From contig JBMFSH010000002.1 of assembly GCA_049967655.1 (NCBI GenBank), positions 64,001 to 128,000 of the forward strand: a stretch of 64,000 nucleotides of DNA. Direction: 5' to 3'. Below, piece by piece: positions 1 through 64,000 of this stretch (within the stretch, counting starts at the first letter, position 1; every line of letters starts with the position of its first letter). The notes below the pieces were generated by a model. The model saw only the letters and a program-made list of their open reading frames with translations. It did not search any database and was not told the DNA's origin. The stretch is from Acidobacteriota bacterium. Lineage in GTDB: Bacteria; Acidobacteriota; UBA4820; DSQY01. The position numbers and the translations under genes are program-made.

Positions 1-189
1 CTGGAGGGGAAGGAGCTTCTCCTGCGGCCTGCCCTTGAGTTCGAAGATCTGCTCCGCGGCCGAAGGCCCGTTCAAGCAGGCCGCCAGGCCGTAGACCGTT
101 TCCGTCGGAAGAGCCAGCACACCGCCGGCCTTTAGGTGTTTCCAGGCCTCCTCGATCCAGCCCTCGCCCCGGGTCCCTATGGTCCGCAC
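1..189 (-). CDS. tsaC: L-threonylcarbamoyladenylate synthase (Sua5/YrdC/TsaC), N-terminal part; runs off the window edge
   Basis: Manual translation from GTG at 189: VRTIGTRGEGWIEEAWKHLKAGGVLALPTETVYGLAA...IFELKGRP; PTETVYGL and KGR are Sua5/YrdC motifs; GAGGTG RBS upstream. Confidence 0.9.
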   Translation of the reverse strand, partial: MRTIGTRGEGWIEEAWKHLKAGGVLALPTETVYGLAACLNGPSAAEQIFELKGRPQEKLLPLQ

Positions 190-294
190 GTCCCACCTCT
201 GAAGCCCGGGCTCCCACCCGTTGAGCGCGTTCCCGCCGGGCCCATTCCCCCCTCCGTCGCTCCATCTCCCTCTATCCGCTGAAGCGATGAGGCC

Positions 295-792
295 TCAGCG
301 ATTCGCAGCGCTTCGGTCCTTGGCCAGGATCTCCTCCCGCTTGGCCTCGCGGGACTTCTTGATGGCGGCGCGGAGCTCCGGCCTGGAAAGAGAGAGGATC
401 TGGGCCGCCAGATGGGCGGCGTTGGCCGAACCGTTGATGGCTACGGTGGCTACCGGCATCCCGGGGGGCATCATCACCGTGGAGAGCAGGGCGTCTTGCC
501 CGTTCAGGGGGCCGGAGGCCACGGGGATGCCGATCACCGGCAGCGCGGTATGGGCCGCCGCCACTCCCGCCAGGTGGGCCGCCATGCCCGCGGCGGCGAT
601 GATGACCTCGATGCCCCGCTGCTCGGCCCCTTCAACGTAAGCGGCCGTCTCGTGAGGGGTCCTGTGGGCGGAGAGGATCCTGCACTCGAAGGGAATGGAG
701 TAACTTTCCAGCGTCTTCAGGCACGCATCGAGGACCGGAAGGTCCGATGCGCTGCCCATGAGCACCGCCACCAGGGGATGCGCCTCGCTCAT
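295..792 (-). CDS. purE: N5-carboxyaminoimidazole ribonucleotide mutase
   Basis: MGSASD, SAHRTP, AGMAAHL and PVATVAIN motifs. Confidence 0.97.
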
Positions 793-996
793 TGTGTCAC
801 CTCCAAAGAATCATTCTAACAACGGGCCGGCAGCCGAGGAAAGCCGAGGGGGAGGTGGGGCCTCATCGGGCTTTGCCCGTGGGGCGGGGAGGGAATGGCC
901 CTCCCCGTCCAGGAGACAACGCCTTTCCCCCGTGAACCCGTGCGGTAGCCGAAGGCACCCGCGTTTCCATCGCGGAATTTGGGACCCTGGAATGGC

Positions 997-1026
997 TTGA
1001 CCGGTGTTTCGCCACCGTTTTATTAT
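997..1026 (+). promoter_or_regulatory. putative sigma70 promoter for the TonB-dependent receptor
   Basis: TTGACC-N18-TATTAT about 50 nt upstream of the AAGGAGG RBS/ATG at 1076. Confidence 0.5.
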
Positions 1027-1075
1027 GATGACTTGTCCATTGCATTTCGGAGGTAAAAGGAAAGGAGGCCCGCTC

Positions 1076-3907
1076 ATGGTTCGCAAGTTCGGTACTGCGT
1101 TGGCGGTGGTGGCGGCGTCACTGGTCATTCCCTTTTCCCTGATTGCGCAGACGGTGACCGGGGCCATCTCGGGGCACGTCAAGGACGAAAACGGGCGACC
1201 CATCGCTGGCGCAGTGGTTGAGGTGACCTCCTCCCACCTTCAGGGCGCCCGCTCCATGGCCACGGACGAGAACGGAGACTTTCTCATCGCCTACCTCCCG
1301 CCCGCGCACGACTACGCCATTTCCATCCACGCCGAGGGCTACAGCAAGGTCATCCAGTCCGACGTGCGGGTGGCACTGGGAACCACCACGACCATGCAGG
1401 TGGTTCTCAGCGGAACGGGCACCAGTTTGGAGGTGCGGGCCACCCCCTCCCTGCTCGACCTCAAGGACAGTAAGATCAGCACCGACCTCAGCCAGGAGAC
1501 GCTCCAATCCCTCCCCATCGGCAGGCAGTTCCAGCAGGCCTTCTACCTCGTGCCCAACGTGGTGGATTCGGGCCTGACGCTCGAGCCCGGCAACCCTGGC
1601 GTGGCGGGCTCGACGGCCACCGAGAACGTCTTTGTCGTGGACGGTCTCAACATCACCGACCCCGTGGGCGGCGTGCTCGCCAGCAACTTCAACTACAACT
1701 TCGTGCGGGAGATCCAGGTTACCACCGCGGGCGCCAGCGCCGAATACGGCCCCAGCACGGGTGGTCTGTTCAATATCCTGACCAAGTCGGGGAGCAACGA
1801 GTTCCACGGCGAGGTCTTCGGCTACTACACCAACGAATCCCTGGCCGCAAGTGCCCGGACTCCGGGACTTTCGCTCAACCTCTCCACTCCCCAACCCTTC
1901 CATAACTACGACTACGGGTTCGACCTGGGGGGCCCCATCCTGAAGGATCACGTCTGGTTCTTCGTGGGGTTCAATCCCACCCTCAAGACCCAGCACTTCG
2001 AGGGGCTCTCCGTCGTCCAGAACGTCTACACGGGCCAGACGCACTTCCTCCCCTATCGGTACGACGATCTGAGCAAGGACTGGCTGGGCCTGGCCAAGTT
2101 CACCTTCCGCGCTAGCGGCCGCCACAACTTCGAGCTCAACTTCATCACCGACCCCTCCCACGACTGGCTGAACGAGGGGGCTGGCAATACGGCTTGGCAG
2201 GCCCCCACCGTTCCCAGCGTCCGCTCCGACGCACAGACCACCCGGCGGTACACCAGCGGTTATTCGGTCGGTCTCCGGTGGTTCGCCAATTGGACCGACA
2301 ATTTCTACCAAGAGTCGGAGATCGCCCACATCCACACGGTGGCCGAGATTCTTCCCTGGGACCAGTCGGGCTACGGCGAGCCTCAGATCATCGATAATGA
2401 CTGGGCCCCCGCCGTGAGCGTCGGGAACGGCACGGGCACGCTGTACTGGGACACGCGGGACCGAACGCAGGTCAGCTCCAAGGTGACCTATCTCGTCCAC
2501 CGGAACGAGATCAAATTCGGCTTCGAGTGGGAAGATTTGAAGTGGGACAGCTACAATGGCTACACGGGCGGGGTGCAATATACGGTGCAGGGAGGCTTCC
2601 CCGGGATCAACCCCTTCTCGTCGAACCTGAGGGACTACGCGTACGTCATCGCGAATTCCCTCGAAAACCCACATTCGAAGGATAACGGCCGGTACATCGC
2701 GGGCTTCGCCCAGACCAAGTGGTCGGCCACGGACTACTTCACTCTAGCCGCGGGCCTGCGCTGGGAACACAACGAACTCATACCCAGCAGCGCTCAGAGC
2801 GCCTCGTTCAACTCCTTCTCGCCGCGCGTGGGCCTCTCCTGGGATTTCATGCACAACGGAAAGTCTAAGTTCTACATGAACTGGGGCCGTTACTACGACC
2901 GTCTACCCATCGCGGCCACCTACCTCATGGACCCGGGTCACGAACAGTACACCGACGTCAGGTACCTGGGCCAACTCGTATCGCACTACGTGTTTGGTAC
3001 CACGCCGCTCCGCGTGCTGGGGGGAACCAAAAACCAGTACGATGATGAATTCCTGGTGGGCACGGAGTACGAACCGCTTCCCAACCTTGTGATTGGCTTC
3101 AGCGCACTCTACCGAGACCTGGGCAGGGTCTTGGAGGACGTGGGCTACTACGACAGCCATGGGAACTTCAGCTTCCTCCTCATGAACCCTGGCTCTTATC
3201 AGTGGCCGGCGGTTATGCAGGGCTGGGCGCGGATCCTACCGGACTACGAGCGCTTTCCCAACCCCATCCGCCACTATGCAGGCTACACACTGAACGTGGA
3301 GCGCCGCTTCTCGCACCACTGGTTCCTGAACGCCAGCTACACGCTCTCGTACTTGAAGGGGAACTACGAAGGCGGATCGGGCGGCTACGGCGTGGACGCC
3401 CTGGCCCCCACCATCTCCACGGCCTACGACTTCCCCGAGCACATCCTCAACATGAACCGATACGGCTGGCTGCCCGAAGACGTCCGCAACAACTTCAAGC
3501 TTCAGGCCAGTTACCGCTTCGACTGGGGCCTTCTGCTCGGCGTGAATTTCAACGCCCGGAGTGGGCGCCCCTACGACAAGCTCTACAACTACCCCTTGAG
3601 CGGACCCGGCTACGGGACCATCTTCGCCGCCCCTCGCGGCTCCGATCGTCTGCCTGGCCTATGGCAGCTGGACCTTCACGCCCAGTACGACTTCAAGATC
3701 TGGCGCTCGGCCCTCTCCCTCTTCTTCGACCTCTTTAATGCCACCAACCGGCAAACCGCCCTGACGGTCAATCAGAACTACTACCTGCCGCCCGCCACGC
3801 TCACGCAGGTCTTCTCGGGCCAGCTCGTCAGGGACCCGAACTGGGGAAAATCCACCTCCCTTCAGGCTCCTCGGTCTTTCCAAGTGGGCATGAAGTGGAG
3901 CTTCTGA
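1076..3907 (+). CDS. TonB-dependent outer-membrane receptor, Oar-like, with N-terminal carboxypeptidase-regulatory-like domain
   Basis: Signal peptide; GAISGHVKDENGRPIAGAVVEV N-domain; plug motifs (ENVFVVDGLNITDP, AEYG..TGG...TKSGSNEFHG); SPRVG barrel motif; C-terminal aromatic WSF; ATG 1076 has AAGGAGG RBS. Confidence 0.92.
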   Translation: MVRKFGTALAVVAASLVIPFSLIAQTVTGAISGHVKDENGRPIAGAVVEVTSSHLQGARSMATDENGDFLIAYLPPAHDYAISIHAEGYSKVIQSDVRVALGTTTTMQVVLSGTGTSLEVRATPSLLDLKDSKISTDLSQETLQSLPIGRQFQQAFYLVPNVVDSGLTLEPGNPGVAGSTATENVFVVDGLNITDPVGGVLASNFNYNFVREIQVTTAGASAEYGPSTGGLFNILTKSGSNEFHGEVFGYYTNESLAASARTPGLSLNLSTPQPFHNYDYGFDLGGPILKDHVWFFVGFNPTLKTQHFEGLSVVQNVYTGQTHFLPYRYDDLSKDWLGLAKFTFRASGRHNFELNFITDPSHDWLNEGAGNTAWQAPTVPSVRSDAQTTRRYTSGYSVGLRWFANWTDNFYQESEIAHIHTVAEILPWDQSGYGEPQIIDNDWAPAVSVGNGTGTLYWDTRDRTQVSSKVTYLVHRNEIKFGFEWEDLKWDSYNGYTGGVQYTVQGGFPGINPFSSNLRDYAYVIANSLENPHSKDNGRYIAGFAQTKWSATDYFTLAAGLRWEHNELIPSSAQSASFNSFSPRVGLSWDFMHNGKSKFYMNWGRYYDRLPIAATYLMDPGHEQYTDVRYLGQLVSHYVFGTTPLRVLGGTKNQYDDEFLVGTEYEPLPNLVIGFSALYRDLGRVLEDVGYYDSHGNFSFLLMNPGSYQWPAVMQGWARILPDYERFPNPIRHYAGYTLNVERRFSHHWFLNASYTLSYLKGNYEGGSGGYGVDALAPTISTAYDFPEHILNMNRYGWLPEDVRNNFKLQASYRFDWGLLLGVNFNARSGRPYDKLYNYPLSGPGYGTIFAAPRGSDRLPGLWQLDLHAQYDFKIWRSALSLFFDLFNATNRQTALTVNQNYYLPPATLTQVFSGQLVRDPNWGKSTSLQAPRSFQVGMKWSF

Positions 3908-3916
3908 TTCTGTCAG

Positions 3917-3950
3917 GCCACCCGGGAGAGTTAAGGTTCTCCCGGGTGGC
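3917..3950 (+). terminator. stem-loop after the TonB receptor (probable terminator or mRNA stabiliser)
   Basis: Perfect 13-bp stem GCCACCCGGGAGA / TCTCCCGGGTGGC; no clear U-tract. Confidence 0.55.
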
Positions 3951-4090
3951 AGGCAGAGGCTAGAGCCATAGGAGGATGGGCGGCGGAGAGGTTCCTGCGT
4001 CGAGCCGTTAGGCCTTTGCCGTGGGGTCCCTCGTTCCGCTTGCCCCTTCCTGCGGTTTTCGGGCATACTCCGCTAGAACGGGAGTCGAGG

Positions 4091-4738
4091 GTGGCCGCAG
4101 ACCTCAAGTTCCACTACATCGCCGTGGAAGGACCCATCGGGGTGGGCAAGACGACCCTGGCCCAGGCCCTGTCCAAGAAGCTGGGCGCGACCCTGCTCAT
4201 GGAGGACCTTCAGAACCCCTTCCTGCGGGACTTCTATGCCGGGAGGAAGGGAGCCGCCTTCCAGTGCCAGCTCTTCTTCCTCCTCACCCGCTACCAGCAG
4301 CAGCAACAGTTGGTTCAGCGCAGCCTGTTCGACAGCCGGCTGGTGGCCGATTACGTCCCGAGGAAGGACAAGATCTTCGCCTACAACAACCTGGACGATT
4401 CGGAGCTCATCCTTTACGAGAAGCTCTACGCCCTTCTCATGGCCTCGGTCCCCAAGCCGGACGTGGTCATCTACCTCCAGGCCACCACGCCAGTCCTCTT
4501 GAAGCGCATCCGCGGCCGCAACCGCGATGACGAGAGCAAGATCTCCGACGAGTACGTGGAAGAGCTCAACAAGGCTTACAATTACTTCTTTTTCCACTAC
4601 CAGGAGACTCCCCTCTTGATTGTAAACACCAATGATGTAGATTTTGAGAAGGACCCCTCCGAGCTGGAGCACCTGATCGCTCAGGTGAACCGGCTGGAGA
4701 GTGGGGTTCTCTTTTACGCCCCGCTGGGATCCGCCTAG
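4091..4738 (+). CDS. deoxynucleoside kinase (dNK family)
   Basis: YIAVEGPIGVGKTTL P-loop, QLFFL..R, PDVVIYLQA and RIRGRNR motifs; GTG start at 4091. Confidence 0.92.
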   Translation: MAADLKFHYIAVEGPIGVGKTTLAQALSKKLGATLLMEDLQNPFLRDFYAGRKGAAFQCQLFFLLTRYQQQQQLVQRSLFDSRLVADYVPRKDKIFAYNNLDDSELILYEKLYALLMASVPKPDVVIYLQATTPVLLKRIRGRNRDDESKISDEYVEELNKAYNYFFFHYQETPLLIVNTNDVDFEKDPSELEHLIAQVNRLESGVLFYAPLGSA

Positions 4739-4749
4739 CGGACCTGGAC

Positions 4750-4773
4750 GGGGACGGAAGTCCGTCTTTTTTT
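4750..4773 (+). terminator. possible intrinsic terminator between dNK and panB
   Basis: GACGG-AAGT-CCGTC hairpin followed by T7. Confidence 0.5.
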
Positions 4774-4830
4774 GCTTTCCCTCAAGCCCAGAGGCGTCGA
4801 CCGACGGGATGGGGAGAAAGGAGTCGAACC

Positions 4831-5709
4831 ATGTCGAAGATGCGGCAAGCCCTGCCCCAGGCCATCACGGTTCCCGTCGTCCGTGCGCGCAAGGCGTCCG
4901 GCGAGAAGGTGGTCATGCTCACCGCCTACGACTATCCCTCCGCCAGGATTGCCGAGGACTCCGGCGTGGACGTCTTGCTCGTGGGAGATTCGCTCGGAAT
5001 GGTGGTGCAAGGCCGCTCCGACACGCTCGGCGTGACCCTGGAGCAGATGGTGTATCACTGCACCATGGTGGCCCGGGCTGCCAAGAGGGCGCTCGTAGTG
5101 GCGGACATGCCCTTCCTCACCTACCAGGCCGGCCCCCGCGACGCGCTCATCAATTGCGGGCGCTGCCTCAAGGAGGGCGGCGCCCAGGCCGTGAAGATCG
5201 AAGGAGGCGCGCGGCGCGCGCCCCTCGTCCGCCGCCTCGTGGAGAACGATATCCCCGTCATGGGGCACATCGGTCTCACCCCCCAGTCGCTCCACGCCCT
5301 CGGCGGGTTTAAGGTGCAGGGGCGGACCCTCGAAGCTCAGGAGCAGTTGCTGAAGGATGCCCTGGCCCTGGAGCGCGCAGGGGCCTTCTCCCTCGTGCTC
5401 GAGTGCGTCCCCTCGGAGGTGGCCAGGGAGATCACCTCCGCCGTCCGGATCCCCACCATCGGCATCGGCGCCGGCCCTTACTGCGACGGACAGGTGCTCG
5501 TCTTCCACGACCTGCTCGGGCTCTACGAGGGCCACCTGGCCCGCTTCGTCAGACCCTATGGCGACTTCGGACGTCAGATGCGGGAGGCTCTTTCCCATTT
5601 TGGAGAGGACGTACGGAGCGGCAAGTTCCCCACGGAGGAGGAGGCCTTCCACCTCCAGACCGACAGCACCCACGCCGCGGCAAAGAAGGAGGGCCATGGA
5701 ACTCCTTAA
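4831..5709 (+). CDS. panB: 3-methyl-2-oxobutanoate hydroxymethyltransferase
   Basis: MLTAYDY, LVGDSLGM, VADMPF, VKIEGG and GHIGLTPQ motifs. Confidence 0.97.
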   Translation: MSKMRQALPQAITVPVVRARKASGEKVVMLTAYDYPSARIAEDSGVDVLLVGDSLGMVVQGRSDTLGVTLEQMVYHCTMVARAAKRALVVADMPFLTYQAGPRDALINCGRCLKEGGAQAVKIEGGARRAPLVRRLVENDIPVMGHIGLTPQSLHALGGFKVQGRTLEAQEQLLKDALALERAGAFSLVLECVPSEVAREITSAVRIPTIGIGAGPYCDGQVLVFHDLLGLYEGHLARFVRPYGDFGRQMREALSHFGEDVRSGKFPTEEEAFHLQTDSTHAAAKKEGHGTP

Positions 5710-6544
5710 GACTCCGGCGGAGGCGCGGGCCTTCAGCCGCGGCGCCAAGGCGCGAGGGGAGCGCGTGGCGCTGGTGCCCACCATGGGGTATCTCCACGAG
5801 GGCCACCTCTCCCTGATCCGACTGGCGCGGCAGGGCGCCGAGACCGTCATGGTCTCCCTCTTCGTCAACCCCAGACAGTTCGGCCCCGTTGAAGACCTGG
5901 ACCGCTATCCCCGCGATTTCGAACGGGACCGCGCCCTCTGCGAGCGCGAGGGGGTCAAGGCCCTCTTCGCCCCAGAGGTCTCCGCGGTTTATCCTCCCGG
6001 GTTCTGCACCTCGGTGGAAGTGACGGGGGCCGTCAGCGAGGGTCTGTGCGGAGCGAGCCGGCCCGGGCACTTCCGGGGCGTGGCCACGGTCGTCACCAAG
6101 TTGCTGTGCACCTGCGAGCCTGACCTCGCAGTCTTTGGCCAGAAGGATGCCCAGCAGGCGGCGGTGATCCGGAGGCTGGTTCGTGACCTGGATCTTCCAG
6201 TGGAGCTCCTCGTGGCACCCATCGTGCGGGAGAGCGACGGGCTAGCCATGAGCAGCCGGAACGTCTATCTCTCGCCCGAGGAGCGCGCCCAGGCGTCGGC
6301 CCTCAAGGCCGCGCTGGATGAGGCGTCCGGTCTTTTTGCCCGGGGCGAGCGCCGGGCGGACGTGCTCGCCGGGGCCGCCCGGGCACGGCTGGGGATGGCT
6401 CCCCTGGCCCGGATAGACTACGTCGAGCTCGTGGATGCCGAAAACTTGTCGCCCGTGAAAACCGTCGACCGACCGTCCCTGCTGGCTCTGGCGGTCTTCT
6501 TCGGGACCACCCGGCTCATCGACAACGCCCACCTGATACCCTGA
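5696..6544 (+). CDS. panC: pantoate--beta-alanine ligase
   Basis: [33 protein letters not shown] and RLIDN motifs; ATG 5696 with RBS overlaps panB. Confidence 0.97.
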
Positions 6545-6560
6545 CGAGAGGGAGCGGAAC

Positions 6561-6944
6561 ATGTTAGTGACGATGTTGAAAGGAAAAGTCCACCGCGCAA
6601 CGGTGACGGACGCCGACCTAGAGTACGAGGGCTCGGTGGCGGTCGACCAGTCCCTGCTGGAAGCCGCTGGCATCTTGCCCTACGAAGCGGTCGACGTGCT
6701 CGACGTAACCAACGGCGCAAGGCTCACCACCTACACGATCGAGGCCCCGCCAGGTTCAGGGACCGTCTGCATCAACGGGGCCGCCGCTCACCTGGTCAAG
6801 AAAGGAGACGTGGTGATCCTTTGCGCGTACGCTCAGATGGACGCCATGGAGGCACGGACCTTCCAGCCCAGGGTCGTCCTCGTGGACGCCGCCAACAAGA
6901 TCAGCAGGGTCTCGCGCTACAAAGCCTCGTCCATCGCCCGGTAG
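6561..6944 (+). CDS. panD: aspartate 1-decarboxylase
   Basis: [12 protein letters not shown] autocleavage site, NGARLTTY and NGAAAH motifs. Confidence 0.97.
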
Positions 6945-6973
6945 CCGCCCACGTTCCGTGGTATCCTTCCGCC

Positions 6974-7492
6974 ATGCGCGTGGCGACGGCGAAGAGATGG
7001 CTCCCGATCCTGGTTCTTCTGGCCTCGGTTGTTTTCGCCCCCTTCCTCTCCCTCGCCTCACCCTCCTACGACCTTTTCCTGAAGAGCGATTACGGACGGG
7101 CCCGCTTCTGGCTCAACACCCAGACCGGCGAATTTCGCTGGGAGGACGAGCCCCACAAGCTGCTCATCGAGGCCAAGGGAACCCTGGCCTTCCCGAATCT
7201 CGGTCCGGTGATCTTCACCTTCTCCGGCGAAGTCCCCGGCTATGATTGGGTGAGCATCTGCCTGAAGCTTTACGGCACCACGGCAACCGGCTATCTGGCC
7301 GCCTTCCCCGAGGGCGAACCGGTTCGGAAGGTCGTGTCGAACATGTACGACCGCGACACGCGGGACGACCTTCCACCCCAGGAGAAACGGGCGAAGAAGG
7401 AGGCGCCGAAGCGCCGCGCCCCGCCCCGCGTCGAGGGACTCAACCCCCACCCGGCTGAGGTCCCGAGCGCCGCATCACCCAAAGTGCCCTGA
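6974..7492 (+). CDS. hypothetical exported protein
   Basis: Signal-peptide-like N-terminus, beta-rich aromatic core, Pro/Lys-rich tail; fills the gap between panD and the convergent rph. Confidence 0.65.
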   Translation: MRVATAKRWLPILVLLASVVFAPFLSLASPSYDLFLKSDYGRARFWLNTQTGEFRWEDEPHKLLIEAKGTLAFPNLGPVIFTFSGEVPGYDWVSICLKLYGTTATGYLAAFPEGEPVRKVVSNMYDRDTRDDLPPQEKRAKKEAPKRRAPPRVEGLNPHPAEVPSAASPKVP

Positions 7493-7495
7493 GTC

Positions 7496-8233
7496 TCAGA
7501 GGTTGTACACCGATGGATCGAAGGGCAGCGCTTGCCGCTGGAGCGCCAGGAGCTGGTCGATGCCCTGGGCGGCCAGCGCCAGGAGCTGGTCGAGATCGCC
7601 CTTCGAAAAGGGCGCCTGTTCGGCCGTGCCCTGGACCTCAATGAACCGGCCGTCGTCGGTCATGACGACGTTCATGTCCACCTCGGCGATGGAATCCTCG
7701 CTGTACCTGAGATCCAGCACCTTCTCGCCCCTGAGGATGCCGACGCTCACGGCGGCGAGCAGGTGCTTCAAGGGAAACGACTTGATGACCTTGGCCTCCA
7801 CCAGATGGTGAAAGGCCATGGCCACGCTCACCAGAGAGCCGGTGATGGCGGCGCAGCGGGTGCCCCCATCGGCCTGGATGACGTCGCAATCCACCCAGAC
7901 GGTCTTGTCCGGGAAGGTTGCGAAGTCCACCACCGAGCGGAGGGACCGGCCAATGAGGCGCTGGATCTCCTGCGTGCGGCCCGACTGTTTTCCCCTGGAG
8001 GCCTCCCTGGGCGTGCGCTGCTGCGTGGCCGCGGGGAGCATCCCGTACTCGGCCGTGATCCATCCCTGGGCCGTGCCCTTCATGAAGGGCGGCACCTTGT
8101 CCTCCACCGTGGCCGCGCACAAGACCTTGGTATTGCCGAACTCCACCAGGCAGGAGCCCTCGGGGTACTTGAGGAATCCCGGATGAATAGCGACGGGGCG
8201 CAGCTCGCCCGGTTTACGACCGTCCGGTCTCAT
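7496..8233 (-). CDS. rph: ribonuclease PH
   Basis: [40 protein letters not shown] and EVQGTAE motifs. Confidence 0.97.
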
Positions 8234-9057
8234 GCCAACACCAGCCTTTCTTCTTCTACCGGTATGAGCTCCGCGAGGGGCTCGCCCAAGATGCGTTCGC
8301 CCACCTCTCGGAAGTGGGTCCCCGCATCGGTGACGTAACAGCGCAGGCCGCCCCTGCCACCCGGCGCGGCGCCCCCGCGAAGTGTCTCTCCCGCCAGGGC
8401 GCCCTGAAGAGCCTTGGCCGCGCACCTTGATGAGGAGAGGAGCTTCACGGAAGGCCCAACGATCCGGCGCAGAACCGAGCCGAGCACGGGATAGTGGGTA
8501 CAGCCAAGGATGAGCGTGTCCACGCCTCTTTCCAGAAGAGGTTTCAGGTACCGGCGCGCCACCTCCTCGGCGACCGGGTCCTGGGCCCACCCCTCCTCCA
8601 CCAGCGGCACGAAGAGCGGACAAGCCTGCGAGAAAACCTGGATAGAGGGATTCAGCGCCAGCAGCGCCTTCTCGTAAGCGCCGCTCTGCACCGTGGCGCG
8701 GGTGCCGATGAGCCCCACCCGGCCCGTTCCGGTGGCCTCGGCGGCGGCCCTGGCCCCCGGCTCGATCATCCCGAGCACCGGCACGCTCGTCTCGGCGCAG
8801 AGGGCATCCAGGGCCAGGGCGCTGCTCGTGTTGCAGGCTACCACCAGGAAACGAATGCCCTTGGCCTCCAAAAAACGCGCGACCTCCTTGGAGTAACGGG
8901 TGACCGTCTCCGGCGACTTGTTTCCATAAGGGACGCGAGCCGTGTCGCCAAAATAGAGGATTTCCTCTGCGGGCATGGCCCGGCGGATCTCGGCAACCAC
9001 CGTGAGCCCGCCCACTCCTGAATCGAAGACACCGATGGGGCCCCTACGGATGGACAT
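8230..9057 (-). CDS. murI: glutamate racemase
   Basis: [15 protein letters not shown] and LGCTHYP catalytic Cys motifs. Confidence 0.97.
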
Positions 9058-9691
9058 CGCTTGTCGCCCCGGAAGAAGAAGCCGGTGGTGCGGGAGGCTG
9101 ATCAGGCGACAAGGGCGGAGCGTAGGACTCCAACATGCCCGGCTCGGGAGGCAGTGAATGGCTCAAATCCACGTGGCCCAGCAGGGTCTCGGTCTCCTGG
9201 CCATCCACCAGGATCTTCACCGCGGTGATCTGGGGAAAGTTCTGGTTGAGCGTGTCGATGATCCCGTACACCCTGGCCAGTTCGGTCGCCGAACCCCCTC
9301 CCGTTTTCACGGGCCCGCCCAGGTCCACCACGACCTGGTTCCCCCCGAGGATAAAGAGGCTGCGCACGGTGCAGTTGTCCGGGAAGGGCAGCACCTGCCC
9401 ATTTCCGGCGGGCCCGTCGAGGTATCGCTGGATCAAGGCCTGCATGTTCTGCTGGTCGCTGCCCAGATCCGGCAGCATGACCTGGAACTCGGTCAGGAGC
9501 ATGTCTTCCTCCGACGGGTAGAGTAGGGTGCGCTGAACCATGGCCTGATTCGGGGTGGCTTGAGCCTGCTGAGACTGGGACACGGCCGGATTTCCGGCGG
9601 GCGCGTGCTTGCACCCGGCCACAAGGAGCAAGGCCAGCCCGACGGCCGTAAGAAGGCTAAGGTGTGGGAGCCGTCGGATTGGGGTTCTCAT
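9044..9691 (-). CDS. GerMN domain lipoprotein
   Basis: Lipobox LVAGC; GGSATELARVYGIIDTL...VKILVDG...ETLLGHVDL GerMN pattern; usual position between amidase and murI. Confidence 0.85.
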   Translation of the reverse strand: MRTPIRRLPHLSLLTAVGLALLLVAGCKHAPAGNPAVSQSQQAQATPNQAMVQRTLLYPSEEDMLLTEFQVMLPDLGSDQQNMQALIQRYLDGPAGNGQVLPFPDNCTVRSLFILGGNQVVVDLGGPVKTGGGSATELARVYGIIDTLNQNFPQITAVKILVDGQETETLLGHVDLSHSLPPEPGMLESYAPPLSPDQPPAPPASSSGATSDVHP

Positions 9692-11192
9692 AGCGTGCCT
9701 TGAACCGGAGAACGGCCTGCGTCAACGCGTTGGCCACCTGATCCTGAAAGGTGGAATCGGACAGCTTCTTGGCTTCGGAAGGGTTGGAGAGAAAGGCCAC
9801 CTCCACGAGGACCGCCGGCATTTGAGCCCCCTCCAGGACGACGAAGGGAGCCTGCCGCACGCCGCGGTTCTGGGTGCCCAGAAGGGTGTTGAATTCATCC
9901 TGTATGGTCTCCGCCAGGGCGGCGCTCTCCACGATGTGCGAGGTCTGCGCCAGATCCCACAGCACGAGGTTGAGCCCTCCCGCCGGGGCCGAGGAATCGG
10001 TGCCGCCGGCAGCGTTTTCCCTGTCGGCCAGCTGGCTGGCCCAGAGATCGGTGGCCTGCTTGCTCAGGTAGTACGTCTCGGTTCCATGGGCCTTGGCGGT
10101 GGGGGCGGAGTTGATGTGGATCGAGATGAAGAGGTCGGCTTGGTTGAAGTTGGCCAGGGCGGTCCTCTGCTGGAGCGGCACCGTCACGTCGGAGGTCCTC
10201 GTGAGAACCGCCTTCAACCCTTGCTTTTCCAAGTCGTTGGCGAATTTGGTGGCGATCGCGAGGGTCAGATCCTTCTCCTCCAGGCCGTCCGGCCCCAAGG
10301 CGCCGGTGTCGGCTCCGCCGTGGCCGGGATCGATGGCGATGACATCGAAGCCCTGAGTCCTGGCGGGTGGGACGTTGGGAACCCGGGCTGATCCCTGGCC
10401 GCCAGGAGGCGCGGGCTGTTGGACGGGCGGGGGCGTTGCGGGGACCGTCTGGTCTTTCCCTTTCAACAAAATGACGAGCCGTTCCGGCTTGAGCAGCCTG
10501 AGGGTCTCGAAGCGCTGAAACCCTGCTCCGAGAGCAAGCCGTAGGGAAGTACCCCGTGCGCTCAGGTTCTCGAGAATCCCCTTCCCGACCTCCCGATGCG
10601 CCTCGGCGAAGCTTCCCTTCGCCAGCATCACCACCACCTCCTGCCCCTCCTGCCTGACCTGGGCGCGCGAGAGATCGTCTCCGGTGAGCGTCACCCGGGC
10701 GAAATCTGCCCCCACGGCGAGGTCTACCCCCACTTTCTCCGTCGTGGGACCCGGCGCCGCGGCGGGAATAGGCCTGGGCGCCGAAGGCGTCTGAGGCGCA
10801 GCCGAACCCACCACCGTCACGCTCCCCCCCAGCGCCTTGGGCAAGGCGCTCGTGAGGAACTCCTCGGGCAACCACAGGCAGCCTTCGCCCTCCTTGGCCA
10901 CGTGCGAGAGGTTGATGAGATTTCCGTCGACGGAGGCTACGGGCGTCGCGGTGGAAATCAGAATCCGATGGCCCGAAAGAACGAGGACCGGATATGCCGA
11001 CACGGCGTCCCGAGTGAAAGTCCCATGGAGTGCCTCCGCCAACTGGCTCGCGCACACCCACGTGGTGCCCTCCGCGGTTCGTTGGCGGAGATTGATGGTC
11101 CCCGCCGGTGTTTTCAATTCCAACGCACCTACCGGAACCAGCCCCACGACCAGCAACAGGATGGCGCAGACCAAACGCCGCATGGGCTTCAC
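9657..11192 (-). CDS. N-acetylmuramoyl-L-alanine amidase (Amidase_3)
   Basis: Signal peptide; IDPGHGG, EKD, FISIHIN and PAVLVEVAFLSN zinc-amidase motifs; start could be ATG 11183. Confidence 0.93.
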   Translation of the reverse strand: MKPMRRLVCAILLLVVGLVPVGALELKTPAGTINLRQRTAEGTTWVCASQLAEALHGTFTRDAVSAYPVLVLSGHRILISTATPVASVDGNLINLSHVAKEGEGCLWLPEEFLTSALPKALGGSVTVVGSAAPQTPSAPRPIPAAAPGPTTEKVGVDLAVGADFARVTLTGDDLSRAQVRQEGQEVVVMLAKGSFAEAHREVGKGILENLSARGTSLRLALGAGFQRFETLRLLKPERLVILLKGKDQTVPATPPPVQQPAPPGGQGSARVPNVPPARTQGFDVIAIDPGHGGADTGALGPDGLEEKDLTLAIATKFANDLEKQGLKAVLTRTSDVTVPLQQRTALANFNQADLFISIHINSAPTAKAHGTETYYLSKQATDLWASQLADRENAAGGTDSSAPAGGLNLVLWDLAQTSHIVESAALAETIQDEFNTLLGTQNRGVRQAPFVVLEGAQMPAVLVEVAFLSNPSEAKKLSDSTFQDQVANALTQAVLRFKARYENPNPTAPTP

Positions 11193-11308
11193 CTCAAGGG
11201 AAAACCCCGCGGCGCAGCACTTCCGCGCCGGGGGAAAGAAGCGGACGCATTGTACCCCCCTACGCCTGCAACGCGCAACCGAGGTCGCTCCGAGGTCGCT
11301 CCGGCCCC

Positions 11309-11338
11309 TTGACCCCGAGGCCGCTCTGTGGGTATCCT
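11309..11338 (+). promoter_or_regulatory. putative tRNA-Gly promoter
   Basis: TTGACC-N18-TATCCT, 11 nt before the tRNA. Confidence 0.5.
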
Positions 11339-11349
11339 CTTCAACCTGG

Positions 11350-11425
11350 GCGGGCGTAGCTCAGTTGGTAGAGCGCGAGCTTCCCAAGCTTGAGGTCGCG
11401 GGTTCGAGACCCGTCGCCCGCTCCA
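11350..11425 (+). tRNA. tRNA-Gly (CCC)
   Basis: 76 nt; acceptor GCGGGCG/CGCCCGC plus TCCA; anticodon loop TTCCCAA; GGTTCGAGA T-loop. Confidence 0.97.
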
Positions 11426-11468
11426 AAGAGATTGAAACCGAGAGACAGGGAGACAGGGAAACAGGGAG

Positions 11469-11496
11469 GAAAGGCCGCCGGTCAGGCGGCCTTTTC
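11469..11496 (+). terminator. intrinsic terminator after tRNA-Gly
   Basis: AAAGGCCGCC-GGTCA-GGCGGCCTTTT. Confidence 0.8.
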
Positions 11497-11630
11497 CATG
11501 TGCAAGATCATCTCTTCATTGCCCCGGCACGGCGCCTCCCCTCCTCGAAAGAAGAGCCTCGTCCATTATCCCTCATCGATCCGTTGCATTTGCGGCGCGG
11601 GGCGCTTAGATTGCATGCCCGGGAGGATGC

Positions 11631-11981
11631 ATGCCGTTTTTCAAGAAAGAGCCTCCACCGCCGCCGCCGATGACCCGCATCGGTGCGGGAACGCGTATGG
11701 AGGGTACTCTCAAAACGCAGAAGACCGTTGAATTGCATGGCCGATTCAAGGGAAATATAGAAGCGGAGGGATGCACGCACCTCCTGGCTGGCTCTGAGTT
11801 CGAGGGCGAAATCCGAAGTGGTGAGCTGCAATGCCACTCCAAAGCCAAGGGCAAGGCCTGGGTGGCTGGCGTGGCCTCCTTTTCAGAGGGAGCGCAGTGG
11901 GAGGGGGAGCTCCGGTACAGGGCGCTGAGCGTGCGCCCCGGCGCCAGGCTGTTGGGCCGCGTGGCCCGGGAGGCCCCTTGA
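11631..11981 (+). CDS. bactofilin (polymer-forming cytoskeletal protein)
   Basis: TRIGAGTRMEGTL...ELHGRFKGNI...GA.WEGEL....SVRPGARLLG beta-helix pattern; proline-rich N-terminal tail; GGGAGG RBS. Confidence 0.8.
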   Translation: MPFFKKEPPPPPPMTRIGAGTRMEGTLKTQKTVELHGRFKGNIEAEGCTHLLAGSEFEGEIRSGELQCHSKAKGKAWVAGVASFSEGAQWEGELRYRALSVRPGARLLGRVAREAP

Positions 11982-12604
11982 TCCTTTACGCCATTACCGA
12001 TCGCCGCCTCTCTGCGGGAGGCGATCTGGTACAGCAAGCCTCCACGCTTCTCAGGGCGGGAGTGGACTGGCTCCAGGTCCGCGAAAAGGACCTGCCCGAT
12101 CGCACCCTGTTCGACGTCCTGCGGATCCTTGTCCAGGAATCCCGGCGCTTTGGGACGCGAATCCTCTTGAACGGGCGCGCGGACCTGGCCTCCGCGGCAG
12201 GGGCACACGGCGTACACCTTCCCTCCGACGGCCTGCCCACCGAGTCGGTCCGACGGGTTTTCCCCAGGCCATTCCTGGTGGTCCGCAGCTGTCACAGCGA
12301 GTCCGAGGTGATGGAGGCCTCTGCCGCCGGGGCGGACGCCGTGACCCTCGGGCCCGTCTATGAGACGCCCTCCAAGAGCACCCTCGGACGGCCCTTGGGA
12401 GTGGAGCGCTTCGCGGAGGTCTGCCGCAAGGCCCCCCTTCCCGTGCTGGCTCTGGGCGGGGTGAGCGCCCCTCGCCTCGGCGAGGTGGCCGCCGCCGGAG
12501 CCGGAGGGGTCGCGGCCATCCGCCTGTTCTGCGGCTTGTCCAACCCCTTCGTCGCCATACCGGCGCTTCGTGCCTTGGCGAAAGAGGGCGAGAAGTGCCC
12601 GTGA
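11978..12604 (+). CDS. thiE: thiamine-phosphate synthase / TenI family protein
   Basis: LYAITD, QVREKD, GVHL, RSCH, GPVYETPSK and ALGGV motifs; TTG start overlaps the bactofilin stop. Confidence 0.8.
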   Translation: MILYAITDRRLSAGGDLVQQASTLLRAGVDWLQVREKDLPDRTLFDVLRILVQESRRFGTRILLNGRADLASAAGAHGVHLPSDGLPTESVRRVFPRPFLVVRSCHSESEVMEASAAGADAVTLGPVYETPSKSTLGRPLGVERFAEVCRKAPLPVLALGGVSAPRLGEVAAAGAGGVAAIRLFCGLSNPFVAIPALRALAKEGEKCP

Positions 12605-12635
12605 GAGCCGCTAAAAACCTGGGGGCGGCAATATT

Positions 12636-12664
12636 TTGAGGCGTGTACCGTTTTGCCTTACAAT
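12636..12664 (+). promoter_or_regulatory. putative sigma70 promoter for the ccmEF operon
   Basis: TTGAGG-N17-TACAAT upstream of a GAGGAGG RBS. Confidence 0.45.
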
Positions 12665-12706
12665 GGGCCTCCGGCCCTGCCGGAGCGTACCCGAGGAGGA
12701 CTGATC

Positions 12707-13126
12707 ATGAAGGTCAAATGGACAGTGGGCCTGATCATCACGGTTGGAGCCCTTGCCCTTTTTTTCCTATCTAGCACGGGAAACAGCAAGCCGGTCTTTT
12801 ACTACAATCCCTCCCAATTCCTGGCCAACCCAAAGATCCGGGAGGACCACGTCCGGTTGAAGGGCACCATCCAGCCCGGCAGCGTCAAGATGTCCCCCGA
12901 CCGGTTGAACCTGTGGTTCAACATCACGGACGGCAAGCAGAGCATTCCGGTCCACTATTCCGGGGCCATACCCGACGCCTTCCAGCAGGGTCTCGAGGTG
13001 GTGGTGGACGGCCGGATGGATGCCAAGAACACCTTCGAGGGGCAAGAGCTGATCGTGAAATGCCCCTCCAAATATGAGTCCAAGGCCAGCGGCCCCACCG
13101 AGCCTGGTCCCAAGGAATCTTCATGA
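12707..13126 (+). CDS. ccmE: cytochrome c maturation heme chaperone CcmE (CxxxY variant)
   Basis: N-terminal TM anchor, VHYSGAIPDAF, KCPSKY; directly upstream of ccmF. Confidence 0.92.
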   Translation: MKVKWTVGLIITVGALALFFLSSTGNSKPVFYYNPSQFLANPKIREDHVRLKGTIQPGSVKMSPDRLNLWFNITDGKQSIPVHYSGAIPDAFQQGLEVVVDGRMDAKNTFEGQELIVKCPSKYESKASGPTEPGPKESS

Positions 13127-15195
13127 ATGCCCTCGGGAACTACTCCCTCTACATCGCCTTCGGGCTTTCGGTGTGGGGCATCGCCAGCGCGTACCTGAGC
13201 TACCGGAACCGGGACGAGCGGTACCTGCACAGCGCGCTTCACGCCATCTACGCCATCTGCGGCCTGGTCGTGCTGGCCATTATCCTCCTCTGGGCCGCGC
13301 TCCTGCGGAACGACTTCACGCTCAAGTACGTGTGGGAGTATTCCCGCACCACCCAGCCCGCCATCTACAAGATCACAGCGCTCTGGGGCGGCATGGACGG
13401 ATCCCTCCTCTTCTGGTGCGGCCTGCTGGCCATCTTCTCGGCCCTGGCCATCACCTTCAACCGGAAGAACAACATGAGGCACTTGCCCTTCACGAGCATG
13501 ATCCTGCTCATGACCCTGGGGTTCTTCCTCTTCCTTCTGAGCTTCAAAACCAACCCCTTTGAGCCGCTCCGCGACTCGGCGGGCATCCTGGTCTCCACCT
13601 ACACGCCCCAGATGATGCGGGGGGTGCAGGGTAACGGCCTCAATCCCCTGCTTCAAAACTTCTACATGGCCATCCACCCTCCCATGCTCTACACGGGCCT
13701 GGTGGGATTCGCGATCCCCTTCGCCTTCATCCTCGGCGCCCTCGCCCACCAAGAGCGGAACACCTTCTGGATGCGCTCCGCCCGCAACTGGGCGGTCTTC
13801 GCCTGGATGACCCTGGGCGTCGGCATCCTGCTCGGAGGCTACTGGGCTTACATCGAGCTGGGCTGGGGCGGTTACTGGGCCTGGGATCCGGTGGAGAACG
13901 CCTCCTTCCTGCCCTGGGTGATGGGGACGGCCTTCCTCCACACCTTCTTGATGCAGGAGAAGCGCGGTATTTACCGCTTCTGGAACGTCTTCTTCATCGT
14001 GATGGCCTTCCTCCTGTCCATCTACGGCACCTACCTCACCCGCTCCGGAATCCTCCAGTCGGTGCACGCCTTCGGGCAGGAGGATCCCTCCATCCCCTGG
14101 TACTTTCAGCTCGGCAACATCTTCCTGCTCTTCATGGCCATCATGGCGATCCTGAGTTTCGGCTTGATCCTCCGGAGGCGGGCGCTGTTGAAGAGCGGAC
14201 AGGAACTGGAATCGGCGGGGAGCCGGGAGAGCATGTTCCTTTACGGAAGCCTGCTTCTCGGGCTCATCGGTTTCGTAGTTCTCTTTGGATTGAGCAGCCC
14301 CATCTTCTACCGGATGGTGACCCACCACGAGCTCAATCGAGGCCCCGAGTACTACAACCCCCGAATCCTCCCTATCGCCCTCATGGTGCTCCTCGTCATG
14401 GGGATCGCCTCCGTGTCGCCCTGGAAGAAGGGCGGCTGGGCCAGCTACAAGAAGCAGCTGGCCATTCCCTTCCTGGCCGGCCTTTCGGCGCTGGCAGCCT
14501 CCCTCTTCGCCTTCCTCCGGGGTGGGCAGGCCTCGCTCGCAGACTTTCACAGCCGGCCCCTGACCTACGTCTACTTGTTCGCCTGCGTCTCCTTCTCCTT
14601 CTTCGTCTCCGCCATCATCCTGGAGGAGTACTTCCGGACCGCCCGCCAGGCCTACCGGATGGGGCGTGCCGGAAAGCTCTCCTGCCTCCTCTCCCCTTTC
14701 CGGGAGAACCCGCGACGGTATGGCGGCTACGTGGTTCACCTGGGCATCGTCTGCGTCTTCCTGGGCGTGGCCTTTTCGGCCACCTTTCAGAGGGAGTACC
14801 AGGAGACCATGAAACCCGGTGATGCGGTGCGTTTCGGGCCCTACGTGGTCCGGATGGCCGACTTGAAGCACGACGACCTGAACGCCGACCTCCAGAAGGT
14901 CAATGACGTGAGGATCTGGGCGGACCTCCAGGTCTTCCGCGGGAACAAGCTGGTGGCTCTGCTGAGGCCCATGCGCGTCTTCTACTCGGCCAACCCGCAA
15001 CAGCCCACCTACGAGGTCGCCATCCACTCCTCCCTCATGCGTGATTTCTATACCTTGCTGGCGGGATTCGACCTGAACAGCGACACCGCCACCATAGGCG
15101 CCTTCGTAAATCCAATGGTGGCGTGGCTCTGGCTGGGCGGAGTCCTCTTGCTCGTGGGCGGCCTTACCGCCCTCATTCCCATGAGGAACTGGTGA
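13123..15195 (+). CDS. ccmF: cytochrome c heme lyase CcmF
   Basis: GLNPLLQ, IHPPMLY, WGGYWAWDPVENAS (WWD domain) and SVHAF motifs; multiple TM helices. Confidence 0.97.
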   Translation: MNALGNYSLYIAFGLSVWGIASAYLSYRNRDERYLHSALHAIYAICGLVVLAIILLWAALLRNDFTLKYVWEYSRTTQPAIYKITALWGGMDGSLLFWCGLLAIFSALAITFNRKNNMRHLPFTSMILLMTLGFFLFLLSFKTNPFEPLRDSAGILVSTYTPQMMRGVQGNGLNPLLQNFYMAIHPPMLYTGLVGFAIPFAFILGALAHQERNTFWMRSARNWAVFAWMTLGVGILLGGYWAYIELGWGGYWAWDPVENASFLPWVMGTAFLHTFLMQEKRGIYRFWNVFFIVMAFLLSIYGTYLTRSGILQSVHAFGQEDPSIPWYFQLGNIFLLFMAIMAILSFGLILRRRALLKSGQELESAGSRESMFLYGSLLLGLIGFVVLFGLSSPIFYRMVTHHELNRGPEYYNPRILPIALMVLLVMGIASVSPWKKGGWASYKKQLAIPFLAGLSALAASLFAFLRGGQASLADFHSRPLTYVYLFACVSFSFFVSAIILEEYFRTARQAYRMGRAGKLSCLLSPFRENPRRYGGYVVHLGIVCVFLGVAFSATFQREYQETMKPGDAVRFGPYVVRMADLKHDDLNADLQKVNDVRIWADLQVFRGNKLVALLRPMRVFYSANPQQPTYEVAIHSSLMRDFYTLLAGFDLNSDTATIGAFVNPMVAWLWLGGVLLLVGGLTALIPMRNW

Positions 15196-15425
15196 TGGTC
15201 GGAACCCTGCTCAGCCTCGTCGTGGCCGTGGCCGCCTTCGGATGGGTCCTGTCACCCCTCTTTGGGGAACCCAAGGAGATTTCCCAGGTACGATCGTCCG
15301 ACCAGATCCAGGATGCCGTGGACCGCTCTGTGAGGGAGCTGAAAACGGATTTGGAGCTCCAGAAGATACAGGCCTCCGACCTGGAGGAGATCCAGAACTT
15401 CCTGGAGGCGGAATCCAAGCGGTAG
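15195..15425 (+). CDS. small membrane protein, possibly CcmI N-terminal-like
   Basis: TM helix ending in PL, then a coiled segment (RELKTDLELQKI); ATG overlaps the ccmF stop. Confidence 0.55.
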   Translation: MVGTLLSLVVAVAAFGWVLSPLFGEPKEISQVRSSDQIQDAVDRSVRELKTDLELQKIQASDLEEIQNFLEAESKR

Positions 15426-15439
15426 AACCGGGGGGTCCC

Positions 15440-16498
15440 ATGCAGGCCCACATCTGCTGGACTGAGCGTCGAACGCTGCGCCTCATGGACCAGCGACTCC
15501 TTCCCCTCGAGGTGCGCTTCGAGGAGTACGATCGTGCCGAGGCCGTGGCGGAAGCCATCCGGAGCATGGTCGTGCGAGGCGCCCCCGCCATAGGCGTCAC
15601 GGCGGCTTACGCCATGGCCCTATCCGCCGCCCAATCCGCGAAGGCGCGAGATCCCAGAGAGGCGCGGCGGCTGATCCTCAGGGACGCCGATCTGCTCAGG
15701 CAGGCCCGCCCCACCGCCGTGAACCTGGCCTGGGCCGTGGACCGCATGGTCCATCTGGCACAGGACCTGTCGAAGAGCGGCGCGGAAGGCGAGGAGATCG
15801 CCCAGGCCCTCGCGGACGAGGCCGTGCAGATCCACGCGGACGACATCGCCGCCTGCCGGGCCATTGGGCGCGCGGGCCTGCCCTTCGTACCCGAGGGGGC
15901 GACCATCCTCACGCACTGCAACGCCGGCGCGCTCGCCACGGGTGGATACGGGACCGCCTTGGGCGTGGTCCGAGCAGCGCACGAAGCGAGCAAGCTGGCG
16001 GGCGTCCTTGCCGACGAAACCCGCCCTTTTCTTCAGGGCGCACGCCTCACCGCCTGGGAGCTTCATGAAGACCATATTCCGGTGACCCTGCTGTGCGACA
16101 GCGCGGCCGGGGCGCTCATGGCCCAAGGCAGGGTGAGCGTGGTCGTGGTGGGAGCGGACCGCATCGCAGCCAACGGCGACACGGCCAATAAGATCGGCAC
16201 CTTCTCCCTGGCGGTTCTGGCCCGCCACCACGGGATACCCTTCCTGGTAGCAGCGCCCCGTAGTACCTTTGACCCGTCTGCTCCCGACGGCTCGGCCATT
16301 CCCATCGAACAAAGGGCGCAGAGCGAAGTACTTTCGCTGGCGGGCCGGCTCCTGGCCCCGGACGGGGTGAAGGCCGTGAACCCCGCCTTCGACGTGACGC
16401 CCCACGACCTGATTCACGCCATCCTCACGGAGGACGGCCCTATTCATCCGGTGGGCACGGAGACCGTCTCCAGGTTTCTGGCCAAGGCGCCTGCATGA
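15440..16498 (+). CDS. mtnA: S-methyl-5-thioribose-1-phosphate isomerase
   Basis: DQRLLP, VRGAPAIG, RPTAVNL, THCNAGALA, ETRP.LQGARLT, ANKIGT and NPAFDVTP motifs. Confidence 0.96.
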   Translation: MQAHICWTERRTLRLMDQRLLPLEVRFEEYDRAEAVAEAIRSMVVRGAPAIGVTAAYAMALSAAQSAKARDPREARRLILRDADLLRQARPTAVNLAWAVDRMVHLAQDLSKSGAEGEEIAQALADEAVQIHADDIAACRAIGRAGLPFVPEGATILTHCNAGALATGGYGTALGVVRAAHEASKLAGVLADETRPFLQGARLTAWELHEDHIPVTLLCDSAAGALMAQGRVSVVVVGADRIAANGDTANKIGTFSLAVLARHHGIPFLVAAPRSTFDPSAPDGSAIPIEQRAQSEVLSLAGRLLAPDGVKAVNPAFDVTPHDLIHAILTEDGPIHPVGTETVSRFLAKAPA

Positions 16499-17556
16499 GT
16501 CTGATCCTCGGCATCGAGACCTCCTGCGACGACACCTCCGCTGCCGTCCTGACGGGCGAGGGGCGCGTGTTGTCCAGCGCGGTCTCCTCCCAATTGGAGG
16601 TTCACGCTCCCTACGGCGGCGTGGTCCCCGAGCTGGCCAGCCGACATCACCTGGAGAATCTGCCGGAAACCGTGACCGCAGCCCTGGCCAAGGCCGGCGT
16701 TGAACAGGGCGATCTTTCTGCCGTGGCCGCCACCGCTGGACCTGGGCTGCTGGGAAGCCTCCTGGTCGGCCTCTCCTACGCCAAAGCCCTCGCGTGGGGG
16801 CTCGGTCTTCCGCTCTTCACCGTCAACCACGTGGAGGCGCACCTGCGCTCGCCCTGGATCGAACACCCGGATCTTCCCTATCCCGCGCTTTCTCTTGTCG
16901 TCTCGGGCGGGCACTCCCACCTGTTCTTCTGCGCCTCCCCGAGGCAGACCAGGCTCGTGGCGGGGACCAGGGACGATGCGGCGGGCGAAGCACTCGACAA
17001 GCTGGCCAAACACCTCCACCTGCCCTATCCGGGCGGACCCGTGTTGGATCGCCTCGCGCCGCGAGGAAACCCGAAGGCCGTGGCTTTCTCGCTCCCGAAA
17101 ATGAGCGCCGGTTCGTTGGACTATTCCTTTTCCGGGCTGAAAACCGCCGCCCTTCACTATCTCCGAACCCGCGCGCCAATACCGAGTGTCACCGGCGACC
17201 TTGACCGGCTGCCGGCTTGGGAGTACGACCTCATCGCCTCCTTCCAGAAGAGAGTGGTGGACCACCTGCTGCAGCGCATGAAGCAGGCCGCCCTCCTGCT
17301 GAAACCCCGCTCGCTCACCATGGCTGGCGGCGTGGCGTGCAACTCGCTGCTCCGGGCCCGCCTCCTCTCGCTGGGCGAGGAGCTGGGGCTTCCGGCCGCC
17401 TTTCCCAGCCCCGGCCTCTGCACGGACAATGCCGCCATGGTGGCCTTTCAAGCGCTGGATTTCCTGCGCTCCCGCGCGGCCGCTCCGCCCGAGGTGGACG
17501 CCTTTCCGACCGCGCGATGGCAATCCGTGGAGAGGACCGGGCGCCCCTCCTGCTGA
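16495..17556 (+). CDS. tsaD: tRNA N6-threonylcarbamoyladenosine transferase subunit TsaD
   Basis: GIETSCDDT, GGVVPELASR, NHVEAH, VSGGHS, DDAAGE and CTDNAAM motifs. Confidence 0.97.
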   Translation: MSLILGIETSCDDTSAAVLTGEGRVLSSAVSSQLEVHAPYGGVVPELASRHHLENLPETVTAALAKAGVEQGDLSAVAATAGPGLLGSLLVGLSYAKALAWGLGLPLFTVNHVEAHLRSPWIEHPDLPYPALSLVVSGGHSHLFFCASPRQTRLVAGTRDDAAGEALDKLAKHLHLPYPGGPVLDRLAPRGNPKAVAFSLPKMSAGSLDYSFSGLKTAALHYLRTRAPIPSVTGDLDRLPAWEYDLIASFQKRVVDHLLQRMKQAALLLKPRSLTMAGGVACNSLLRARLLSLGEELGLPAAFPSPGLCTDNAAMVAFQALDFLRSRAAAPPEVDAFPTARWQSVERTGRPSC

Positions 17557-17614
17557 CCCAGCCAGCACTTCAGCGCCCGCCGCCGCTCTTCCTCCGGCTC
17601 CAGGCCCATTCTGG

Positions 17615-17642
17615 TTGACACCGAACGGGAAATAGATATAAT
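17615..17642 (+). promoter_or_regulatory. consensus sigma70 promoter of tRNA-Lys
   Basis: TTGACA-N16-TATAAT, 7 nt before the tRNA. Confidence 0.85.
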
Positions 17643-17649
17643 ACCGGGC

Positions 17650-17725
17650 GGACCGCTAGCTCAATCGGTAGAGCAGCGGACTCTTAATCCGTTGGTTCGG
17701 GGTTCGAGTCCCCGGCGGTCCACCA
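17650..17725 (+). tRNA. tRNA-Lys (CTT)
   Basis: 76 nt; acceptor GGACCGC/GCGGTCC plus ACCA; anticodon loop CTCTTAA; GGTTCGAGT T-loop. Confidence 0.97.
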
Positions 17726-17916
17726 AGGGTCATCCCACAAAGAAGAGCCGGGGACGAGAAGGGCGGGAGACGGCGTAGCCCCGCCGCGAGAGCGCGAGCG
17801 AAGAGCGAGTGCGCGCAGGGGTGCGGGGCAAGCCGAGGGACCCGCCCCGGGAACCGTGGGTAGCCTCGAAACGCAGCCGCCAGTCTCCGGCGGCGGCGAG
17901 GCTTCTAGGCCGCGCA

Positions 17917-17944
17917 GGTTCGAGTACCCGGCGGTCCACCAAGG
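17917..17944 (+). repeat. direct repeat of the tRNA-Lys 3' end (att-like)
   Basis: GGTTCGAGTACCCGGCGGTCCACCAAGG vs GGTTCGAGTCCCCGGCGGTCCACCAAGG at 17701-17728; 27/28 identical. Confidence 0.9.
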
Positions 17945-18021
17945 AGAGGGAGACAGAGAGATAAGACCGCCGAGGAAGCCGGCATTTTATCTTTTATCCC
18001 CCCTCATCCGCCCGCGCCACG

Positions 18022-18050
18022 TTGCCCCGACAACGCTTTGGCGGTACAAT
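18022..18050 (+). promoter_or_regulatory. putative promoter for the lepB-DUF4388-miaA-hfq cluster
   Basis: TTGCCC-N17-TACAAT upstream of a GGAGGA RBS. Confidence 0.5.
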
Positions 18051-18071
18051 GCTTGCACTGGCGGAGGAGCC

Positions 18072-18611
18072 ATGGCTGTAAGGTCCACCCTGACTCGCAT
18101 CGGTCACGCACTCTTCACCCTCGGTCTGTCCCTCGCCCTCGCGGTCCTTTTTTTTCACTTTGTCTTTCAGCCATTCCAGGTCTCGGGGCTGAGCATGAGC
18201 CCCACCTTGAAGGATCAGGATTACCTCCTGGTGGACCGGCTTCTCACGGGCAAAGCCCACCTGCGCCGAGGCGAGATCATGGTCCTGCGGATGCCGCAGG
18301 GAGGCCCTTTCATCGTGAAGCGGCTGGTGGGGCTTCCCGGCGACTCGGTGGAGATTCGCGACGGGGTGATCCGCGTCAACGGCAAGGTCTTTCCCCCCCC
18401 TCCTGGCGGCCGGGTCGGCACCAAGGACTTCGGTCCGTTCAGGGTACCCCAGGGACATCTCTTTTTCTTGGGGGACAACGGGCCCGTTAGCCTGGACAGC
18501 AGACAGCTCGGCGCCATCCCCGTGAAAGACCTGTATGGAAGAGTGGTTCTGCGCTATCTTCCCCTTTCGCGGTGGGGCTTTATCCCAGGGGTTCCCCATG
18601 AAAGCCGGTGA
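18072..18611 (+). CDS. lepB: signal peptidase I
   Basis: SGLSMSPTL (catalytic Ser), IVKRLVGLPGD (catalytic Lys) and GDN...SLDSR motifs. Confidence 0.93.
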   Translation: MAVRSTLTRIGHALFTLGLSLALAVLFFHFVFQPFQVSGLSMSPTLKDQDYLLVDRLLTGKAHLRRGEIMVLRMPQGGPFIVKRLVGLPGDSVEIRDGVIRVNGKVFPPPPGGRVGTKDFGPFRVPQGHLFFLGDNGPVSLDSRQLGAIPVKDLYGRVVLRYLPLSRWGFIPGVPHESR

Positions 18612-18650
18612 GCGCTCTTCAAGCACACGCCGTTTGTCGCGAGGCCTCCC

Positions 18651-19769
18651 TTGACCCATGCCGCTCTTCCGCTCCAGGGAAATTTCTCTGAGCTGGGGCT
18701 TCCCGAAATCCTGGACTACCTAAAAACCACCGCCAAGACGGGCGTCCTCCTCGTGCGCAACGGCACCGTCACCAAGACCCTCCACTTCAAGAAGGGCATC
18801 GTGGTCTTTGCCACGTCCAATCTCTCCGAGGAGCGATTCGGGGAGATGCTCCTTCGCGAAGGCAAGATCGGTCGCGACCAGTTCGACGAGGCCAGCCTGC
18901 ACGTCACCCGGGGAAAGCGTCTCGGGAAAATTCTGGTGGAAATGAAGGCGATCGGCCCCAAGGACCTCTGGAACGAGGTGCGCCACCAGGTCCAGGAGAT
19001 CGCCTACAGCATTCTTGCCTGGGACTCGGGCTCCTTCCAATTTTTCGAAGGCGAGGAGAGGACGGGCGAGAACATCACCACGTCGCTGACCGTGCCGGAG
19101 CTCCTCCTGGGCGGTCTGAGGCGCATCCAAGATCGGACTCTCTTCGAGCGCCGCATGCCGACCCTCGATGTGGTCTTCGAGCGTGTTTTGCCAGCGCACC
19201 GTCCGCAGGGCCTCCATTTCGAAGATCACGAGAAGCACGTCTTCAGGCTCGTGGACGGGAAGCGGAGCGTTCAGGAAATCTGCGATCTCAGCGAAATCGG
19301 GGAGTTCGAGACCCTCAGGGCCCTTTACATCTTCTTCACCATCGGATATCTGCACGTCAAGAGCCGCAAGGATCACTTTGCTGAAGAGCAGCGAGAGCTC
19401 CAGGACCTCTCCGCCCTCATCAAGAGCTACAACGAGATGTTTTCCTTCCTCTTCCACTATCTCCTTCGCGAGGTGGGCCCCATCGCCGAGAACATCCTCG
19501 AAAAATACCTCGGTCGGCTAAAGGCGGCGCAGCCCGAAATCTATGCCAGGGTGACCCTTCGGAGCAACGGCGCCCTTTCTGAGGAGCGCCTGATCGAGAA
19601 TCTGAAGCAGATACCACGGGAGCGAGAGGCCCTCCTGGTGCAGGCCCTCAACGAGTACCTCTACTCCGCCCTCCTCGCTATCCGCCGCACGCTGGGCGCG
19701 GAGCACGAGCACCGGGTCTACGAAACCCTCAGGAATACGCGGAGGGACCTCTTCCGTGAGCCGGCCTAA
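18651..19769 (+). CDS. DUF4388 (PatA-N-like) domain protein
   Basis: LQGNFSELGLPEILDYL....KTGVL, ERFGEMLL, W..GSFQF and LVDGKRSV patterns typical of DUF4388 proteins. Confidence 0.75.
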   Translation: MTHAALPLQGNFSELGLPEILDYLKTTAKTGVLLVRNGTVTKTLHFKKGIVVFATSNLSEERFGEMLLREGKIGRDQFDEASLHVTRGKRLGKILVEMKAIGPKDLWNEVRHQVQEIAYSILAWDSGSFQFFEGEERTGENITTSLTVPELLLGGLRRIQDRTLFERRMPTLDVVFERVLPAHRPQGLHFEDHEKHVFRLVDGKRSVQEICDLSEIGEFETLRALYIFFTIGYLHVKSRKDHFAEEQRELQDLSALIKSYNEMFSFLFHYLLREVGPIAENILEKYLGRLKAAQPEIYARVTLRSNGALSEERLIENLKQIPREREALLVQALNEYLYSALLAIRRTLGAEHEHRVYETLRNTRRDLFREPA

Positions 19770-20724
19770 TCCCGCTAACACGGCGCTCCCTCCAACGATT
19801 TGGATCGTGGGCCCGACGGCGGCGGGCAAGTCGGACCTCGCCCTTGATGTTGCTCTTCGGTTCGGGGGAGAGGTGGTCTCCTGCGACTCCATGGCCGTCT
19901 ACCGGGGGCTCGACATCGGTACCGACAAACCCTCTTGGGAAGCCCGCCGCCTGGTACCCCACCACCTGATCGACGTGGCCCAACCCGGCTCCTACTTCTC
20001 CGCGGGGGCCTTTCGGAACATGGCGCTGGAGGTCATGGCCGGCATTGCAGCTCGGGGGCACCTCGCCGTGGTCGTGGGGGGAACGGGGCTTTACTACCGC
20101 GCTCTCGCCGAAGGGCTGGCGCCGCTGCCTCCCAGGGACGAGGGGCTGCGGGCACGAATCGCAGGCCGGATCGCCTCCAGGGGGCCCGAACGGGTGCACC
20201 GCCTTCTCGCCCGCCTGGACCCGGCGGCCGCTTCCCGGATCGGCATCCGCGATGTGCTCCGGATCACCAGGGCCCTGGAGGTTCGCATCCTCACCGGCCT
20301 ACCGATCTCGCGCCGATTGAGCGAGAGCCCTTTCGGCTCGGCCCCATCCTTGGGCGGCCTCAAACTTGGTTTGACGGCCCCCAGGGCCTACCTTTACACT
20401 AGGACCGATCGAAGGGTAAGGGCCATGGTGGAGGCGGGCCTTCTGGAGGAAGTCCGGCAGCTCCACTCGTCGGGACAGCTCACGGGGCCGGCCCGAAAGG
20501 CCATAGGTTACGGGGAATTGGCCGAATACCTGGAAGGTTTGATGACCTTAGAGTCGGCTGTGGTTAGGATCCAGCTCAGGTCGAGGCACCTGGTCAAACG
20601 CCAGCTGGCGTGGTTCCGCCGCGAAGACGGCATTATATGGTTTTCCGTGGACAAGGAGGCCTGGAAAAATGATGCAATGGAATTCATCAAAAGATGGCTC
20701 TCGGAAGCCGGCCGTAAACCGTGA
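19756..20724 (+). CDS. miaA: tRNA dimethylallyltransferase
   Basis: GPTAAGKS, DSMAVYRGLDIGTDKP, VGGTGLY, AIGY and KRQLAWFR motifs. Confidence 0.96.
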   Translation: MSRPNPANTALPPTIWIVGPTAAGKSDLALDVALRFGGEVVSCDSMAVYRGLDIGTDKPSWEARRLVPHHLIDVAQPGSYFSAGAFRNMALEVMAGIAARGHLAVVVGGTGLYYRALAEGLAPLPPRDEGLRARIAGRIASRGPERVHRLLARLDPAAASRIGIRDVLRITRALEVRILTGLPISRRLSESPFGSAPSLGGLKLGLTAPRAYLYTRTDRRVRAMVEAGLLEEVRQLHSSGQLTGPARKAIGYGELAEYLEGLMTLESAVVRIQLRSRHLVKRQLAWFRREDGIIWFSVDKEAWKNDAMEFIKRWLSEAGRKP

Positions 20725-21028
20725 AGTGAACATCCAGAATCAGATCCTCAACTTCGTCCGGAAGGATCGGGCCCTCATCACCATCTTCCTGGTGAGCGGC
20801 AAGAAGTTCGTGGGTCAGGTCATGGGGTTCGACCGCTACACCATCCACATCCGGGGGCGCGATTACGATCAGATCGTCTTCAAGCACGCCATCACCAACG
20901 TCTCGGTGCCCAGGCACATCATGCATAAAATGCAGGGGACCGAGGGCGAAGGCGATGCATCCCTGGAAGGGGAAATGCCGGTCGAGACCGAAGGCCTGGG
21001 CCCCGGGCCAGAGGATGAGGAGAGCTGA
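20669..21028 (+). CDS. hfq: RNA chaperone Hfq with acidic C-terminal tail
   Basis: NIQNQILN..RK...TIFLVSG..F.G....FDRY...Q.VFKHAI Sm1/Sm2 motifs; follows miaA; AAGGAGG RBS before ATG 20669. Confidence 0.88.
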   Translation: MMQWNSSKDGSRKPAVNREVNIQNQILNFVRKDRALITIFLVSGKKFVGQVMGFDRYTIHIRGRDYDQIVFKHAITNVSVPRHIMHKMQGTEGEGDASLEGEMPVETEGLGPGPEDEES

Positions 21029-21099
21029 AACCCCCACCGCCGCCCCGGGCCGTGCTCGCGGCCCGGGGCGGTGTGAGGGTAGCGCTGCCGGGGGGTGCG

Positions 21100-21765
21100 G
21101 TGATCAACAAGGACCTTCTGCGCAAAGCCAGCCTTTTCGCCGACCTGGATGCCGGGCAGTTGGAGAGCATCCTCAGGGTGGCGGAAATCCGGCGCTTTGC
21201 AAAAAACACCGTCCTTCTCAGGCAAGGTGAGCGGGGCGACGCTCTCTACCTGGTGCTCTCTGGCCGCGTCAAGGCGGTGCTGGTGGCGGAGGACGGCAGG
21301 GAGGTCACCCTGGCCATGCTCGATCCGGGGGAGATGGTCGGGGAGATGGCCGTCTTCGATTCCGAGGAGACGAGGTCGGCCACGGTGATCACCGTGGAGC
21401 CTTCGGAGCTCCTCATCCTTTCGGGCAACCAGTTCAAGCAGGCTCTTCAGGAGAACCCCTCCATCGCCATCGCGGTTATCCGCACCCTCTCCCGCCGCCT
21501 GAAAGAGACCAACAACCGTATCGGGAGCCTGATCTTTCTGGACACCTACAGCCGAGTCACCCGGTACCTGCTGGATCTGGCCAAACGCCAGGGCCGGCAG
21601 CTGGCGGACGGCTCGATGGTGGTGGTGCGGCCCACCCAGCAGGAGGTCGCGCTCTACCTGGGCACCAGCCGTGAGACGGTGAGCCGCGCTCTCACAGACC
21701 TCGAACACCAGGGGCTGATCCGGCTTCTGGGTCGAAAAATCATCCTGTACAGACTCCAGCGCTAA
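21100..21765 (+). CDS. Crp/Fnr family transcriptional regulator, cAMP-receptor (CRP) type
   Basis: cNMP pocket GEMA...RSA; HTH recognition helix GTSRETVSR (CRP has GCSRETVGR); no FNR-type Cys cluster. Confidence 0.92.
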   Translation: MINKDLLRKASLFADLDAGQLESILRVAEIRRFAKNTVLLRQGERGDALYLVLSGRVKAVLVAEDGREVTLAMLDPGEMVGEMAVFDSEETRSATVITVEPSELLILSGNQFKQALQENPSIAIAVIRTLSRRLKETNNRIGSLIFLDTYSRVTRYLLDLAKRQGRQLADGSMVVVRPTQQEVALYLGTSRETVSRALTDLEHQGLIRLLGRKIILYRLQR

Positions 21766-21818
21766 TACCCGCGGCCCGTTCACGGCCCTTGCTCTTCTCC
21801 TCTTTCCGCGGGAGGCCT

Positions 21819-21834
21819 TGTGCTGGCCGTCACA
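21819..21834. promoter_or_regulatory. putative CRP-binding site upstream of the cyclase operon
   Basis: TGTGC-TGGCCG-TCACA (9/10 match to TGTGA-N6-TCACA), followed by an extended -10 TGGTACTAT at 21851-21859. Confidence 0.65.
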
Positions 21835-21881
21835 GTCCATGCGGATCCTGTGGTACTATCGTGTACATCAAGGAGGATCCC

Positions 21882-22988
21882 ATGAAGCTCCGACGGGTCG
21901 GCCGCGTGCTTGCCCTGTGCGGCTTGGTGGTTTTGGCGGCCTTCGCTCAGCGAGGCCCTTACTCCCCTTACAGGGAGAGGCTGCCCAATGGGATGGTGGA
22001 CTGGGACCAGGGCTGGATTCGAGCCGACGCGAGCGTCCCCCTGCGCAAGGGCATTCCTCCCGCCCAGGCGCTCGTGGAGGCCCAGCGGGTGGCCATGATC
22101 AAGGCCCAGGCCACGGCCCTGATGATCGCCATGCGGCTACCGGTCAACAGCGAACGCCGCCTCGAATCGTACGAAGCCCTCAAAATAAGGATCAAAGGCA
22201 TCGTGGCTGGCGGAGAGGTGGTGGACGAGGGAACGTCCGACGGGGTCTACCACATCTCCCTCAAGGTGCCCGTGAACGGAGTCCACGGCATCGTGTCGGC
22301 AGTCTCCATCGTGACCCTGCCGCCGGAGCCCCAGCCCCCGCCGAAAGAGCCCTCAGGCCGCACTGAGGCCAGGGGCAATGAGCCATCCCCCTCCGTGAAG
22401 CCTCCCCAGCAAAAGGAGGAGGCCCAGGCCGGAACCGGCCAGGAGGGGCCCTCCGACCTCTCCTCCTTCGCCTCGGTGACGGTGGACGCCACGGAGGCGG
22501 GCGTAAAGCCCGCCCTCCAGCCCCGCATCATCGACGAAAAGGGTCAGGAGGTGTATGGCCTAAAGACGGTCAAACCGCTGGTCGCCGGCACGAGGACACT
22601 GGCGAGATACGTCACGCCGGCCGTTGATGGCGCTGCCAACCCCTCCCACACCAGCTGGCTGGGGCCGGACCGCGTGGGACCTCTTCCTCTTGCCTTGATC
22701 TCGCCCCCCTGGAGGTTGCTGGCGCAATCGCAAGGAGAGCGCTCCATCGGACCAAGGGGAGCCTTGAACAGCCTAGTGGTGAAAGCCGTCAAGGCCTCGG
22801 GCACGCTCAAGGCGGACATCGTGGTGTCCGAGGAGACGGCCAGAAAGTTGCGGGAGTTGGACGCCCGCACGGGCGCTCTCTCGAACGGGCGGGTGACGGT
22901 CGTGGTCCGTTCGGACGTGGGCGGGGTGGAAAGCCGCCGGCTAAATCCGGAGGCTCAGGGCCCCTACGAACTCCTCGCCAAGAACTGA
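21882..22988 (+). CDS. exported protein, LPP20/FlgP-like
   Basis: Signal peptide; G.VDWDQGWIRA..AQRVAMIKA N-domain and VDA..AGVKPALQPRIIDEKGQEVYG C-domain, as in LPP20-type periplasmic proteins; AAGGAGG RBS. Confidence 0.6.
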   Translation: MKLRRVGRVLALCGLVVLAAFAQRGPYSPYRERLPNGMVDWDQGWIRADASVPLRKGIPPAQALVEAQRVAMIKAQATALMIAMRLPVNSERRLESYEALKIRIKGIVAGGEVVDEGTSDGVYHISLKVPVNGVHGIVSAVSIVTLPPEPQPPPKEPSGRTEARGNEPSPSVKPPQQKEEAQAGTGQEGPSDLSSFASVTVDATEAGVKPALQPRIIDEKGQEVYGLKTVKPLVAGTRTLARYVTPAVDGAANPSHTSWLGPDRVGPLPLALISPPWRLLAQSQGERSIGPRGALNSLVVKAVKASGTLKADIVVSEETARKLRELDARTGALSNGRVTVVVRSDVGGVESRRLNPEAQGPYELLAKN

Positions 22989-22994
22989 CGAGCC

Positions 22995-24863
22995 ATGCCG
23001 GTCCCCTCGCCCCCATTCCCCGCCAAGGTCTGGCGGGAGCGCCTGACGGTCGCCCTCCTGCTGGCCGTCGTAGTGGCCCTCCCTCTCGCGCTGGGGATCG
23101 CCCGAGGCGGAGAGGGCTGGACGTACGACCTGCTCCTTCGGCTCCAGGTGTGTCCGCCCTCTTCGCGCGTCCTGCTCGCCTGCATCGACGACGCCACCTA
23201 CAGGGACCTCGGAGGCCACGATCCGAACCGGGCCGAGATCGCCCAGGCCGTCGGCACCCTCTGGGCGAGGGGCGCCTCTCTCATCGGACTGGATCTCCTT
23301 TTCTGGCAGCCCAAGGAGCAGGAAGAGGCCGGGAACGAAGCCCTGGAAGCGGCCCTCTCCAAGGCCGACGTAGTCCTCGCCTCGGATCCGGCCCAGGGTT
23401 ATCTTCCCATCGGGCGCTTTCGCAGACAGGCCGTAGGGCTGGGTTCGGTTGATCTCGTCACGGACTCCGACGGCATTCTCCGCAGCCTGCCCGGCCCCTT
23501 CTTTGAGCCTTCGCCGGGAGGCCTCCGAATCAAGGCACTCCCGTTCGCCCTGGCGTGCGCCCTCCTGGAGTGGTTTCCCAATGGAGCACCGCCGGTCAGC
23601 ATGGAGCGCAGCGGAATCTCGTTCGGCCCGCACCTCTTCGCCATGCGGGGCGGACGCTGGTGGATCCCCTACTGCGGCGGTGACGGAACGCTGCCGCGCG
23701 TCTCCTTTATCGATGTGCTGAGGAATTCGCGGACTCTCCCCTCGATGAAGGGCCGCATCGTCCTCGTCGGCAACACCCGGCCGAGCGAGCACGACTACTT
23801 CTCCGTCCCCCTGCCCTCCGCGGTTCCTCCGCAGAGCGGCTTCAACGAGATCTCGACTCACTCCATGTCGGGCGTCGAGGTGCACGGGCAGGCCCTGTCG
23901 GCGCTCCTCTTGGGCCGCTCCATCCTTCCCATCTCCTCAGCCCAGCGGTGGGCCGCCTTCGCGCTCCTCGCCTCCGTGGGAACGCTCCTGGTGCTCCTGC
24001 CGCTGAAGCCTATCCCCTCCCTCGTGGCGTGGCTCTCGGCGGGAGCCGCCCTCGCCGCCACGGGCGTCGCAGCCATCCGATCGGGCCACGTCCTGCCCAT
24101 GTTCAGCCTGGGGCTGGGATGGATCGCCTACGCTGGCGCCTCCTTCGCCTATCAGCGCTACAGCGACTTCCGCCAGAAGCGCGCCGTGGAGCGGCTCTTC
24201 TCCCGATACGTCTCCCCCAACATCGCCAGCAAGCTCCTTCGCCAGCCGGACCTCGTGCAGTTGGGCGGGAGGCGAAAGGAGCTGACCATCCTCTTCTCCG
24301 ATATCAGGGGATTCACCACCCTCTCGGAGCAGATTCCCCCGGAGCAGGTGAGCTCCCTGCTGAACGATTACTTCACCGAGATGACCCGCATCCTGTTCGA
24401 GTACGACGGCACCCTCGACAAGTTCATCGGCGACGCCATCCTGGCCTTTTTCGGAGACCCCGTGAACCAGGAGGACCATTCGGCCCGCGCCCTGGCCTGC
24501 GCCGTGGCCATGCAGGAGCGGGCGGCCTCGCTGAGGGCCCGCTTCCAAGCCGAGGGCAAGCCGCCCCTCCACATGGGCGTGGCGGTCCATACCGGGCCCG
24601 TGGTGGTGGGCAACAACGGTTCGGAGAACAACTTCGTCTATACCGTCATCGGCGACACCGTGAACCTCACCTCGCGCCTCCAAGGGCTGGCCCAGCAGGA
24701 CGACGTCATCGTGACCGCTTCCACGGCGGAACGGATTCCCGGTTTCAATGAGCGCTACGAGAACGAGAGGCTCGATCCCGTCCGGGTCAAGGGAAAGGCT
24801 GAACCCATCGAGATCGTACGTGTGAAGGGACTCAAGAACGAGGAGGCTTCCCATGAACACTAA
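22995..24863 (+). CDS. CHASE2-domain membrane adenylate cyclase (class III)
   Basis: CHASE2 motifs (IGLDLLF, DSDGILR, GRIVLVG, MSGVEVHG), three TM helices, then FSRYVSP and cyclase motifs FSDIRGFT, DKFIGDA, YTVIGDTVNLTSRLQ, VKGK; Lys/Thr specificity residues indicate ATP as substrate. Confidence 0.93.
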   Translation: MPVPSPPFPAKVWRERLTVALLLAVVVALPLALGIARGGEGWTYDLLLRLQVCPPSSRVLLACIDDATYRDLGGHDPNRAEIAQAVGTLWARGASLIGLDLLFWQPKEQEEAGNEALEAALSKADVVLASDPAQGYLPIGRFRRQAVGLGSVDLVTDSDGILRSLPGPFFEPSPGGLRIKALPFALACALLEWFPNGAPPVSMERSGISFGPHLFAMRGGRWWIPYCGGDGTLPRVSFIDVLRNSRTLPSMKGRIVLVGNTRPSEHDYFSVPLPSAVPPQSGFNEISTHSMSGVEVHGQALSALLLGRSILPISSAQRWAAFALLASVGTLLVLLPLKPIPSLVAWLSAGAALAATGVAAIRSGHVLPMFSLGLGWIAYAGASFAYQRYSDFRQKRAVERLFSRYVSPNIASKLLRQPDLVQLGGRRKELTILFSDIRGFTTLSEQIPPEQVSSLLNDYFTEMTRILFEYDGTLDKFIGDAILAFFGDPVNQEDHSARALACAVAMQERAASLRARFQAEGKPPLHMGVAVHTGPVVVGNNGSENNFVYTVIGDTVNLTSRLQGLAQQDDVIVTASTAERIPGFNERYENERLDPVRVKGKAEPIEIVRVKGLKNEEASHEH

Positions 24864-25932
24864 ATCGCTGGCCCTCTGCGCACTCCTGGGAGTGGCGACG
24901 GCTCTGGGCGTCCACGCGCAGCAGACCGTTACGGCCACCGGCACCGCCGCGATCCTGAACAAGGACGCCGCGCAGGCGCGGGACAGGGCCGTGGAAAGCG
25001 CCCTTCGCGCGGCAGTCGAGCGCGTGGTGGGCACGATGGTGGATTCGGAGAGTCTGGTCAAGAACAACGACCTGATCTCCGACAAGATCTACACCCAGAC
25101 GAAGGGCTACATCTCCAACTACACCATCCTCTCCGAAACGCCGGACCTGGAGGACAACATCTACTCGGTGAAGGTGGAGGCCACGGTAAAGGAGGGCGAC
25201 CTCGCCGATGACCTGAACTCCCTGGGCGTCCTCATGCACCGGATGAACATGCCCCGGGTGGCCGTGGCCCTGCGGGAGCAGGACAGCACCGCCTCCGACC
25301 AGATCCTCAGGATGCTCAAGGACAAAGGATTCCTGGTGGTGGATACGGGGGAGAGCGCCAGGTCCCAGGGGTTCTGGGGAATGCCCGAGGGCCAGCAGGC
25401 CGATCTCATGAAGAAGTACGGCGCCGAGGTCGTGGTGCTGGGCAGCGCCAGCGGGCAGGCCGGCTCTAACGTGGGCCGCTCCAGCCTCATTTCCTACCAG
25501 GCCAACGTGAGTCTCAAGGCCCTCAAGACCGATACCCACGAACTGCTGGGCACGGCCTCCGGCAGCGGCACCGCCGTGAACGTGGGCGACGCGGGCCTGG
25601 CCCAGGCCCTTCGGCAGGCCTCCACGGTCGCCGGCAACGACCTGATCAGACAGATCACCAACCAGTGGGCCAAGGAGGCCTCCTCGACGCGCATGCTGAC
25701 GCTGGTGCTCCGCGGGGTGACGCCGGCCCGAGCCGAAGAGGTGGCCCGGCGCCTTCGCGAGGAGGGGCGGGGGATCCAGGACGTCATCGTCAGGGAATCC
25801 TCCGGACAGGAGGCCACCCTGGACGTCTCCATGCAGGGCGACGCGGCGGCCCTCGCGCAGGAGCTCACCAAGGTGTTCCCCAAGGCCAGGATCCTCTCCC
25901 AGACCGCCAACCGTTTGACAGCCTCACTGTGA
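24853..25932 (+). CDS. exported protein with FlgT N-terminal-like domain
   Basis: Signal peptide; VTATGTAAI..DAAQARDRAVESALRAAVERVVGT.V.SES.V pattern of FlgT_N-type domains, followed by a CsgG/TolB-N-like alpha/beta domain. Confidence 0.65.
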   Translation: MNTKSLALCALLGVATALGVHAQQTVTATGTAAILNKDAAQARDRAVESALRAAVERVVGTMVDSESLVKNNDLISDKIYTQTKGYISNYTILSETPDLEDNIYSVKVEATVKEGDLADDLNSLGVLMHRMNMPRVAVALREQDSTASDQILRMLKDKGFLVVDTGESARSQGFWGMPEGQQADLMKKYGAEVVVLGSASGQAGSNVGRSSLISYQANVSLKALKTDTHELLGTASGSGTAVNVGDAGLAQALRQASTVAGNDLIRQITNQWAKEASSTRMLTLVLRGVTPARAEEVARRLREEGRGIQDVIVRESSGQEATLDVSMQGDAAALAQELTKVFPKARILSQTANRLTASL

Positions 25933-25966
25933 GGTCGGTATGCTCGAACCCAAGGAGGAAAGAACC

Positions 25967-26854
25967 ATGAGGCGCACGCTCCTTTTCGTGGTGTTGTTCC
26001 TCTCGATGGCCGCAGCGGCCGTGAGCACCTTCGCCCAAAAGCCCCGCATCGCGGTTCTGAAGATCCGCAACGATTCCGCGTACGGCTCGGCCCGCCTTGG
26101 GCCCGCCATCCAGGACTGGCTCGTGGAGGGCCTCGTCCAGTCAGGCCAATTCCACGTGGTGGAGAGAAAGGAGCTCGAATCCATTCTGAACGAGCAGGGC
26201 CTATCCCTCAGCGGCGCGGTGGACGATAAGACGGCCATCCAGGTAGGGAAGCTGCTGGGATGCCAGCTCGTGGTGCTCGGGGCCGTCACGGACTTCTCCA
26301 GGCACCAATCGGGGGGCCACGGCGTCTGGGGCATCGGCTTCAGCGTGGTCGTCACGAAGGCCGAGGGCACCGTCAACATCAGGTTGGTCAACACGACGAC
26401 GGGCGAAATCGTATGGACGGGCTCGGAGAAGGGCGAGCACTCCTTCAGCAACGTGGACGTGGCTGGCTTCGGCGGCGGCGTGGATTGGGACGAGTCCCAG
26501 GCGCGTCAGATTTTCGAGCCGGCGGTGACCGCCCTCGTCCAGAAGATCGTCAGTGCGGCGGGGAACATCAAGGAGAGCCTGGGCTCCGTGGCGGTCCTCT
26601 CGGGCAAGGTGGCCAAGGTCGACGAGGGCCGGGTCTACCTGAACATCGGGAGCGTGGACGGCGTCAAGGAGGGCGACCAGTACACCCTGTACCACGTGGG
26701 TGAGACCATCACCGACCCCGACACGGGCAAGGTCCTCGGCCAGGAGAAATCCCGCATCGGCACGGTGAGCGTGACCAAGGTGCTGGGCGATCACCTCTCC
26801 ATGGCCGTGGCCAACGGCGGCCCCGTGCAAGTGGGAGACGTGGTCCAGAAATAG
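25967..26854 (+). CDS. CsgG/HfaB family protein with C-terminal FlgT_C-like domain
   Basis: KPRIAV, F.VVERKEL..IL.EQ, GKLLG...GAVTDF and RLVNTTTGEI (CsgG family); GKVAKV..RVYLNIG..DGVK.GD...ITDPDTGKVLG (FlgT_C-like). Confidence 0.8.
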   Translation: MRRTLLFVVLFLSMAAAAVSTFAQKPRIAVLKIRNDSAYGSARLGPAIQDWLVEGLVQSGQFHVVERKELESILNEQGLSLSGAVDDKTAIQVGKLLGCQLVVLGAVTDFSRHQSGGHGVWGIGFSVVVTKAEGTVNIRLVNTTTGEIVWTGSEKGEHSFSNVDVAGFGGGVDWDESQARQIFEPAVTALVQKIVSAAGNIKESLGSVAVLSGKVAKVDEGRVYLNIGSVDGVKEGDQYTLYHVGETITDPDTGKVLGQEKSRIGTVSVTKVLGDHLSMAVANGGPVQVGDVVQK

Positions 26855-26977
26855 AAGGAACGGAATGCTTCCACCGCCTTGGACAGAAATCGTACCGGAT
26901 TGCGGGGGAAGGGACACCACGAAGGCGCCCCTTCCCCCGAGAATTGATCGCCCGGCCTCATTCCAGCTGGAGTTCCC

Positions 26978-27529
26978 GTGACGCTCGCCAACCTACTCAC
27001 CGTCTTCAGGCTGGTTCTGATCCCCTTCTTCCTCATGGCGGTCTTTTACGGCCATGCCCGGGTGGCCTTGGCGATCTTCCTCTGTGCCGGAATCACCGAC
27101 GGTCTCGACGGCTTCATCGCCCGGTTCTTCAACCAGCGGACGGCCCTGGGGGCATTTCTCGATCCCATGGCCGATAAGCTCATGCTCACCAGCGCCTTCG
27201 TCGCCCTGGCCATCCCCGAAGCCGGACTTGGCTACAGCATTCCCGTCTGGCTCCCGGTGCTCACCATCGCCCGCGACGTGGTCATCGTGCTCCTCTCGCT
27301 TCTCCTGAACCTTGCCTTCAATCTCAAACAGTTCCCTCCCTCGGTGCCGGGAAAGATGACCACCTTTTTCCAGATTAGCTTCGTGGTGGCCGTCCTGCTG
27401 CAGAACGCCTACTCCTTTCCTGCCGAGGTCGTCACGGGCCTTATGTGGACCGTGGCCTTCTTTACCGTCTTTTCCGGGATCCATTACTTGTGGAGGATGC
27501 GCTCCATGACGAAAGGGGTGGATTCGTGA
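26978..27529 (+). CDS. CDP-alcohol phosphatidyltransferase (PgsA/Cls-like)
   Basis: ANLLT..R and TDGLDGFIAR...T.LGAFLDPMADK signature. Confidence 0.92.
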   Translation: MTLANLLTVFRLVLIPFFLMAVFYGHARVALAIFLCAGITDGLDGFIARFFNQRTALGAFLDPMADKLMLTSAFVALAIPEAGLGYSIPVWLPVLTIARDVVIVLLSLLLNLAFNLKQFPPSVPGKMTTFFQISFVVAVLLQNAYSFPAEVVTGLMWTVAFFTVFSGIHYLWRMRSMTKGVDS

Positions 27530-28020
27530 AGCCTGCCTGCTGGGTACCACCACTCCTCCTGCTTCTGGCCTTCACCTCCGCCTGCGGCGGATCCCCGCCA
27601 GCCCCGGCTCGTCCAGCCGCCGCGCCCATCGCTGTGTTTCCCGATGGGTGGACGGTCAAGCTCAAGCTGGCCCTGACTCCCGAGGAGCAGGCGCAGGGAT
27701 TGATGTACGTCAAGGAGCTGCCGCCCGATCGAGGCATGCTCTTTCTCTTCCCCGATGATGCCCAAAGGCCCTTTTGGATGAAGAACTGCTTCATCTCGCT
27801 GGACATGATCTGGCTGGACGCCAACAACGTGGTGGTGGACATTACCCGCGACGCTCCACCCTGCACCCAGGATCCCTGCCCCAATTACATGCCCGACCGC
27901 TCCGCGAGAAACGTGCTGGAGGTCCTGGGCGGCCTCTGCGCCACCCACCACGTCGAGGTGGGAGACCGGCTTCTGCTCATCGGCGTTCCCAAGCTTCCCT
28001 CCGCCCGGGAGGGCTCTTAG
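27526..28020 (+). CDS. DUF192 family lipoprotein
   Basis: Lipobox TSAC; GLM....P.DRGMLF, FWMKNC..SLDMIW and VLE motifs. Confidence 0.88.
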   Translation: MKPACWVPPLLLLLAFTSACGGSPPAPARPAAAPIAVFPDGWTVKLKLALTPEEQAQGLMYVKELPPDRGMLFLFPDDAQRPFWMKNCFISLDMIWLDANNVVVDITRDAPPCTQDPCPNYMPDRSARNVLEVLGGLCATHHVEVGDRLLLIGVPKLPSAREGS

Positions 28021-28029
28021 GAGGCATCC

Positions 28030-28470
28030 GTGGTCTGGAAGGGACGTAGCGGCAGCGACCGCGCCTTCAACGCACCCCTAGCACTCGGCTTCCTTCTGCT
28101 TCGGACCGCCGTGGGCGTGATCTTCGTCGTGCATGGGTGGGAGAAGGTCAGCACGCGGGTTCACCACTTCACTCCCGTAGTAGCCAGCCTTCGATTCCCC
28201 CACCCCGTGGTTTTCGCCTGGCTGGCCGCCCTCTCCGAACTGCTCGGGGGCCTCTCGCTGATCCTGGGGGTGTACGCCCGCGTAGGCGCCCTCTTCCTGT
28301 GCGTCGTCATGGCCGTGGCGATCATGGGTGTGCATTGGAGCCACGGCCTGACGGGTAGCGAGGGGTTCGAGTTTCCGCTGGCGCTCTTCGCCTCCTGCCT
28401 CCTCCTCCTGCTCGGCGGCGGGGGTCCGTGGAGCCTGGATCGCCTCTGGACCCGCTCTCCCTGGCGTTGA
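28030..28470 (+). CDS. DoxX family membrane protein
   Basis: LLLR..VG.IF..HG..K, ELLGG..LILG, GFEF and GGGPWSLD motifs. Confidence 0.9.
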   Translation: MVWKGRSGSDRAFNAPLALGFLLLRTAVGVIFVVHGWEKVSTRVHHFTPVVASLRFPHPVVFAWLAALSELLGGLSLILGVYARVGALFLCVVMAVAIMGVHWSHGLTGSEGFEFPLALFASCLLLLLGGGGPWSLDRLWTRSPWR

Positions 28471-28527
28471 CCACCTCGGAACCTTCAGAACCGCCTTTCA
28501 CAGCACCTTGATAGGCCCTTGATACCA

Positions 28528-28556
28528 TTGACACGCCCGAAGGGCGGGGCTATACT
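28528..28556 (+). promoter_or_regulatory. sigma70 promoter of rpsA
   Basis: TTGACA-N17-TATACT followed by an A-rich leader and GGAGG. Confidence 0.75.
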
Positions 28557-28614
28557 CGCTCCGGTTTTCTGCTCTGCATGAAGACCAAATAAAAAACCAG
28601 GAGGTAGTTCATTC

Positions 28615-30405
28615 ATGAGCACAAGCGAAGAGAAGGACCACCAGGGTCAAACTGCGCCTTTCGAGGTTCCGGCCGAATGGCTCAGCCTGAGTTCCGACAC
28701 CATTGGGGACGCAGCACCCGTGGACATGGGAGCGCTGCTGAAGGCCAAGGTGGCGGACCACAGCGAGCGGCAGCTCATCTGCGGGCGTGTGGTGGCCGTA
28801 ACCCCCACGGATGTTCTGGTCGACGTGGGGCTTAAGAGCGAGGGCGTGGTGCCCCGCGAGGAGTTCACGAGCCCTAGGGGCGAACTCACCGTGCAGATCG
28901 GGGACGACGTGGAAGTGTTCCTCGAGCGCATGGAGGACGCCAACGGGCACGTGGTGCTCAGCAAGGTCAAGGCCCAGAAGATGAAGGCCTGGGAAGAGGT
29001 GGAGCACGCCTACAAGGAAGGCCGCCCCATCAAGGGCGTCATCCTCGACCGCGTGAAGGGCGGCCTCGCCGTCGACGTGGGCGTTCGCGCCTTCCTTCCC
29101 GGATCCCTGGTGGACCTTCAGCCCGTTCGCAACCTGCGCGCCCTCAAGGGCCAGGAAGTGGAAATGCGGGTCATCAAGGTAAACCGCAAGCGCGGAAACA
29201 TCGTGCTGTCCCGTAAGGCCTTCCTGGAGGAGCGCGTGGCCTCCCAGAAGGAGCGCATCCTCGAGGCCGTCCAGCAGGGCAGGCCCGTCAAGGGCGTGAT
29301 CAAGAACCTGACCAACTTCGGCGCCTTCGTGGACCTGGGCGGAATCGACGGCCTGCTCCACGTCACCGACATGTCCTGGAAGCGGATCAACCATCCCTCC
29401 GAGATGTTCCAGGTGGGCGACGAGGTGGAGGTGCTCATCCTGAATTACGACGAGGAGAACGGCAAGCTCCAGCTCGGGTTCAAGCAGAAGGAGCCGTCCC
29501 CCTGGACCAACGTGGCCGAACGCTACCCCATCGGCACCAAGGTGAAGGGCAAGGTGATCTCCCTCACCAACTACGGCGCCTTCGTCGAGCTGGAGCCGGG
29601 GATCGAGGGCATGATCCACGTCTCCGAGATGTCCTGGACCAAGAAGGTCAAGCACCCCTCGGCGGTCTTGAACGTGGGAGACATGGTGGAGGTGGTGGTC
29701 CTGGATATCGACCAGGACGCCCAGCGCATCTCCCTGGGCCTCAAGCAGGCGGAGCCCAACCCCTGGGATATCATCACCGAGACTTACAACGAGGGCGACC
29801 GCGTGGTGGGCAAGGTCCGCAACATCACCGATTTCGGCGTTTTCGTCGAGGTGTTGGACGGAGTGGATGGCCTGGTGCACATCTCGGACCTCTCCTGGAA
29901 GCGAATCAACCACCCCAGCGAGGTGGTCAAGAAGGGGGATGAGGTCGAGGCGGTCATCACCAACATCGACGCCGTGAACCAGCGACTCTCCCTCAGCATG
30001 AAAGCCCTCCAACCCGATATTTGGGAGAAGTTCTTCCAGGGACATTACGTGGGCGACGTGGTCCCCGGCGTGGTCACCAAGATCGTCGACTTCGGAGCCT
30101 TCGTGGATCTGGGCGACGGCGTCGAGGGGCTGGTCCACATCTCGGAACTCTCCGACAAGCACATCAGCAGCTGCGCCGAGGTGGTCGAGGTGGGCCAATC
30201 CTATCCCTTCAAGATCATCCGCCTCGAACCCCACGAGAAGCGCATCGGCCTTTCCCTCAAGGAGGGCTTCCGCCGCGAGCGCCAGCAGCATCGCGAGCGG
30301 GAAGAGGAACCCACCCATTACTCCTCCGGGGACGAGGGCCGGGTGAGCCTGGGCGATGTCCTGGACTTCAGCGGGTTTCATAAGAACGAGGAGGATGCGG
30401 AATGA
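28615..30405 (+). CDS. rpsA: 30S ribosomal protein S1
   Basis: Six S1 repeats (FGAFVDLGGIDGLLHVTDMSW, YGAFVEL..GIEGMIHVSE and similar). Confidence 0.97.
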   Translation: MSTSEEKDHQGQTAPFEVPAEWLSLSSDTIGDAAPVDMGALLKAKVADHSERQLICGRVVAVTPTDVLVDVGLKSEGVVPREEFTSPRGELTVQIGDDVEVFLERMEDANGHVVLSKVKAQKMKAWEEVEHAYKEGRPIKGVILDRVKGGLAVDVGVRAFLPGSLVDLQPVRNLRALKGQEVEMRVIKVNRKRGNIVLSRKAFLEERVASQKERILEAVQQGRPVKGVIKNLTNFGAFVDLGGIDGLLHVTDMSWKRINHPSEMFQVGDEVEVLILNYDEENGKLQLGFKQKEPSPWTNVAERYPIGTKVKGKVISLTNYGAFVELEPGIEGMIHVSEMSWTKKVKHPSAVLNVGDMVEVVVLDIDQDAQRISLGLKQAEPNPWDIITETYNEGDRVVGKVRNITDFGVFVEVLDGVDGLVHISDLSWKRINHPSEVVKKGDEVEAVITNIDAVNQRLSLSMKALQPDIWEKFFQGHYVGDVVPGVVTKIVDFGAFVDLGDGVEGLVHISELSDKHISSCAEVVEVGQSYPFKIIRLEPHEKRIGLSLKEGFRRERQQHREREEEPTHYSSGDEGRVSLGDVLDFSGFHKNEEDAE

Positions 30406-30677
30406 CCAAGGCTGATCTAATCGAACTGGTCGCCCAAAGGGCAGACCTGCCGAAGAAACCCGCCGAGATCATCGTCAATACCATCTTCCAGTCCGTGACG
30501 GAGGCGCTGGACAAGGGTGAGAAGGTGGAACTTCGGGGTTTCGGCTCCTTCCGCATGAAGATCCGCGAGGCCCGCACCGCTCGGAATCCGAAGACCGGTG
30601 AGAGGGTTCAAGTGGGCCAGAAGAAGGTCCCCCACTTCCGCGCCGGCAAGGAGCTGCGGGAAGCGGTCAACCGTTAG
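30402..30677 (+). CDS. ihfB: integration host factor beta / HU family DNA-binding protein
   Basis: MTKADLI, ELRGFGSF, ARNPKTGE and PHFRAGKELR motifs; rpsA-ihfB synteny. Confidence 0.85.
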   Translation: MTKADLIELVAQRADLPKKPAEIIVNTIFQSVTEALDKGEKVELRGFGSFRMKIREARTARNPKTGERVQVGQKKVPHFRAGKELREAVNR

Positions 30678-30689
30678 CAAACCAAGCTG

Positions 30690-30730
30690 AGGGGGTCCCG
30701 CTCTTCCAGAGCGTGGGCCCCTTCTCTTTT
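30690..30730 (+). terminator. probable terminator after ihfB
   Basis: GGGGTCCC-GCTCT...AGAGC-GTGGGCCCC imperfect stem followed by TTCTCTTTT. Confidence 0.5.
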
Positions 30731-30744
30731 CCTCGGGCCTGCTC

Positions 30745-31236
30745 ATGGAGATCGTCTACACGCCCTGGCGTCTGGAGTACGTGCAGTCCCCCAAGCAGGC
30801 GGGCGAGTGCGTCTTCTGCAGGGCCTTCACCGACGAGCCGTCCCTCGAAAATCTTGTGGTCTATCGGGACGAGGAAATGGCCGTGATGCTCAACCGCTAT
30901 CCTTACACCAACGGTCACATGCTGGTGATCCCGCGGCCTCACGTCAACAGCCTCACGGGACTGACCCCGTCCCTGCGAGCCTCCGCGGCAGAGATCCTCA
31001 CCTACTGCGAGGCGGTCCTGCGCAAGCTCTACCACGCACACGGAATCAACGTGGGCTTGAACCTGGGCCAAGCCGCCGGCGCCGGAATCATCGACCACCT
31101 CCACTGGCACATCCTGCCGCGATGGACCGGCGACACCAATTTCGTCACCGTTTTTGGTAACCTCCGCGTCATACCCGAGGACCTGGCAGACTCCTTCGCG
31201 AGGCTTGGTGGTGCCTTCCCAGAGCGAATTCGCTGA
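30745..31236 (+). CDS. HIT family hydrolase (Ap4A phosphorylase/FHIT-like)
   Basis: PWR.EY, CVFC, NRYPYTNGH, NLGQAAGAG and HLHWHILPRW motifs. Confidence 0.92.
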   Translation: MEIVYTPWRLEYVQSPKQAGECVFCRAFTDEPSLENLVVYRDEEMAVMLNRYPYTNGHMLVIPRPHVNSLTGLTPSLRASAAEILTYCEAVLRKLYHAHGINVGLNLGQAAGAGIIDHLHWHILPRWTGDTNFVTVFGNLRVIPEDLADSFARLGGAFPERIR

Positions 31237-31252
31237 GCCACCGTCCGGTTCC

Positions 31253-31642
31253 ATGAACTCCCAGCTTCCGCCGGCCACCCTCCACTTTCAGCGCTACCGT
31301 GCGGCCTACGAGGCCATGGAGACCGCTTCGGCGAAGGGCGATCTTCAATCCGCCGGGGTCGCGGCCCTGGAAGCCGTACGCCAGGCGCTGCTGGGCCTGC
31401 TGGAACAGAAGACGATTCCCCACGCGCCGGACGTCGGCTTCATCGAGGCCTCCCAGGCATTGGCCAAGCATATGGGAACGCCCTGTCTCCCCTCCAAGGT
31501 GGCCTCCGTTCTCCTGCTCGGCGCCGATGTGGGAAGCAGTTCTCAGGAGCTTTCCCGGAGACGCAACCTCATCTCCACGGCCTCCGACATCGCTTCCACC
31601 TTGGCTTCCATGCTGGACCCGAAGAGCGCTCCGAAGCCCTGA
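31253..31642 (+). CDS. hypothetical helical protein, weak HEPN-like pattern
   Basis: Open frame downstream of HIT; SAGVAALEAVRQALLGLL resembles the HEPN N-terminal helix; no Rx4-6H motif seen. Confidence 0.45.
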   Translation: MNSQLPPATLHFQRYRAAYEAMETASAKGDLQSAGVAALEAVRQALLGLLEQKTIPHAPDVGFIEASQALAKHMGTPCLPSKVASVLLLGADVGSSSQELSRRRNLISTASDIASTLASMLDPKSAPKP

Positions 31643-31764
31643 AAGGGTCCTCTTCTCCCCTGCAAACCGCTGAAGGCAGCGCACGCCTGGCGGAGAGGAC
31701 GGGGCCGGCGGCCAAGCCACTTTCCCTGGGGTCTTCGGCTCCTCGAGGCCGCACGGCTTCCCGG

Positions 31765-32310
31765 CTAAGGCTTGCCCGAAGGGCTAGGCGCGGGACGCGG
31801 AGCCTTCGGCTGCGGGCTCTCTTGCCCCGCGGGAATGGCAGGATTCGCCGCGTTCGCGGGCAAACTGTACCCCCACCGGGCTTCGGGCAGCCGGATCTCC
31901 CCCCCCAGGTTCGCGGTCCAGCCCATGAGGCCCGCGATGCCGAGGGAGAGCGCCAGGCAGGTGCCCATGAACCACCTGGGGACGTCCTTCTCATGCCTCC
32001 ATACGATCAGGCCCCCCAGGGCGATGATCCCCAGGGCCTCGCAGGCCAGCAAGGAGATCAGGGCCGAGTCGTCGTGCGCCGAGATCCGAGCGGGGTCCAC
32101 TCCGGGGATATTTTGGACGAAGTCTCCCGCCTTCCCCCCCGTGAAGTAGACGGGGATGGCCAGCAGGGCTACGACCACCAGAAATCCCAGGCTGAAGCGC
32201 TTGAGTTCCGGGCTGCCTTTCCACATGGCGTACGCGAGCATGCCGAGGGCGAAGATGCTTCCCATGACGGGAAAGTGGTTGATGATCAAGTGCGCGTGGG
32301 CCCAATTCAT
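31765..32310 (-). CDS. four-TM membrane protein, DUF2231-like (His-containing)
   Basis: HLIINHFP, TG..A, H and GGEIR motifs with four hydrophobic helices; AAAGGAG RBS before ATG 32310. Confidence 0.7.
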   Translation of the reverse strand: MNWAHAHLIINHFPVMGSIFALGMLAYAMWKGSPELKRFSLGFLVVVALLAIPVYFTGGKAGDFVQNIPGVDPARISAHDDSALISLLACEALGIIALGGLIVWRHEKDVPRWFMGTCLALSLGIAGLMGWTANLGGEIRLPEARWGYSLPANAANPAIPAGQESPQPKAPRPAPSPSGKP

Positions 32311-32528
32311 GACTGAATCTCCTTTGGACGTTGGCCTTCCACCCCAAAAATAGTTCGCACGATTTATCGTCTCGATTATATCGCCACATCCATCGAGAGA
32401 AACACCACCGGCACCCGATCCTATCCCACTTCTGGTCCCCGCCCCTTCCCAGGGCCAGTCCGGCGAGGCCAAACCCTCGGGCGCCACGCGCCGTTCGCGA
32501 GGACGGGCAGCCACGGTTCTGGCGGAGT

Positions 32529-33386
32529 CTAGGCTTCCTCTCCACCGGTCAGACCCTTCAGCCGATCGGGGTCGTGGCCGTGATCGTGGGTGTGCCCGTG
32601 GCTGTGGGGGTGGCTGTGCACGACGGGCCCGTGTCGGTGGCGGTGTTCGTGGATCAGATTCGCCGACTGGAGAAAATCCTCATCCGCCAGGATCTCTTTC
32701 ACCGGCCCTTCGCGCGCGACGCGGTGGTCCTCGCCCAGCACCAACAGCCGGTCCGCCAGATGCGGGAGAAGGATCATGTCGTGCGTGGCCGTGACGAGCG
32801 TCAGCCCCGCCTGCGCCAGCTCGCCGAGAAGGTCCACGAGAGCGGACTGATTGCGCGGGTCCAGCCCCGCCGTCGGCTCGTCCAGCAGTAGTACCGAGGG
32901 AGAGAGAACGAGCAGCGAAGCGAGCGCCACCCTTTTCTTTTCGCCCGCCGAGAGAGCGTGGGGGGGGCGATCCCGAAGATGCGCGATCCTCATGAGGCCG
33001 AGACAATCCTCCACCCGTTGCTCCACCTCACCCTGGGGTAACTTGAGCTGAAGGGGACCGAAGGCCAGTTCCTCCTTCACCGTGGGGCAGAAGAGTTGGG
33101 AGTCGGGGTTCTGGAAGAGGAACCCCACACTGCGACGAAACCTCGGTCCGAAGGGCACTGCTTCGAGAACGGATTCGCTGAGCGGCTGGCCCTCGAAGGC
33201 CACGGTGCCGCTCGTTGGAAAGAGGAGGCCCGCCATGATGAGCAGGAGGGTGGTTTTGCCGCAACCGTTGGCGCCGGCCAGAGCCAGGCGCTCCCCGCGC
33301 GCGACGGTGAGGGTTAAATCGCGAAGGCAAGGCGCACTCCCTGGATATCCGAAGGCGAGGCCCTTCACCTCGTAGACCGGGTCCAC
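32529..33386 (-). CDS. ECF transporter ATPase (NikO/CbiO) with His-rich C-terminal tail
   Basis: GANGCGKTT, FQNPDSQLF, LSAGEKKR, LLLDEPT and ATHD motifs; tail HEHRHRHGPVVHSHPHSHGHTHDHGHD. Confidence 0.93.
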   Translation of the reverse strand: MDPVYEVKGLAFGYPGSAPCLRDLTLTVARGERLALAGANGCGKTTLLLIMAGLLFPTSGTVAFEGQPLSESVLEAVPFGPRFRRSVGFLFQNPDSQLFCPTVKEELAFGPLQLKLPQGEVEQRVEDCLGLMRIAHLRDRPPHALSAGEKKRVALASLLVLSPSVLLLDEPTAGLDPRNQSALVDLLGELAQAGLTLVTATHDMILLPHLADRLLVLGEDHRVAREGPVKEILADEDFLQSANLIHEHRHRHGPVVHSHPHSHGHTHDHGHDPDRLKGLTGGEEA

Positions 33387-33395
33387 GGTTCCTCC

Positions 33396-34313
33396 CTATC
33401 TCGGCAGTTGAATGGCGAGGGCCGACGCCCACATGGCCGCCATGAACAACCAGTCCCAAGGCCTCATTCGCCCCTCCCGCTCGGCGGTGGGTTCGCCCGT
33501 GTAGCCGCGCGCGATCATCCCCATGTAGGTCTGTTCCGCCATGACCTTGGTTCGACGGTAGAGGGCACCCACGCCCGCGGACACCCACCGCCGGTCGGCC
33601 CGTGAGCCCGCGCCTCCCACGGTGCGGCTGATGCGGGCCAGGTGAAGTTCGGAGGCGGCGCGCAAGAGGATCTCCAGATAGCGGACCATGAGGTCGAGGG
33701 TCATCACCGCGAGGCGGGGCACCCAGAGCGCCCGGAGGCCGCGGAAGAGACGCGCCGTACCGCTCGTCGCAGCCAATAGGAGGGCCAGCGTGGTACAGAG
33801 GGCCACCCGCAGCACAAACCGGGCCAGAATGAAGAACCCCTCCCGCGTAACCGCCAGTGCGGGGTGCGCCGGCGACGCTCCCTCCCAAGGCCAGAGCGCG
33901 AGAAGAGGGTGGCCGGGGGTGAAGAGGTTGAGGGCCGCCGGCCATGCGATGAGCGCGGAGAAGAGGAAGGCCACCAACGAGGGCGCCAAGCGGGACGCCG
34001 GCACTCGGGAAAACAGCACCAACAAGGCGGCCAGCCCACAAACCAGCAGAAGTCCCTTCAGGGAGGGGGCCATGCTGGCCGAGACCATGAGCCCGCCCAG
34101 CCCCAGCACCTTGGCCCTGGGGTCGATGGACTGCAGGAGACCGCGCCGCTCGATTCCGTGGTCCCCTTCAACGAGCCGGTACCCTGCCTCTAAGAAGGAG
34201 AAGAGAGCTTTGCGGAGCCAGCGCGTGCGCGGAGCGCCTGGCGCCCACGCTCCCGGCGCGCAGGCGTCCGATGAGCGCTGCGGGGCGACCAACAACCACT
34301 CAGGCAGAGGCAT
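33396..34313 (-). CDS. ECF transporter T component (NikQ/CbiQ)
   Basis: LQSIDPRAK, RYL and MIARGYTG motifs; multiple TM helices. Confidence 0.9.
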   Translation of the reverse strand: MPLPEWLLVAPQRSSDACAPGAWAPGAPRTRWLRKALFSFLEAGYRLVEGDHGIERRGLLQSIDPRAKVLGLGGLMVSASMAPSLKGLLLVCGLAALLVLFSRVPASRLAPSLVAFLFSALIAWPAALNLFTPGHPLLALWPWEGASPAHPALAVTREGFFILARFVLRVALCTTLALLLAATSGTARLFRGLRALWVPRLAVMTLDLMVRYLEILLRAASELHLARISRTVGGAGSRADRRWVSAGVGALYRRTKVMAEQTYMGMIARGYTGEPTAEREGRMRPWDWLFMAAMWASALAIQLPR

Positions 34314-35349
34314 CGTCTGGCTTTCGGCCCCCCAGCCAACGGCGTACGAAAAGCACCACGCCCACCACGAGCGCGGATCCCGCCAAGGCTGACAGGATAT
34401 ACCAGACGCTCTGCATCGCGAGAGACTGGCCTTCCGCGCCGGGGGGACCATAGTCAGGGGCGGGGGCGCGCCACAGCGCGGAGAGCTTCGCCAAGCCCGC
34501 GGGAACCCACCCCGTCATGGCCTTGAGCTCCTCCGCTCCCCACTCGCCCCATGCCCCCTTCGAACCCCACAGCCACGGCAGCAGGATCCCCAGTGGGGTC
34601 AAGAGTGCGAGCAGCGCGAGGCCAACCCAGAGACGCCTGCTCCCCGTCGAGATATCCGCACAGGAGCGGGGCAATGGCTGAGAGGACACCAGAAGGGGCT
34701 CCGTCCGCTCCAGAAAAGCCAGGACGGAGGCTGTGATGAGCGCCTCCACGACGCCGAAAAGGAGGAGGTGTTCGGCCATCATCACCGGTACGGTGACATT
34801 CAAGCCGAAGGGGGCATACAGGGGCCTACCCGCCGCATCGTGGGCGATAAGGGGCTGCAGGCCGAGCATCACGGAGGCGGAAAGGGCGGCGGCGTTGAGC
34901 CCTAAGTACCCTCCCGCCGCTGCGGCCAGCCAGCGCCTCTTGGAACCCGGCTGCGCTCCCGCCCCCGCCAGGCGAAAGACCCACCATCCGGCGAAGGGCA
35001 TGATCACGGCCATGTTCAAGCAATTGGCCGCGTACGAGGTGATCCCCCCGTCACCAAAGAGCAGAGCCTGCACGAGGAGCACGAGGGAAACCGCCAAGAC
35101 GGCGGCCCACGGGCCCAGAAGGATGGCCACCAGGACGGCTCCGACGGCGTGTCCCGTGGTCCCCCCCGGGATCGGCACGTTGAACATCATGACGAGAAAG
35201 CTGAACGCCGCCCCCATCGCGAGGACAGGCACCTGACGCAGCCTGAGCGTACGGCTGACGCGCCGCGAGGCCCAGGTCCAAATGGGAATCATCACGACGT
35301 AGGCGGCGCCATAGGTTTGCGGTCCGAGGTACCCGTCGGGAATGTGCAT
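34300..35349 (-). CDS. ECF substrate component, NikM fused to NikN/PDGLE domain
   Basis: N-terminal MHIPDGYL metal-binding motif, GTTGH and DGG; C-terminal WGEW...APDY PDGLE-like domain. Confidence 0.92.
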   Translation of the reverse strand: MHIPDGYLGPQTYGAAYVVMIPIWTWASRRVSRTLRLRQVPVLAMGAAFSFLVMMFNVPIPGGTTGHAVGAVLVAILLGPWAAVLAVSLVLLVQALLFGDGGITSYAANCLNMAVIMPFAGWWVFRLAGAGAQPGSKRRWLAAAAGGYLGLNAAALSASVMLGLQPLIAHDAAGRPLYAPFGLNVTVPVMMAEHLLLFGVVEALITASVLAFLERTEPLLVSSQPLPRSCADISTGSRRLWVGLALLALLTPLGILLPWLWGSKGAWGEWGAEELKAMTGWVPAGLAKLSALWRAPAPDYGPPGAEGQSLAMQSVWYILSALAGSALVVGVVLFVRRWLGGRKPDDASA

Positions 35350-35359
35350 CGCCTCGCCC

Positions 35360-36052
35360 TCACTTTCCCCGTGCTTTGGTCTTGAAGCTTCCCGTCAGAA
35401 CCACGTGCACCACGACGATTGCGGAGCCCCCACCGTTGGGCCACTGCCCGCCCACGATGACCTGCCACGAGGCTCCCGACCAGCCGACCCCGGCCGAGGA
35501 GTAGTTCTCACTTCCCGCGGTGTGGTCGGCCATGAGCTGCCAGTGCTCGCCGAGGGCACGGTCCACGCCCACAAACCAGCGGTTCCGGTTGCCCTCCTCA
35601 TGCTGGATACCGGCATGGGTCCTCAGGATGCCCCAGTCCTTGGTGGCGACCACGTAGGGATAAGAGTCAAAGGACTGGTTCAGGTTTTGCAGCCCCACGG
35701 CCACGGCCAAGCGCTGCGGATCGCTCCGCAGGAGGACGTATTTGGCGTTGAAGAAAGCCCGATGGTCCACGGAGCCACCCGTGGCATCGACGTCCAACCC
35801 CATCTCAAAGCGGTCTCCGATGCCCCACTCGGTGTTGACGATCAACTGGTCGGTCCTGAAGGCCGAGGAATAGCCTTGCCATTGGACGTCCAGCGCCCAG
35901 GCGAGGGGCCCCGTCACGTCCGCCGTGGGAATGAGGATGAGCCCGCTGTAACAGGCCTGCGCATCACCTCCCCAAAGGATCAGAAAAAACAGGACGGAAG
36001 GCAGAAGGTTGAACGGGCCTCCCCGCCGCATCTTCTCCCGCCTCATTGGCAC
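35360..36052 (-). CDS. putative outer-membrane beta-barrel protein in the nik operon
   Basis: Signal peptide ending in AQA; GLILIPTAD, then alternating amphipathic beta-strands rich in W/Y/G; lies between nikR and nikM. Confidence 0.65.
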   Translation of the reverse strand: MPMRREKMRRGGPFNLLPSVLFFLILWGGDAQACYSGLILIPTADVTGPLAWALDVQWQGYSSAFRTDQLIVNTEWGIGDRFEMGLDVDATGGSVDHRAFFNAKYVLLRSDPQRLAVAVGLQNLNQSFDSYPYVVATKDWGILRTHAGIQHEEGNRNRWFVGVDRALGEHWQLMADHTAGSENYSSAGVGWSGASWQVIVGGQWPNGGGSAIVVVHVVLTGSFKTKARGK

Positions 36053-36062
36053 CCCCGCCCTG

Positions 36063-36494
36063 TCAGGTGAAAGGCTTCCGGATCCCCGTACCCGTCGTCG
36101 TAGCCACGATTCCGCCGTGCCGCACGCCCCTCATGCTGAGAAGGCCGTCGGCGATGGCCTTTACCTCGGCGCTGCGCCCCCGAGCGATGATCACCTCGAG
36201 GCAGTTATGCGCATCGAGATGAACGTGGGTTGTGCTCACGATGTTCTTGTGGTGCTCATGCTGGAGGTCGGTGAGGGCGTCTCCGAGGTGGTGCTCATGG
36301 TGCGTGTACACCACACTGATCGTGGCGACCACGTCGGCCTTCGGGTCGGCCCACTCCTCCTTGACCAGCTCCGCGCGCACCAGATCCCGAAGCGCCTCGG
36401 ACCGAGAGGCGTAGCCCCTGGCTTCGACCAGGGCGTCAAAGCGGCGCAGAAGGGCCTCTTCCATGGATACCCCGAATCGTTCCGTGCTCGGCAT
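36063..36494 (-). CDS. nikR: nickel-responsive regulator NikR
   Basis: RFGVS ribbon, YASRSEALRDL, HVHLDAHNCLE nickel ligands. Confidence 0.96.
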   Translation of the reverse strand: MPSTERFGVSMEEALLRRFDALVEARGYASRSEALRDLVRAELVKEEWADPKADVVATISVVYTHHEHHLGDALTDLQHEHHKNIVSTTHVHLDAHNCLEVIIARGRSAEVKAIADGLLSMRGVRHGGIVATTTGTGIRKPFT

Positions 36495-36503
36495 CTTCCC
36501 TCC

Positions 36504-36550
36504 GTGACACGACTATTCAAATTAGTAACACGATGGCTCACTCGATGCAA
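36504..36550 (-). promoter_or_regulatory. nikR promoter with putative NikR operator
   Basis: Minus strand TTGCAT-N17-TACTAA overlapped by GTGTTAC-N14(AT-rich)-GTGTCAC at 36504-36531. Confidence 0.55.
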
Positions 36551-36585
36551 CTCCCGCCTTCGACTCTCGCCTTCCCCATACCATT

Positions 36586-36609
36586 AAAGCCGCCTTCCGG
36601 CGGCTTTTT
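36586..36609 (-). terminator. terminator downstream of ssrA
   Basis: AAAGCCGCC-TTCC-GGCGGCTTTTT; could act in both directions. Confidence 0.75.
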
Positions 36610-36643
36610 CCCCTGTCTCTCTGTTTCCCTGTTTCGATCTCTT

Positions 36644-36988
36644 TGGTGGAGGCGGCGGGAGTCGAACCCGCGTCCGGAAATGCCAGCCAAGGCAGCTTCT
36701 ACGCGCGTAGCCGGTTCCCAGGGTTTCGCTTCCCGCCAATGGAGCCGGCAATTCGTCGGGTCGCTAGCCCTCTGCATCTTAGCCGGCGCGGCCGGGGCGA
36801 GCCGCGCCGGAGCATCCCGCTAGCGTCGTCCTTGAAAGGCCGCGGGCCCTCCCCTCAAGGACGTGGCAGCTTACGCCGCCAGAGCCAAGTTATTGTTGGC
36901 AGTTGTGGGTTTCCGGTCGTTTTACGAGAGCCCGGAACTCGGCGCGCGACCACCTCCCGCACATCCCCGTCGAGACCGTTTCGCCCCC
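36644..36988 (-). ncRNA. ssrA: transfer-messenger RNA (tmRNA)
   Basis: 5' GGGGGCG pairs with 3' CGCCTCC-ACCA including the G3-U pair; GGTTCGACT T-arm; tag frame at 36900-36871 encodes ANNNLALAA*. Confidence 0.97.
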
Positions 36989-37003
36989 ACGTTGTGCTCA
37001 CCT

Positions 37004-37032
37004 AATGTAGGGCCCCGTCGGGGGCCCGTCAA
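37004..37032 (-). promoter_or_regulatory. ssrA promoter
   Basis: Minus strand TTGACG-N17-TACATT, 15 nt before the tmRNA 5' end. Confidence 0.65.
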
Positions 37033-37358
37033 GGTTGGCCTTCACTCCCGCCATCGGAGGCTGCTGCCGTCGTCTTTCGCCTGCGCGCCCGCCAACCCGC
37101 GAACCCGCAAACCACGCTCCCCGCCATGAGGATTCCCGCCGCCACCAGGAGGCGCTCGTGGTGCTCCAGCTCCCCCTACGCAAGGACCAGGAGGCGCCCG
37201 AGGAGATGGCCGCACGACAGCCAGACCAGCGCCCAGAGTGCTGCCGCAGCTACGTCCTTCGCAAAGAAGTTGGACCACGAAAGGCCGCGCGTGCCGGCAT
37301 AAAAGAGGTCGGTTGGCCTTACCCCTGCGGGGACGATATACTCATGCTCGAAGGTCAT
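37029..37358 (-). pseudogene. DedA/VTT-family C-terminal remnant with in-frame TAG
   Basis: VPAGVR....YAG..GLSWSNFFAKDVAAAALWALVWLSCGHLLG, TAG at 37176-37178, then in frame GELEHHERLLVAAGILMAGSVVCGFAGWRARRRK; the N-terminal half of DedA is not evident. Confidence 0.6.
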
Positions 37359-37425
37359 CGCCTGCCTGGCTGGCCGCCAAGGCGTGAAAGGGTCCTCGTC
37401 TGAAAGCGATCATAAGGGGCGCGCC

Positions 37426-38610
37426 ATGGAGAGTTTATCAAGAGTGGGTCTGGTTTTCTCGGGAGGTCCGGCGCCTGCGGCCAATGCGGTGATCTCGGCC
37501 GCCGCTCTGGCGTTCCTGGACAACGGGGTGGAAGTGGCGGGGCTACTGGACGGCTTCTCCCGGCTTCAAGGCACCGAGCCGCTCGCGGAGGGGAGGGACT
37601 TCCTGCTTCTGGATGCGAAGATCTCGGCCATCCGAAACCAGCCGGGCATCCACATTCGGACCTCCAGGGCCAATCCCGGCAAAGGCATACGCGGCGCCCA
37701 GGACCTGCGGGACCCCCACAAGACCGAGAAGCTGAGCGCGGTCGTCGCCTCTCTCAAGGCCATCGGAGTGCACGGATTGGTGACCATGGGCGGAGACGAC
37801 ACCCTCAAGACGGCCAATTACCTGCATTTGCTAGGCCTACCAGTTGTCCACGTGCCCAAGACCATCGACAACGACTACTTCGGAATCCCCTGGACCTTCG
37901 GTTACTGGACGGCCGTGGACACGGCGCAAAAGGCCCTGCTCAACCTGAAGTCGGACGCGGATTCGACCAACGCCTACTTCCTGGTGGAATTGATGGGAAG
38001 GAAGGCCGGCTGGATCACCTACGCCGCGGGCGTGGCGGGAGAGGCGTGCGACATCATCGCGGCGGAGGACATCCAGGGCGACGTGGATCCGGATGTCCTG
38101 GCCGACCGGCTGTGCGGCCTGCTCATCGCCCGGGAGAAGGAGGGGAGGACTTCCGGAGTCATCTGCATCGCCGAAGGACTGGCGGAGCGGCTTCCCGACC
38201 GGCTCAAGCCCAAGGAGATCGACCAGCACGGCAACCCCTATTACGGCCACGTGGAACTGTGCCGCACTTTGGCCCAAAGGGCCTCGGCCCTTTACAAGGA
38301 GCGGACCGGTCGTGAAAAGAAGATCACGCCCAAGCAGATCGGGTACGAAACACGCACGGCGCGGCCCATTTCCTATGACGTGGTCCTGGGCTCCATGCTG
38401 GGATACGGCGCCTACCGCCTCTGCGCCGAGGGGCGGTTTGGCCACATGGTGAGCGTCGAGGACAACTTCGCTCTCAAGGCCATCCCCTTTTCCGACCTGA
38501 TCGATCCCGAGACCCTCACCACGAGGATCCGCCTCGTCCCGAGGGAGTCCGACCTCTTTCGCCTGAAGGAGGCCCTATCGTTCCCGGTGCCTGGCCGACT
38601 GGACCTCTGA
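37426..38610 (+). CDS. 6-phosphofructokinase, probably PPi-dependent
   Basis: SGGPAPAAN, GGDDT, PKTIDND, MGR and GYE.R motifs; GGDD plus Lys indicates PPi use. Confidence 0.92.
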   Translation: MESLSRVGLVFSGGPAPAANAVISAAALAFLDNGVEVAGLLDGFSRLQGTEPLAEGRDFLLLDAKISAIRNQPGIHIRTSRANPGKGIRGAQDLRDPHKTEKLSAVVASLKAIGVHGLVTMGGDDTLKTANYLHLLGLPVVHVPKTIDNDYFGIPWTFGYWTAVDTAQKALLNLKSDADSTNAYFLVELMGRKAGWITYAAGVAGEACDIIAAEDIQGDVDPDVLADRLCGLLIAREKEGRTSGVICIAEGLAERLPDRLKPKEIDQHGNPYYGHVELCRTLAQRASALYKERTGREKKITPKQIGYETRTARPISYDVVLGSMLGYGAYRLCAEGRFGHMVSVEDNFALKAIPFSDLIDPETLTTRIRLVPRESDLFRLKEALSFPVPGRLDL

Positions 38611-38763
38611 GGCGCGCGCGCTCGGCGATGGCGCTGGACGGGGCCTATAAGCCCAGGTTGAGGCTTGAGCATTGAAGGTGCACGGGATCGCTGGGGCCAT
38701 GCCCCTTCCTGCGATCCTGGCCTTGTGCTAAGCTGGCTTTCCGTTTTCAGTGGAGGGTGCGGT

Positions 38764-39513
38764 ATGTCCGGTCACAGCAAATGGGCCAACATCAAGGCAC
38801 GCAAGGGCGCCCAGGACGCCAGGCGCGGCCACTTGTTCACGAAGACCGCCAAGGAGATCATCATCGCCGCCCGACTCGGTGGCGGCGATCCTGACGGCAA
38901 CCCGCGCCTGCGGAGCGCCATCCAGGCCGCGCGTGCGATCAACATGCCCAACGACAACATTAAGCGAGCCATTCAAAGGGGAACCGGAGAACTAGCCGGC
39001 GAAACCATCGAAGAGGTCCTCTACGAAGGGTACGGACCCTCCGGCGTGGCGATCCTGGTCGAGGCCACCTCCGACAACCGGAACCGCACCACCGGCGAGA
39101 TCCGGCACCTGTTCAGCAAGTACGGAGGCAACCTGGGGGTGAGCGGGGCGGTGTCGCGCTTCTTCGTCCGGCAGGGAGAGATCACCATCCCCTCCGAAGG
39201 GCTTACCGAGGAGAAGGTCTTCGAGGCCGCCATCGAGGCTGGCGCCGAGGATGTCCGGAACGACGGCGAGTCGTTTACGGTTGTGACAGCTTTTGAAGAG
39301 CTGAACGCTGTGGCTGGCGCCCTGACCAAGGCCGGGCTTCCAGTCCAGAAGGTGGAGCCGGTGTACAATCCCACCCTGACGGTCAGCCTCAAGGGCGAGA
39401 ACGCAAAGGGGCTTCTCAAGCTCATCGACGCGCTCGAGGACAACGACGACGTGGCCCACGTCTGGGCCAATTTCGACATCGACGAGAAGGATCTGGAGGC
39501 ATTCACCGAGTGA
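38764..39513 (+). CDS. yebC: YebC/PmpR family protein
   Basis: MSGHSKWANIK, YEGYGP.GVA, DNRNRT and LEDNDDV motifs. Confidence 0.96.
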   Translation: MSGHSKWANIKARKGAQDARRGHLFTKTAKEIIIAARLGGGDPDGNPRLRSAIQAARAINMPNDNIKRAIQRGTGELAGETIEEVLYEGYGPSGVAILVEATSDNRNRTTGEIRHLFSKYGGNLGVSGAVSRFFVRQGEITIPSEGLTEEKVFEAAIEAGAEDVRNDGESFTVVTAFEELNAVAGALTKAGLPVQKVEPVYNPTLTVSLKGENAKGLLKLIDALEDNDDVAHVWANFDIDEKDLEAFTE

Positions 39514-40007
39514 CCGTGGTGCTGGGGGTGGACTCGGGGTCTCTCTGCACGGGATTCGGGGTCGTGCAGGCGCGGGGAAGCTCTTACCGTGCGCTGGAGT
39601 TCGGTGCCATCCGCAACCCCAGCACGGCCACCCATCCAGAGCGCCTCGGCAGAATCCATGAGGCGCTCCGTGAGGTCATCGCTAGGCACCGCCCCGAGCT
39701 TCTGGCCATCGAGGGTGTGTTCGTCTCCAAGAATGCCCAGAGCGCCCTCAAGCTGGGGCAGGTCCGCGGTGCGGTCATGGTGACGGCCCTCCAGGCGGGA
39801 TTGGAGGTCCGCGAGTACTCCCCGGCGGAGGTGAAGATGGCCGTTACGGGTTACGGGAGGGCCGAGAAGCAACAGGTGCAGACGATGGTCCGGGCCATCC
39901 TCGGGTTGTCCTCCGTACCGCGGCCCCACGACGCGGCAGACGCCCTGGCTCTCGCCATCTGCGCCCTCAATCGGCGGGGATGGGACGGCAGGACGGCTCA
40001 CCCATGA
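39510..40007 (+). CDS. ruvC: Holliday junction resolvase RuvC
   Basis: LGVDSG, AIE.VF, LGQVRG, VK.AVTGYGRAEKQQV and DAADALA motifs. Confidence 0.96.
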   Translation: MTVVLGVDSGSLCTGFGVVQARGSSYRALEFGAIRNPSTATHPERLGRIHEALREVIARHRPELLAIEGVFVSKNAQSALKLGQVRGAVMVTALQAGLEVREYSPAEVKMAVTGYGRAEKQQVQTMVRAILGLSSVPRPHDAADALALAICALNRRGWDGRTAHP

Positions 40008-40597
40008 TCGCGCGACTAAGGGGCAGGCTCCTTGAAAGGGAGCCGTCGGGCCTTGTTATTGAGGCGGGAGGCGTCGGCTACGCCGTGGCCGTTCCCCTTT
40101 CCACCTTCACCAGACTGGCCGGGGAGGAGGTCGACCTCTTCATCCACACCGAGGTCCGGTCCGACGCCATCCTGCTCTTCGGCTTCCTGAGCAAAGGGGA
40201 GCGGGAGGTTTTCCGCCAGCTTCTGAGCGTGCAAGGCGTCGGACCCATGACGGCCTTGGCCGTCCTCTCGGGGCTCACCCTCGGAGAATTGGTGGAGGCC
40301 GTTCGTTCCGGAGACACGAGCCGCTTCAGGGGCATTCCCCGTGTGGGAAAGAAAACGGCCGAACGCATCTGCCTGGAGCTGCGCGAAAAGCTCAACGTGG
40401 GACCGCCTTCCGAGGTCATCCCGCAGGAGCCCGTGGAGAGCCTTCCCGCCGACCTTTCGGACGCCCTGCTCGCCCTGGTGAATTTGGGGTACCGGACCCA
40501 GGAGGCGCGGGAGGTTCTTCTCGGGGCTCAGCGGGAGGCCCCCGAGGGGCCTATCGAAGCTTGGATTCGTATCGCCCTCAGGGCCCTGGCTCGCTGA
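40004..40597 (+). CDS. ruvA: Holliday junction branch migration protein RuvA
   Basis: MIARLRG, GVGY, LFGF, VQGVGP, PRVGKKTAERI and ALVNLGY motifs. Confidence 0.96.
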   Translation: MIARLRGRLLEREPSGLVIEAGGVGYAVAVPLSTFTRLAGEEVDLFIHTEVRSDAILLFGFLSKGEREVFRQLLSVQGVGPMTALAVLSGLTLGELVEAVRSGDTSRFRGIPRVGKKTAERICLELREKLNVGPPSEVIPQEPVESLPADLSDALLALVNLGYRTQEAREVLLGAQREAPEGPIEAWIRIALRALAR

Positions 40598-40736
40598 GGC
40601 CTCTACCCTGATCCGCCCGTGACGCGCCACCGCTTCGCCTTCCCCAGCCGGGAAACTCTCATGCGCGGGCCAGTCCTCCGCCGGAGCAGCGAAAGCGCCG
40701 GCCCACCTCCTCATCTTTGCCGTTATCAGGAAAGAA

Positions 40737-41429
40737 TCAGCCGCCCGACTGGGCCTTGGCGCGGAGCTCCTCGTCCACGAAATGCTGGATCCGCGCCTTT
40801 TCCTCCTGGCTCAGATCCTCGAACTGCACCCCGTAGGCGTTCAGGCGAGTACTCACCTCCCGCGCCTCCCTAACCACGACGCCGTTGACGCGGACCTTTT
40901 CGCGTTCCCGCGGAAGCGTGATCTGCAAGACCAGCCGCTCACCCATTTTAAGGCGCCGCGCGGTGAGAATGAGAATGCCGGAGGCACTGAGGTTGATGGA
41001 GTTGCAGAGGAACATGCTGGATTGGAGGTAGCCCTGGACCTGAACGTACACCAGAAGCCGGGCATCCTTCCGCGCTTCGATGGTGAGGAGCTTTTTGCAG
41101 GCCTGGTTCAGGTCATGGCCCGAGACGGGCTTCGGGAGAACCAGGTTGACACCTTCGCCAGGCAGCGCTTCCGGGAGCGAACCCAAGAGGATGACCCCGC
41201 ATTGCCTGCCTTCGGAAGACTCCCGTATTTTCTTGATCATCTCGGGCACCGGCATGTCGCTGACGTGGTCGTCGGTGATGATGAGCTGGGGCTGAAACTG
41301 CCGGACCTTATCGAGAGCCTCGGCCCCCGTAGCGGCCCTGATAAGCTCGTGCTCCTTGCGGAGCAACAGGCTCTGCTCGAAGGGGACCACCGGGATTCCG
41401 CTCTCTACCACCAGAATGCGCTTGCCCAT
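40737..41429 (-). CDS. receiver-like domain fused to PilZ domain
   Basis: KRILVV..., GAEAL, LIITD and KP (receiver); RKDAR and NLSASG (PilZ RxxxR and D/NxSxxG). Confidence 0.85.
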   Translation of the reverse strand: MGKRILVVESGIPVVPFEQSLLLRKEHELIRAATGAEALDKVRQFQPQLIITDDHVSDMPVPEMIKKIRESSEGRQCGVILLGSLPEALPGEGVNLVLPKPVSGHDLNQACKKLLTIEARKDARLLVYVQVQGYLQSSMFLCNSINLSASGILILTARRLKMGERLVLQITLPREREKVRVNGVVVREAREVSTRLNAYGVQFEDLSQEEKARIQHFVDEELRAKAQSGG

Positions 41430-41473
41430 GCCCCTACCCCCGGCACGAAATCGCCGCCGGCACTGCTGCTTCC

Positions 41474-41502
41474 AGTGTAGCCTCGTCGGGAGGGCGGCGC
41501 AA
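41474..41502 (-). promoter_or_regulatory. putative promoter of the REC-PilZ gene
   Basis: Minus strand TTGCGC-N17-TACACT. Confidence 0.45.
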
Positions 41503-41511
41503 GCCCGGTTC

Positions 41512-42465
41512 TCAGGACCTTGGTGGTGCGGGCTCCTCGTAGGGAAAGAGCGGAGTTGAGAGATAACGCTCTCCGGTGTCGCACACGATGCTGACGACGC
41601 GCTTGCCGGGGCCGAGTTCCCTCGCGACCTGCAAGGCGGCGCTCAGGATGCCGCCCGAGGAGATGCCCGCCAGGATGCCCTCCTCCCTGGCCAGCCTCCG
41701 AGCGGTCTCCAAAGACTCCTCGTAGGTGATTTGGATGACCCGATCCACCACCTCCGAGTCGTAGTTCCGCGGCACGAAGCCCGCTCCCAGTCCCTGAATT
41801 TTGTGCGGCCCCGGCTGTCCTCCGGAGAGCACCGGCGAGTCCGCCGGTTCCACCGCCACGACCAAGATCTGCGCCCCCAGGGTGGCCTTCAGCATCCTTC
41901 CCACGCCGGCCACCGTACCACCCGTGCCCACGCCAGCGATGAAGGCATCCAGCCGCCCTCTCGTATCCCGGATCACCTCGGCAGCGGTCGTGTTCCGGTG
42001 GACGGCGGGATTGGCCGGATTGTCGAACTGACCCGGCATGAAGGCCCCGGCGCGCTCTGAGAGGAGCCGCTCCGCCTCCGCCATGGCCCCCTTCATGCCC
42101 TTCGCACCGGGGGTCAGGACCAGCTTGGCCCCGTAAGCCTGAAGCAGCCTCCGGCGCTCAAGAGACATGGTCTCCGGCATGACGAGAGTCAAGGGGTACC
42201 CCCGCTGCGCGCAGACCATGGCGAGGGCGATGCCGGTGTTCCCGGAAGTGGCCTCGATCACGGACATGCCGGGCTTGAGCTGCCCGCTGGCCTCCGCGGC
42301 CGCGATCATGGCGGACCCAATGCGGTCCTTCACGCTCCCCGCGGGATTGAAGGACTCTAGCTTCACGCAGAGCTCCGCCATCCCCTCTTCCACCATCCGC
42401 GAAAGCCGCACCAGGGGGGTGTCGCCGATAGTCTCCGTGATGTCGTTGTAAATACGTCCGCTCAT
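41512..42465 (-). CDS. cysK: cysteine synthase A
   Basis: NPAGSVKDR (PLP Lys), TSGNTG, GTGGT, HKIQG and DTGERYLST motifs. Confidence 0.96.
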
Positions 42466-42483
42466 GGCAGTTCTCCTTCTTCC

Positions 42484-43116
42484 TTACACCCCGATCCTGG
42501 GGCAGAGGTCTTCCAGGGGGCAGAGCTCGCAGGCCGGCCTCCTTGCCGCGCACACCCGTCTCCCGTGCTCGATCAGACGATGGCTCAGAGGGACCCAGTC
42601 CTCTCTTCGAAATTCTTTCATCAGGTCCGATTCGATCTTCTCGGCCGTCGTGGCGGAGGAGAACCCGAGCCTCGCCGCCAGGCGGGCCACGTGCGTGTCC
42701 ACCACCACCCCTTCGCTCTTGCCGAACACGTTTCCCAGGACCACGTTGGCCGTCTTCCTCGCCACGCCCGGCAGCCGGACCAGCTCCTCCATGGTGCCGG
42801 GTATCTCGCCGCCGTGCTCCGTGACGATCATGCGGGCCGCTCCCAGCAGGGATTTCGCCTTGTTCCTGTAGCACCCGGTGGAGCGGATCATCCCCTCCAA
42901 CTCCTGCGGGTCTGCGGCCGCCAGGGAAGAGGCGTCGGGGAAGCACGCGAAAAGCGGGGGCGTCACCCGATTCACCCGCTCGTCGGTGCACTGCGCCGAC
43001 AGGACGGTGGCCACCAGAAGCTCGTAGGCATTACGGTGGAGGAGGCTGCACGAGGCCCGCGGGTAGGCCTCGGCAAGCCTCTCCCCAATGGCCTGGCAGG
43101 GGGCGATTCCCTTCAT
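42484..43116 (-). CDS. nth: endonuclease III
   Basis: LSAQCTD, LPGVARKTANVV HhH, VDTHV, C-x6-C-x2-C-x5-C Fe-S motif. Confidence 0.96.
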   Translation of the reverse strand: MKGIAPCQAIGERLAEAYPRASCSLLHRNAYELLVATVLSAQCTDERVNRVTPPLFACFPDASSLAAADPQELEGMIRSTGCYRNKAKSLLGAARMIVTEHGGEIPGTMEELVRLPGVARKTANVVLGNVFGKSEGVVVDTHVARLAARLGFSSATTAEKIESDLMKEFRREDWVPLSHRLIEHGRRVCAARRPACELCPLEDLCPRIGV

Positions 43117-43126
43117 CTGGCCTCCC

Positions 43127-46100
43127 TCATGGTCCCGCCGTGGGACCCTGGATCTTCGTCTCCGGGGCGCTCGACTTCAGCGCCTTGATATGGTTGATTA
43201 ACTGCCAGATGCTGATGGTATTCCCTCGGGGAATTCGTACCTCGTAAGAGAAGTCCTGCCGAAGGATCGCCTTGAGAGGGTTGGCTTCATGCAGGAGCAC
43301 GAGCCGGTAAAAGGAGAGCTCTCCTCCGTCCAGACCGCAGCGCAGGGAGGCCTGGTCATAGGGTAAGGTAGAGCTGTGCGTAAGGCTTCTTATTCGCTCG
43401 CCCCCTATGCGGACCAGGAAATCGCGCCCGATCAGCATGGGCTCCGCCCCCCGAGGATCGACCCACAGGTCGCCGAGAGCCCGGATACGGCTGAGACCGA
43501 GGCCCTCCCCTCCGAAGGTGAGGCTGCCGTCCAAGTCGCCAGAGAGGTCTCCCGCCAGCGATCCAGACTGGGAGCAGAAGGCCTTGAGGCTGGCCCGGTC
43601 GAGGAGAATCTGACCGGCGTAGCGGATGCCTGCTTCACTTAGAGAAAGCCTGGCCTCGCCCTGCAGCTCTCCATCCCATAGCTTCCCCTTGGTGGCCCTG
43701 AGATCCATGAGCCCCTGCCGGGTGCTCGACGACAGCTCCAGGTCGTCTGCGTGAAAGACGCTGTACCGGATGCGGCGGATGCTTAGGGCTTCGCCCCCTG
43801 GAAGAGGAAGGCCCAAGGCCCGCGCGCCCTCCCCGAGATCCGCGCTTCCCCGCTGCTGAAAGCCGGGGATGGCGAGGGTATCCTTCCCGAGGATGACCTC
43901 CATGGGGAGCCTTCCTTCCATCCCCGCCACCTTGAGCGATTTGTCTTCAGAGAGAAAGCTGGCGCCGTTCAGCTCCAGGTCGCACCGCAGGATGGGCTGG
44001 CTCCCCGTGAGGTCGAGGCTTCCGGAAACGGCGCCCTGCCCTTCAACCGTCCCGTAGCCCAGATACTCCGGCAGGAAGTCGAAGAAGGCGTTCTGGAGCT
44101 CCGCCGCGGCGACCCTTGGGACCGAAAACTGGAGGCGAAGGCCTCCGCCGACCGATTGGGCCTCGGCCTTCACGGGCAGCTTGCCGCCCTCCAGGCTTGC
44201 CCCTTCGGTGCGCAGCGCAAACCCATTCTTGCCGTAATCCATCAGCATGAGCCCGGAGAGTTTCCGCAGGGTACGGTCCGGGCTGCCGAACTGAAGAGTG
44301 GAGTCTCTGACGGTCAGCCTCCCCTTGATGGCCGGCGGGCTCTCTCCCAGGTCGGCGTCGCCTTCCACATCGGCCCTGCCCCCGGCCACGCTGAAGGGCA
44401 TGGGCACGGTAGCGCGAAGGAAATCGGCCATGGGCTTGGCTTCCACGTCCTTCAGCCGAATCGAAACCCGCGGCGCGGAGCCGGCGACCGACTCTACCGT
44501 GGCCTGCCATGGCCCGCCCCAGTGGGTTCCCGCGGCTTCGAGGCCGTAGCTGGAGACCGCCGGATCGATCTTCCACGCTCCCTTCGCCGCGCCCAACTGC
44601 TCCGAGCGGAGCGAGATCCCCTCGCAGCGCCAATCTCCCTGCCGAGCCGCGAGGGGGGTGAAGGGCGCCTCCAATCCCTTGACGACGAACTGGCCGCCGA
44701 AGAGCGAGAGGTTCGCCTGGCTGATTCCCGCTCGCACCGCGCCGCCGAGATCTTCCAGGCGAAGGCTTCCGCGGGCTTGGCCCTCCAGAAAGGGGAGCCC
44801 GGCGGAGAAGTCGGCATCCGCGCGCCCCTCCCTTCCCCTTCCCGAGAGAGCCAGATCCTTCAGCTCCTTGCCCCAGCCCTCGGCGCGCGCCACTTTCATG
44901 GTCCCCCACCAGCGGCCGCCCTCACCCGCGACCTTCACCTGGACGCCCTCAAGGGAGAGCTTGCTCCCCCTGAGCTGCCCGGCGGAGACGTCGGCGCTCC
45001 AAGCTCCCTCTTCACTCCGAAAGCGCCAGGACCCTCCTCCCTTGGCATCCAGATCCAGCGTGCGCAGGGAGGTTCCCTCCCCAGAGGCGGAAAGGGTACC
45101 CACCAAGCCACCTTCGGGCATCGGCCAGGCCCCGCCCATCCCCCGCCAAGCACCCTGACCCCGAAGGGTCCAGGCCTTCCCCCGCGCCTCGCCCTCCAGA
45201 TCCATGCTCCCAGACGGACCCTGCAGTGTTCCGGATAGCGACAGCTTCCCCGAGGTGAAGATGGAGCGAAAATCCGCACCCAATTTCCCCCAGCGGAGGG
45301 TCAGCGAACCCACCGGATAGCCTCCCGTTCCGGGTGCCAGCCATCCCGCGAGGCGGGGGGCGCCCGAAGGCGGGGCCCTCCTGGCCAGTCCCGTCTCTGC
45401 TGAGAATCCCAGGCTCCATGCCTTGCCCTCCGTTTCCAGCCAATCCACGTTCGCCCGCAGCGGCATGGGTGCGCCTCCGCGGGAGTTCGCCCACAAACCA
45501 TGCAGGCAGGCGGAAATGCAAGTGGATGGAAGCTCGTTTTCGTGAGGGGTTGGATGATAATGTAAAGTTAGGATCGGGTCTTGGATACGGCCGATTCCCT
45601 TCACCATCGGAGAGGCCAGGAGTAGTTCTCCCGCCAGATATCTGATCGAGCTTCCGGGGGAACCGGGGGCTCCTCCCGGGGCCACGACCGCGCAGGCGAC
45701 CCCGCCGCCCTCCAGTGACCCCGGATTCCAGAGAGCGAACTGGGCGTTGCCGCCTCTCACGACCCTTCCCTCAATCCCCCAACTCCGACCGTTGGGCCAG
45801 CCCTCCAGATCGGTGGAGATTTGGTCCGGGGTCCAGCCGCATCGCCCGATGGCCAGAGTCTTCCCTCCCCTGAGGAAGAGCAGGTCGGCGGATCCTCCTC
45901 CGCGGCTCCAACTCCCGGAGAGGTCCAGCGCTCCTTCTGCTCCGCTCACGTGAGCGGCCCAGGTGCCCTCCCCCCCTCCGCGCCGGCCGCCCACCCATCC
46001 GATTCCCCGCCAGAGACCGGCAGGACTTTCGATGCGAAGATCTCCTACCCGAAGATCCAGGGGCAGATTCAACACCCAGCCTTGGGGGCTTCCTGCGCCT

Positions 46101-46495
46101 TGGCCGAGTGACGGCCATCCCGCCGCGAACGGCCTCACCGCGATCCTTGCGACTTGCCCCGTCGGAAGCCCCCAGAGATCTTCCAGCCGCAGATCCTTCA
46201 GCGATAGGAGGGGGGCCTTCACCGGACCCAGCTCGGCGTCCTGGGCGCTCAACCGTCCCCAAAGGTCCAGGCGGAGCCCCGACCACCGCACGCCGACGCC
46301 CCGGAAGAGGCCGGAACCTTCCGGGGACGCGATGTCGAGGGTCAGGAGGTGAACGCGGATGGGCGGCCTCGCGCCGAGCCAATGGCCCAGCCACGCCGAC
46401 GCCGCCCATCCTGCTCCCTCCTGAAGGAGCCCCAGAATCAGGACCGTGTAGGTTGCCCATCCCACGAGCCGGCGAAGCCGGCGCGGGGCGCTCAT
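43127..46495 (-). CDS. large membrane-anchored beta-rich protein, AsmA/YdbH-like
   Basis: ATG 46495 overlaps the lnt stop; N-terminal TM helix, then about 1100 aa of Gly-rich amphipathic beta repeats (LSGDLDGSLTFG and similar). Confidence 0.6.
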   Translation of the reverse strand: MSAPRRLRRLVGWATYTVLILGLLQEGAGWAASAWLGHWLGARPPIRVHLLTLDIASPEGSGLFRGVGVRWSGLRLDLWGRLSAQDAELGPVKAPLLSLKDLRLEDLWGLPTGQVARIAVRPFAAGWPSLGQGAGSPQGWVLNLPLDLRVGDLRIESPAGLWRGIGWVGGRRGGGEGTWAAHVSGAEGALDLSGSWSRGGGSADLLFLRGGKTLAIGRCGWTPDQISTDLEGWPNGRSWGIEGRVVRGGNAQFALWNPGSLEGGGVACAVVAPGGAPGSPGSSIRYLAGELLLASPMVKGIGRIQDPILTLHYHPTPHENELPSTCISACLHGLWANSRGGAPMPLRANVDWLETEGKAWSLGFSAETGLARRAPPSGAPRLAGWLAPGTGGYPVGSLTLRWGKLGADFRSIFTSGKLSLSGTLQGPSGSMDLEGEARGKAWTLRGQGAWRGMGGAWPMPEGGLVGTLSASGEGTSLRTLDLDAKGGGSWRFRSEEGAWSADVSAGQLRGSKLSLEGVQVKVAGEGGRWWGTMKVARAEGWGKELKDLALSGRGREGRADADFSAGLPFLEGQARGSLRLEDLGGAVRAGISQANLSLFGGQFVVKGLEAPFTPLAARQGDWRCEGISLRSEQLGAAKGAWKIDPAVSSYGLEAAGTHWGGPWQATVESVAGSAPRVSIRLKDVEAKPMADFLRATVPMPFSVAGGRADVEGDADLGESPPAIKGRLTVRDSTLQFGSPDRTLRKLSGLMLMDYGKNGFALRTEGASLEGGKLPVKAEAQSVGGGLRLQFSVPRVAAAELQNAFFDFLPEYLGYGTVEGQGAVSGSLDLTGSQPILRCDLELNGASFLSEDKSLKVAGMEGRLPMEVILGKDTLAIPGFQQRGSADLGEGARALGLPLPGGEALSIRRIRYSVFHADDLELSSSTRQGLMDLRATKGKLWDGELQGEARLSLSEAGIRYAGQILLDRASLKAFCSQSGSLAGDLSGDLDGSLTFGGEGLGLSRIRALGDLWVDPRGAEPMLIGRDFLVRIGGERIRSLTHSSTLPYDQASLRCGLDGGELSFYRLVLLHEANPLKAILRQDFSYEVRIPRGNTISIWQLINHIKALKSSAPETKIQGPTAGP

Positions 46496-48045
46496 GGAGA
46501 GAGCCGCGCTCCGGGCTGGTTGGCCCGGGACGGCCGGGCGAAAAAGAGAACCACGAGCAGAGGCAGCAGAAGCCAGCCATTGCCGACGCGGTCCCAGAGG
46601 GTCTTTTGGGACCGGAACTCCACCAAACCCCAAAAGGAAGCGGGCTGGCCCTTCGGAGTGGCGGCCTGGAGTTGGCCGCGCGGGGTGACGACGCCGCTGA
46701 CCCCCCCGTTGGCGCTGCGGATCAGATAGCGATCGTTCTCCACCGCCCGAACCCGCTGAATCAGAAAGTCCTGGTCGGGTCCGGGCGTGCCCCGGTACCA
46801 GGCGTCGTTGGTCATGTTCACCAGGAGCTGGGCCCCGTTCAGAACCTCCCGGCGCACGAGGGACGGGAAGATGCCTTCGTAGCAGATGGTAACCCCCACC
46901 TTTCCCTCCGGCAGGGAGAGGGGCTGAAGGCTGTGGCCCGGAGCGAACTCCCCAACCTCCTCCACGATGGGCCTGGCGAAGAAGAGCCACTGGCGGAGGG
47001 GCACGTACTCGCCGAAGGGCACGAGGTGGGTCTTGGCGTAGCGCCCCGCCTCCTTGCCGTCGGGCATGACCAGCACGGCGCCGTTCTGGTAGCCTTCCGC
47101 GGAGGAGAGGACGCTTCCCACCAGGATGGGGGAGTTGATGGCGCCGGCCACCTTCGCCACGGCCTGGCGGTAAGTGGCGTCGGCGTCCCATTCGAAGGGC
47201 GTGCTGGATTCGGGCCAGACCAGGAGCTTCAGGCCATAGTGCTGGAAGGCCATGGAGAGATCCAAGGTCCGCTTCAGGATCATGCCGGAGAATTGGGGGT
47301 CCCACTTGCGGTTCTGCGGAATTTGGGGCTGCAGATAGCCCACCGGCACGGTCGGCTTGGGCTCCACGGGCCGTGCGTTCCACCACGCGCCCGCCAGATA
47401 GGACCCCACGAGGAGGAGCAGCGCGGCGGGGACGGCCACCAGGGCGACCGTGCTATGCCGATCCCTGAGGTACAGGGTGATCGCGGCGGAGCCGAGGAGG
47501 ACCAGGAAGGAGAGCCCAAGGATTCCGAAGAGCCGGGTTCCCTGCAGGAACGCGGGGTAGAGGCTCAGCGCGTATCCGGGCCCCCACCAGGGAAAGCCGC
47601 TGAGGAGGACGCCCCGCAGCCACTCCCAGAGGACCCAGACGAAGGGCGCCAGGACGATGGCCCAATCGCCGCGCCGCTTCACAAGAAAGGCCATGGTCCC
47701 GAGAAAGCCTGCCATGTAGAGCCCGAGGACTCCGCACATGCCCAGGACCAGAAGGAGGGCCAGCGGCTCGGCGATGTTCCCGTATCGGACCAGCGTTGGA
47801 ATGAGCCACCACAGGGTGCTGAACTCCCAGAGGGTTCCCGCCAGCCAACCCTTCGACAGCACTTTGGCCATGGGCACGCCGGGCAGCGAATAGAGCAGGG
47901 GCACGAAGGCCAGGACGGCCAGGATCCCGATCCCGTACGGAGGAAGGGAGGCGGCCCAGAGAAAAACTCCGAGAAGCAGGGAGAGCGGCCACCTCAGCCG
48001 ATCCGACCCAAGGAACCCCAGCGCGCTTGCCACTCTTCGAGCCAT
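46492..48045 (-). CDS. lnt: apolipoprotein N-acyltransferase
   Basis: GFPW, QPQI...KW, VWPES, KTHLVPFGEYVP, ICYE, TNDAW and RSANGGVS motifs. Confidence 0.96.
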   Translation of the reverse strand: MARRVASALGFLGSDRLRWPLSLLLGVFLWAASLPPYGIGILAVLAFVPLLYSLPGVPMAKVLSKGWLAGTLWEFSTLWWLIPTLVRYGNIAEPLALLLVLGMCGVLGLYMAGFLGTMAFLVKRRGDWAIVLAPFVWVLWEWLRGVLLSGFPWWGPGYALSLYPAFLQGTRLFGILGLSFLVLLGSAAITLYLRDRHSTVALVAVPAALLLLVGSYLAGAWWNARPVEPKPTVPVGYLQPQIPQNRKWDPQFSGMILKRTLDLSMAFQHYGLKLLVWPESSTPFEWDADATYRQAVAKVAGAINSPILVGSVLSSAEGYQNGAVLVMPDGKEAGRYAKTHLVPFGEYVPLRQWLFFARPIVEEVGEFAPGHSLQPLSLPEGKVGVTICYEGIFPSLVRREVLNGAQLLVNMTNDAWYRGTPGPDQDFLIQRVRAVENDRYLIRSANGGVSGVVTPRGQLQAATPKGQPASFWGLVEFRSQKTLWDRVGNGWLLLPLLVVLFFARPSRANQPGARLSP

Positions 48046-50174
48046 TGGTTGAATCGCTCCTTCTCGTCCGCATCCCACGTGAAATCCGGGGCGGCCAGCC
48101 GGGCCGCCCAGTTCCTGGCCTTCTGGAGCATATCAAAATCTCGCAGCGGATTGGCCAGCCGGAAGCCACCCCCTCCCCACTGCCGGGTACCCGCCGGATC
48201 TCCGGCCCCGCGGAGCTGCAAGTCGGCCTCCGCGATGGCGAACCCGTCGCGGGTGCCTTCCAGAACCTTGAGGCGCTTCAGCGCCTCGTCTCCGGCGTCC
48301 GGACCCTGCATCAGGATGCAGTACCCTTTATGGCCGGCCCGGCCGACCCGGCCCCGGAACTGGTGGAGCTGGGCCAGACCGAACCGCTCGGCGTGCTCGA
48401 TCATCATGACCGAGGCCTCGGGCAGGTCCACCCCCACCTCGACCACGGAGGTGGCCACGAGGAGCCGGATCTCGCCGCTCCTCAAGCGCTCCATCACGGC
48501 CTCCTTCTCCCGCGGTTTCATGCGGCCGTGGAGGAGGGCCGCCGGGTAGCCCCGGAACGGCCCCGCCGTCAGCCGCTGGAATCCCTGCGTAGCGGCCTGG
48601 AGGTCGGTGGCCGCCGACTCCTCCACCAGCGGGTAGATGACGAAGACCTGGCGCCCCGCGTCCATCTCGCGCCGCAGGAACTCCTCCACCCGATGGCGCG
48701 CCGTTGGGTCGCGGACCACGGTCACCACCTCCCGGCGCCCCGGCGGCAGCTCGTCCAGGACGCTCAGATCCAGATCGCCGTACAGGGTAAGGGCCAGGCT
48801 CCGGGGAATGGGCGTGGCCGACATGACCAGGACGTTGGGCTCCCTCCCCTTCGCCACCAGCCGCGCTCGCTGAACCACCCCGAAACGGTGCTGCTCGTCG
48901 ATGACGACCATACCCAGAGAGGCGTAGTCCACACCCTCCTGAAAGAGACTGTGCGTCCCCACGATCAGACGCATTTGCCCGGAGGCGAGGGCGGCCAGGA
49001 GATCCCTGCGCGCCTTTCCCTTGACGGCCGCCGTCAGGAGCCCCACGGGCATCCCCGAGGGCCCGGCCATGGATTGCAGCTGCTTGAACTGCTGGCCCGC
49101 GAGCACCTCGGTGGGCGCCATGAAGGCCGCCTGGAAGCCCTGGTGCGCGGCCATGATCATAGCCAGGAACGCCACCACCGTCTTCCCGCTTCCCACGTCC
49201 CCGTGCAGGAGCCGGTACATGGGCGCGGGCGACTCCAGATCCGCGACGATTTCCTTGAGCACGCGGCGCTGCGCCCCCGTCAGGCGGAAGGGCAGGAGCC
49301 CGCGGAGGAGATCGCCGGTGGCGGGATCTGGGCGGATGATCACTCCGCGCAGGCTCTTTCTCTCCTGCCGCGCCGCCACGAGGGAGGACTGGAGCCCGAG
49401 CAACTCCTCAAAGGCCAACCGCTTGTAGGCGGGCGTCTTGACCGCCGCCAGATCCTGTAGTGAGTCGCCGTCATCAGGGAAATGGGCCTTTCGAAATGCC
49501 TCTTGGCGATCCGCCCAGCCCTCCTCCCGCAGGAGTGCCTTCGGAAGAACCTCCAAAATGGGCTGGCCCGCTTCGAAGACCCTAAACATGAGCGTGCGGA
49601 AAGCCTTGCTGGATAGGTTCCCCGCCCTCTTGTAGACGGGGACGATCCGATCCAAGTGGATGGCGGCCTCGCCCGGCGAGGGCACCTTCTCCACCTCCGG
49701 ACTCTCCAGCTCGAGCCTGAGCCCGCCTCGGACGGAAAAGAGTTCGACCCTCCCGAAGAGGAAAAGCTCCGTGCCTTGAGGAAGGGATTCCTTGAGCCAG
49801 GGCTGGTTGAACCAGACCACGTGAATGCTGCCCGTGGCGTCCGCCACGAGAGCCTCGGTGACGTGCACCCCCCTTCGCCTGGCGCTCCGGGAGGTGAGGG
49901 CGAGGAGCTTGGCCCTCACGCAGACCGCCTGGCCAGGGCTGAGGGAGGCGATGGGTACGGGATGGCGGCGGTCTTCGAACCGGCAGGGAAGCCACCACAG
50001 CAGATCGTCGCGGGTGACGAGCCCCGCGGCCGCCAGACTTCGCGCCGTGGCAGCGCCCACACCCGGCAGACCCTGGAGGCCTTGGCCGGAGGGAGCCCGC
50101 CTGGTGGGCGTATCAGTCGCAGCGCTCTTCGTGGTTCCCGTTCGCCGCGTAGAGCTCTTCGATGAGATGGGCAT
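47994..50174 (-). CDS. recG: ATP-dependent DNA helicase RecG (true start may be further downstream)
   Basis: GDVGSGKT, APTE, DEQHRFG, MSATPIPRSL, ERFGLAQLHQFRGRVGR and DGF.IAE.DL..RG motifs. Confidence 0.96.
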   Translation of the reverse strand: MPISSKSSTRRTGTTKSAATDTPTRRAPSGQGLQGLPGVGAATARSLAAAGLVTRDDLLWWLPCRFEDRRHPVPIASLSPGQAVCVRAKLLALTSRSARRRGVHVTEALVADATGSIHVVWFNQPWLKESLPQGTELFLFGRVELFSVRGGLRLELESPEVEKVPSPGEAAIHLDRIVPVYKRAGNLSSKAFRTLMFRVFEAGQPILEVLPKALLREEGWADRQEAFRKAHFPDDGDSLQDLAAVKTPAYKRLAFEELLGLQSSLVAARQERKSLRGVIIRPDPATGDLLRGLLPFRLTGAQRRVLKEIVADLESPAPMYRLLHGDVGSGKTVVAFLAMIMAAHQGFQAAFMAPTEVLAGQQFKQLQSMAGPSGMPVGLLTAAVKGKARRDLLAALASGQMRLIVGTHSLFQEGVDYASLGMVVIDEQHRFGVVQRARLVAKGREPNVLVMSATPIPRSLALTLYGDLDLSVLDELPPGRREVVTVVRDPTARHRVEEFLRREMDAGRQVFVIYPLVEESAATDLQAATQGFQRLTAGPFRGYPAALLHGRMKPREKEAVMERLRSGEIRLLVATSVVEVGVDLPEASVMMIEHAERFGLAQLHQFRGRVGRAGHKGYCILMQGPDAGDEALKRLKVLEGTRDGFAIAEADLQLRGAGDPAGTRQWGGGGFRLANPLRDFDMLQKARNWAARLAAPDFTWDADEKERFNQWLEEWQARWGSLGRIG

Positions 50175-51945
50175 ACCGTTGGTCGATCACCCGCCGCTTG
50201 ACCTTCAGGGTGGGCGTCAGCTCCCCCTCCTCCTGGCTGAGCTCCCTGGGCAGCAGCTTACAGCGCTTCACCTGCTCGTAGCGAGACAGGTTGGCATTGG
50301 CTCGTTCGATGACGTGGCCGAACAGGTGCTTCACCACCGGCTCCTCCACCAGGTCCCGCGGATCGATCTTGTTTATGCCCTTGGAGCGGGCGTAGTCGAT
50401 GACGTTGTCCCAGTTGGGAACGATCAGGGCGGTGATGTAGGGGCGACGATCGCCGATCAGGACGGCCTGGGAGACGTACTTGTTCATCTTGAGGAGGTTC
50501 TCGATGGGCTGCGGCGCCACGTTCTTGCCGCCCGCCGTAACGATGAGCTCCTTCTTCCGGTCCGTGATGAAGAGGTAGCCGTCCTCGTCGAGGCGGGCGA
50601 TGTCGCCCGTGGCGAACCAGCCGTCCTCGGTGAGCACCTCGCGCGTTTCCGCCGGCATCTTGTAGTAGCCGCTCATCACGTTGGGGCCCCGCACCCAGAG
50701 CTCTCCGTCCTCGGCGATGCGGACCTCCACGTTGGTGAGGGCGCGCCCCGGCGAGCCGAAGCGGATCCGGTCGGTGCCGTCGGCATCCACCTCGTTCACG
50801 GTGACGACGGGCGACGTCTCCGTCAGGCCGTAGCCCTCGGCGACGGGGAGGCCGCAGCCGTAAAAGAACACCGCGAGGTGCCGAGGGAGGGGGGCCCCAC
50901 CTGAGACGAAGAAGCGAATCCGCCCGCCGACCTTCTCCCGCAGCTTCTTCCCCAGGATCTTGTCGGCGATGGACCTTCTGAAGGCCAGCCCGACCGGGAT
51001 CTTCCCGGCCTTCTTCGCTTCGGCCCACGCGCTCAGGGTGTCCATGCTCCAATGGATGAGACCCTTCTTGAGGCGGGAGGAGTGCGCCGCCTGCTCCATG
51101 AGGCGCGCATAGACCTTCTCGTAGAGGCGGGGAACGGCCGCCATGACCGTGGGCTTCACCTCGGCCAGGTTCTCGGCGACCTTGTCGATGCTCTCCGCAT
51201 AGGCGATGGTCATTCCCTTCCAGAAGAAGCAGTAGTCGATCATACGCTCGAGGGAGTGGCTGAGCGGGAGGAAGACGAGACCCCGGTCGGTCTCGTCGAT
51301 GGCCAGGTATTGCATGCCGGCCCGGCAGTTCTCCACGAAGCACTTGTGTTCGAGCAGGACGCCCTTCGGCACGCCCGTGGTCCCAGAGGTGTAGATGATC
51401 GTCGCCAGGTCTCCCGGCTTCACGGTGCCAGCCACCCGGCGGTGCACTCCCGGGTTTTTAGCCGCGAAATCCACTCCCCACTGAAGGATGGTGTCCCAGG
51501 GGAGCAGCTCGCTCGGCCCCTTCGGAGGGGGGTCCATGATCACGATGTTCCGAAGGCGCTTCAGCGAGTCTTTCTGGGAGAGGAGCTTGTTGGCCTGATC
51601 CTCGTTGGAGACGATGGCCACCTCGGCGTCTGAATTCCCCACGATGTAGGCGCTCTCGACCGCGTTCAGCGTGGCGTAAAGGGGTACGTTGACCGCCGCT
51701 GCGGTGAGGATGGCGTAGTCGGCCATGAGCCACTTGGGGCGGTCCTCCGAGATCAGGGCCACCTTGTCGCCCGGCTTCACCCCCAGGGCCATGAGGCCGC
51801 AGGAGAACCGCTCCACCGTCCGGGCCACCTCCTCGGAGGAGACCACCTCCCAGAGCCCCTTCTTCTTGCGCATCAGGAGGTCCGGCCTTTTCAGGTTGTC
51901 CACGGTGTTGAAATACAGGTCGCACAGGGTCCGAATTTCAGCCAT
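50113..51945 (-). CDS. long-chain fatty acid--CoA ligase (AMP-binding)
   Basis: YTSGTTGVPKG, EGYGLTETSP, TGDI and DRKKELIVTAGGKNVAP motifs. Confidence 0.95.
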   Translation of the reverse strand: MAEIRTLCDLYFNTVDNLKRPDLLMRKKKGLWEVVSSEEVARTVERFSCGLMALGVKPGDKVALISEDRPKWLMADYAILTAAAVNVPLYATLNAVESAYIVGNSDAEVAIVSNEDQANKLLSQKDSLKRLRNIVIMDPPPKGPSELLPWDTILQWGVDFAAKNPGVHRRVAGTVKPGDLATIIYTSGTTGVPKGVLLEHKCFVENCRAGMQYLAIDETDRGLVFLPLSHSLERMIDYCFFWKGMTIAYAESIDKVAENLAEVKPTVMAAVPRLYEKVYARLMEQAAHSSRLKKGLIHWSMDTLSAWAEAKKAGKIPVGLAFRRSIADKILGKKLREKVGGRIRFFVSGGAPLPRHLAVFFYGCGLPVAEGYGLTETSPVVTVNEVDADGTDRIRFGSPGRALTNVEVRIAEDGELWVRGPNVMSGYYKMPAETREVLTEDGWFATGDIARLDEDGYLFITDRKKELIVTAGGKNVAPQPIENLLKMNKYVSQAVLIGDRRPYITALIVPNWDNVIDYARSKGINKIDPRDLVEEPVVKHLFGHVIERANANLSRYEQVKRCKLLPRELSQEEGELTPTLKVKRRVIDQRYAHLIEELYAANGNHEERCD

Positions 51946-51989
51946 CACCCCCTCCTCCGTTGAATGTCAGTCTAACACGGCGCCCGCGC

Positions 51990-52598
51990 TCAGCGGACCA
52001 GGCCCCCCGCGGGAACGTTGATGCCCAGGACCCCGTCCACCCAGTGGTCCCCATCCCTGACGAAGGGCACCGCCACGTAAGCCAGGCCGGTGGGTTCGAA
52101 GAGGCACTCCACTCCCGTGACGTCGCCGGCCCTGTCCAGATAGGCCAGCCAGGTCAGGCGGGCCATCTCGGGAAGGTCCGCCGGATCCAGCACTCCCTCC
52201 AGGACGGGGGCCTCTCCCGGCTCCAGGGCGATGCTCGCCGGAGCCAGGGCGTAGCGGAGCGTCAGGTTGTCATAGAGAGCCGCCCTCGGGCTCCAGAAGG
52301 CCGGGAAGAACAGGGGCCCCAGGGGAGTGAGGCGGTCGTAGGCCCTCCTGCGCTCCTCGTTCGGCGCGCGCCAGCTCGCCTTGCCCTCCAGCCGCCAGAA
52401 GGGGACGTAGATCGTCTCTCCCGAACCTGCGCCCGCCGAAGGTTTGGCGTACAGGAGGGGGAAGGGTCTCGGAGATCGGTGCATGGAAACCGCCAAGCGG
52501 CAGGGGTGGCAGAGAAAGACGAGGGCCCTCTCGCCTCCCGCCAGCTCGCCTCCGCACCGCGGACAGTCCAGAGGAATCAGCAGGGGCTCGCCGCTCAT
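51990..52598 (-). CDS. zinc-ribbon protein (soluble), paralogue 3
   Basis: CPRCG...CHPC, YVPFW, VAVPF and WVDGVLG motifs; ATG overlaps the upstream stop. Confidence 0.7.
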   Translation of the reverse strand: MSGEPLLIPLDCPRCGGELAGGERALVFLCHPCRLAVSMHRSPRPFPLLYAKPSAGAGSGETIYVPFWRLEGKASWRAPNEERRRAYDRLTPLGPLFFPAFWSPRAALYDNLTLRYALAPASIALEPGEAPVLEGVLDPADLPEMARLTWLAYLDRAGDVTGVECLFEPTGLAYVAVPFVRDGDHWVDGVLGINVPAGGLVR

Positions 52599-53764
52599 AG
52601 GCCCCACCGCTCCAGCCCCTTGGTGGCTCCGCCAAGGATGGCCTCCACGAAGAACCGCAGCAGCCCGTTGACCGGAGCCATGGGGCTCTTGGGCACGGGT
52701 CCCGCGGCGTCCACCCTCGCGCCGCCGCCTCCCAGGCGGACCACGAACGGGGCCCGGATCAGCAGCCAAGCCGCGTTGAGTCCCAGCGCAATGAGTGAGA
52801 AGAGGAGCACGCCCACTATCGCCAGGACGCGCACCACGGCCCAGCGCCCCTGGCCCTGCGCGAGCTCCTGGCCGGCGCTGAGGGCGCCGGCGATGGCCGA
52901 GAGGAGCTGGCCGACGAAGAAACCCAGGCCCGCGGTCATGACGAGGCCGGCTACGACCGCGTAGTCCCTGCGGAAGGGGAGGTGGCCCGACACCCATCGC
53001 CCGCCCACCTCCTCCACCGTCACGGCATAGAACTGGCCGCCGTAGCGGAAGGTCAGGGTCTGAACCGGAATGTAGAGAAGCGCCGGCTGGAGCTGCATGA
53101 CCTTGAGCTCTCCCGCCGCCGACTGGACGGCCTTCACGCCGATATCGAGAATCCTCTCGAGGGGGATGTCCACATCCACCACCTCGCCCTGGCCCGCCAG
53201 CTCCGCGATGTCGGCGGGCACCGCGCGGTCCAGGCTCTCCTTCACGGCGTCCCGAAGGTCCACGTCCAAAAGGTCCCAGTTGGTGAGGGCCGCCGCGGAG
53301 TAGATGTAGCGGAAGTCGCCCAGGATCACGCGGCTGTCCTCCTCCACGCGGACCTCCGTCTTCGGTCGTTCGAAGGTGCGCTGAAACGGCTTGCGGATGG
53401 CGACCTCGTCCAGTCCAGCCAGGCCGGCCGCGGGGTCTTGCACCACCCGCTCCCTGCCGATGGCCAGTACGCCGCCCCTCTTGCCGGTGAGGAGATAGAA
53501 GGGGAGATAGCTCCTTTGCCGCTGCACGAGGAGCGCCCTGCGGCTGAGGTCCGACGGGAGCCAGCGGCCGCGCAGCAGGGCCCGCGCCGCGGCCTGCAGC
53601 TCCTGCTCGCCCATGGAGGGCGGGAGCAGGTATCGCGGGAGAAAGCCCGGTTCGCGGTAGAAGAGCGGCTTGCCGCAGAATTCGCAGATCATCTTTCGGG
53701 CGGCCAGCGGCGGGCCGACCGTTCCCCCGCACGCGGGGCAGCTCAGCGCCCTCGGTCCACTCAC
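52595..53764 (-). CDS. zinc-ribbon membrane protein, paralogue 2
   Basis: CPACGG...CEFCG, YLPFY, LYIPV...Y.G..Y; C-terminal TM helices; GTG overlaps the upstream stop. Confidence 0.7.
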   Translation of the reverse strand: MSGPRALSCPACGGTVGPPLAARKMICEFCGKPLFYREPGFLPRYLLPPSMGEQELQAAARALLRGRWLPSDLSRRALLVQRQRSYLPFYLLTGKRGGVLAIGRERVVQDPAAGLAGLDEVAIRKPFQRTFERPKTEVRVEEDSRVILGDFRYIYSAAALTNWDLLDVDLRDAVKESLDRAVPADIAELAGQGEVVDVDIPLERILDIGVKAVQSAAGELKVMQLQPALLYIPVQTLTFRYGGQFYAVTVEEVGGRWVSGHLPFRRDYAVVAGLVMTAGLGFFVGQLLSAIAGALSAGQELAQGQGRWAVVRVLAIVGVLLFSLIALGLNAAWLLIRAPFVVRLGGGGARVDAAGPVPKSPMAPVNGLLRFFVEAILGGATKGLERWGL

Positions 53765-54477
53765 GGCCCGCCCTCCTGGAAGAATCGTCGCACGGCGGGA
53801 TAGGCGGCCGCCGCGCTCCCCGCCACCACCGCGAGGCTCCAGATGCCCCGCAGGAGGAAGGCCTCGGCGGTGAAGACCAGGAACAGGAGAGTCAACACCG
53901 CCCAGAAGCGCCGCGAAATCTGCGTGGTCTGAGGGGGCGGGCCCTCTCCCAAATGGACCTTGCCCGTGACCCCGTCGATCCAGGCCGAGTAGCTCTTGTC
54001 CGCACCGTAGGTCAGCCGGTAGAAGGGCACCATGACCAGGCTGAACCGGCCCGATGCCTCGCGCCCGTGCCACTGGGCCGAGGCGCTCTCCGCGCAGGGC
54101 AGCACCGCGAAGCCGCTCGCGGCCTCCTCGGAAAAGTAGGCGGCGCCGGCCGAAGGCAGGCTGAAGCCGTGCAGGGCGGGAGGCTGGGGGCTGAAGGCGG
54201 CGATGGTCCTCCGTCCGCCCTCCTCCTGAACGCTCCAAAACGGAAGGAGCTCCGGAGCCACGGACTGAACGGGAAGGGAGGGCATTTCCGCCTCCGCCAG
54301 GGCCTCTCCCAGGAGCAACTCCACCCTGGCCCGGGGCACGGCGGGCGGAATCAGAAACCGCTGGAAGGTCTGAGCCCGATCCAGGTAGAGGGTGGAACCG
54401 CAGAAGGGACAGCGGAGGAAGGGCTCGTCCCGTTCAAGCGCAATCTTCCCGGCGCAGTTCGCGCAGCGGACCTCCAT
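53761..54477 (-). CDS. zinc-ribbon membrane protein, paralogue 1
   Basis: CANCAG...CPFCGS, LLPFW, MVPFY...Y and WIDGVTG motifs; C-terminal TM hairpin; GGAGAGGG RBS. Confidence 0.72.
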   Translation of the reverse strand: MEVRCANCAGKIALERDEPFLRCPFCGSTLYLDRAQTFQRFLIPPAVPRARVELLLGEALAEAEMPSLPVQSVAPELLPFWSVQEEGGRRTIAAFSPQPPALHGFSLPSAGAAYFSEEAASGFAVLPCAESASAQWHGREASGRFSLVMVPFYRLTYGADKSYSAWIDGVTGKVHLGEGPPPQTTQISRRFWAVLTLLFLVFTAEAFLLRGIWSLAVVAGSAAAAYPAVRRFFQEGGP

Positions 54478-54556
54478 CGTCCCTCTCCACGGCCCTGGAA
54501 ACTTAAACCCCTCTCCCGATCATGGCACGCAGCTCGAATCGGACTCGAACGCCATC

Positions 54557-55963
54557 TTACCGCCCATTCCGTCTTCCTTCCAGCATCCCGGCCAGCCTCC
54601 GCGGCAGGTCGTAGAAACTCCCGCTGGAAAAGAAGGCCACGAGATCCCCGCCCTTCAGCCGACCGCCGAACCACTCCAAGTATTCCTCCGGCGAGGCCAT
54701 GACCTCGGCCTCCTTTCCCGCCGCCCTCAGCGCGGAGGCCACGAGGACGAGGTCGAGCCGCTCCTCCGCTGGAATCTTCCCCGGGCCCGGCATGGGACCG
54801 AGAAGGACGGCCTGGGCCAGCGCAAAGGCCGTGGGCAGGGAATCCTGATGCTGCCGGGTCTGGCACGTGAAGGAGCGGGGCTCGAAACAGGCCACGATGC
54901 GGCGGCCCGAGAAGCGCTGCGCCAGTGCGCCGAGCGTCTCGCGGATGGCCGTCGGGTGATGCGCGAAGTCGTCCACGATGGTGATTCCGCCGCCGTCGAA
55001 CACCACCTCCTGCCGACGGCGGACCCCCGGGAAACCGGCCAGCGCCTCGCGCAATGCCTCCAGGGGGGCGCCGGCTTCCAGGCATGCGCCGAGCGCGGCG
55101 ATGGAGTTCCTGAGGTTGTGGGCGCCGCTCAAGGGGCTGGCGAAGGGGCCCAGCCGCACTCCCGCCCGGACCAGGTCGAATCGCGCGCCCGCCGGAGTGA
55201 AGGCCACCGCGGCCGCGGTCCACTCCTCCGTTCCGGTGAGGCCGAAGCTCTGGACCCGCCGCCCAGCGAGGGGCGCGAGTTTCCTCACCGACGGGCTCTC
55301 CACGCCGAGGAGGACCAGCCCCTCCGGGCGCACCGCGCCGAAGAGGCGCACGAAGGCCGTTTCGAGCTCGCCCAGGGTCCTGAAATTGTCCAGGTGGTCC
55401 ATCTCGATGTTGTTCACGATCAGGAGGCTGGGAGCGTAATGCAGAAATTTCGGCCCCTTGTCGAAGTAGGCCGTCTCGTACTCGTCGCCCTCGAGGACGG
55501 TCCACTCCCCTCCGCCCCAGAGGAAGGAACTTTCCAGACCCCTCACGACGCCGCCCACGATGAGGTTGGGCGCGAGTCCGGCCCTCTCCAGCAGGTAGCC
55601 GCAGAGGGCCGTGGTCGTGGTCTTGCCGTGGGTTCCCGCCACCACGAGGCTCCTGCGCCCTTGTACCGCGAAGCGCCCGATCGCCTCGGCCATGGATAGG
55701 TAGTCGATGCCCTCGTCCACCGCGGCTCGGGCTTCAGGGTTGTCTGAATGAATCGCGTTGCCGATGACCACGAGATCCGGCCGAGGATGTAGGTGTGCCG
55801 GATCAAACCCCTGGGCCACGGGGATGCCGTAGCGCGCCACCATCTCGCTCATGGGCGGGTAGAGGGCCGTGTCGCACCCCGTCACCTCGTGTCCCTGCGC
55901 CTTCAGGAGCCCCGCGAGAGCCCCCATCCCCGTGCCGCCCACGGCCATCATGTGGATCCTCAT
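54557..55963 (-). CDS. mpl: murein tripeptide ligase (Mpl, MurC-like)
   Basis: GGTGMGALA, YPPMS, AGTHGKTTT, EGDEYETAYFDKGPKF, DDFAHHPTA and FEPRS motifs. Confidence 0.9.
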   Translation of the reverse strand: MRIHMMAVGGTGMGALAGLLKAQGHEVTGCDTALYPPMSEMVARYGIPVAQGFDPAHLHPRPDLVVIGNAIHSDNPEARAAVDEGIDYLSMAEAIGRFAVQGRRSLVVAGTHGKTTTTALCGYLLERAGLAPNLIVGGVVRGLESSFLWGGGEWTVLEGDEYETAYFDKGPKFLHYAPSLLIVNNIEMDHLDNFRTLGELETAFVRLFGAVRPEGLVLLGVESPSVRKLAPLAGRRVQSFGLTGTEEWTAAAVAFTPAGARFDLVRAGVRLGPFASPLSGAHNLRNSIAALGACLEAGAPLEALREALAGFPGVRRRQEVVFDGGGITIVDDFAHHPTAIRETLGALAQRFSGRRIVACFEPRSFTCQTRQHQDSLPTAFALAQAVLLGPMPGPGKIPAEERLDLVLVASALRAAGKEAEVMASPEEYLEWFGGRLKGGDLVAFFSSGSFYDLPRRLAGMLEGRRNGR

Positions 55964-56160
55964 CGCCCCTCCCTCACAACAGGCCCGAGCCGGCCCACTC
56001 GCCGTGCTCGCGGAATGAGCATGATAAACCAGGGACAACCAAAAATGCAGGGTGAGGGCCACCCGGGGCCGGCCTCCGCAACCCGGCGGGGACGAGAGAT
56101 CGAGCTCGTCTTCCTTGAAATCGGCTGGGCTTCTTGCTACCTTGGCGCAGCGGAGGCCCC

Positions 56161-57459
56161 ATGCGGGAAGCAGCGAGGATTGCGCTTGAAAACGGTGTGG
56201 TGGGCGCCGGCGGGGCCGGCTTTCCAACCCACGTCAAACTCTCGGCCTCCGCGGACACCTTCGCCGTCAACGCCGCCGAGTGCGAGCCCCTTCTCTACAA
56301 GGACCAACAAATCCTCGAGCGCTTCCTTCCGGAGTTCTCGGCGGGGCTTCTCCTTTGCGGCGAAGCCGTGGGCGCGCGGCGGCTGATCGTGGGGATCAAG
56401 GACAAACACCACGAACTCATGGAGAGGCTGCGCGACGAGCTCCCCCCTCAGGTGGAGGTCTGCCCCCTGCCCGACACCTACCCCTCCGGCGACGAGCACC
56501 TGCTGGTCTTTGACACCACCGGCCGCTCCATTCCCAAGGGCGGAATTCCTCTGGACGTAGGCGTCGTCGTCAACAACGTCGAGACGGTCTTGAACGTGGG
56601 CCTGCAAAGACCGGTCACCCATAAATTCCTCACCGTTTCGGGGGAGGTGCCCGAGGCCCTCACCTTTCGGGTGCCCATCGGGGTGAGCCTCCGAGAGCTG
56701 CTGCGTGCCGCCGGCGCCCCCATCGAGGGGATGGGCTTCATCGTCAACGGTCCGATGATGGGAAGGGTCACGGAGGACCTCGAACAGCCGGTCACCAAAA
56801 CCACCTCGGGAGTGCTGGTTCTTCCCGCGGACCACTCGCTCATCCTCCGGAAGGGCCGCAGTACGCAGGACGTCCACAAGATCGCCTACACCTGCGACCA
56901 GTGCATGCGGTGTTCCGATTTGTGCCCGAGGGACCTCCTGGGCCACTTCGTCAAACCCCACAAGGCCATGATCTCCATCGGCTTCGCGGCGGAAGAGAAG
57001 TTGGCCTGGCAGCAGACGGCCCTCTACTGCTGCGAATGCGCCCTCTGCACACTCTACGCCTGCCCCGAGGACCTGGACCCCTTCCGCATGATGGTGGAGA
57101 GCAAGCGCGCCCTCATGGCCCAGGGAATCCGGCCTCCCAAGGTGGCGGTGGAGCCCACCCCGCTGTACGATTTCCGCCGCACGCCCACGAGCCTGCTCAT
57201 CCGCCGGCTGGAGCTGGCGCCCTATCAGCATCCCCAGAAGTACGTGGAGATAGACCTGCATCCGAGCCGCCTTGAGCTGCCTCTCAAACAGCACACCGGA
57301 GCCCCCTCCACGCCCTCCGTCGGGAAGGGACGCTCGCTGCGCGGCGGGGAGCTGGTGGCGGACATCCCCGAGGGGAGCCTGGGCGCCAAGATCTTCACTC
57401 CCCTCGCGGGCCGCGTGGGCGAGGTTTCCCCGGAGCGCATCGTCGTGGAGGTCGCATGA
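56161..57459 (+). CDS. PduS-like flavoprotein (NuoF/RnfC-related FMN domain, SLBB domain, two 4Fe-4S clusters)
   Basis: GVVGAGGAGFPTHVK, NAAECEP, GPMMG, CDQCMRCSDLCP, CCECALCTLYACP; QHTGAP domain at the C-terminus as in PduS rather than at the N-terminus as in RnfC. Confidence 0.85.
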   Translation: MREAARIALENGVVGAGGAGFPTHVKLSASADTFAVNAAECEPLLYKDQQILERFLPEFSAGLLLCGEAVGARRLIVGIKDKHHELMERLRDELPPQVEVCPLPDTYPSGDEHLLVFDTTGRSIPKGGIPLDVGVVVNNVETVLNVGLQRPVTHKFLTVSGEVPEALTFRVPIGVSLRELLRAAGAPIEGMGFIVNGPMMGRVTEDLEQPVTKTTSGVLVLPADHSLILRKGRSTQDVHKIAYTCDQCMRCSDLCPRDLLGHFVKPHKAMISIGFAAEEKLAWQQTALYCCECALCTLYACPEDLDPFRMMVESKRALMAQGIRPPKVAVEPTPLYDFRRTPTSLLIRRLELAPYQHPQKYVEIDLHPSRLELPLKQHTGAPSTPSVGKGRSLRGGELVADIPEGSLGAKIFTPLAGRVGEVSPERIVVEVA

Positions 57460-58151
57460 GCCCCAAAATCCACCAAATCCGCGGGGCGGACCGCGGGCGC
57501 GGCCCCGCGCCGAAGAAGCCCAAGGCGGGCGCCGCTCCAATCCAGCCGCCGAAGGACAGCTACGGCGGCCAGAGGCGCGGACCCGCCGTCAAGGACGCCA
57601 TCGGCCTTCTGGAGCTGACTTCCATCGCCAAGGGGATCGAGGCCACGGACCTGATGCTCAAGGCCTCCGACGTGGAACTCCTGGCCAGCCGGTCCATCTG
57701 CTCTGGCAAGTACATGGTTCTGGTGCGAGGCGACGTGGCCGCCTGCACCTCCTCCGTGGCCGCGGGCGAAGAGGTGGCTCGGGAGGCCGTGGCCGACTCC
57801 ATCGTGATCCCCCACCTCCATCCCGAGATCTTTCCGGCCATCGCGCAGGCCTCGCTTGTGGAGGAGGTGGCGGCGCTGGGCATCCTTGAATCCTTCAACG
57901 TGGCCAGCCTGATCGAGGGCGCCGACACCGCCGTGAAGTCCTCCGAGGTCCACCTGATCGAGATCCGCCTGGCCATGGCCCTGGGGGGCAAGGCTTTCTG
58001 CGTGCTCACGGGACAAGTGGCCGCCGTGCGCTCGGCCGTGGAGGCCGGCAAATCCGTGATCGGAGCCAAGGGCGCATTGACCAACTGGGCGGTCATCCCC
58101 TCCCCCGATCGCGCGCTCGTCAAGGAAATTCTGGGTGGCCGCCTGATCTAG
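57456..58151 (+). CDS. tandem BMC-domain shell protein, PduT-like
   Basis: AIGLLELTSIAKG...D.MLK, SICSGKY (conserved Fe-S Cys), GDVAA; second domain ALGILE...AD..VK, LGGK, AVRSAVEAG. Confidence 0.88.
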   Translation: MSPKIHQIRGADRGRGPAPKKPKAGAAPIQPPKDSYGGQRRGPAVKDAIGLLELTSIAKGIEATDLMLKASDVELLASRSICSGKYMVLVRGDVAACTSSVAAGEEVAREAVADSIVIPHLHPEIFPAIAQASLVEEVAALGILESFNVASLIEGADTAVKSSEVHLIEIRLAMALGGKAFCVLTGQVAAVRSAVEAGKSVIGAKGALTNWAVIPSPDRALVKEILGGRLI

Positions 58152-58178
58152 GGCGGCCCAAGCCATGGGAGACACGAG

Positions 58179-59531
58179 ATGAGATCGAGCACCGTCCCGA
58201 ACGGACCAACGGCCGGGGAAGGCCGGGCCTTTCCCCTCCTCCTCGTAGCTCTGGCTCTTTTCTCGACCTGCGCCGCCGTTGCGGCCCAGACCCCTCCGCC
58301 CGCTCCTCCCGAGAAGCAGATCACGGGGGTCATCACATCGAGCGGCTTCACCCAGCTCTCCATCGCCATTCCGCCGAGCAAGACGGAGGCCACGACGGCC
58401 GTCCAGGCCCAGGAGATCCTCTCCACGGTGACGGGCGATCTCGAGTTCTCGGGCTACTTCCAGCTCGTGGACCCCTCCCTTTTCGCCGGGATGAATCCGA
58501 ACGACACCAAGGTCGACTACGATGCATGGACGGGGATGAAGGCGGACTATCTCCTCCTCACCAACGTCTACGCCTCCGGGAACCAGCTCACCCTCGAAGG
58601 CCGGCTCTATGACATCAAGCGGAAGGAGATGGTGACGGGCAAGCGCATCAAGGGGCCCGCCCAGGACGTGCGGGTCCTGGCCCACAACCTCTCCTCCGTG
58701 ATCCTCGACTACCTCTTCGGCGCTGGGAGCTTCCCCACCAGCCAGATCCTCTTCACGTCGCACCTGGCCACCACCGAGGACATCTTTCTCTGCGACTACG
58801 ACGGGAAGAACATCCTCCGCCTCACGGCCATGGGCCAGCTCAACGTGACCCCCGACGTGAACCCCCAGGGCAACCTCATCGTCTTCACCTCCATCCTGAA
58901 AGACAGGCAGGAGATCTTCCTGCTGGACCGCCAGGGGCATCGGAGGAAGCTCTACGGCGACGGCGAGGGACTCAACTCCAACCCGCGGTTCTCCCACGAC
59001 GGCAAGACCGTGGCCTTCTGCTCTTCCCGGTCAGGAAACCCCGACATCTGGACCATCGGCGTGGACGGCAAGAATTTGACCCGGCTCACCTTCTCCTACG
59101 CCATCGACACCGCGCCCTGCTGGTCGCCCGATGACCAGCACATCGCCTTTACCTCCGATCGCTCCGGCTCTCCCCAGATCTATATCATGGACAGGGACGG
59201 CGCCAACGTGCGGCGGTTGAGTCCACCGGGCAGCGGGCGTTGCGATCAGCCCATCTGGTCTCCCCGCGGCGACAAGATCGCCTACAGTTGCTTCAAGGAC
59301 GGCCACTTCAACATCGCCGTGGCGGACCTGACCACCGGCGAGGTCACCTTTCTCACCCACGGGGAGGGAGACAACGAGGCGCCCTCCTGGTCGCCCGACG
59401 GGCGGTACCTGGCCTTCGCCAGCAACCGCTCCGGAAGCTATCAGATCTACATCATGCGTTGGGACGGGTCGGGAGTGACCCGAATCACAAACCAGCCGGA
59501 CTGCTATTCGCCCTGCTGGTTCAAGGGCTAA
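58179..59531 (+). CDS. tolB: Tol-Pal beta-propeller protein TolB
   Basis: Signal peptide, TolB_N (DLEFSGYF, RLYD), PD40 repeats (P.WSPDG..IAF.SDRSG.PQIY). Confidence 0.88.
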   Translation: MRSSTVPNGPTAGEGRAFPLLLVALALFSTCAAVAAQTPPPAPPEKQITGVITSSGFTQLSIAIPPSKTEATTAVQAQEILSTVTGDLEFSGYFQLVDPSLFAGMNPNDTKVDYDAWTGMKADYLLLTNVYASGNQLTLEGRLYDIKRKEMVTGKRIKGPAQDVRVLAHNLSSVILDYLFGAGSFPTSQILFTSHLATTEDIFLCDYDGKNILRLTAMGQLNVTPDVNPQGNLIVFTSILKDRQEIFLLDRQGHRRKLYGDGEGLNSNPRFSHDGKTVAFCSSRSGNPDIWTIGVDGKNLTRLTFSYAIDTAPCWSPDDQHIAFTSDRSGSPQIYIMDRDGANVRRLSPPGSGRCDQPIWSPRGDKIAYSCFKDGHFNIAVADLTTGEVTFLTHGEGDNEAPSWSPDGRYLAFASNRSGSYQIYIMRWDGSGVTRITNQPDCYSPCWFKG

Positions 59532-59680
59532 AAAGGACCTGCGGGGGAGGGAATCATGCGCTCGCTGGGGAATCGGCGGATCGGGGCTGACAGGACAGTC
59601 CGCGGCCTTTCGGTTGAGCTGGCTGCGACGGTTCGGGTTCCCGGGCGAACCGGCCCTTCGGCCCTCCGGCCGGTACTGCG

Positions 59681-61369
59681 GTGATTACCAGCCTACGCCT
59701 GAAGGACTACGCCCTGGTAGAGGAGCTCGTGTTGGAGCCGGGGGGCGAGCTGTGCCTTCTCACCGGTGAGACGGGCGCGGGGAAATCCATCCTGGTGGAT
59801 GCCGTGGGACTGCTCGCTGGCAACCGCGCCGAGACCGAGATGGTGAGAACCGGAGCCGAGGAGGCCGTGATCGAAGGCTCCTTCCGGCCCTCGCTGAAGG
59901 CCGCCGAGGTGGCCGCGCTCCTGCGGGGCTGGGATCTGGCCTTCGAGGGCGAGCTGGTGATCCGGCGCCGGATTCAACGCTCGGGAAGAAACACCGTGAC
60001 CCTCAACGGCGCCGCCATCACGCTGGCGCAGCTCCGCGAACTGGGCGCCCTCCTCGTGGAGATCCACGGGCAGAACCAGAGCCAGACGCTCCTCGACGAG
60101 GAGACTCACCGCCGCATCCTCGACGCGTTGCCCTCGGTCTCCCCGGCGGCCGACGCGCTTCGCGCCGCGTCCACGGATCTCTCCCAGGCCCTGTCCCGGT
60201 GGCGGACGCTCAGCCGCAGCGAGGCGGAGAGGGCCCAGCGGCTGGACCTCCTCCGCTTTCAGATGGAGGAGATCGACCGGGTGGCCCCGAGGGCGGGCGA
60301 AGAGGAGGAGCTGCTGGCCTCCAAGAGTCGGCTGCAGAACGTGGAGCGCATCGCCGAGGCGGTCGGCTCGCTTCACCAGCTCCTCGCCGAGGGCGACCCC
60401 TGTGTGCGGGTGCTGCTGTCGGAGGCGACCCGATGGATCGAGGCACTGAAGGAGGTGGATCCGGATTGGGGGGGCTACCTCGCCGACCTCCGCCAGGCCT
60501 CCGGCGTGCTCTCCAGCATCGCCTCGGAGGCGGAGCGGACCGCCTCTACCATCTCGTTTGATCCCGAAGCCCTGGAGAGAACCCTTCAGCGCCTCGCCGA
60601 CCTGGACCGCCTCAAACGCAAGTACGGCCCGACCCTCGATGACCTCCTCGCTCACCGGGCGAGCATAGGAGAAGAGGCGGCCCAGCTCTCCGGCGGCGAA
60701 GCCACCGCCGACGGGGCTCGCGAGCGAATCGAGGCCTCCTTCGCGGAGTACATGAGGCGCGCCCTGGAGCTCAGCTCCGCCCGCAAAGTCGCCGCCCTCG
60801 AGTTCGGCGGCGCCGTCGAAGCGGAGCTCAAGCCCCTGGCCATGGAGCGGGCTCGCTTCCTGGTTGAACTGGTCCCGCGTCCCGTGGGCCGAGCGGAGGA
60901 GGCTACGGAGGCAGGCCTGGAAGAGGTCCGGTTCCTCTTTTCGAGCAACCCCGGCGTGCCCCCCAAGCCTCTGGCCAAGATCGCTTCGGGCGGAGAGCTG
61001 AGCCGGACGCTCCTCGCCCTCCTCACGGCTACGAGGCAATGGATGGGTACCGACACGATCATCTTCGACGAGGTGGACGCGGGCATCGGAGGGCGGCCCG
61101 CCGAACGGGTAGGCAGGCGGCTTCGCAGGCTGGCCGAGCACCACCAGGTGCTCTGCATCACCCACCTGCCGCAGATTGCCGCGTTCGCCCACCAGCACAT
61201 CATCATCGAGAAGGTTCAAACATCCAGGCGCACTTGTGTCACCGCCAGGACCCTCGGACCCGAAGATCGAGAGAGGGAACTGGCCCGGATGCTCGCCGGG
61301 GAGAGGATCCAGGAGACCGCCCTGCGCCACGCCAGAACCCTGCTCGCCTCGGCCTCCGCTGCGGAGTAG
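59681..61369 (+). CDS. recN: DNA repair protein RecN
   Basis: LTGETGAGKS, IHGQ, KIASGGELSR, FDEVDAGIGG and ITHLPQIA motifs. Confidence 0.96.
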   Translation: MITSLRLKDYALVEELVLEPGGELCLLTGETGAGKSILVDAVGLLAGNRAETEMVRTGAEEAVIEGSFRPSLKAAEVAALLRGWDLAFEGELVIRRRIQRSGRNTVTLNGAAITLAQLRELGALLVEIHGQNQSQTLLDEETHRRILDALPSVSPAADALRAASTDLSQALSRWRTLSRSEAERAQRLDLLRFQMEEIDRVAPRAGEEEELLASKSRLQNVERIAEAVGSLHQLLAEGDPCVRVLLSEATRWIEALKEVDPDWGGYLADLRQASGVLSSIASEAERTASTISFDPEALERTLQRLADLDRLKRKYGPTLDDLLAHRASIGEEAAQLSGGEATADGARERIEASFAEYMRRALELSSARKVAALEFGGAVEAELKPLAMERARFLVELVPRPVGRAEEATEAGLEEVRFLFSSNPGVPPKPLAKIASGGELSRTLLALLTATRQWMGTDTIIFDEVDAGIGGRPAERVGRRLRRLAEHHQVLCITHLPQIAAFAHQHIIIEKVQTSRRTCVTARTLGPEDRERELARMLAGERIQETALRHARTLLASASAAE

Positions 61370-61397
61370 ACCGCGGCGCATTCCAGGAGACAGGGAA

Positions 61398-61413
61398 CGT
61401 GAGGGCCATCACA
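61398..61413. promoter_or_regulatory. putative CRP-binding site upstream of the SBBP protein gene
   Basis: CGTGA-GGGCCA-TCACA (9/10 match) with A-rich flanks. Confidence 0.6.
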
Positions 61414-61440
61414 AAAGCCCCTTCCAGCAAGCTTCCAGGC

Positions 61441-61469
61441 TTGCATCGCTGGAAACGCCGCAATACACT
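61441..61469 (+). promoter_or_regulatory. putative sigma70 promoter of the SBBP protein gene
   Basis: TTGCAT-N17-TACACT. Confidence 0.5.
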
Positions 61470-61639
61470 GTATTTGAATGTCATTTTTCCGCCACGAGAG
61501 GAGTCTGCTCGCAATTCCCCGGGAGGCGGCATGAGGAAGGCCCATGGATCAAAGACCATCCCCATCAACCCGTGACCCGGCCTTGCACCGTGAGCGGAGA
61601 CCCGGACCGATAAAACGCAAGCCGGGCTCGGAGGAAATC

Positions 61640-64000
61640 ATGGAACAGATCAAAGGACGAGCGGGCACGGAGTTTCGGTGTCTGCTGCTGGCGTTGGCTT
61701 GCCTTCCCCTTCTGCACGCCATTCCCGCGCGCGCCTCGGGGTCAACGCCCCTTTCCGCCCAGGCGGGCCCGCGGCTGGAGAAGGCCTTTGGAGCTATCCC
61801 GCTGCATTTCGAGCCCAACCGGGGGCAGAGCGATCCTCGGGTCGAGTATCTCGCCCGCGGGCGCGGCTTCGGCCTCTACCTCACCAGGAGGGGGGCGACC
61901 CTCGTCCTGAGCGCGCCGACAGGCGAGTCGGCGCGGGGCTCCCGGCGGCCTCCCCGGGATACCCGCCCGCATGTCCGCTCCACGATCCGCATCTCTCTGG
62001 AGGGCGGCAATGCGGCTCCCGCGCTGGTGGGCCTCGACCGCCTCGCCGGCACCTCCAGCTACTTCCTGGGGAACGACCCCTCGCGGTGGATTAGGGCCAT
62101 CCCCACCTTCGGGCGCGTCGCCTGCAAGCAGGTCTACCCGGGCGTGGACGTGGTTTACTACGGGGCCGGAAGGGCCCTGGAATACGATTTCCAGCTTGCC
62201 GCGGGGACGAATCCCCGAACGATCAGGCTCCGGTACGACGACGGGGCGGGGAACCCCGTCCCCTTGCGGGTCAGCCCCAGCGGTGATCTCCTCCTCTCGA
62301 CTCCCTTCGGTCGGCTCGTCCAGCACGCCCCCGCCGTCTTCCAAATGCGGAACGGGGAGAAGAACATGCTCTCCGGCCACTACGAGATCCTGGGACCGGG
62401 GCGCGTGGGACTGGTCGTGGCCAGTTACGACGCCTCTCGCCCGCTGACCATTGATCCAATTCTTAGCTACTCCACCTACCTGGGCGGCAGCGGCCAGGAT
62501 CAGGCGGCGGGCATTGCGGTGGATTCCAACGGGAACGCCTACGTGACCGGCTCCACGCAGTCCACCGATTTCCCCCAGGCCAGCGATGCGCCGAGCGGAG
62601 GATGGGACGCCTTCGTGACCAAGTTCTCTCCGGACGGCAAGAGCCTCCTCTACTCCATCTACTTCGGGGGGAAGGGGGATGACCTGGCCCACGCCATCGC
62701 CGTGGACTCCTCAGGTGACGTGACCATCGCCGGCCAGACCACCTCCTACGACCTGCCCGTCCTCAAAGCGTTCCAGCCCACCCACGCGGGGACCGCGAGC
62801 TCTGCTAACGAGGATGCCTTCATCGCCGAGTTCGGCCCCTCCGGCACGGCGCTTCTCTATTCTTCTTACCTGGGCGGCTTCGGGGATGACGTGGCCACGG
62901 CCGTAGCCCTCGATGCCGCAGGCGATGCTTTCGTGACGGGGTACACCTATTCACCCGATTTCCCCGCCTCTTCGAACGCCGACCAGCCGGCCTACGGTGG
63001 CGCCGGCGACGGGTTCCTTTCCGAGGTGGCAGCGGGCGGGAACAAGCTCCTCTACTCCAGCTTCCTGGGGGGCGAAGCCTACGACGAGGGGCGGGGCATC
63101 GCGGTGAGCACCGACGGCCACGTGTTCGTCACGGGCGACACCTCGTCGGTCGCCTTCCCCATTCTCAACGCCTATCAGGCCCAGCTCGCTGGAGCCAGCG
63201 ACGCCTTCGTCAGCGCCTTCGATTTCAGCGGTGCCACCGGCACCAGCCCCGGTCAGGTGATCTACTCCACCTACTTGGGGGGCGCCGGCAGCGACGCCGG
63301 CCTGGCCGTCGCCGCCGACGCGAGCGGGGACGCTTACGTAACGGGCTACACCTATTCGACTCACTTTCCAACCAGCCCCGGCGCCTACCAGAGGGCCCTC
63401 ACCGCCGGCCAATCGGCCGACGCCTTCGTAACGGAGTTTTCGCCGACGGGCGGCTCCCTGGTCTACTCCACCTACCTCGGGGGTTCGGCCTTTGATGCCG
63501 CCTACGCCATTGCCTTGGCCAGCGACGGAAGCGCCTGCGTGGCCGGGGATACCTATTCCACCGACTTCCCGGTGGCATTCCCCGTCCAGGCGGCCAACGC
63601 CAGCGCCTCCGCCGGCAACAGCGACACCTTCGTGAGCAAGTTGTCGCCTTCTGGCTCGGCCCTCTCCTTCTCGACCTATCTAGGCGGAAGCGACACGGAC
63701 CAGGGCCGCGCCATCGCCCTGGATTCCTCCAACAACATTTACGTGGCAGGGACCACCTACTCCAGCAACTTCCCGATGCAGAACGCCTTTCAGAGCGTCT
63801 CCCACGGAGCGGGGGACGCCTTCGTTTCCAAGATCCTTCTGGCCGGCTGTACCCTCACCTGCACCGCCGTGGCCTCACCCGGCACCGGTGCTGCCCCTCT
63901 CCCCGTCACCTTTTCGGCTACCGCTACCCCGAGTAGCTGCGGAAGCGGCACCGTGGCCTACGACTGGAATTTCGGCGACGGCACACCCCACGCAAGCGCG
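61640..64000 (+). CDS. large secreted SBBP (beta-propeller) repeat surface protein with the start of a PKD-like domain; runs off the window edge
   Basis: Manual translation (absent from the ORF track): MEQIKGRAG...signal peptide, PLHFEPNRGQ, IDPILSYSTYLGGSG.D, repeated IAVD..GNAYVTG.T.S.DFP and DAFVTK, then GAAPLPVTF..YDWNFGDG; GGAGG RBS. Confidence 0.9.
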   Translation, partial: MEQIKGRAGTEFRCLLLALACLPLLHAIPARASGSTPLSAQAGPRLEKAFGAIPLHFEPNRGQSDPRVEYLARGRGFGLYLTRRGATLVLSAPTGESARGSRRPPRDTRPHVRSTIRISLEGGNAAPALVGLDRLAGTSSYFLGNDPSRWIRAIPTFGRVACKQVYPGVDVVYYGAGRALEYDFQLAAGTNPRTIRLRYDDGAGNPVPLRVSPSGDLLLSTPFGRLVQHAPAVFQMRNGEKNMLSGHYEILGPGRVGLVVASYDASRPLTIDPILSYSTYLGGSGQDQAAGIAVDSNGNAYVTGSTQSTDFPQASDAPSGGWDAFVTKFSPDGKSLLYSIYFGGKGDDLAHAIAVDSSGDVTIAGQTTSYDLPVLKAFQPTHAGTASSANEDAFIAEFGPSGTALLYSSYLGGFGDDVATAVALDAAGDAFVTGYTYSPDFPASSNADQPAYGGAGDGFLSEVAAGGNKLLYSSFLGGEAYDEGRGIAVSTDGHVFVTGDTSSVAFPILNAYQAQLAGASDAFVSAFDFSGATGTSPGQVIYSTYLGGAGSDAGLAVAADASGDAYVTGYTYSTHFPTSPGAYQRALTAGQSADAFVTEFSPTGGSLVYSTYLGGSAFDAAYAIALASDGSACVAGDTYSTDFPVAFPVQAANASASAGNSDTFVSKLSPSGSALSFSTYLGGSDTDQGRAIALDSSNNIYVAGTTYSSNFPMQNAFQSVSHGAGDAFVSKILLAGCTLTCTAVASPGTGAAPLPVTFSATATPSSCGSGTVAYDWNFGDGTPHASA

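Follow-up and report, generated by a model that had tools for sequence, protein, structure and literature searches.

What does the CHASE2 domain of an adenylate cyclase read when its gene lies among genes for exported proteins that resemble components of flagellar and curli assemblies? To our knowledge, few inputs have been defined for CHASE2, although it is a common sensor domain. The question is raised by a locus in an Acidobacteriota genome, found in a window of 64,000 nucleotides, which is the whole stretch of DNA analysed. Five open reading frames follow one another on the plus strand, encoding a CRP-family regulator, an exported protein (gene A), the cyclase and two further exported proteins (genes B and C). 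Their coordinates and common orientation, and the spacing between them (116, 6, -11 and 34 nt, in that order), were reproduced from the original prediction, and N-terminal signal-peptide-like segments, recognized by eye and from hydropathy on A, B and C, agree with its placement of the cyclase among three exported proteins. It had further proposed that the five genes form one signalling system, in which the exported proteins act through the cyclase on the adjacent regulator.

The cyclase gene (22995..24863, + strand) encodes a putative inner-membrane class III enzyme of 622 aa, in which a transmembrane segment, the CHASE2 domain and hydrophobic segments precede the catalytic domain (Pfam CHASE2 and Guanylate_cyc). 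Residues D436, D480, K476, T550, N557, R561 and K601 are all in place. D436 and D480 would bind metal, N557 and R561 would stabilize the transition state, and K476 and T550 would specify ATP, this last in line with the ATP-specifying Lys and Thr of the original prediction; by these catalytic residues the protein matches a class III adenylate cyclase in sequence. A profile search of the PDB with the CHASE2 region found no CHASE2 chain or solved relative. The regulator (21100..21765, + strand, 221 aa) carries Pfam domains PF00027 (cNMP) and PF13545 (HTH_Crp_2), and CRP is the NCBIfam model that it fits best, with 153 bits (cut-off 266). G81-E82, R92-S93 and T137-N138 presumably form its cAMP pocket and R191-E192-x3-R196 its recognition helix, by analogy with Escherichia coli CRP. 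Three further cyclase loci in the host genome are possible cAMP sources for this regulator.

Gene A (21882..22988, + strand) encodes an exported protein of 368 aa that has no Pfam or NCBIfam match of its own, although LPP20 is matched by 23 of 100 aligned members of its family. A search of 1.84 billion representatives returned 596 relatives, and a look into a protein atlas yielded unnamed or LPP20-labelled clusters only. The AF2 model (pLDDT 83) superimposes on domains D1-D2 of Treponema pallidum Tp0624 (5JIR) with a Z score of 20.7 and an rmsd of 2.6 over 217 aligned residues (Foldseek E 5e-13), and next resembles Lpp20 (Z 10.4). Gene A is therefore predicted from its model to combine an Lpp20/SHS2 domain with the Tp0624 D2 fold. 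In Tp0624, D1-D2 is described as a functional unit without known function that also exists without the OmpA domain (PMC5104382). No OmpA domain was matched in A, which ends about 25 residues past D2. Fusions of A-family proteins with FlgT_N domains occur, and a wider A profile matches the N-domain of B; when the profiles of tailed A and of B are compared with each other, the match is weak (probability 28%).

Gene B (24853..25932, + strand, 359 aa) encodes an exported protein predicted to have an SHS2/FlgT_N domain (Pfam E 9e-8), a domain resembling CsgG, PelC, TolB_N and the middle of FlgT, and a ferredoxin-like domain; it scores 42 bits with the NCBIfam LipL46 model (cut-off 400) and matches 9HMF_C with E 4e-8. 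Gene C (25967..26854, + strand, 295 aa, alternative start 25940) combines CsgG-like (Pfam E 6e-31) and FlgT_C-like (E 5e-7) domains. The likeness of the exported proteins to LPP20, FlgT and CsgG is thus upheld by the Lpp20-like model of A, by FlgT_N in B and by CsgG and FlgT_C in C. The idea that the N and C domains of FlgT are split over two genes fares differently: B and C both carry a FlgT-middle-like domain, so their FlgT domain content overlaps, a clean split is rejected and the pair does not amount to a single protein cut in two.

Neither a flagellar nor a curli role fits the locus. Of two flagellar markers, FlgH and flagellin, neither was found in the host genome (G000), which is 99.3% complete; the non-flagellar context that had been proposed therefore holds, and a flagellar role was rejected. 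Through the SHS2 fold (FlgP, Lpp20, FlgT_N), A and B resemble the Vibrio H-ring of FlgT, FlgO and FlgP and the FlgP basal disk of Campylobacter (PMC12222027); B and C share the middle-like fold of FlgT and C also its C-terminal domain. The H-ring differs in that FlgT is there a single N-M-C chain, which the present locus does not encode, and any ring built from A, B and C would be putative. C shares the Pfam domain of curli CsgG and is the sole CsgG match in the host genome, but it reaches only 23 bits with the NCBIfam CsgG model (cut-off 505), has an additional FlgT_C domain and no lipoprotein-type cysteine, and csgA, csgB, csgE and csgF were not seen among its neighbours at the locus. By the features examined, a curli role was rejected.

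The five genes are separable. In the host family, B is present in 23 of 24 genomes, which reflects descent only, as the whole block from miaA-hfq to pgsA, with rpsA, is syntenic there; family-level synteny was accordingly set aside as evidence, the block including housekeeping genes. Elsewhere in the Acidobacteriota, B-C(-pgsA) forms a separate locus in seven genomes, B-C is kept in three genomes without the cyclase, one genome (G073) has CRP-A-B-C without the cyclase, and five others have hfq-A-pgsA only, with no full-length B found in these five. Beyond the host phylum the predicted recurrence was observed, with A and a CHASE2 cyclase together in three phyla, that of the host included, and the order C-B-A-cyclase in Desulfobacterota. 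The proposed functional coupling of exported proteins and cyclase is supported, with A as the member that tracks the cyclase, in a form with a C-terminal tail; a fixed five-gene unit is not supported. The core of the locus is a pair, tailed A and the CHASE2 cyclase.

B and C are part of a more widespread non-flagellar module, which accompanies A in its tailed and untailed forms alike. In sampled Desulfobacterota genomes, A-family genes and B coincide in 20 of 23 as against 2 of 63, and B or C often adjoins untailed A. The pattern is nested, in that A-B-C can occur without cyclase and tail, and A can occur without B; it fits the addition of the cyclase, through the tail of A, onto what would be an older envelope module.

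The CRP gene is a lineage-specific part of the locus. Among 18 host-family loci it is adjacent in 12, missing with sequence available in two and beyond the reach of four loci that end too early. In five tested genomes that keep A and the cyclase, two (G007 and G004) have an ortholog elsewhere, and for the other three (G012, G051 and G068) none was found. Upstream of A stand a CRP-box-like site, TGTGC-N6-TCACA (21819..21834, + strand), with one mismatch to the consensus that we take for CRP, and an extended -10-like element, TGgTACTAT (21851..21859, + strand). In 16 host-family upstream regions, the box has one mismatch in eight (shuffle fraction below 0.01 each), two mismatches in two, which are the genomes with a relocated CRP gene, and at least three, counted as absent, in six. 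It is absent in G012, which lacks a CRP ortholog, and yet also in five host-family genomes that keep the adjacent CRP gene. The distance from box centre to -10 element is 27.5 nt in three genomes, 29.5 nt in one and 47.5 nt in five, so that the two main spacings lie 20 bp apart; class II and class I CRP promoters differ by the same offset. The putative box before A suggests feedback. Genome-wide, 18 sites with at most one mismatch occur in 3.1 Mb, no more than expected by chance, and thus no regulon is claimed. The locus has no listed RNA holder.

The tail itself divides the A family into two forms, one ending at the last D2 strand and one extended by a segment with the consensus GG[IV]E[GS]. 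In the host protein the motif is G347-G-V-E-S351 (22920..22934, + strand), beyond the last D2 strand, and the tail has no secondary structure in the monomer model (pLDDT 59-76). Across 104 genes all four glycine codons are in use and the motif lies a median of 14 residues ahead of the stop codon; conservation is thus at the level of the protein and not of the DNA.

At the loci retrieved, all near-complete A genes were scored for the tail and for a CHASE2 gene downstream, the phylum samples having been chosen independently of the tail. Beyond the host family, CHASE2 follows directly in 10 of 13 tailed as against none of 116 untailed genes, after six genes (one tailed, five untailed) had been set aside because they lay where a contig or locus ended; within the host family it follows A in 17 of 17. 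By phylum, CHASE2 is next in 5/5 tailed and 0/8 untailed genes of Acidobacteriota outside the host family, where 35 of 301 genomes of the phylum have an A-family match. The corresponding figures are 2/2 and 0/75 in Desulfobacterota (80 regions for 112 listed matches, the near-full-length and higher-scoring ones being chosen) and 3/6 and 0/4 in Planctomycetota (11 of 30 loci scored, those with two-domain matches), while Fibrobacterota gave 0/29, all untailed (loci for 30 of 37 matches); loci from the last two phyla reached only 1.5 kb to each side. One untailed A gene in Desulfobacterota (L247) has a CHASE2 cyclase directly upstream. In the three tailed exceptions, a matching cyclase is kept elsewhere in the genome. 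A scan of species genomes for a DNA pattern of the tail, which selects tailed genes by design and drew most of its loci from one Desulfobacterota-centred clade, gave 85 loci, three of them duplicating genomes already counted. Nine were unrelated and 76 belonged to the A family; CHASE2 is next in 72 of the 76 (one called by hand), and of the other four, three are cut by sequence ends and one is a true exception.

Genome content extends this picture beyond adjacency. All five genomes with a tailed A gene and no adjacent CHASE2 hold a full-length matching CHASE2 cyclase elsewhere, and in none of eight Acidobacteriota with untailed A was a match to the CHASE2 profile found at E 1e-28. The genomes in which a profile of A-linked CHASE2 domains scored at least 150 bits number 25 of 301 for Acidobacteriota, 3 of 301 for Desulfobacterota and 5 of 251 for Planctomycetota, and all of these carry a tailed A, as judged from profile match length in G002, G011 and G015 and by direct inspection in the others. 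Most of these genomes lie in or near the training set, which consisted of A-linked sequences, and the distant held-out tests are limited to G339, G733, G757, G776, G793 and G961; the informative cases are the five genomes with unlinked tailed A and cyclase, together with G339. In two tailed Planctomycetota the CHASE2 genes are adjacent but more divergent. Phe or Tyr at CHASE2 position 269 occurs in 7 of 7 held-out A-linked domains and in 1 of 17 others, and may mark either a contact residue or merely the clade.

On a tree of the A core computed without the tail (a quick method, midpoint-rooted, one short row dropped), two untailed sequences fall beside tailed ones: G083 has as its sister G068, a member of the same genus (support 97), and G105 clusters with G149 (support 91). 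The tail label changes three to five times, and tail and cyclase are jointly missing on several separate branches. The co-occurrence of tail and cyclase in three phyla is robust, and few independent events, these three to five changes, lie behind the correlation, related genomes inflating all counts.

On balance, the co-occurring tail likely binds the periplasmic CHASE2 domain, so that the state of the A-B-C envelope module would set the level of cAMP. Direct binding is inferred from the co-occurrence of tail and cyclase; a complex prediction that paired A 1:1 with the CHASE2 ectodomain, using alignments, scored 0.00 in both runs, which is neutral on binding. A, B and C, the last two with FlgT/CsgG folds, would act together in a non-flagellar envelope module, and the tail would be an add-on that plugs the cyclase into it. 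The cyclase may then distinguish free from engaged A, engagement with B and C controlling the availability of the tail; that the assembly state of the module is the thing read is our best guess. In this lineage, cAMP-CRP would bind the box before A and adjust transcription of A, the cyclase, B and C, closing a feedback loop.

An unlikely explanation, though the strongest of the competing ones, is that A is a dedicated folding or stabilizing subunit whose tail assembles or protects a CHASE2 domain that senses a small molecule, with no signalling role for B and C. It would account for the five Acidobacteriota in which the A-cyclase pairing persists although B-C has relocated, and for the scarcity of B or C nearby: of the 37 pattern loci that extend 3 kb or more to each side, only 14 have B or C within 4 kb. 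However, A persists without tail and cyclase in eight Acidobacteriota and in most A-family Desulfobacterota, so the main job of A is not the cyclase; further, full-length B was located elsewhere in all five tested genomes without B nearby, although B accompanies most A-family genomes in any case.

The tail could instead fold onto domain 1 of A itself, as linker L2 of Tp0624, at the position of A's tail, forms an extra strand of D1 (PMC5104382). The link to the cyclase would then be regulatory only, with A, B and C as cAMP-CRP targets that share an operon, like smc02177 and smc02178 in Sinorhizobium, where the Clr-target neighbours of cyaD1 are dispensable for signal perception (PMC5498481). 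The CRP box before A is in keeping with such a link, but the three tested genomes with A and the cyclase and no CRP ortholog found are not, and it would stay unexplained why genomes without the cyclase lack the tail but keep the gene, and why tail and cyclase are both kept when unlinked. We regard this explanation as improbable.

Still less probable is the earlier proposal that A, B and C form one periplasmic ring signalling through CHASE2 to the adjacent CRP in a fixed five-gene system. The gene order intact in the host family, the recurrence of C-B-A-cyclase in Desulfobacterota and the resemblance of the middle domain of B to the ring formers PelC, CsgG and FlgT (Z 9.7-11.3) would all suit a ring. 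However, the family synteny also takes in miaA, hfq, pgsA and rpsA, both CRP and B-C are separable, and the same fold is found in TolB and LpoB, which are not known to form rings. Finally, it is scarcely credible that the packing of the genes has produced the tail, for instance as a ribosome-binding site or an overlap serving the downstream cyclase gene: the gap between A and the cyclase is 6 nt here, and a purine-rich site can arise from Gly-Glu codons, but the freely varying synonymous codons, the distance of the motif from the stop codon and the retention of the tail where the cyclase gene lies elsewhere led to the rejection of this role.

The favoured reading, in which the tail is the partner of CHASE2, may be set beside several known systems. 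One of the closest is that of NsrA, the cyclases CyaD1, CyaD2 and CyaK, plus the receptor Clr in Sinorhizobium meliloti (PMC13001267, PMC5498481, PMC7529298). Both systems have a CHASE2 class III cyclase and a CRP-family reader, both place envelope proteins under a CRP-type box (here predicted from sequence), and in Sinorhizobium the input depends on another envelope protein, as co-occurrence suggests that it would here. The combination of CHASE2 cyclase, CRP reader and box is present in the host genome and not across all carriers. The candidate partner differs, being here a Tp0624/Lpp20-fold protein with a dedicated tail, and the Clr box is TGTT-N8-AACA, whereas the site before A is of the TGTG type. 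No outer-membrane barrel receptor or FecR domain was matched by Pfam or NCBIfam in the five genes. Even for Sinorhizobium, the best-studied case, the passages of these papers on the cyclases name no contact partner of the CHASE2 domain.

In operons that combine FecR or MtxA with CHASE2 (PMC4439547; locus L042), an exported protein is likewise encoded directly before a CHASE2 signalling enzyme, mtxA preceding a CHASE2 cyclase gene; the partner has another fold, and the account of these operons describes no tail motif. One genome of the present set (G051) has a second CHASE2 gene beside which a FecR gene takes the place of A. Tp0624 is likewise exported and shares the tandem D1-D2 fold over 217 residues, but it has linker L2 and an OmpA-like domain where A has a short tail, and the passages describing its structure mention no link to a cyclase (PMC5104382). 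In the literature covered, main texts with few of the subscription journals, no paper on the A-cyclase pair or the tail was found, and the locus appears to represent a real and apparently undescribed variant of partner-dependent CHASE2 signalling.

In its fullest form, the proposal is tentative and, in our estimate, falls somewhat short of an even chance: the CHASE2 domain of this cyclase clade would be a peptide receptor, its ligand the GG[IV]E[GS] tail carried by a Tp0624-like protein in a widespread non-flagellar assembly of FlgT- and CsgG-fold proteins, and the cell would read the assembly state of its own envelope structure through cAMP. A motif of five residues whose presence and absence follow those of one cyclase clade offers a concrete and cheap candidate for a CHASE2 ligand. 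If the proposal is true, CHASE2 would gain a defined ligand and the Tp0624 D1-D2 family a function, and a fold so far without one, together with a widespread non-flagellar FlgT-like module, would be tied to a measurable output.

In several families of Acidobacteriota, the DUF4388-miaA-hfq genes (18651-21028 in the window) are kept 5' of gene A, which encodes the exported Tp0624 D1-D2-like protein, and this arrangement persists even where the cyclase and the exported FlgT/CsgG-fold genes B and C are absent. A TPR-SLH protein directly adjoins A in one Acidobacteriota family (L046, 8742-10160) and at one locus of Desulfobacterota (L247, 4891-6084), and is a possible further member of the A module. 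Four A-family proteins (P0077, P0085, P0061 and P0090) are fused to FlgT_N and, weakly, also to CsgG/FlgO-like domains.

Directly 5' of gene C lies a sigma-70-like site (25915-25944) with 10 of 12 matches, of which one was observed against 0.6 expected. Gene C could be transcribed separately from this putative site. Elsewhere in the host genome, the 1.8-kb contig C101 carries two perfect CRP-consensus boxes, at 1212 and 1266 (54 nt apart), and this pair marks a candidate CRP target. Within the window, CRP-like boxes with one mismatch each occur at 59474 and 61398. A 562-aa ORF between them is recN-like, as judged by eye, and the box at 61398 sits 5' of a long, exported-looking ORF. An Rfam search of the window returned a tmRNA gene (36644-36988, reverse strand) and two tRNA genes (11350-11422 and 17650-17722), and nothing beyond these.

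The A-linked cyclases of Desulfobacterota (L064-L143) are about 703 aa long, whereas that of the window (22995-24863) has 622 aa; those of Desulfobacterota exceed those of Acidobacteriota by about 80-90 residues. The Acidobacteriota genome G051, which has A and its cyclase, contains two additional CHASE2 cyclase genes, in the regions L042 118-4805 and L043 2027-4737. Upstream of one are TPR/barrel-like and FecR genes, and upstream of the other is a gene for an exported protein without a Pfam match. The upstream partner seems to differ between CHASE2 clades.
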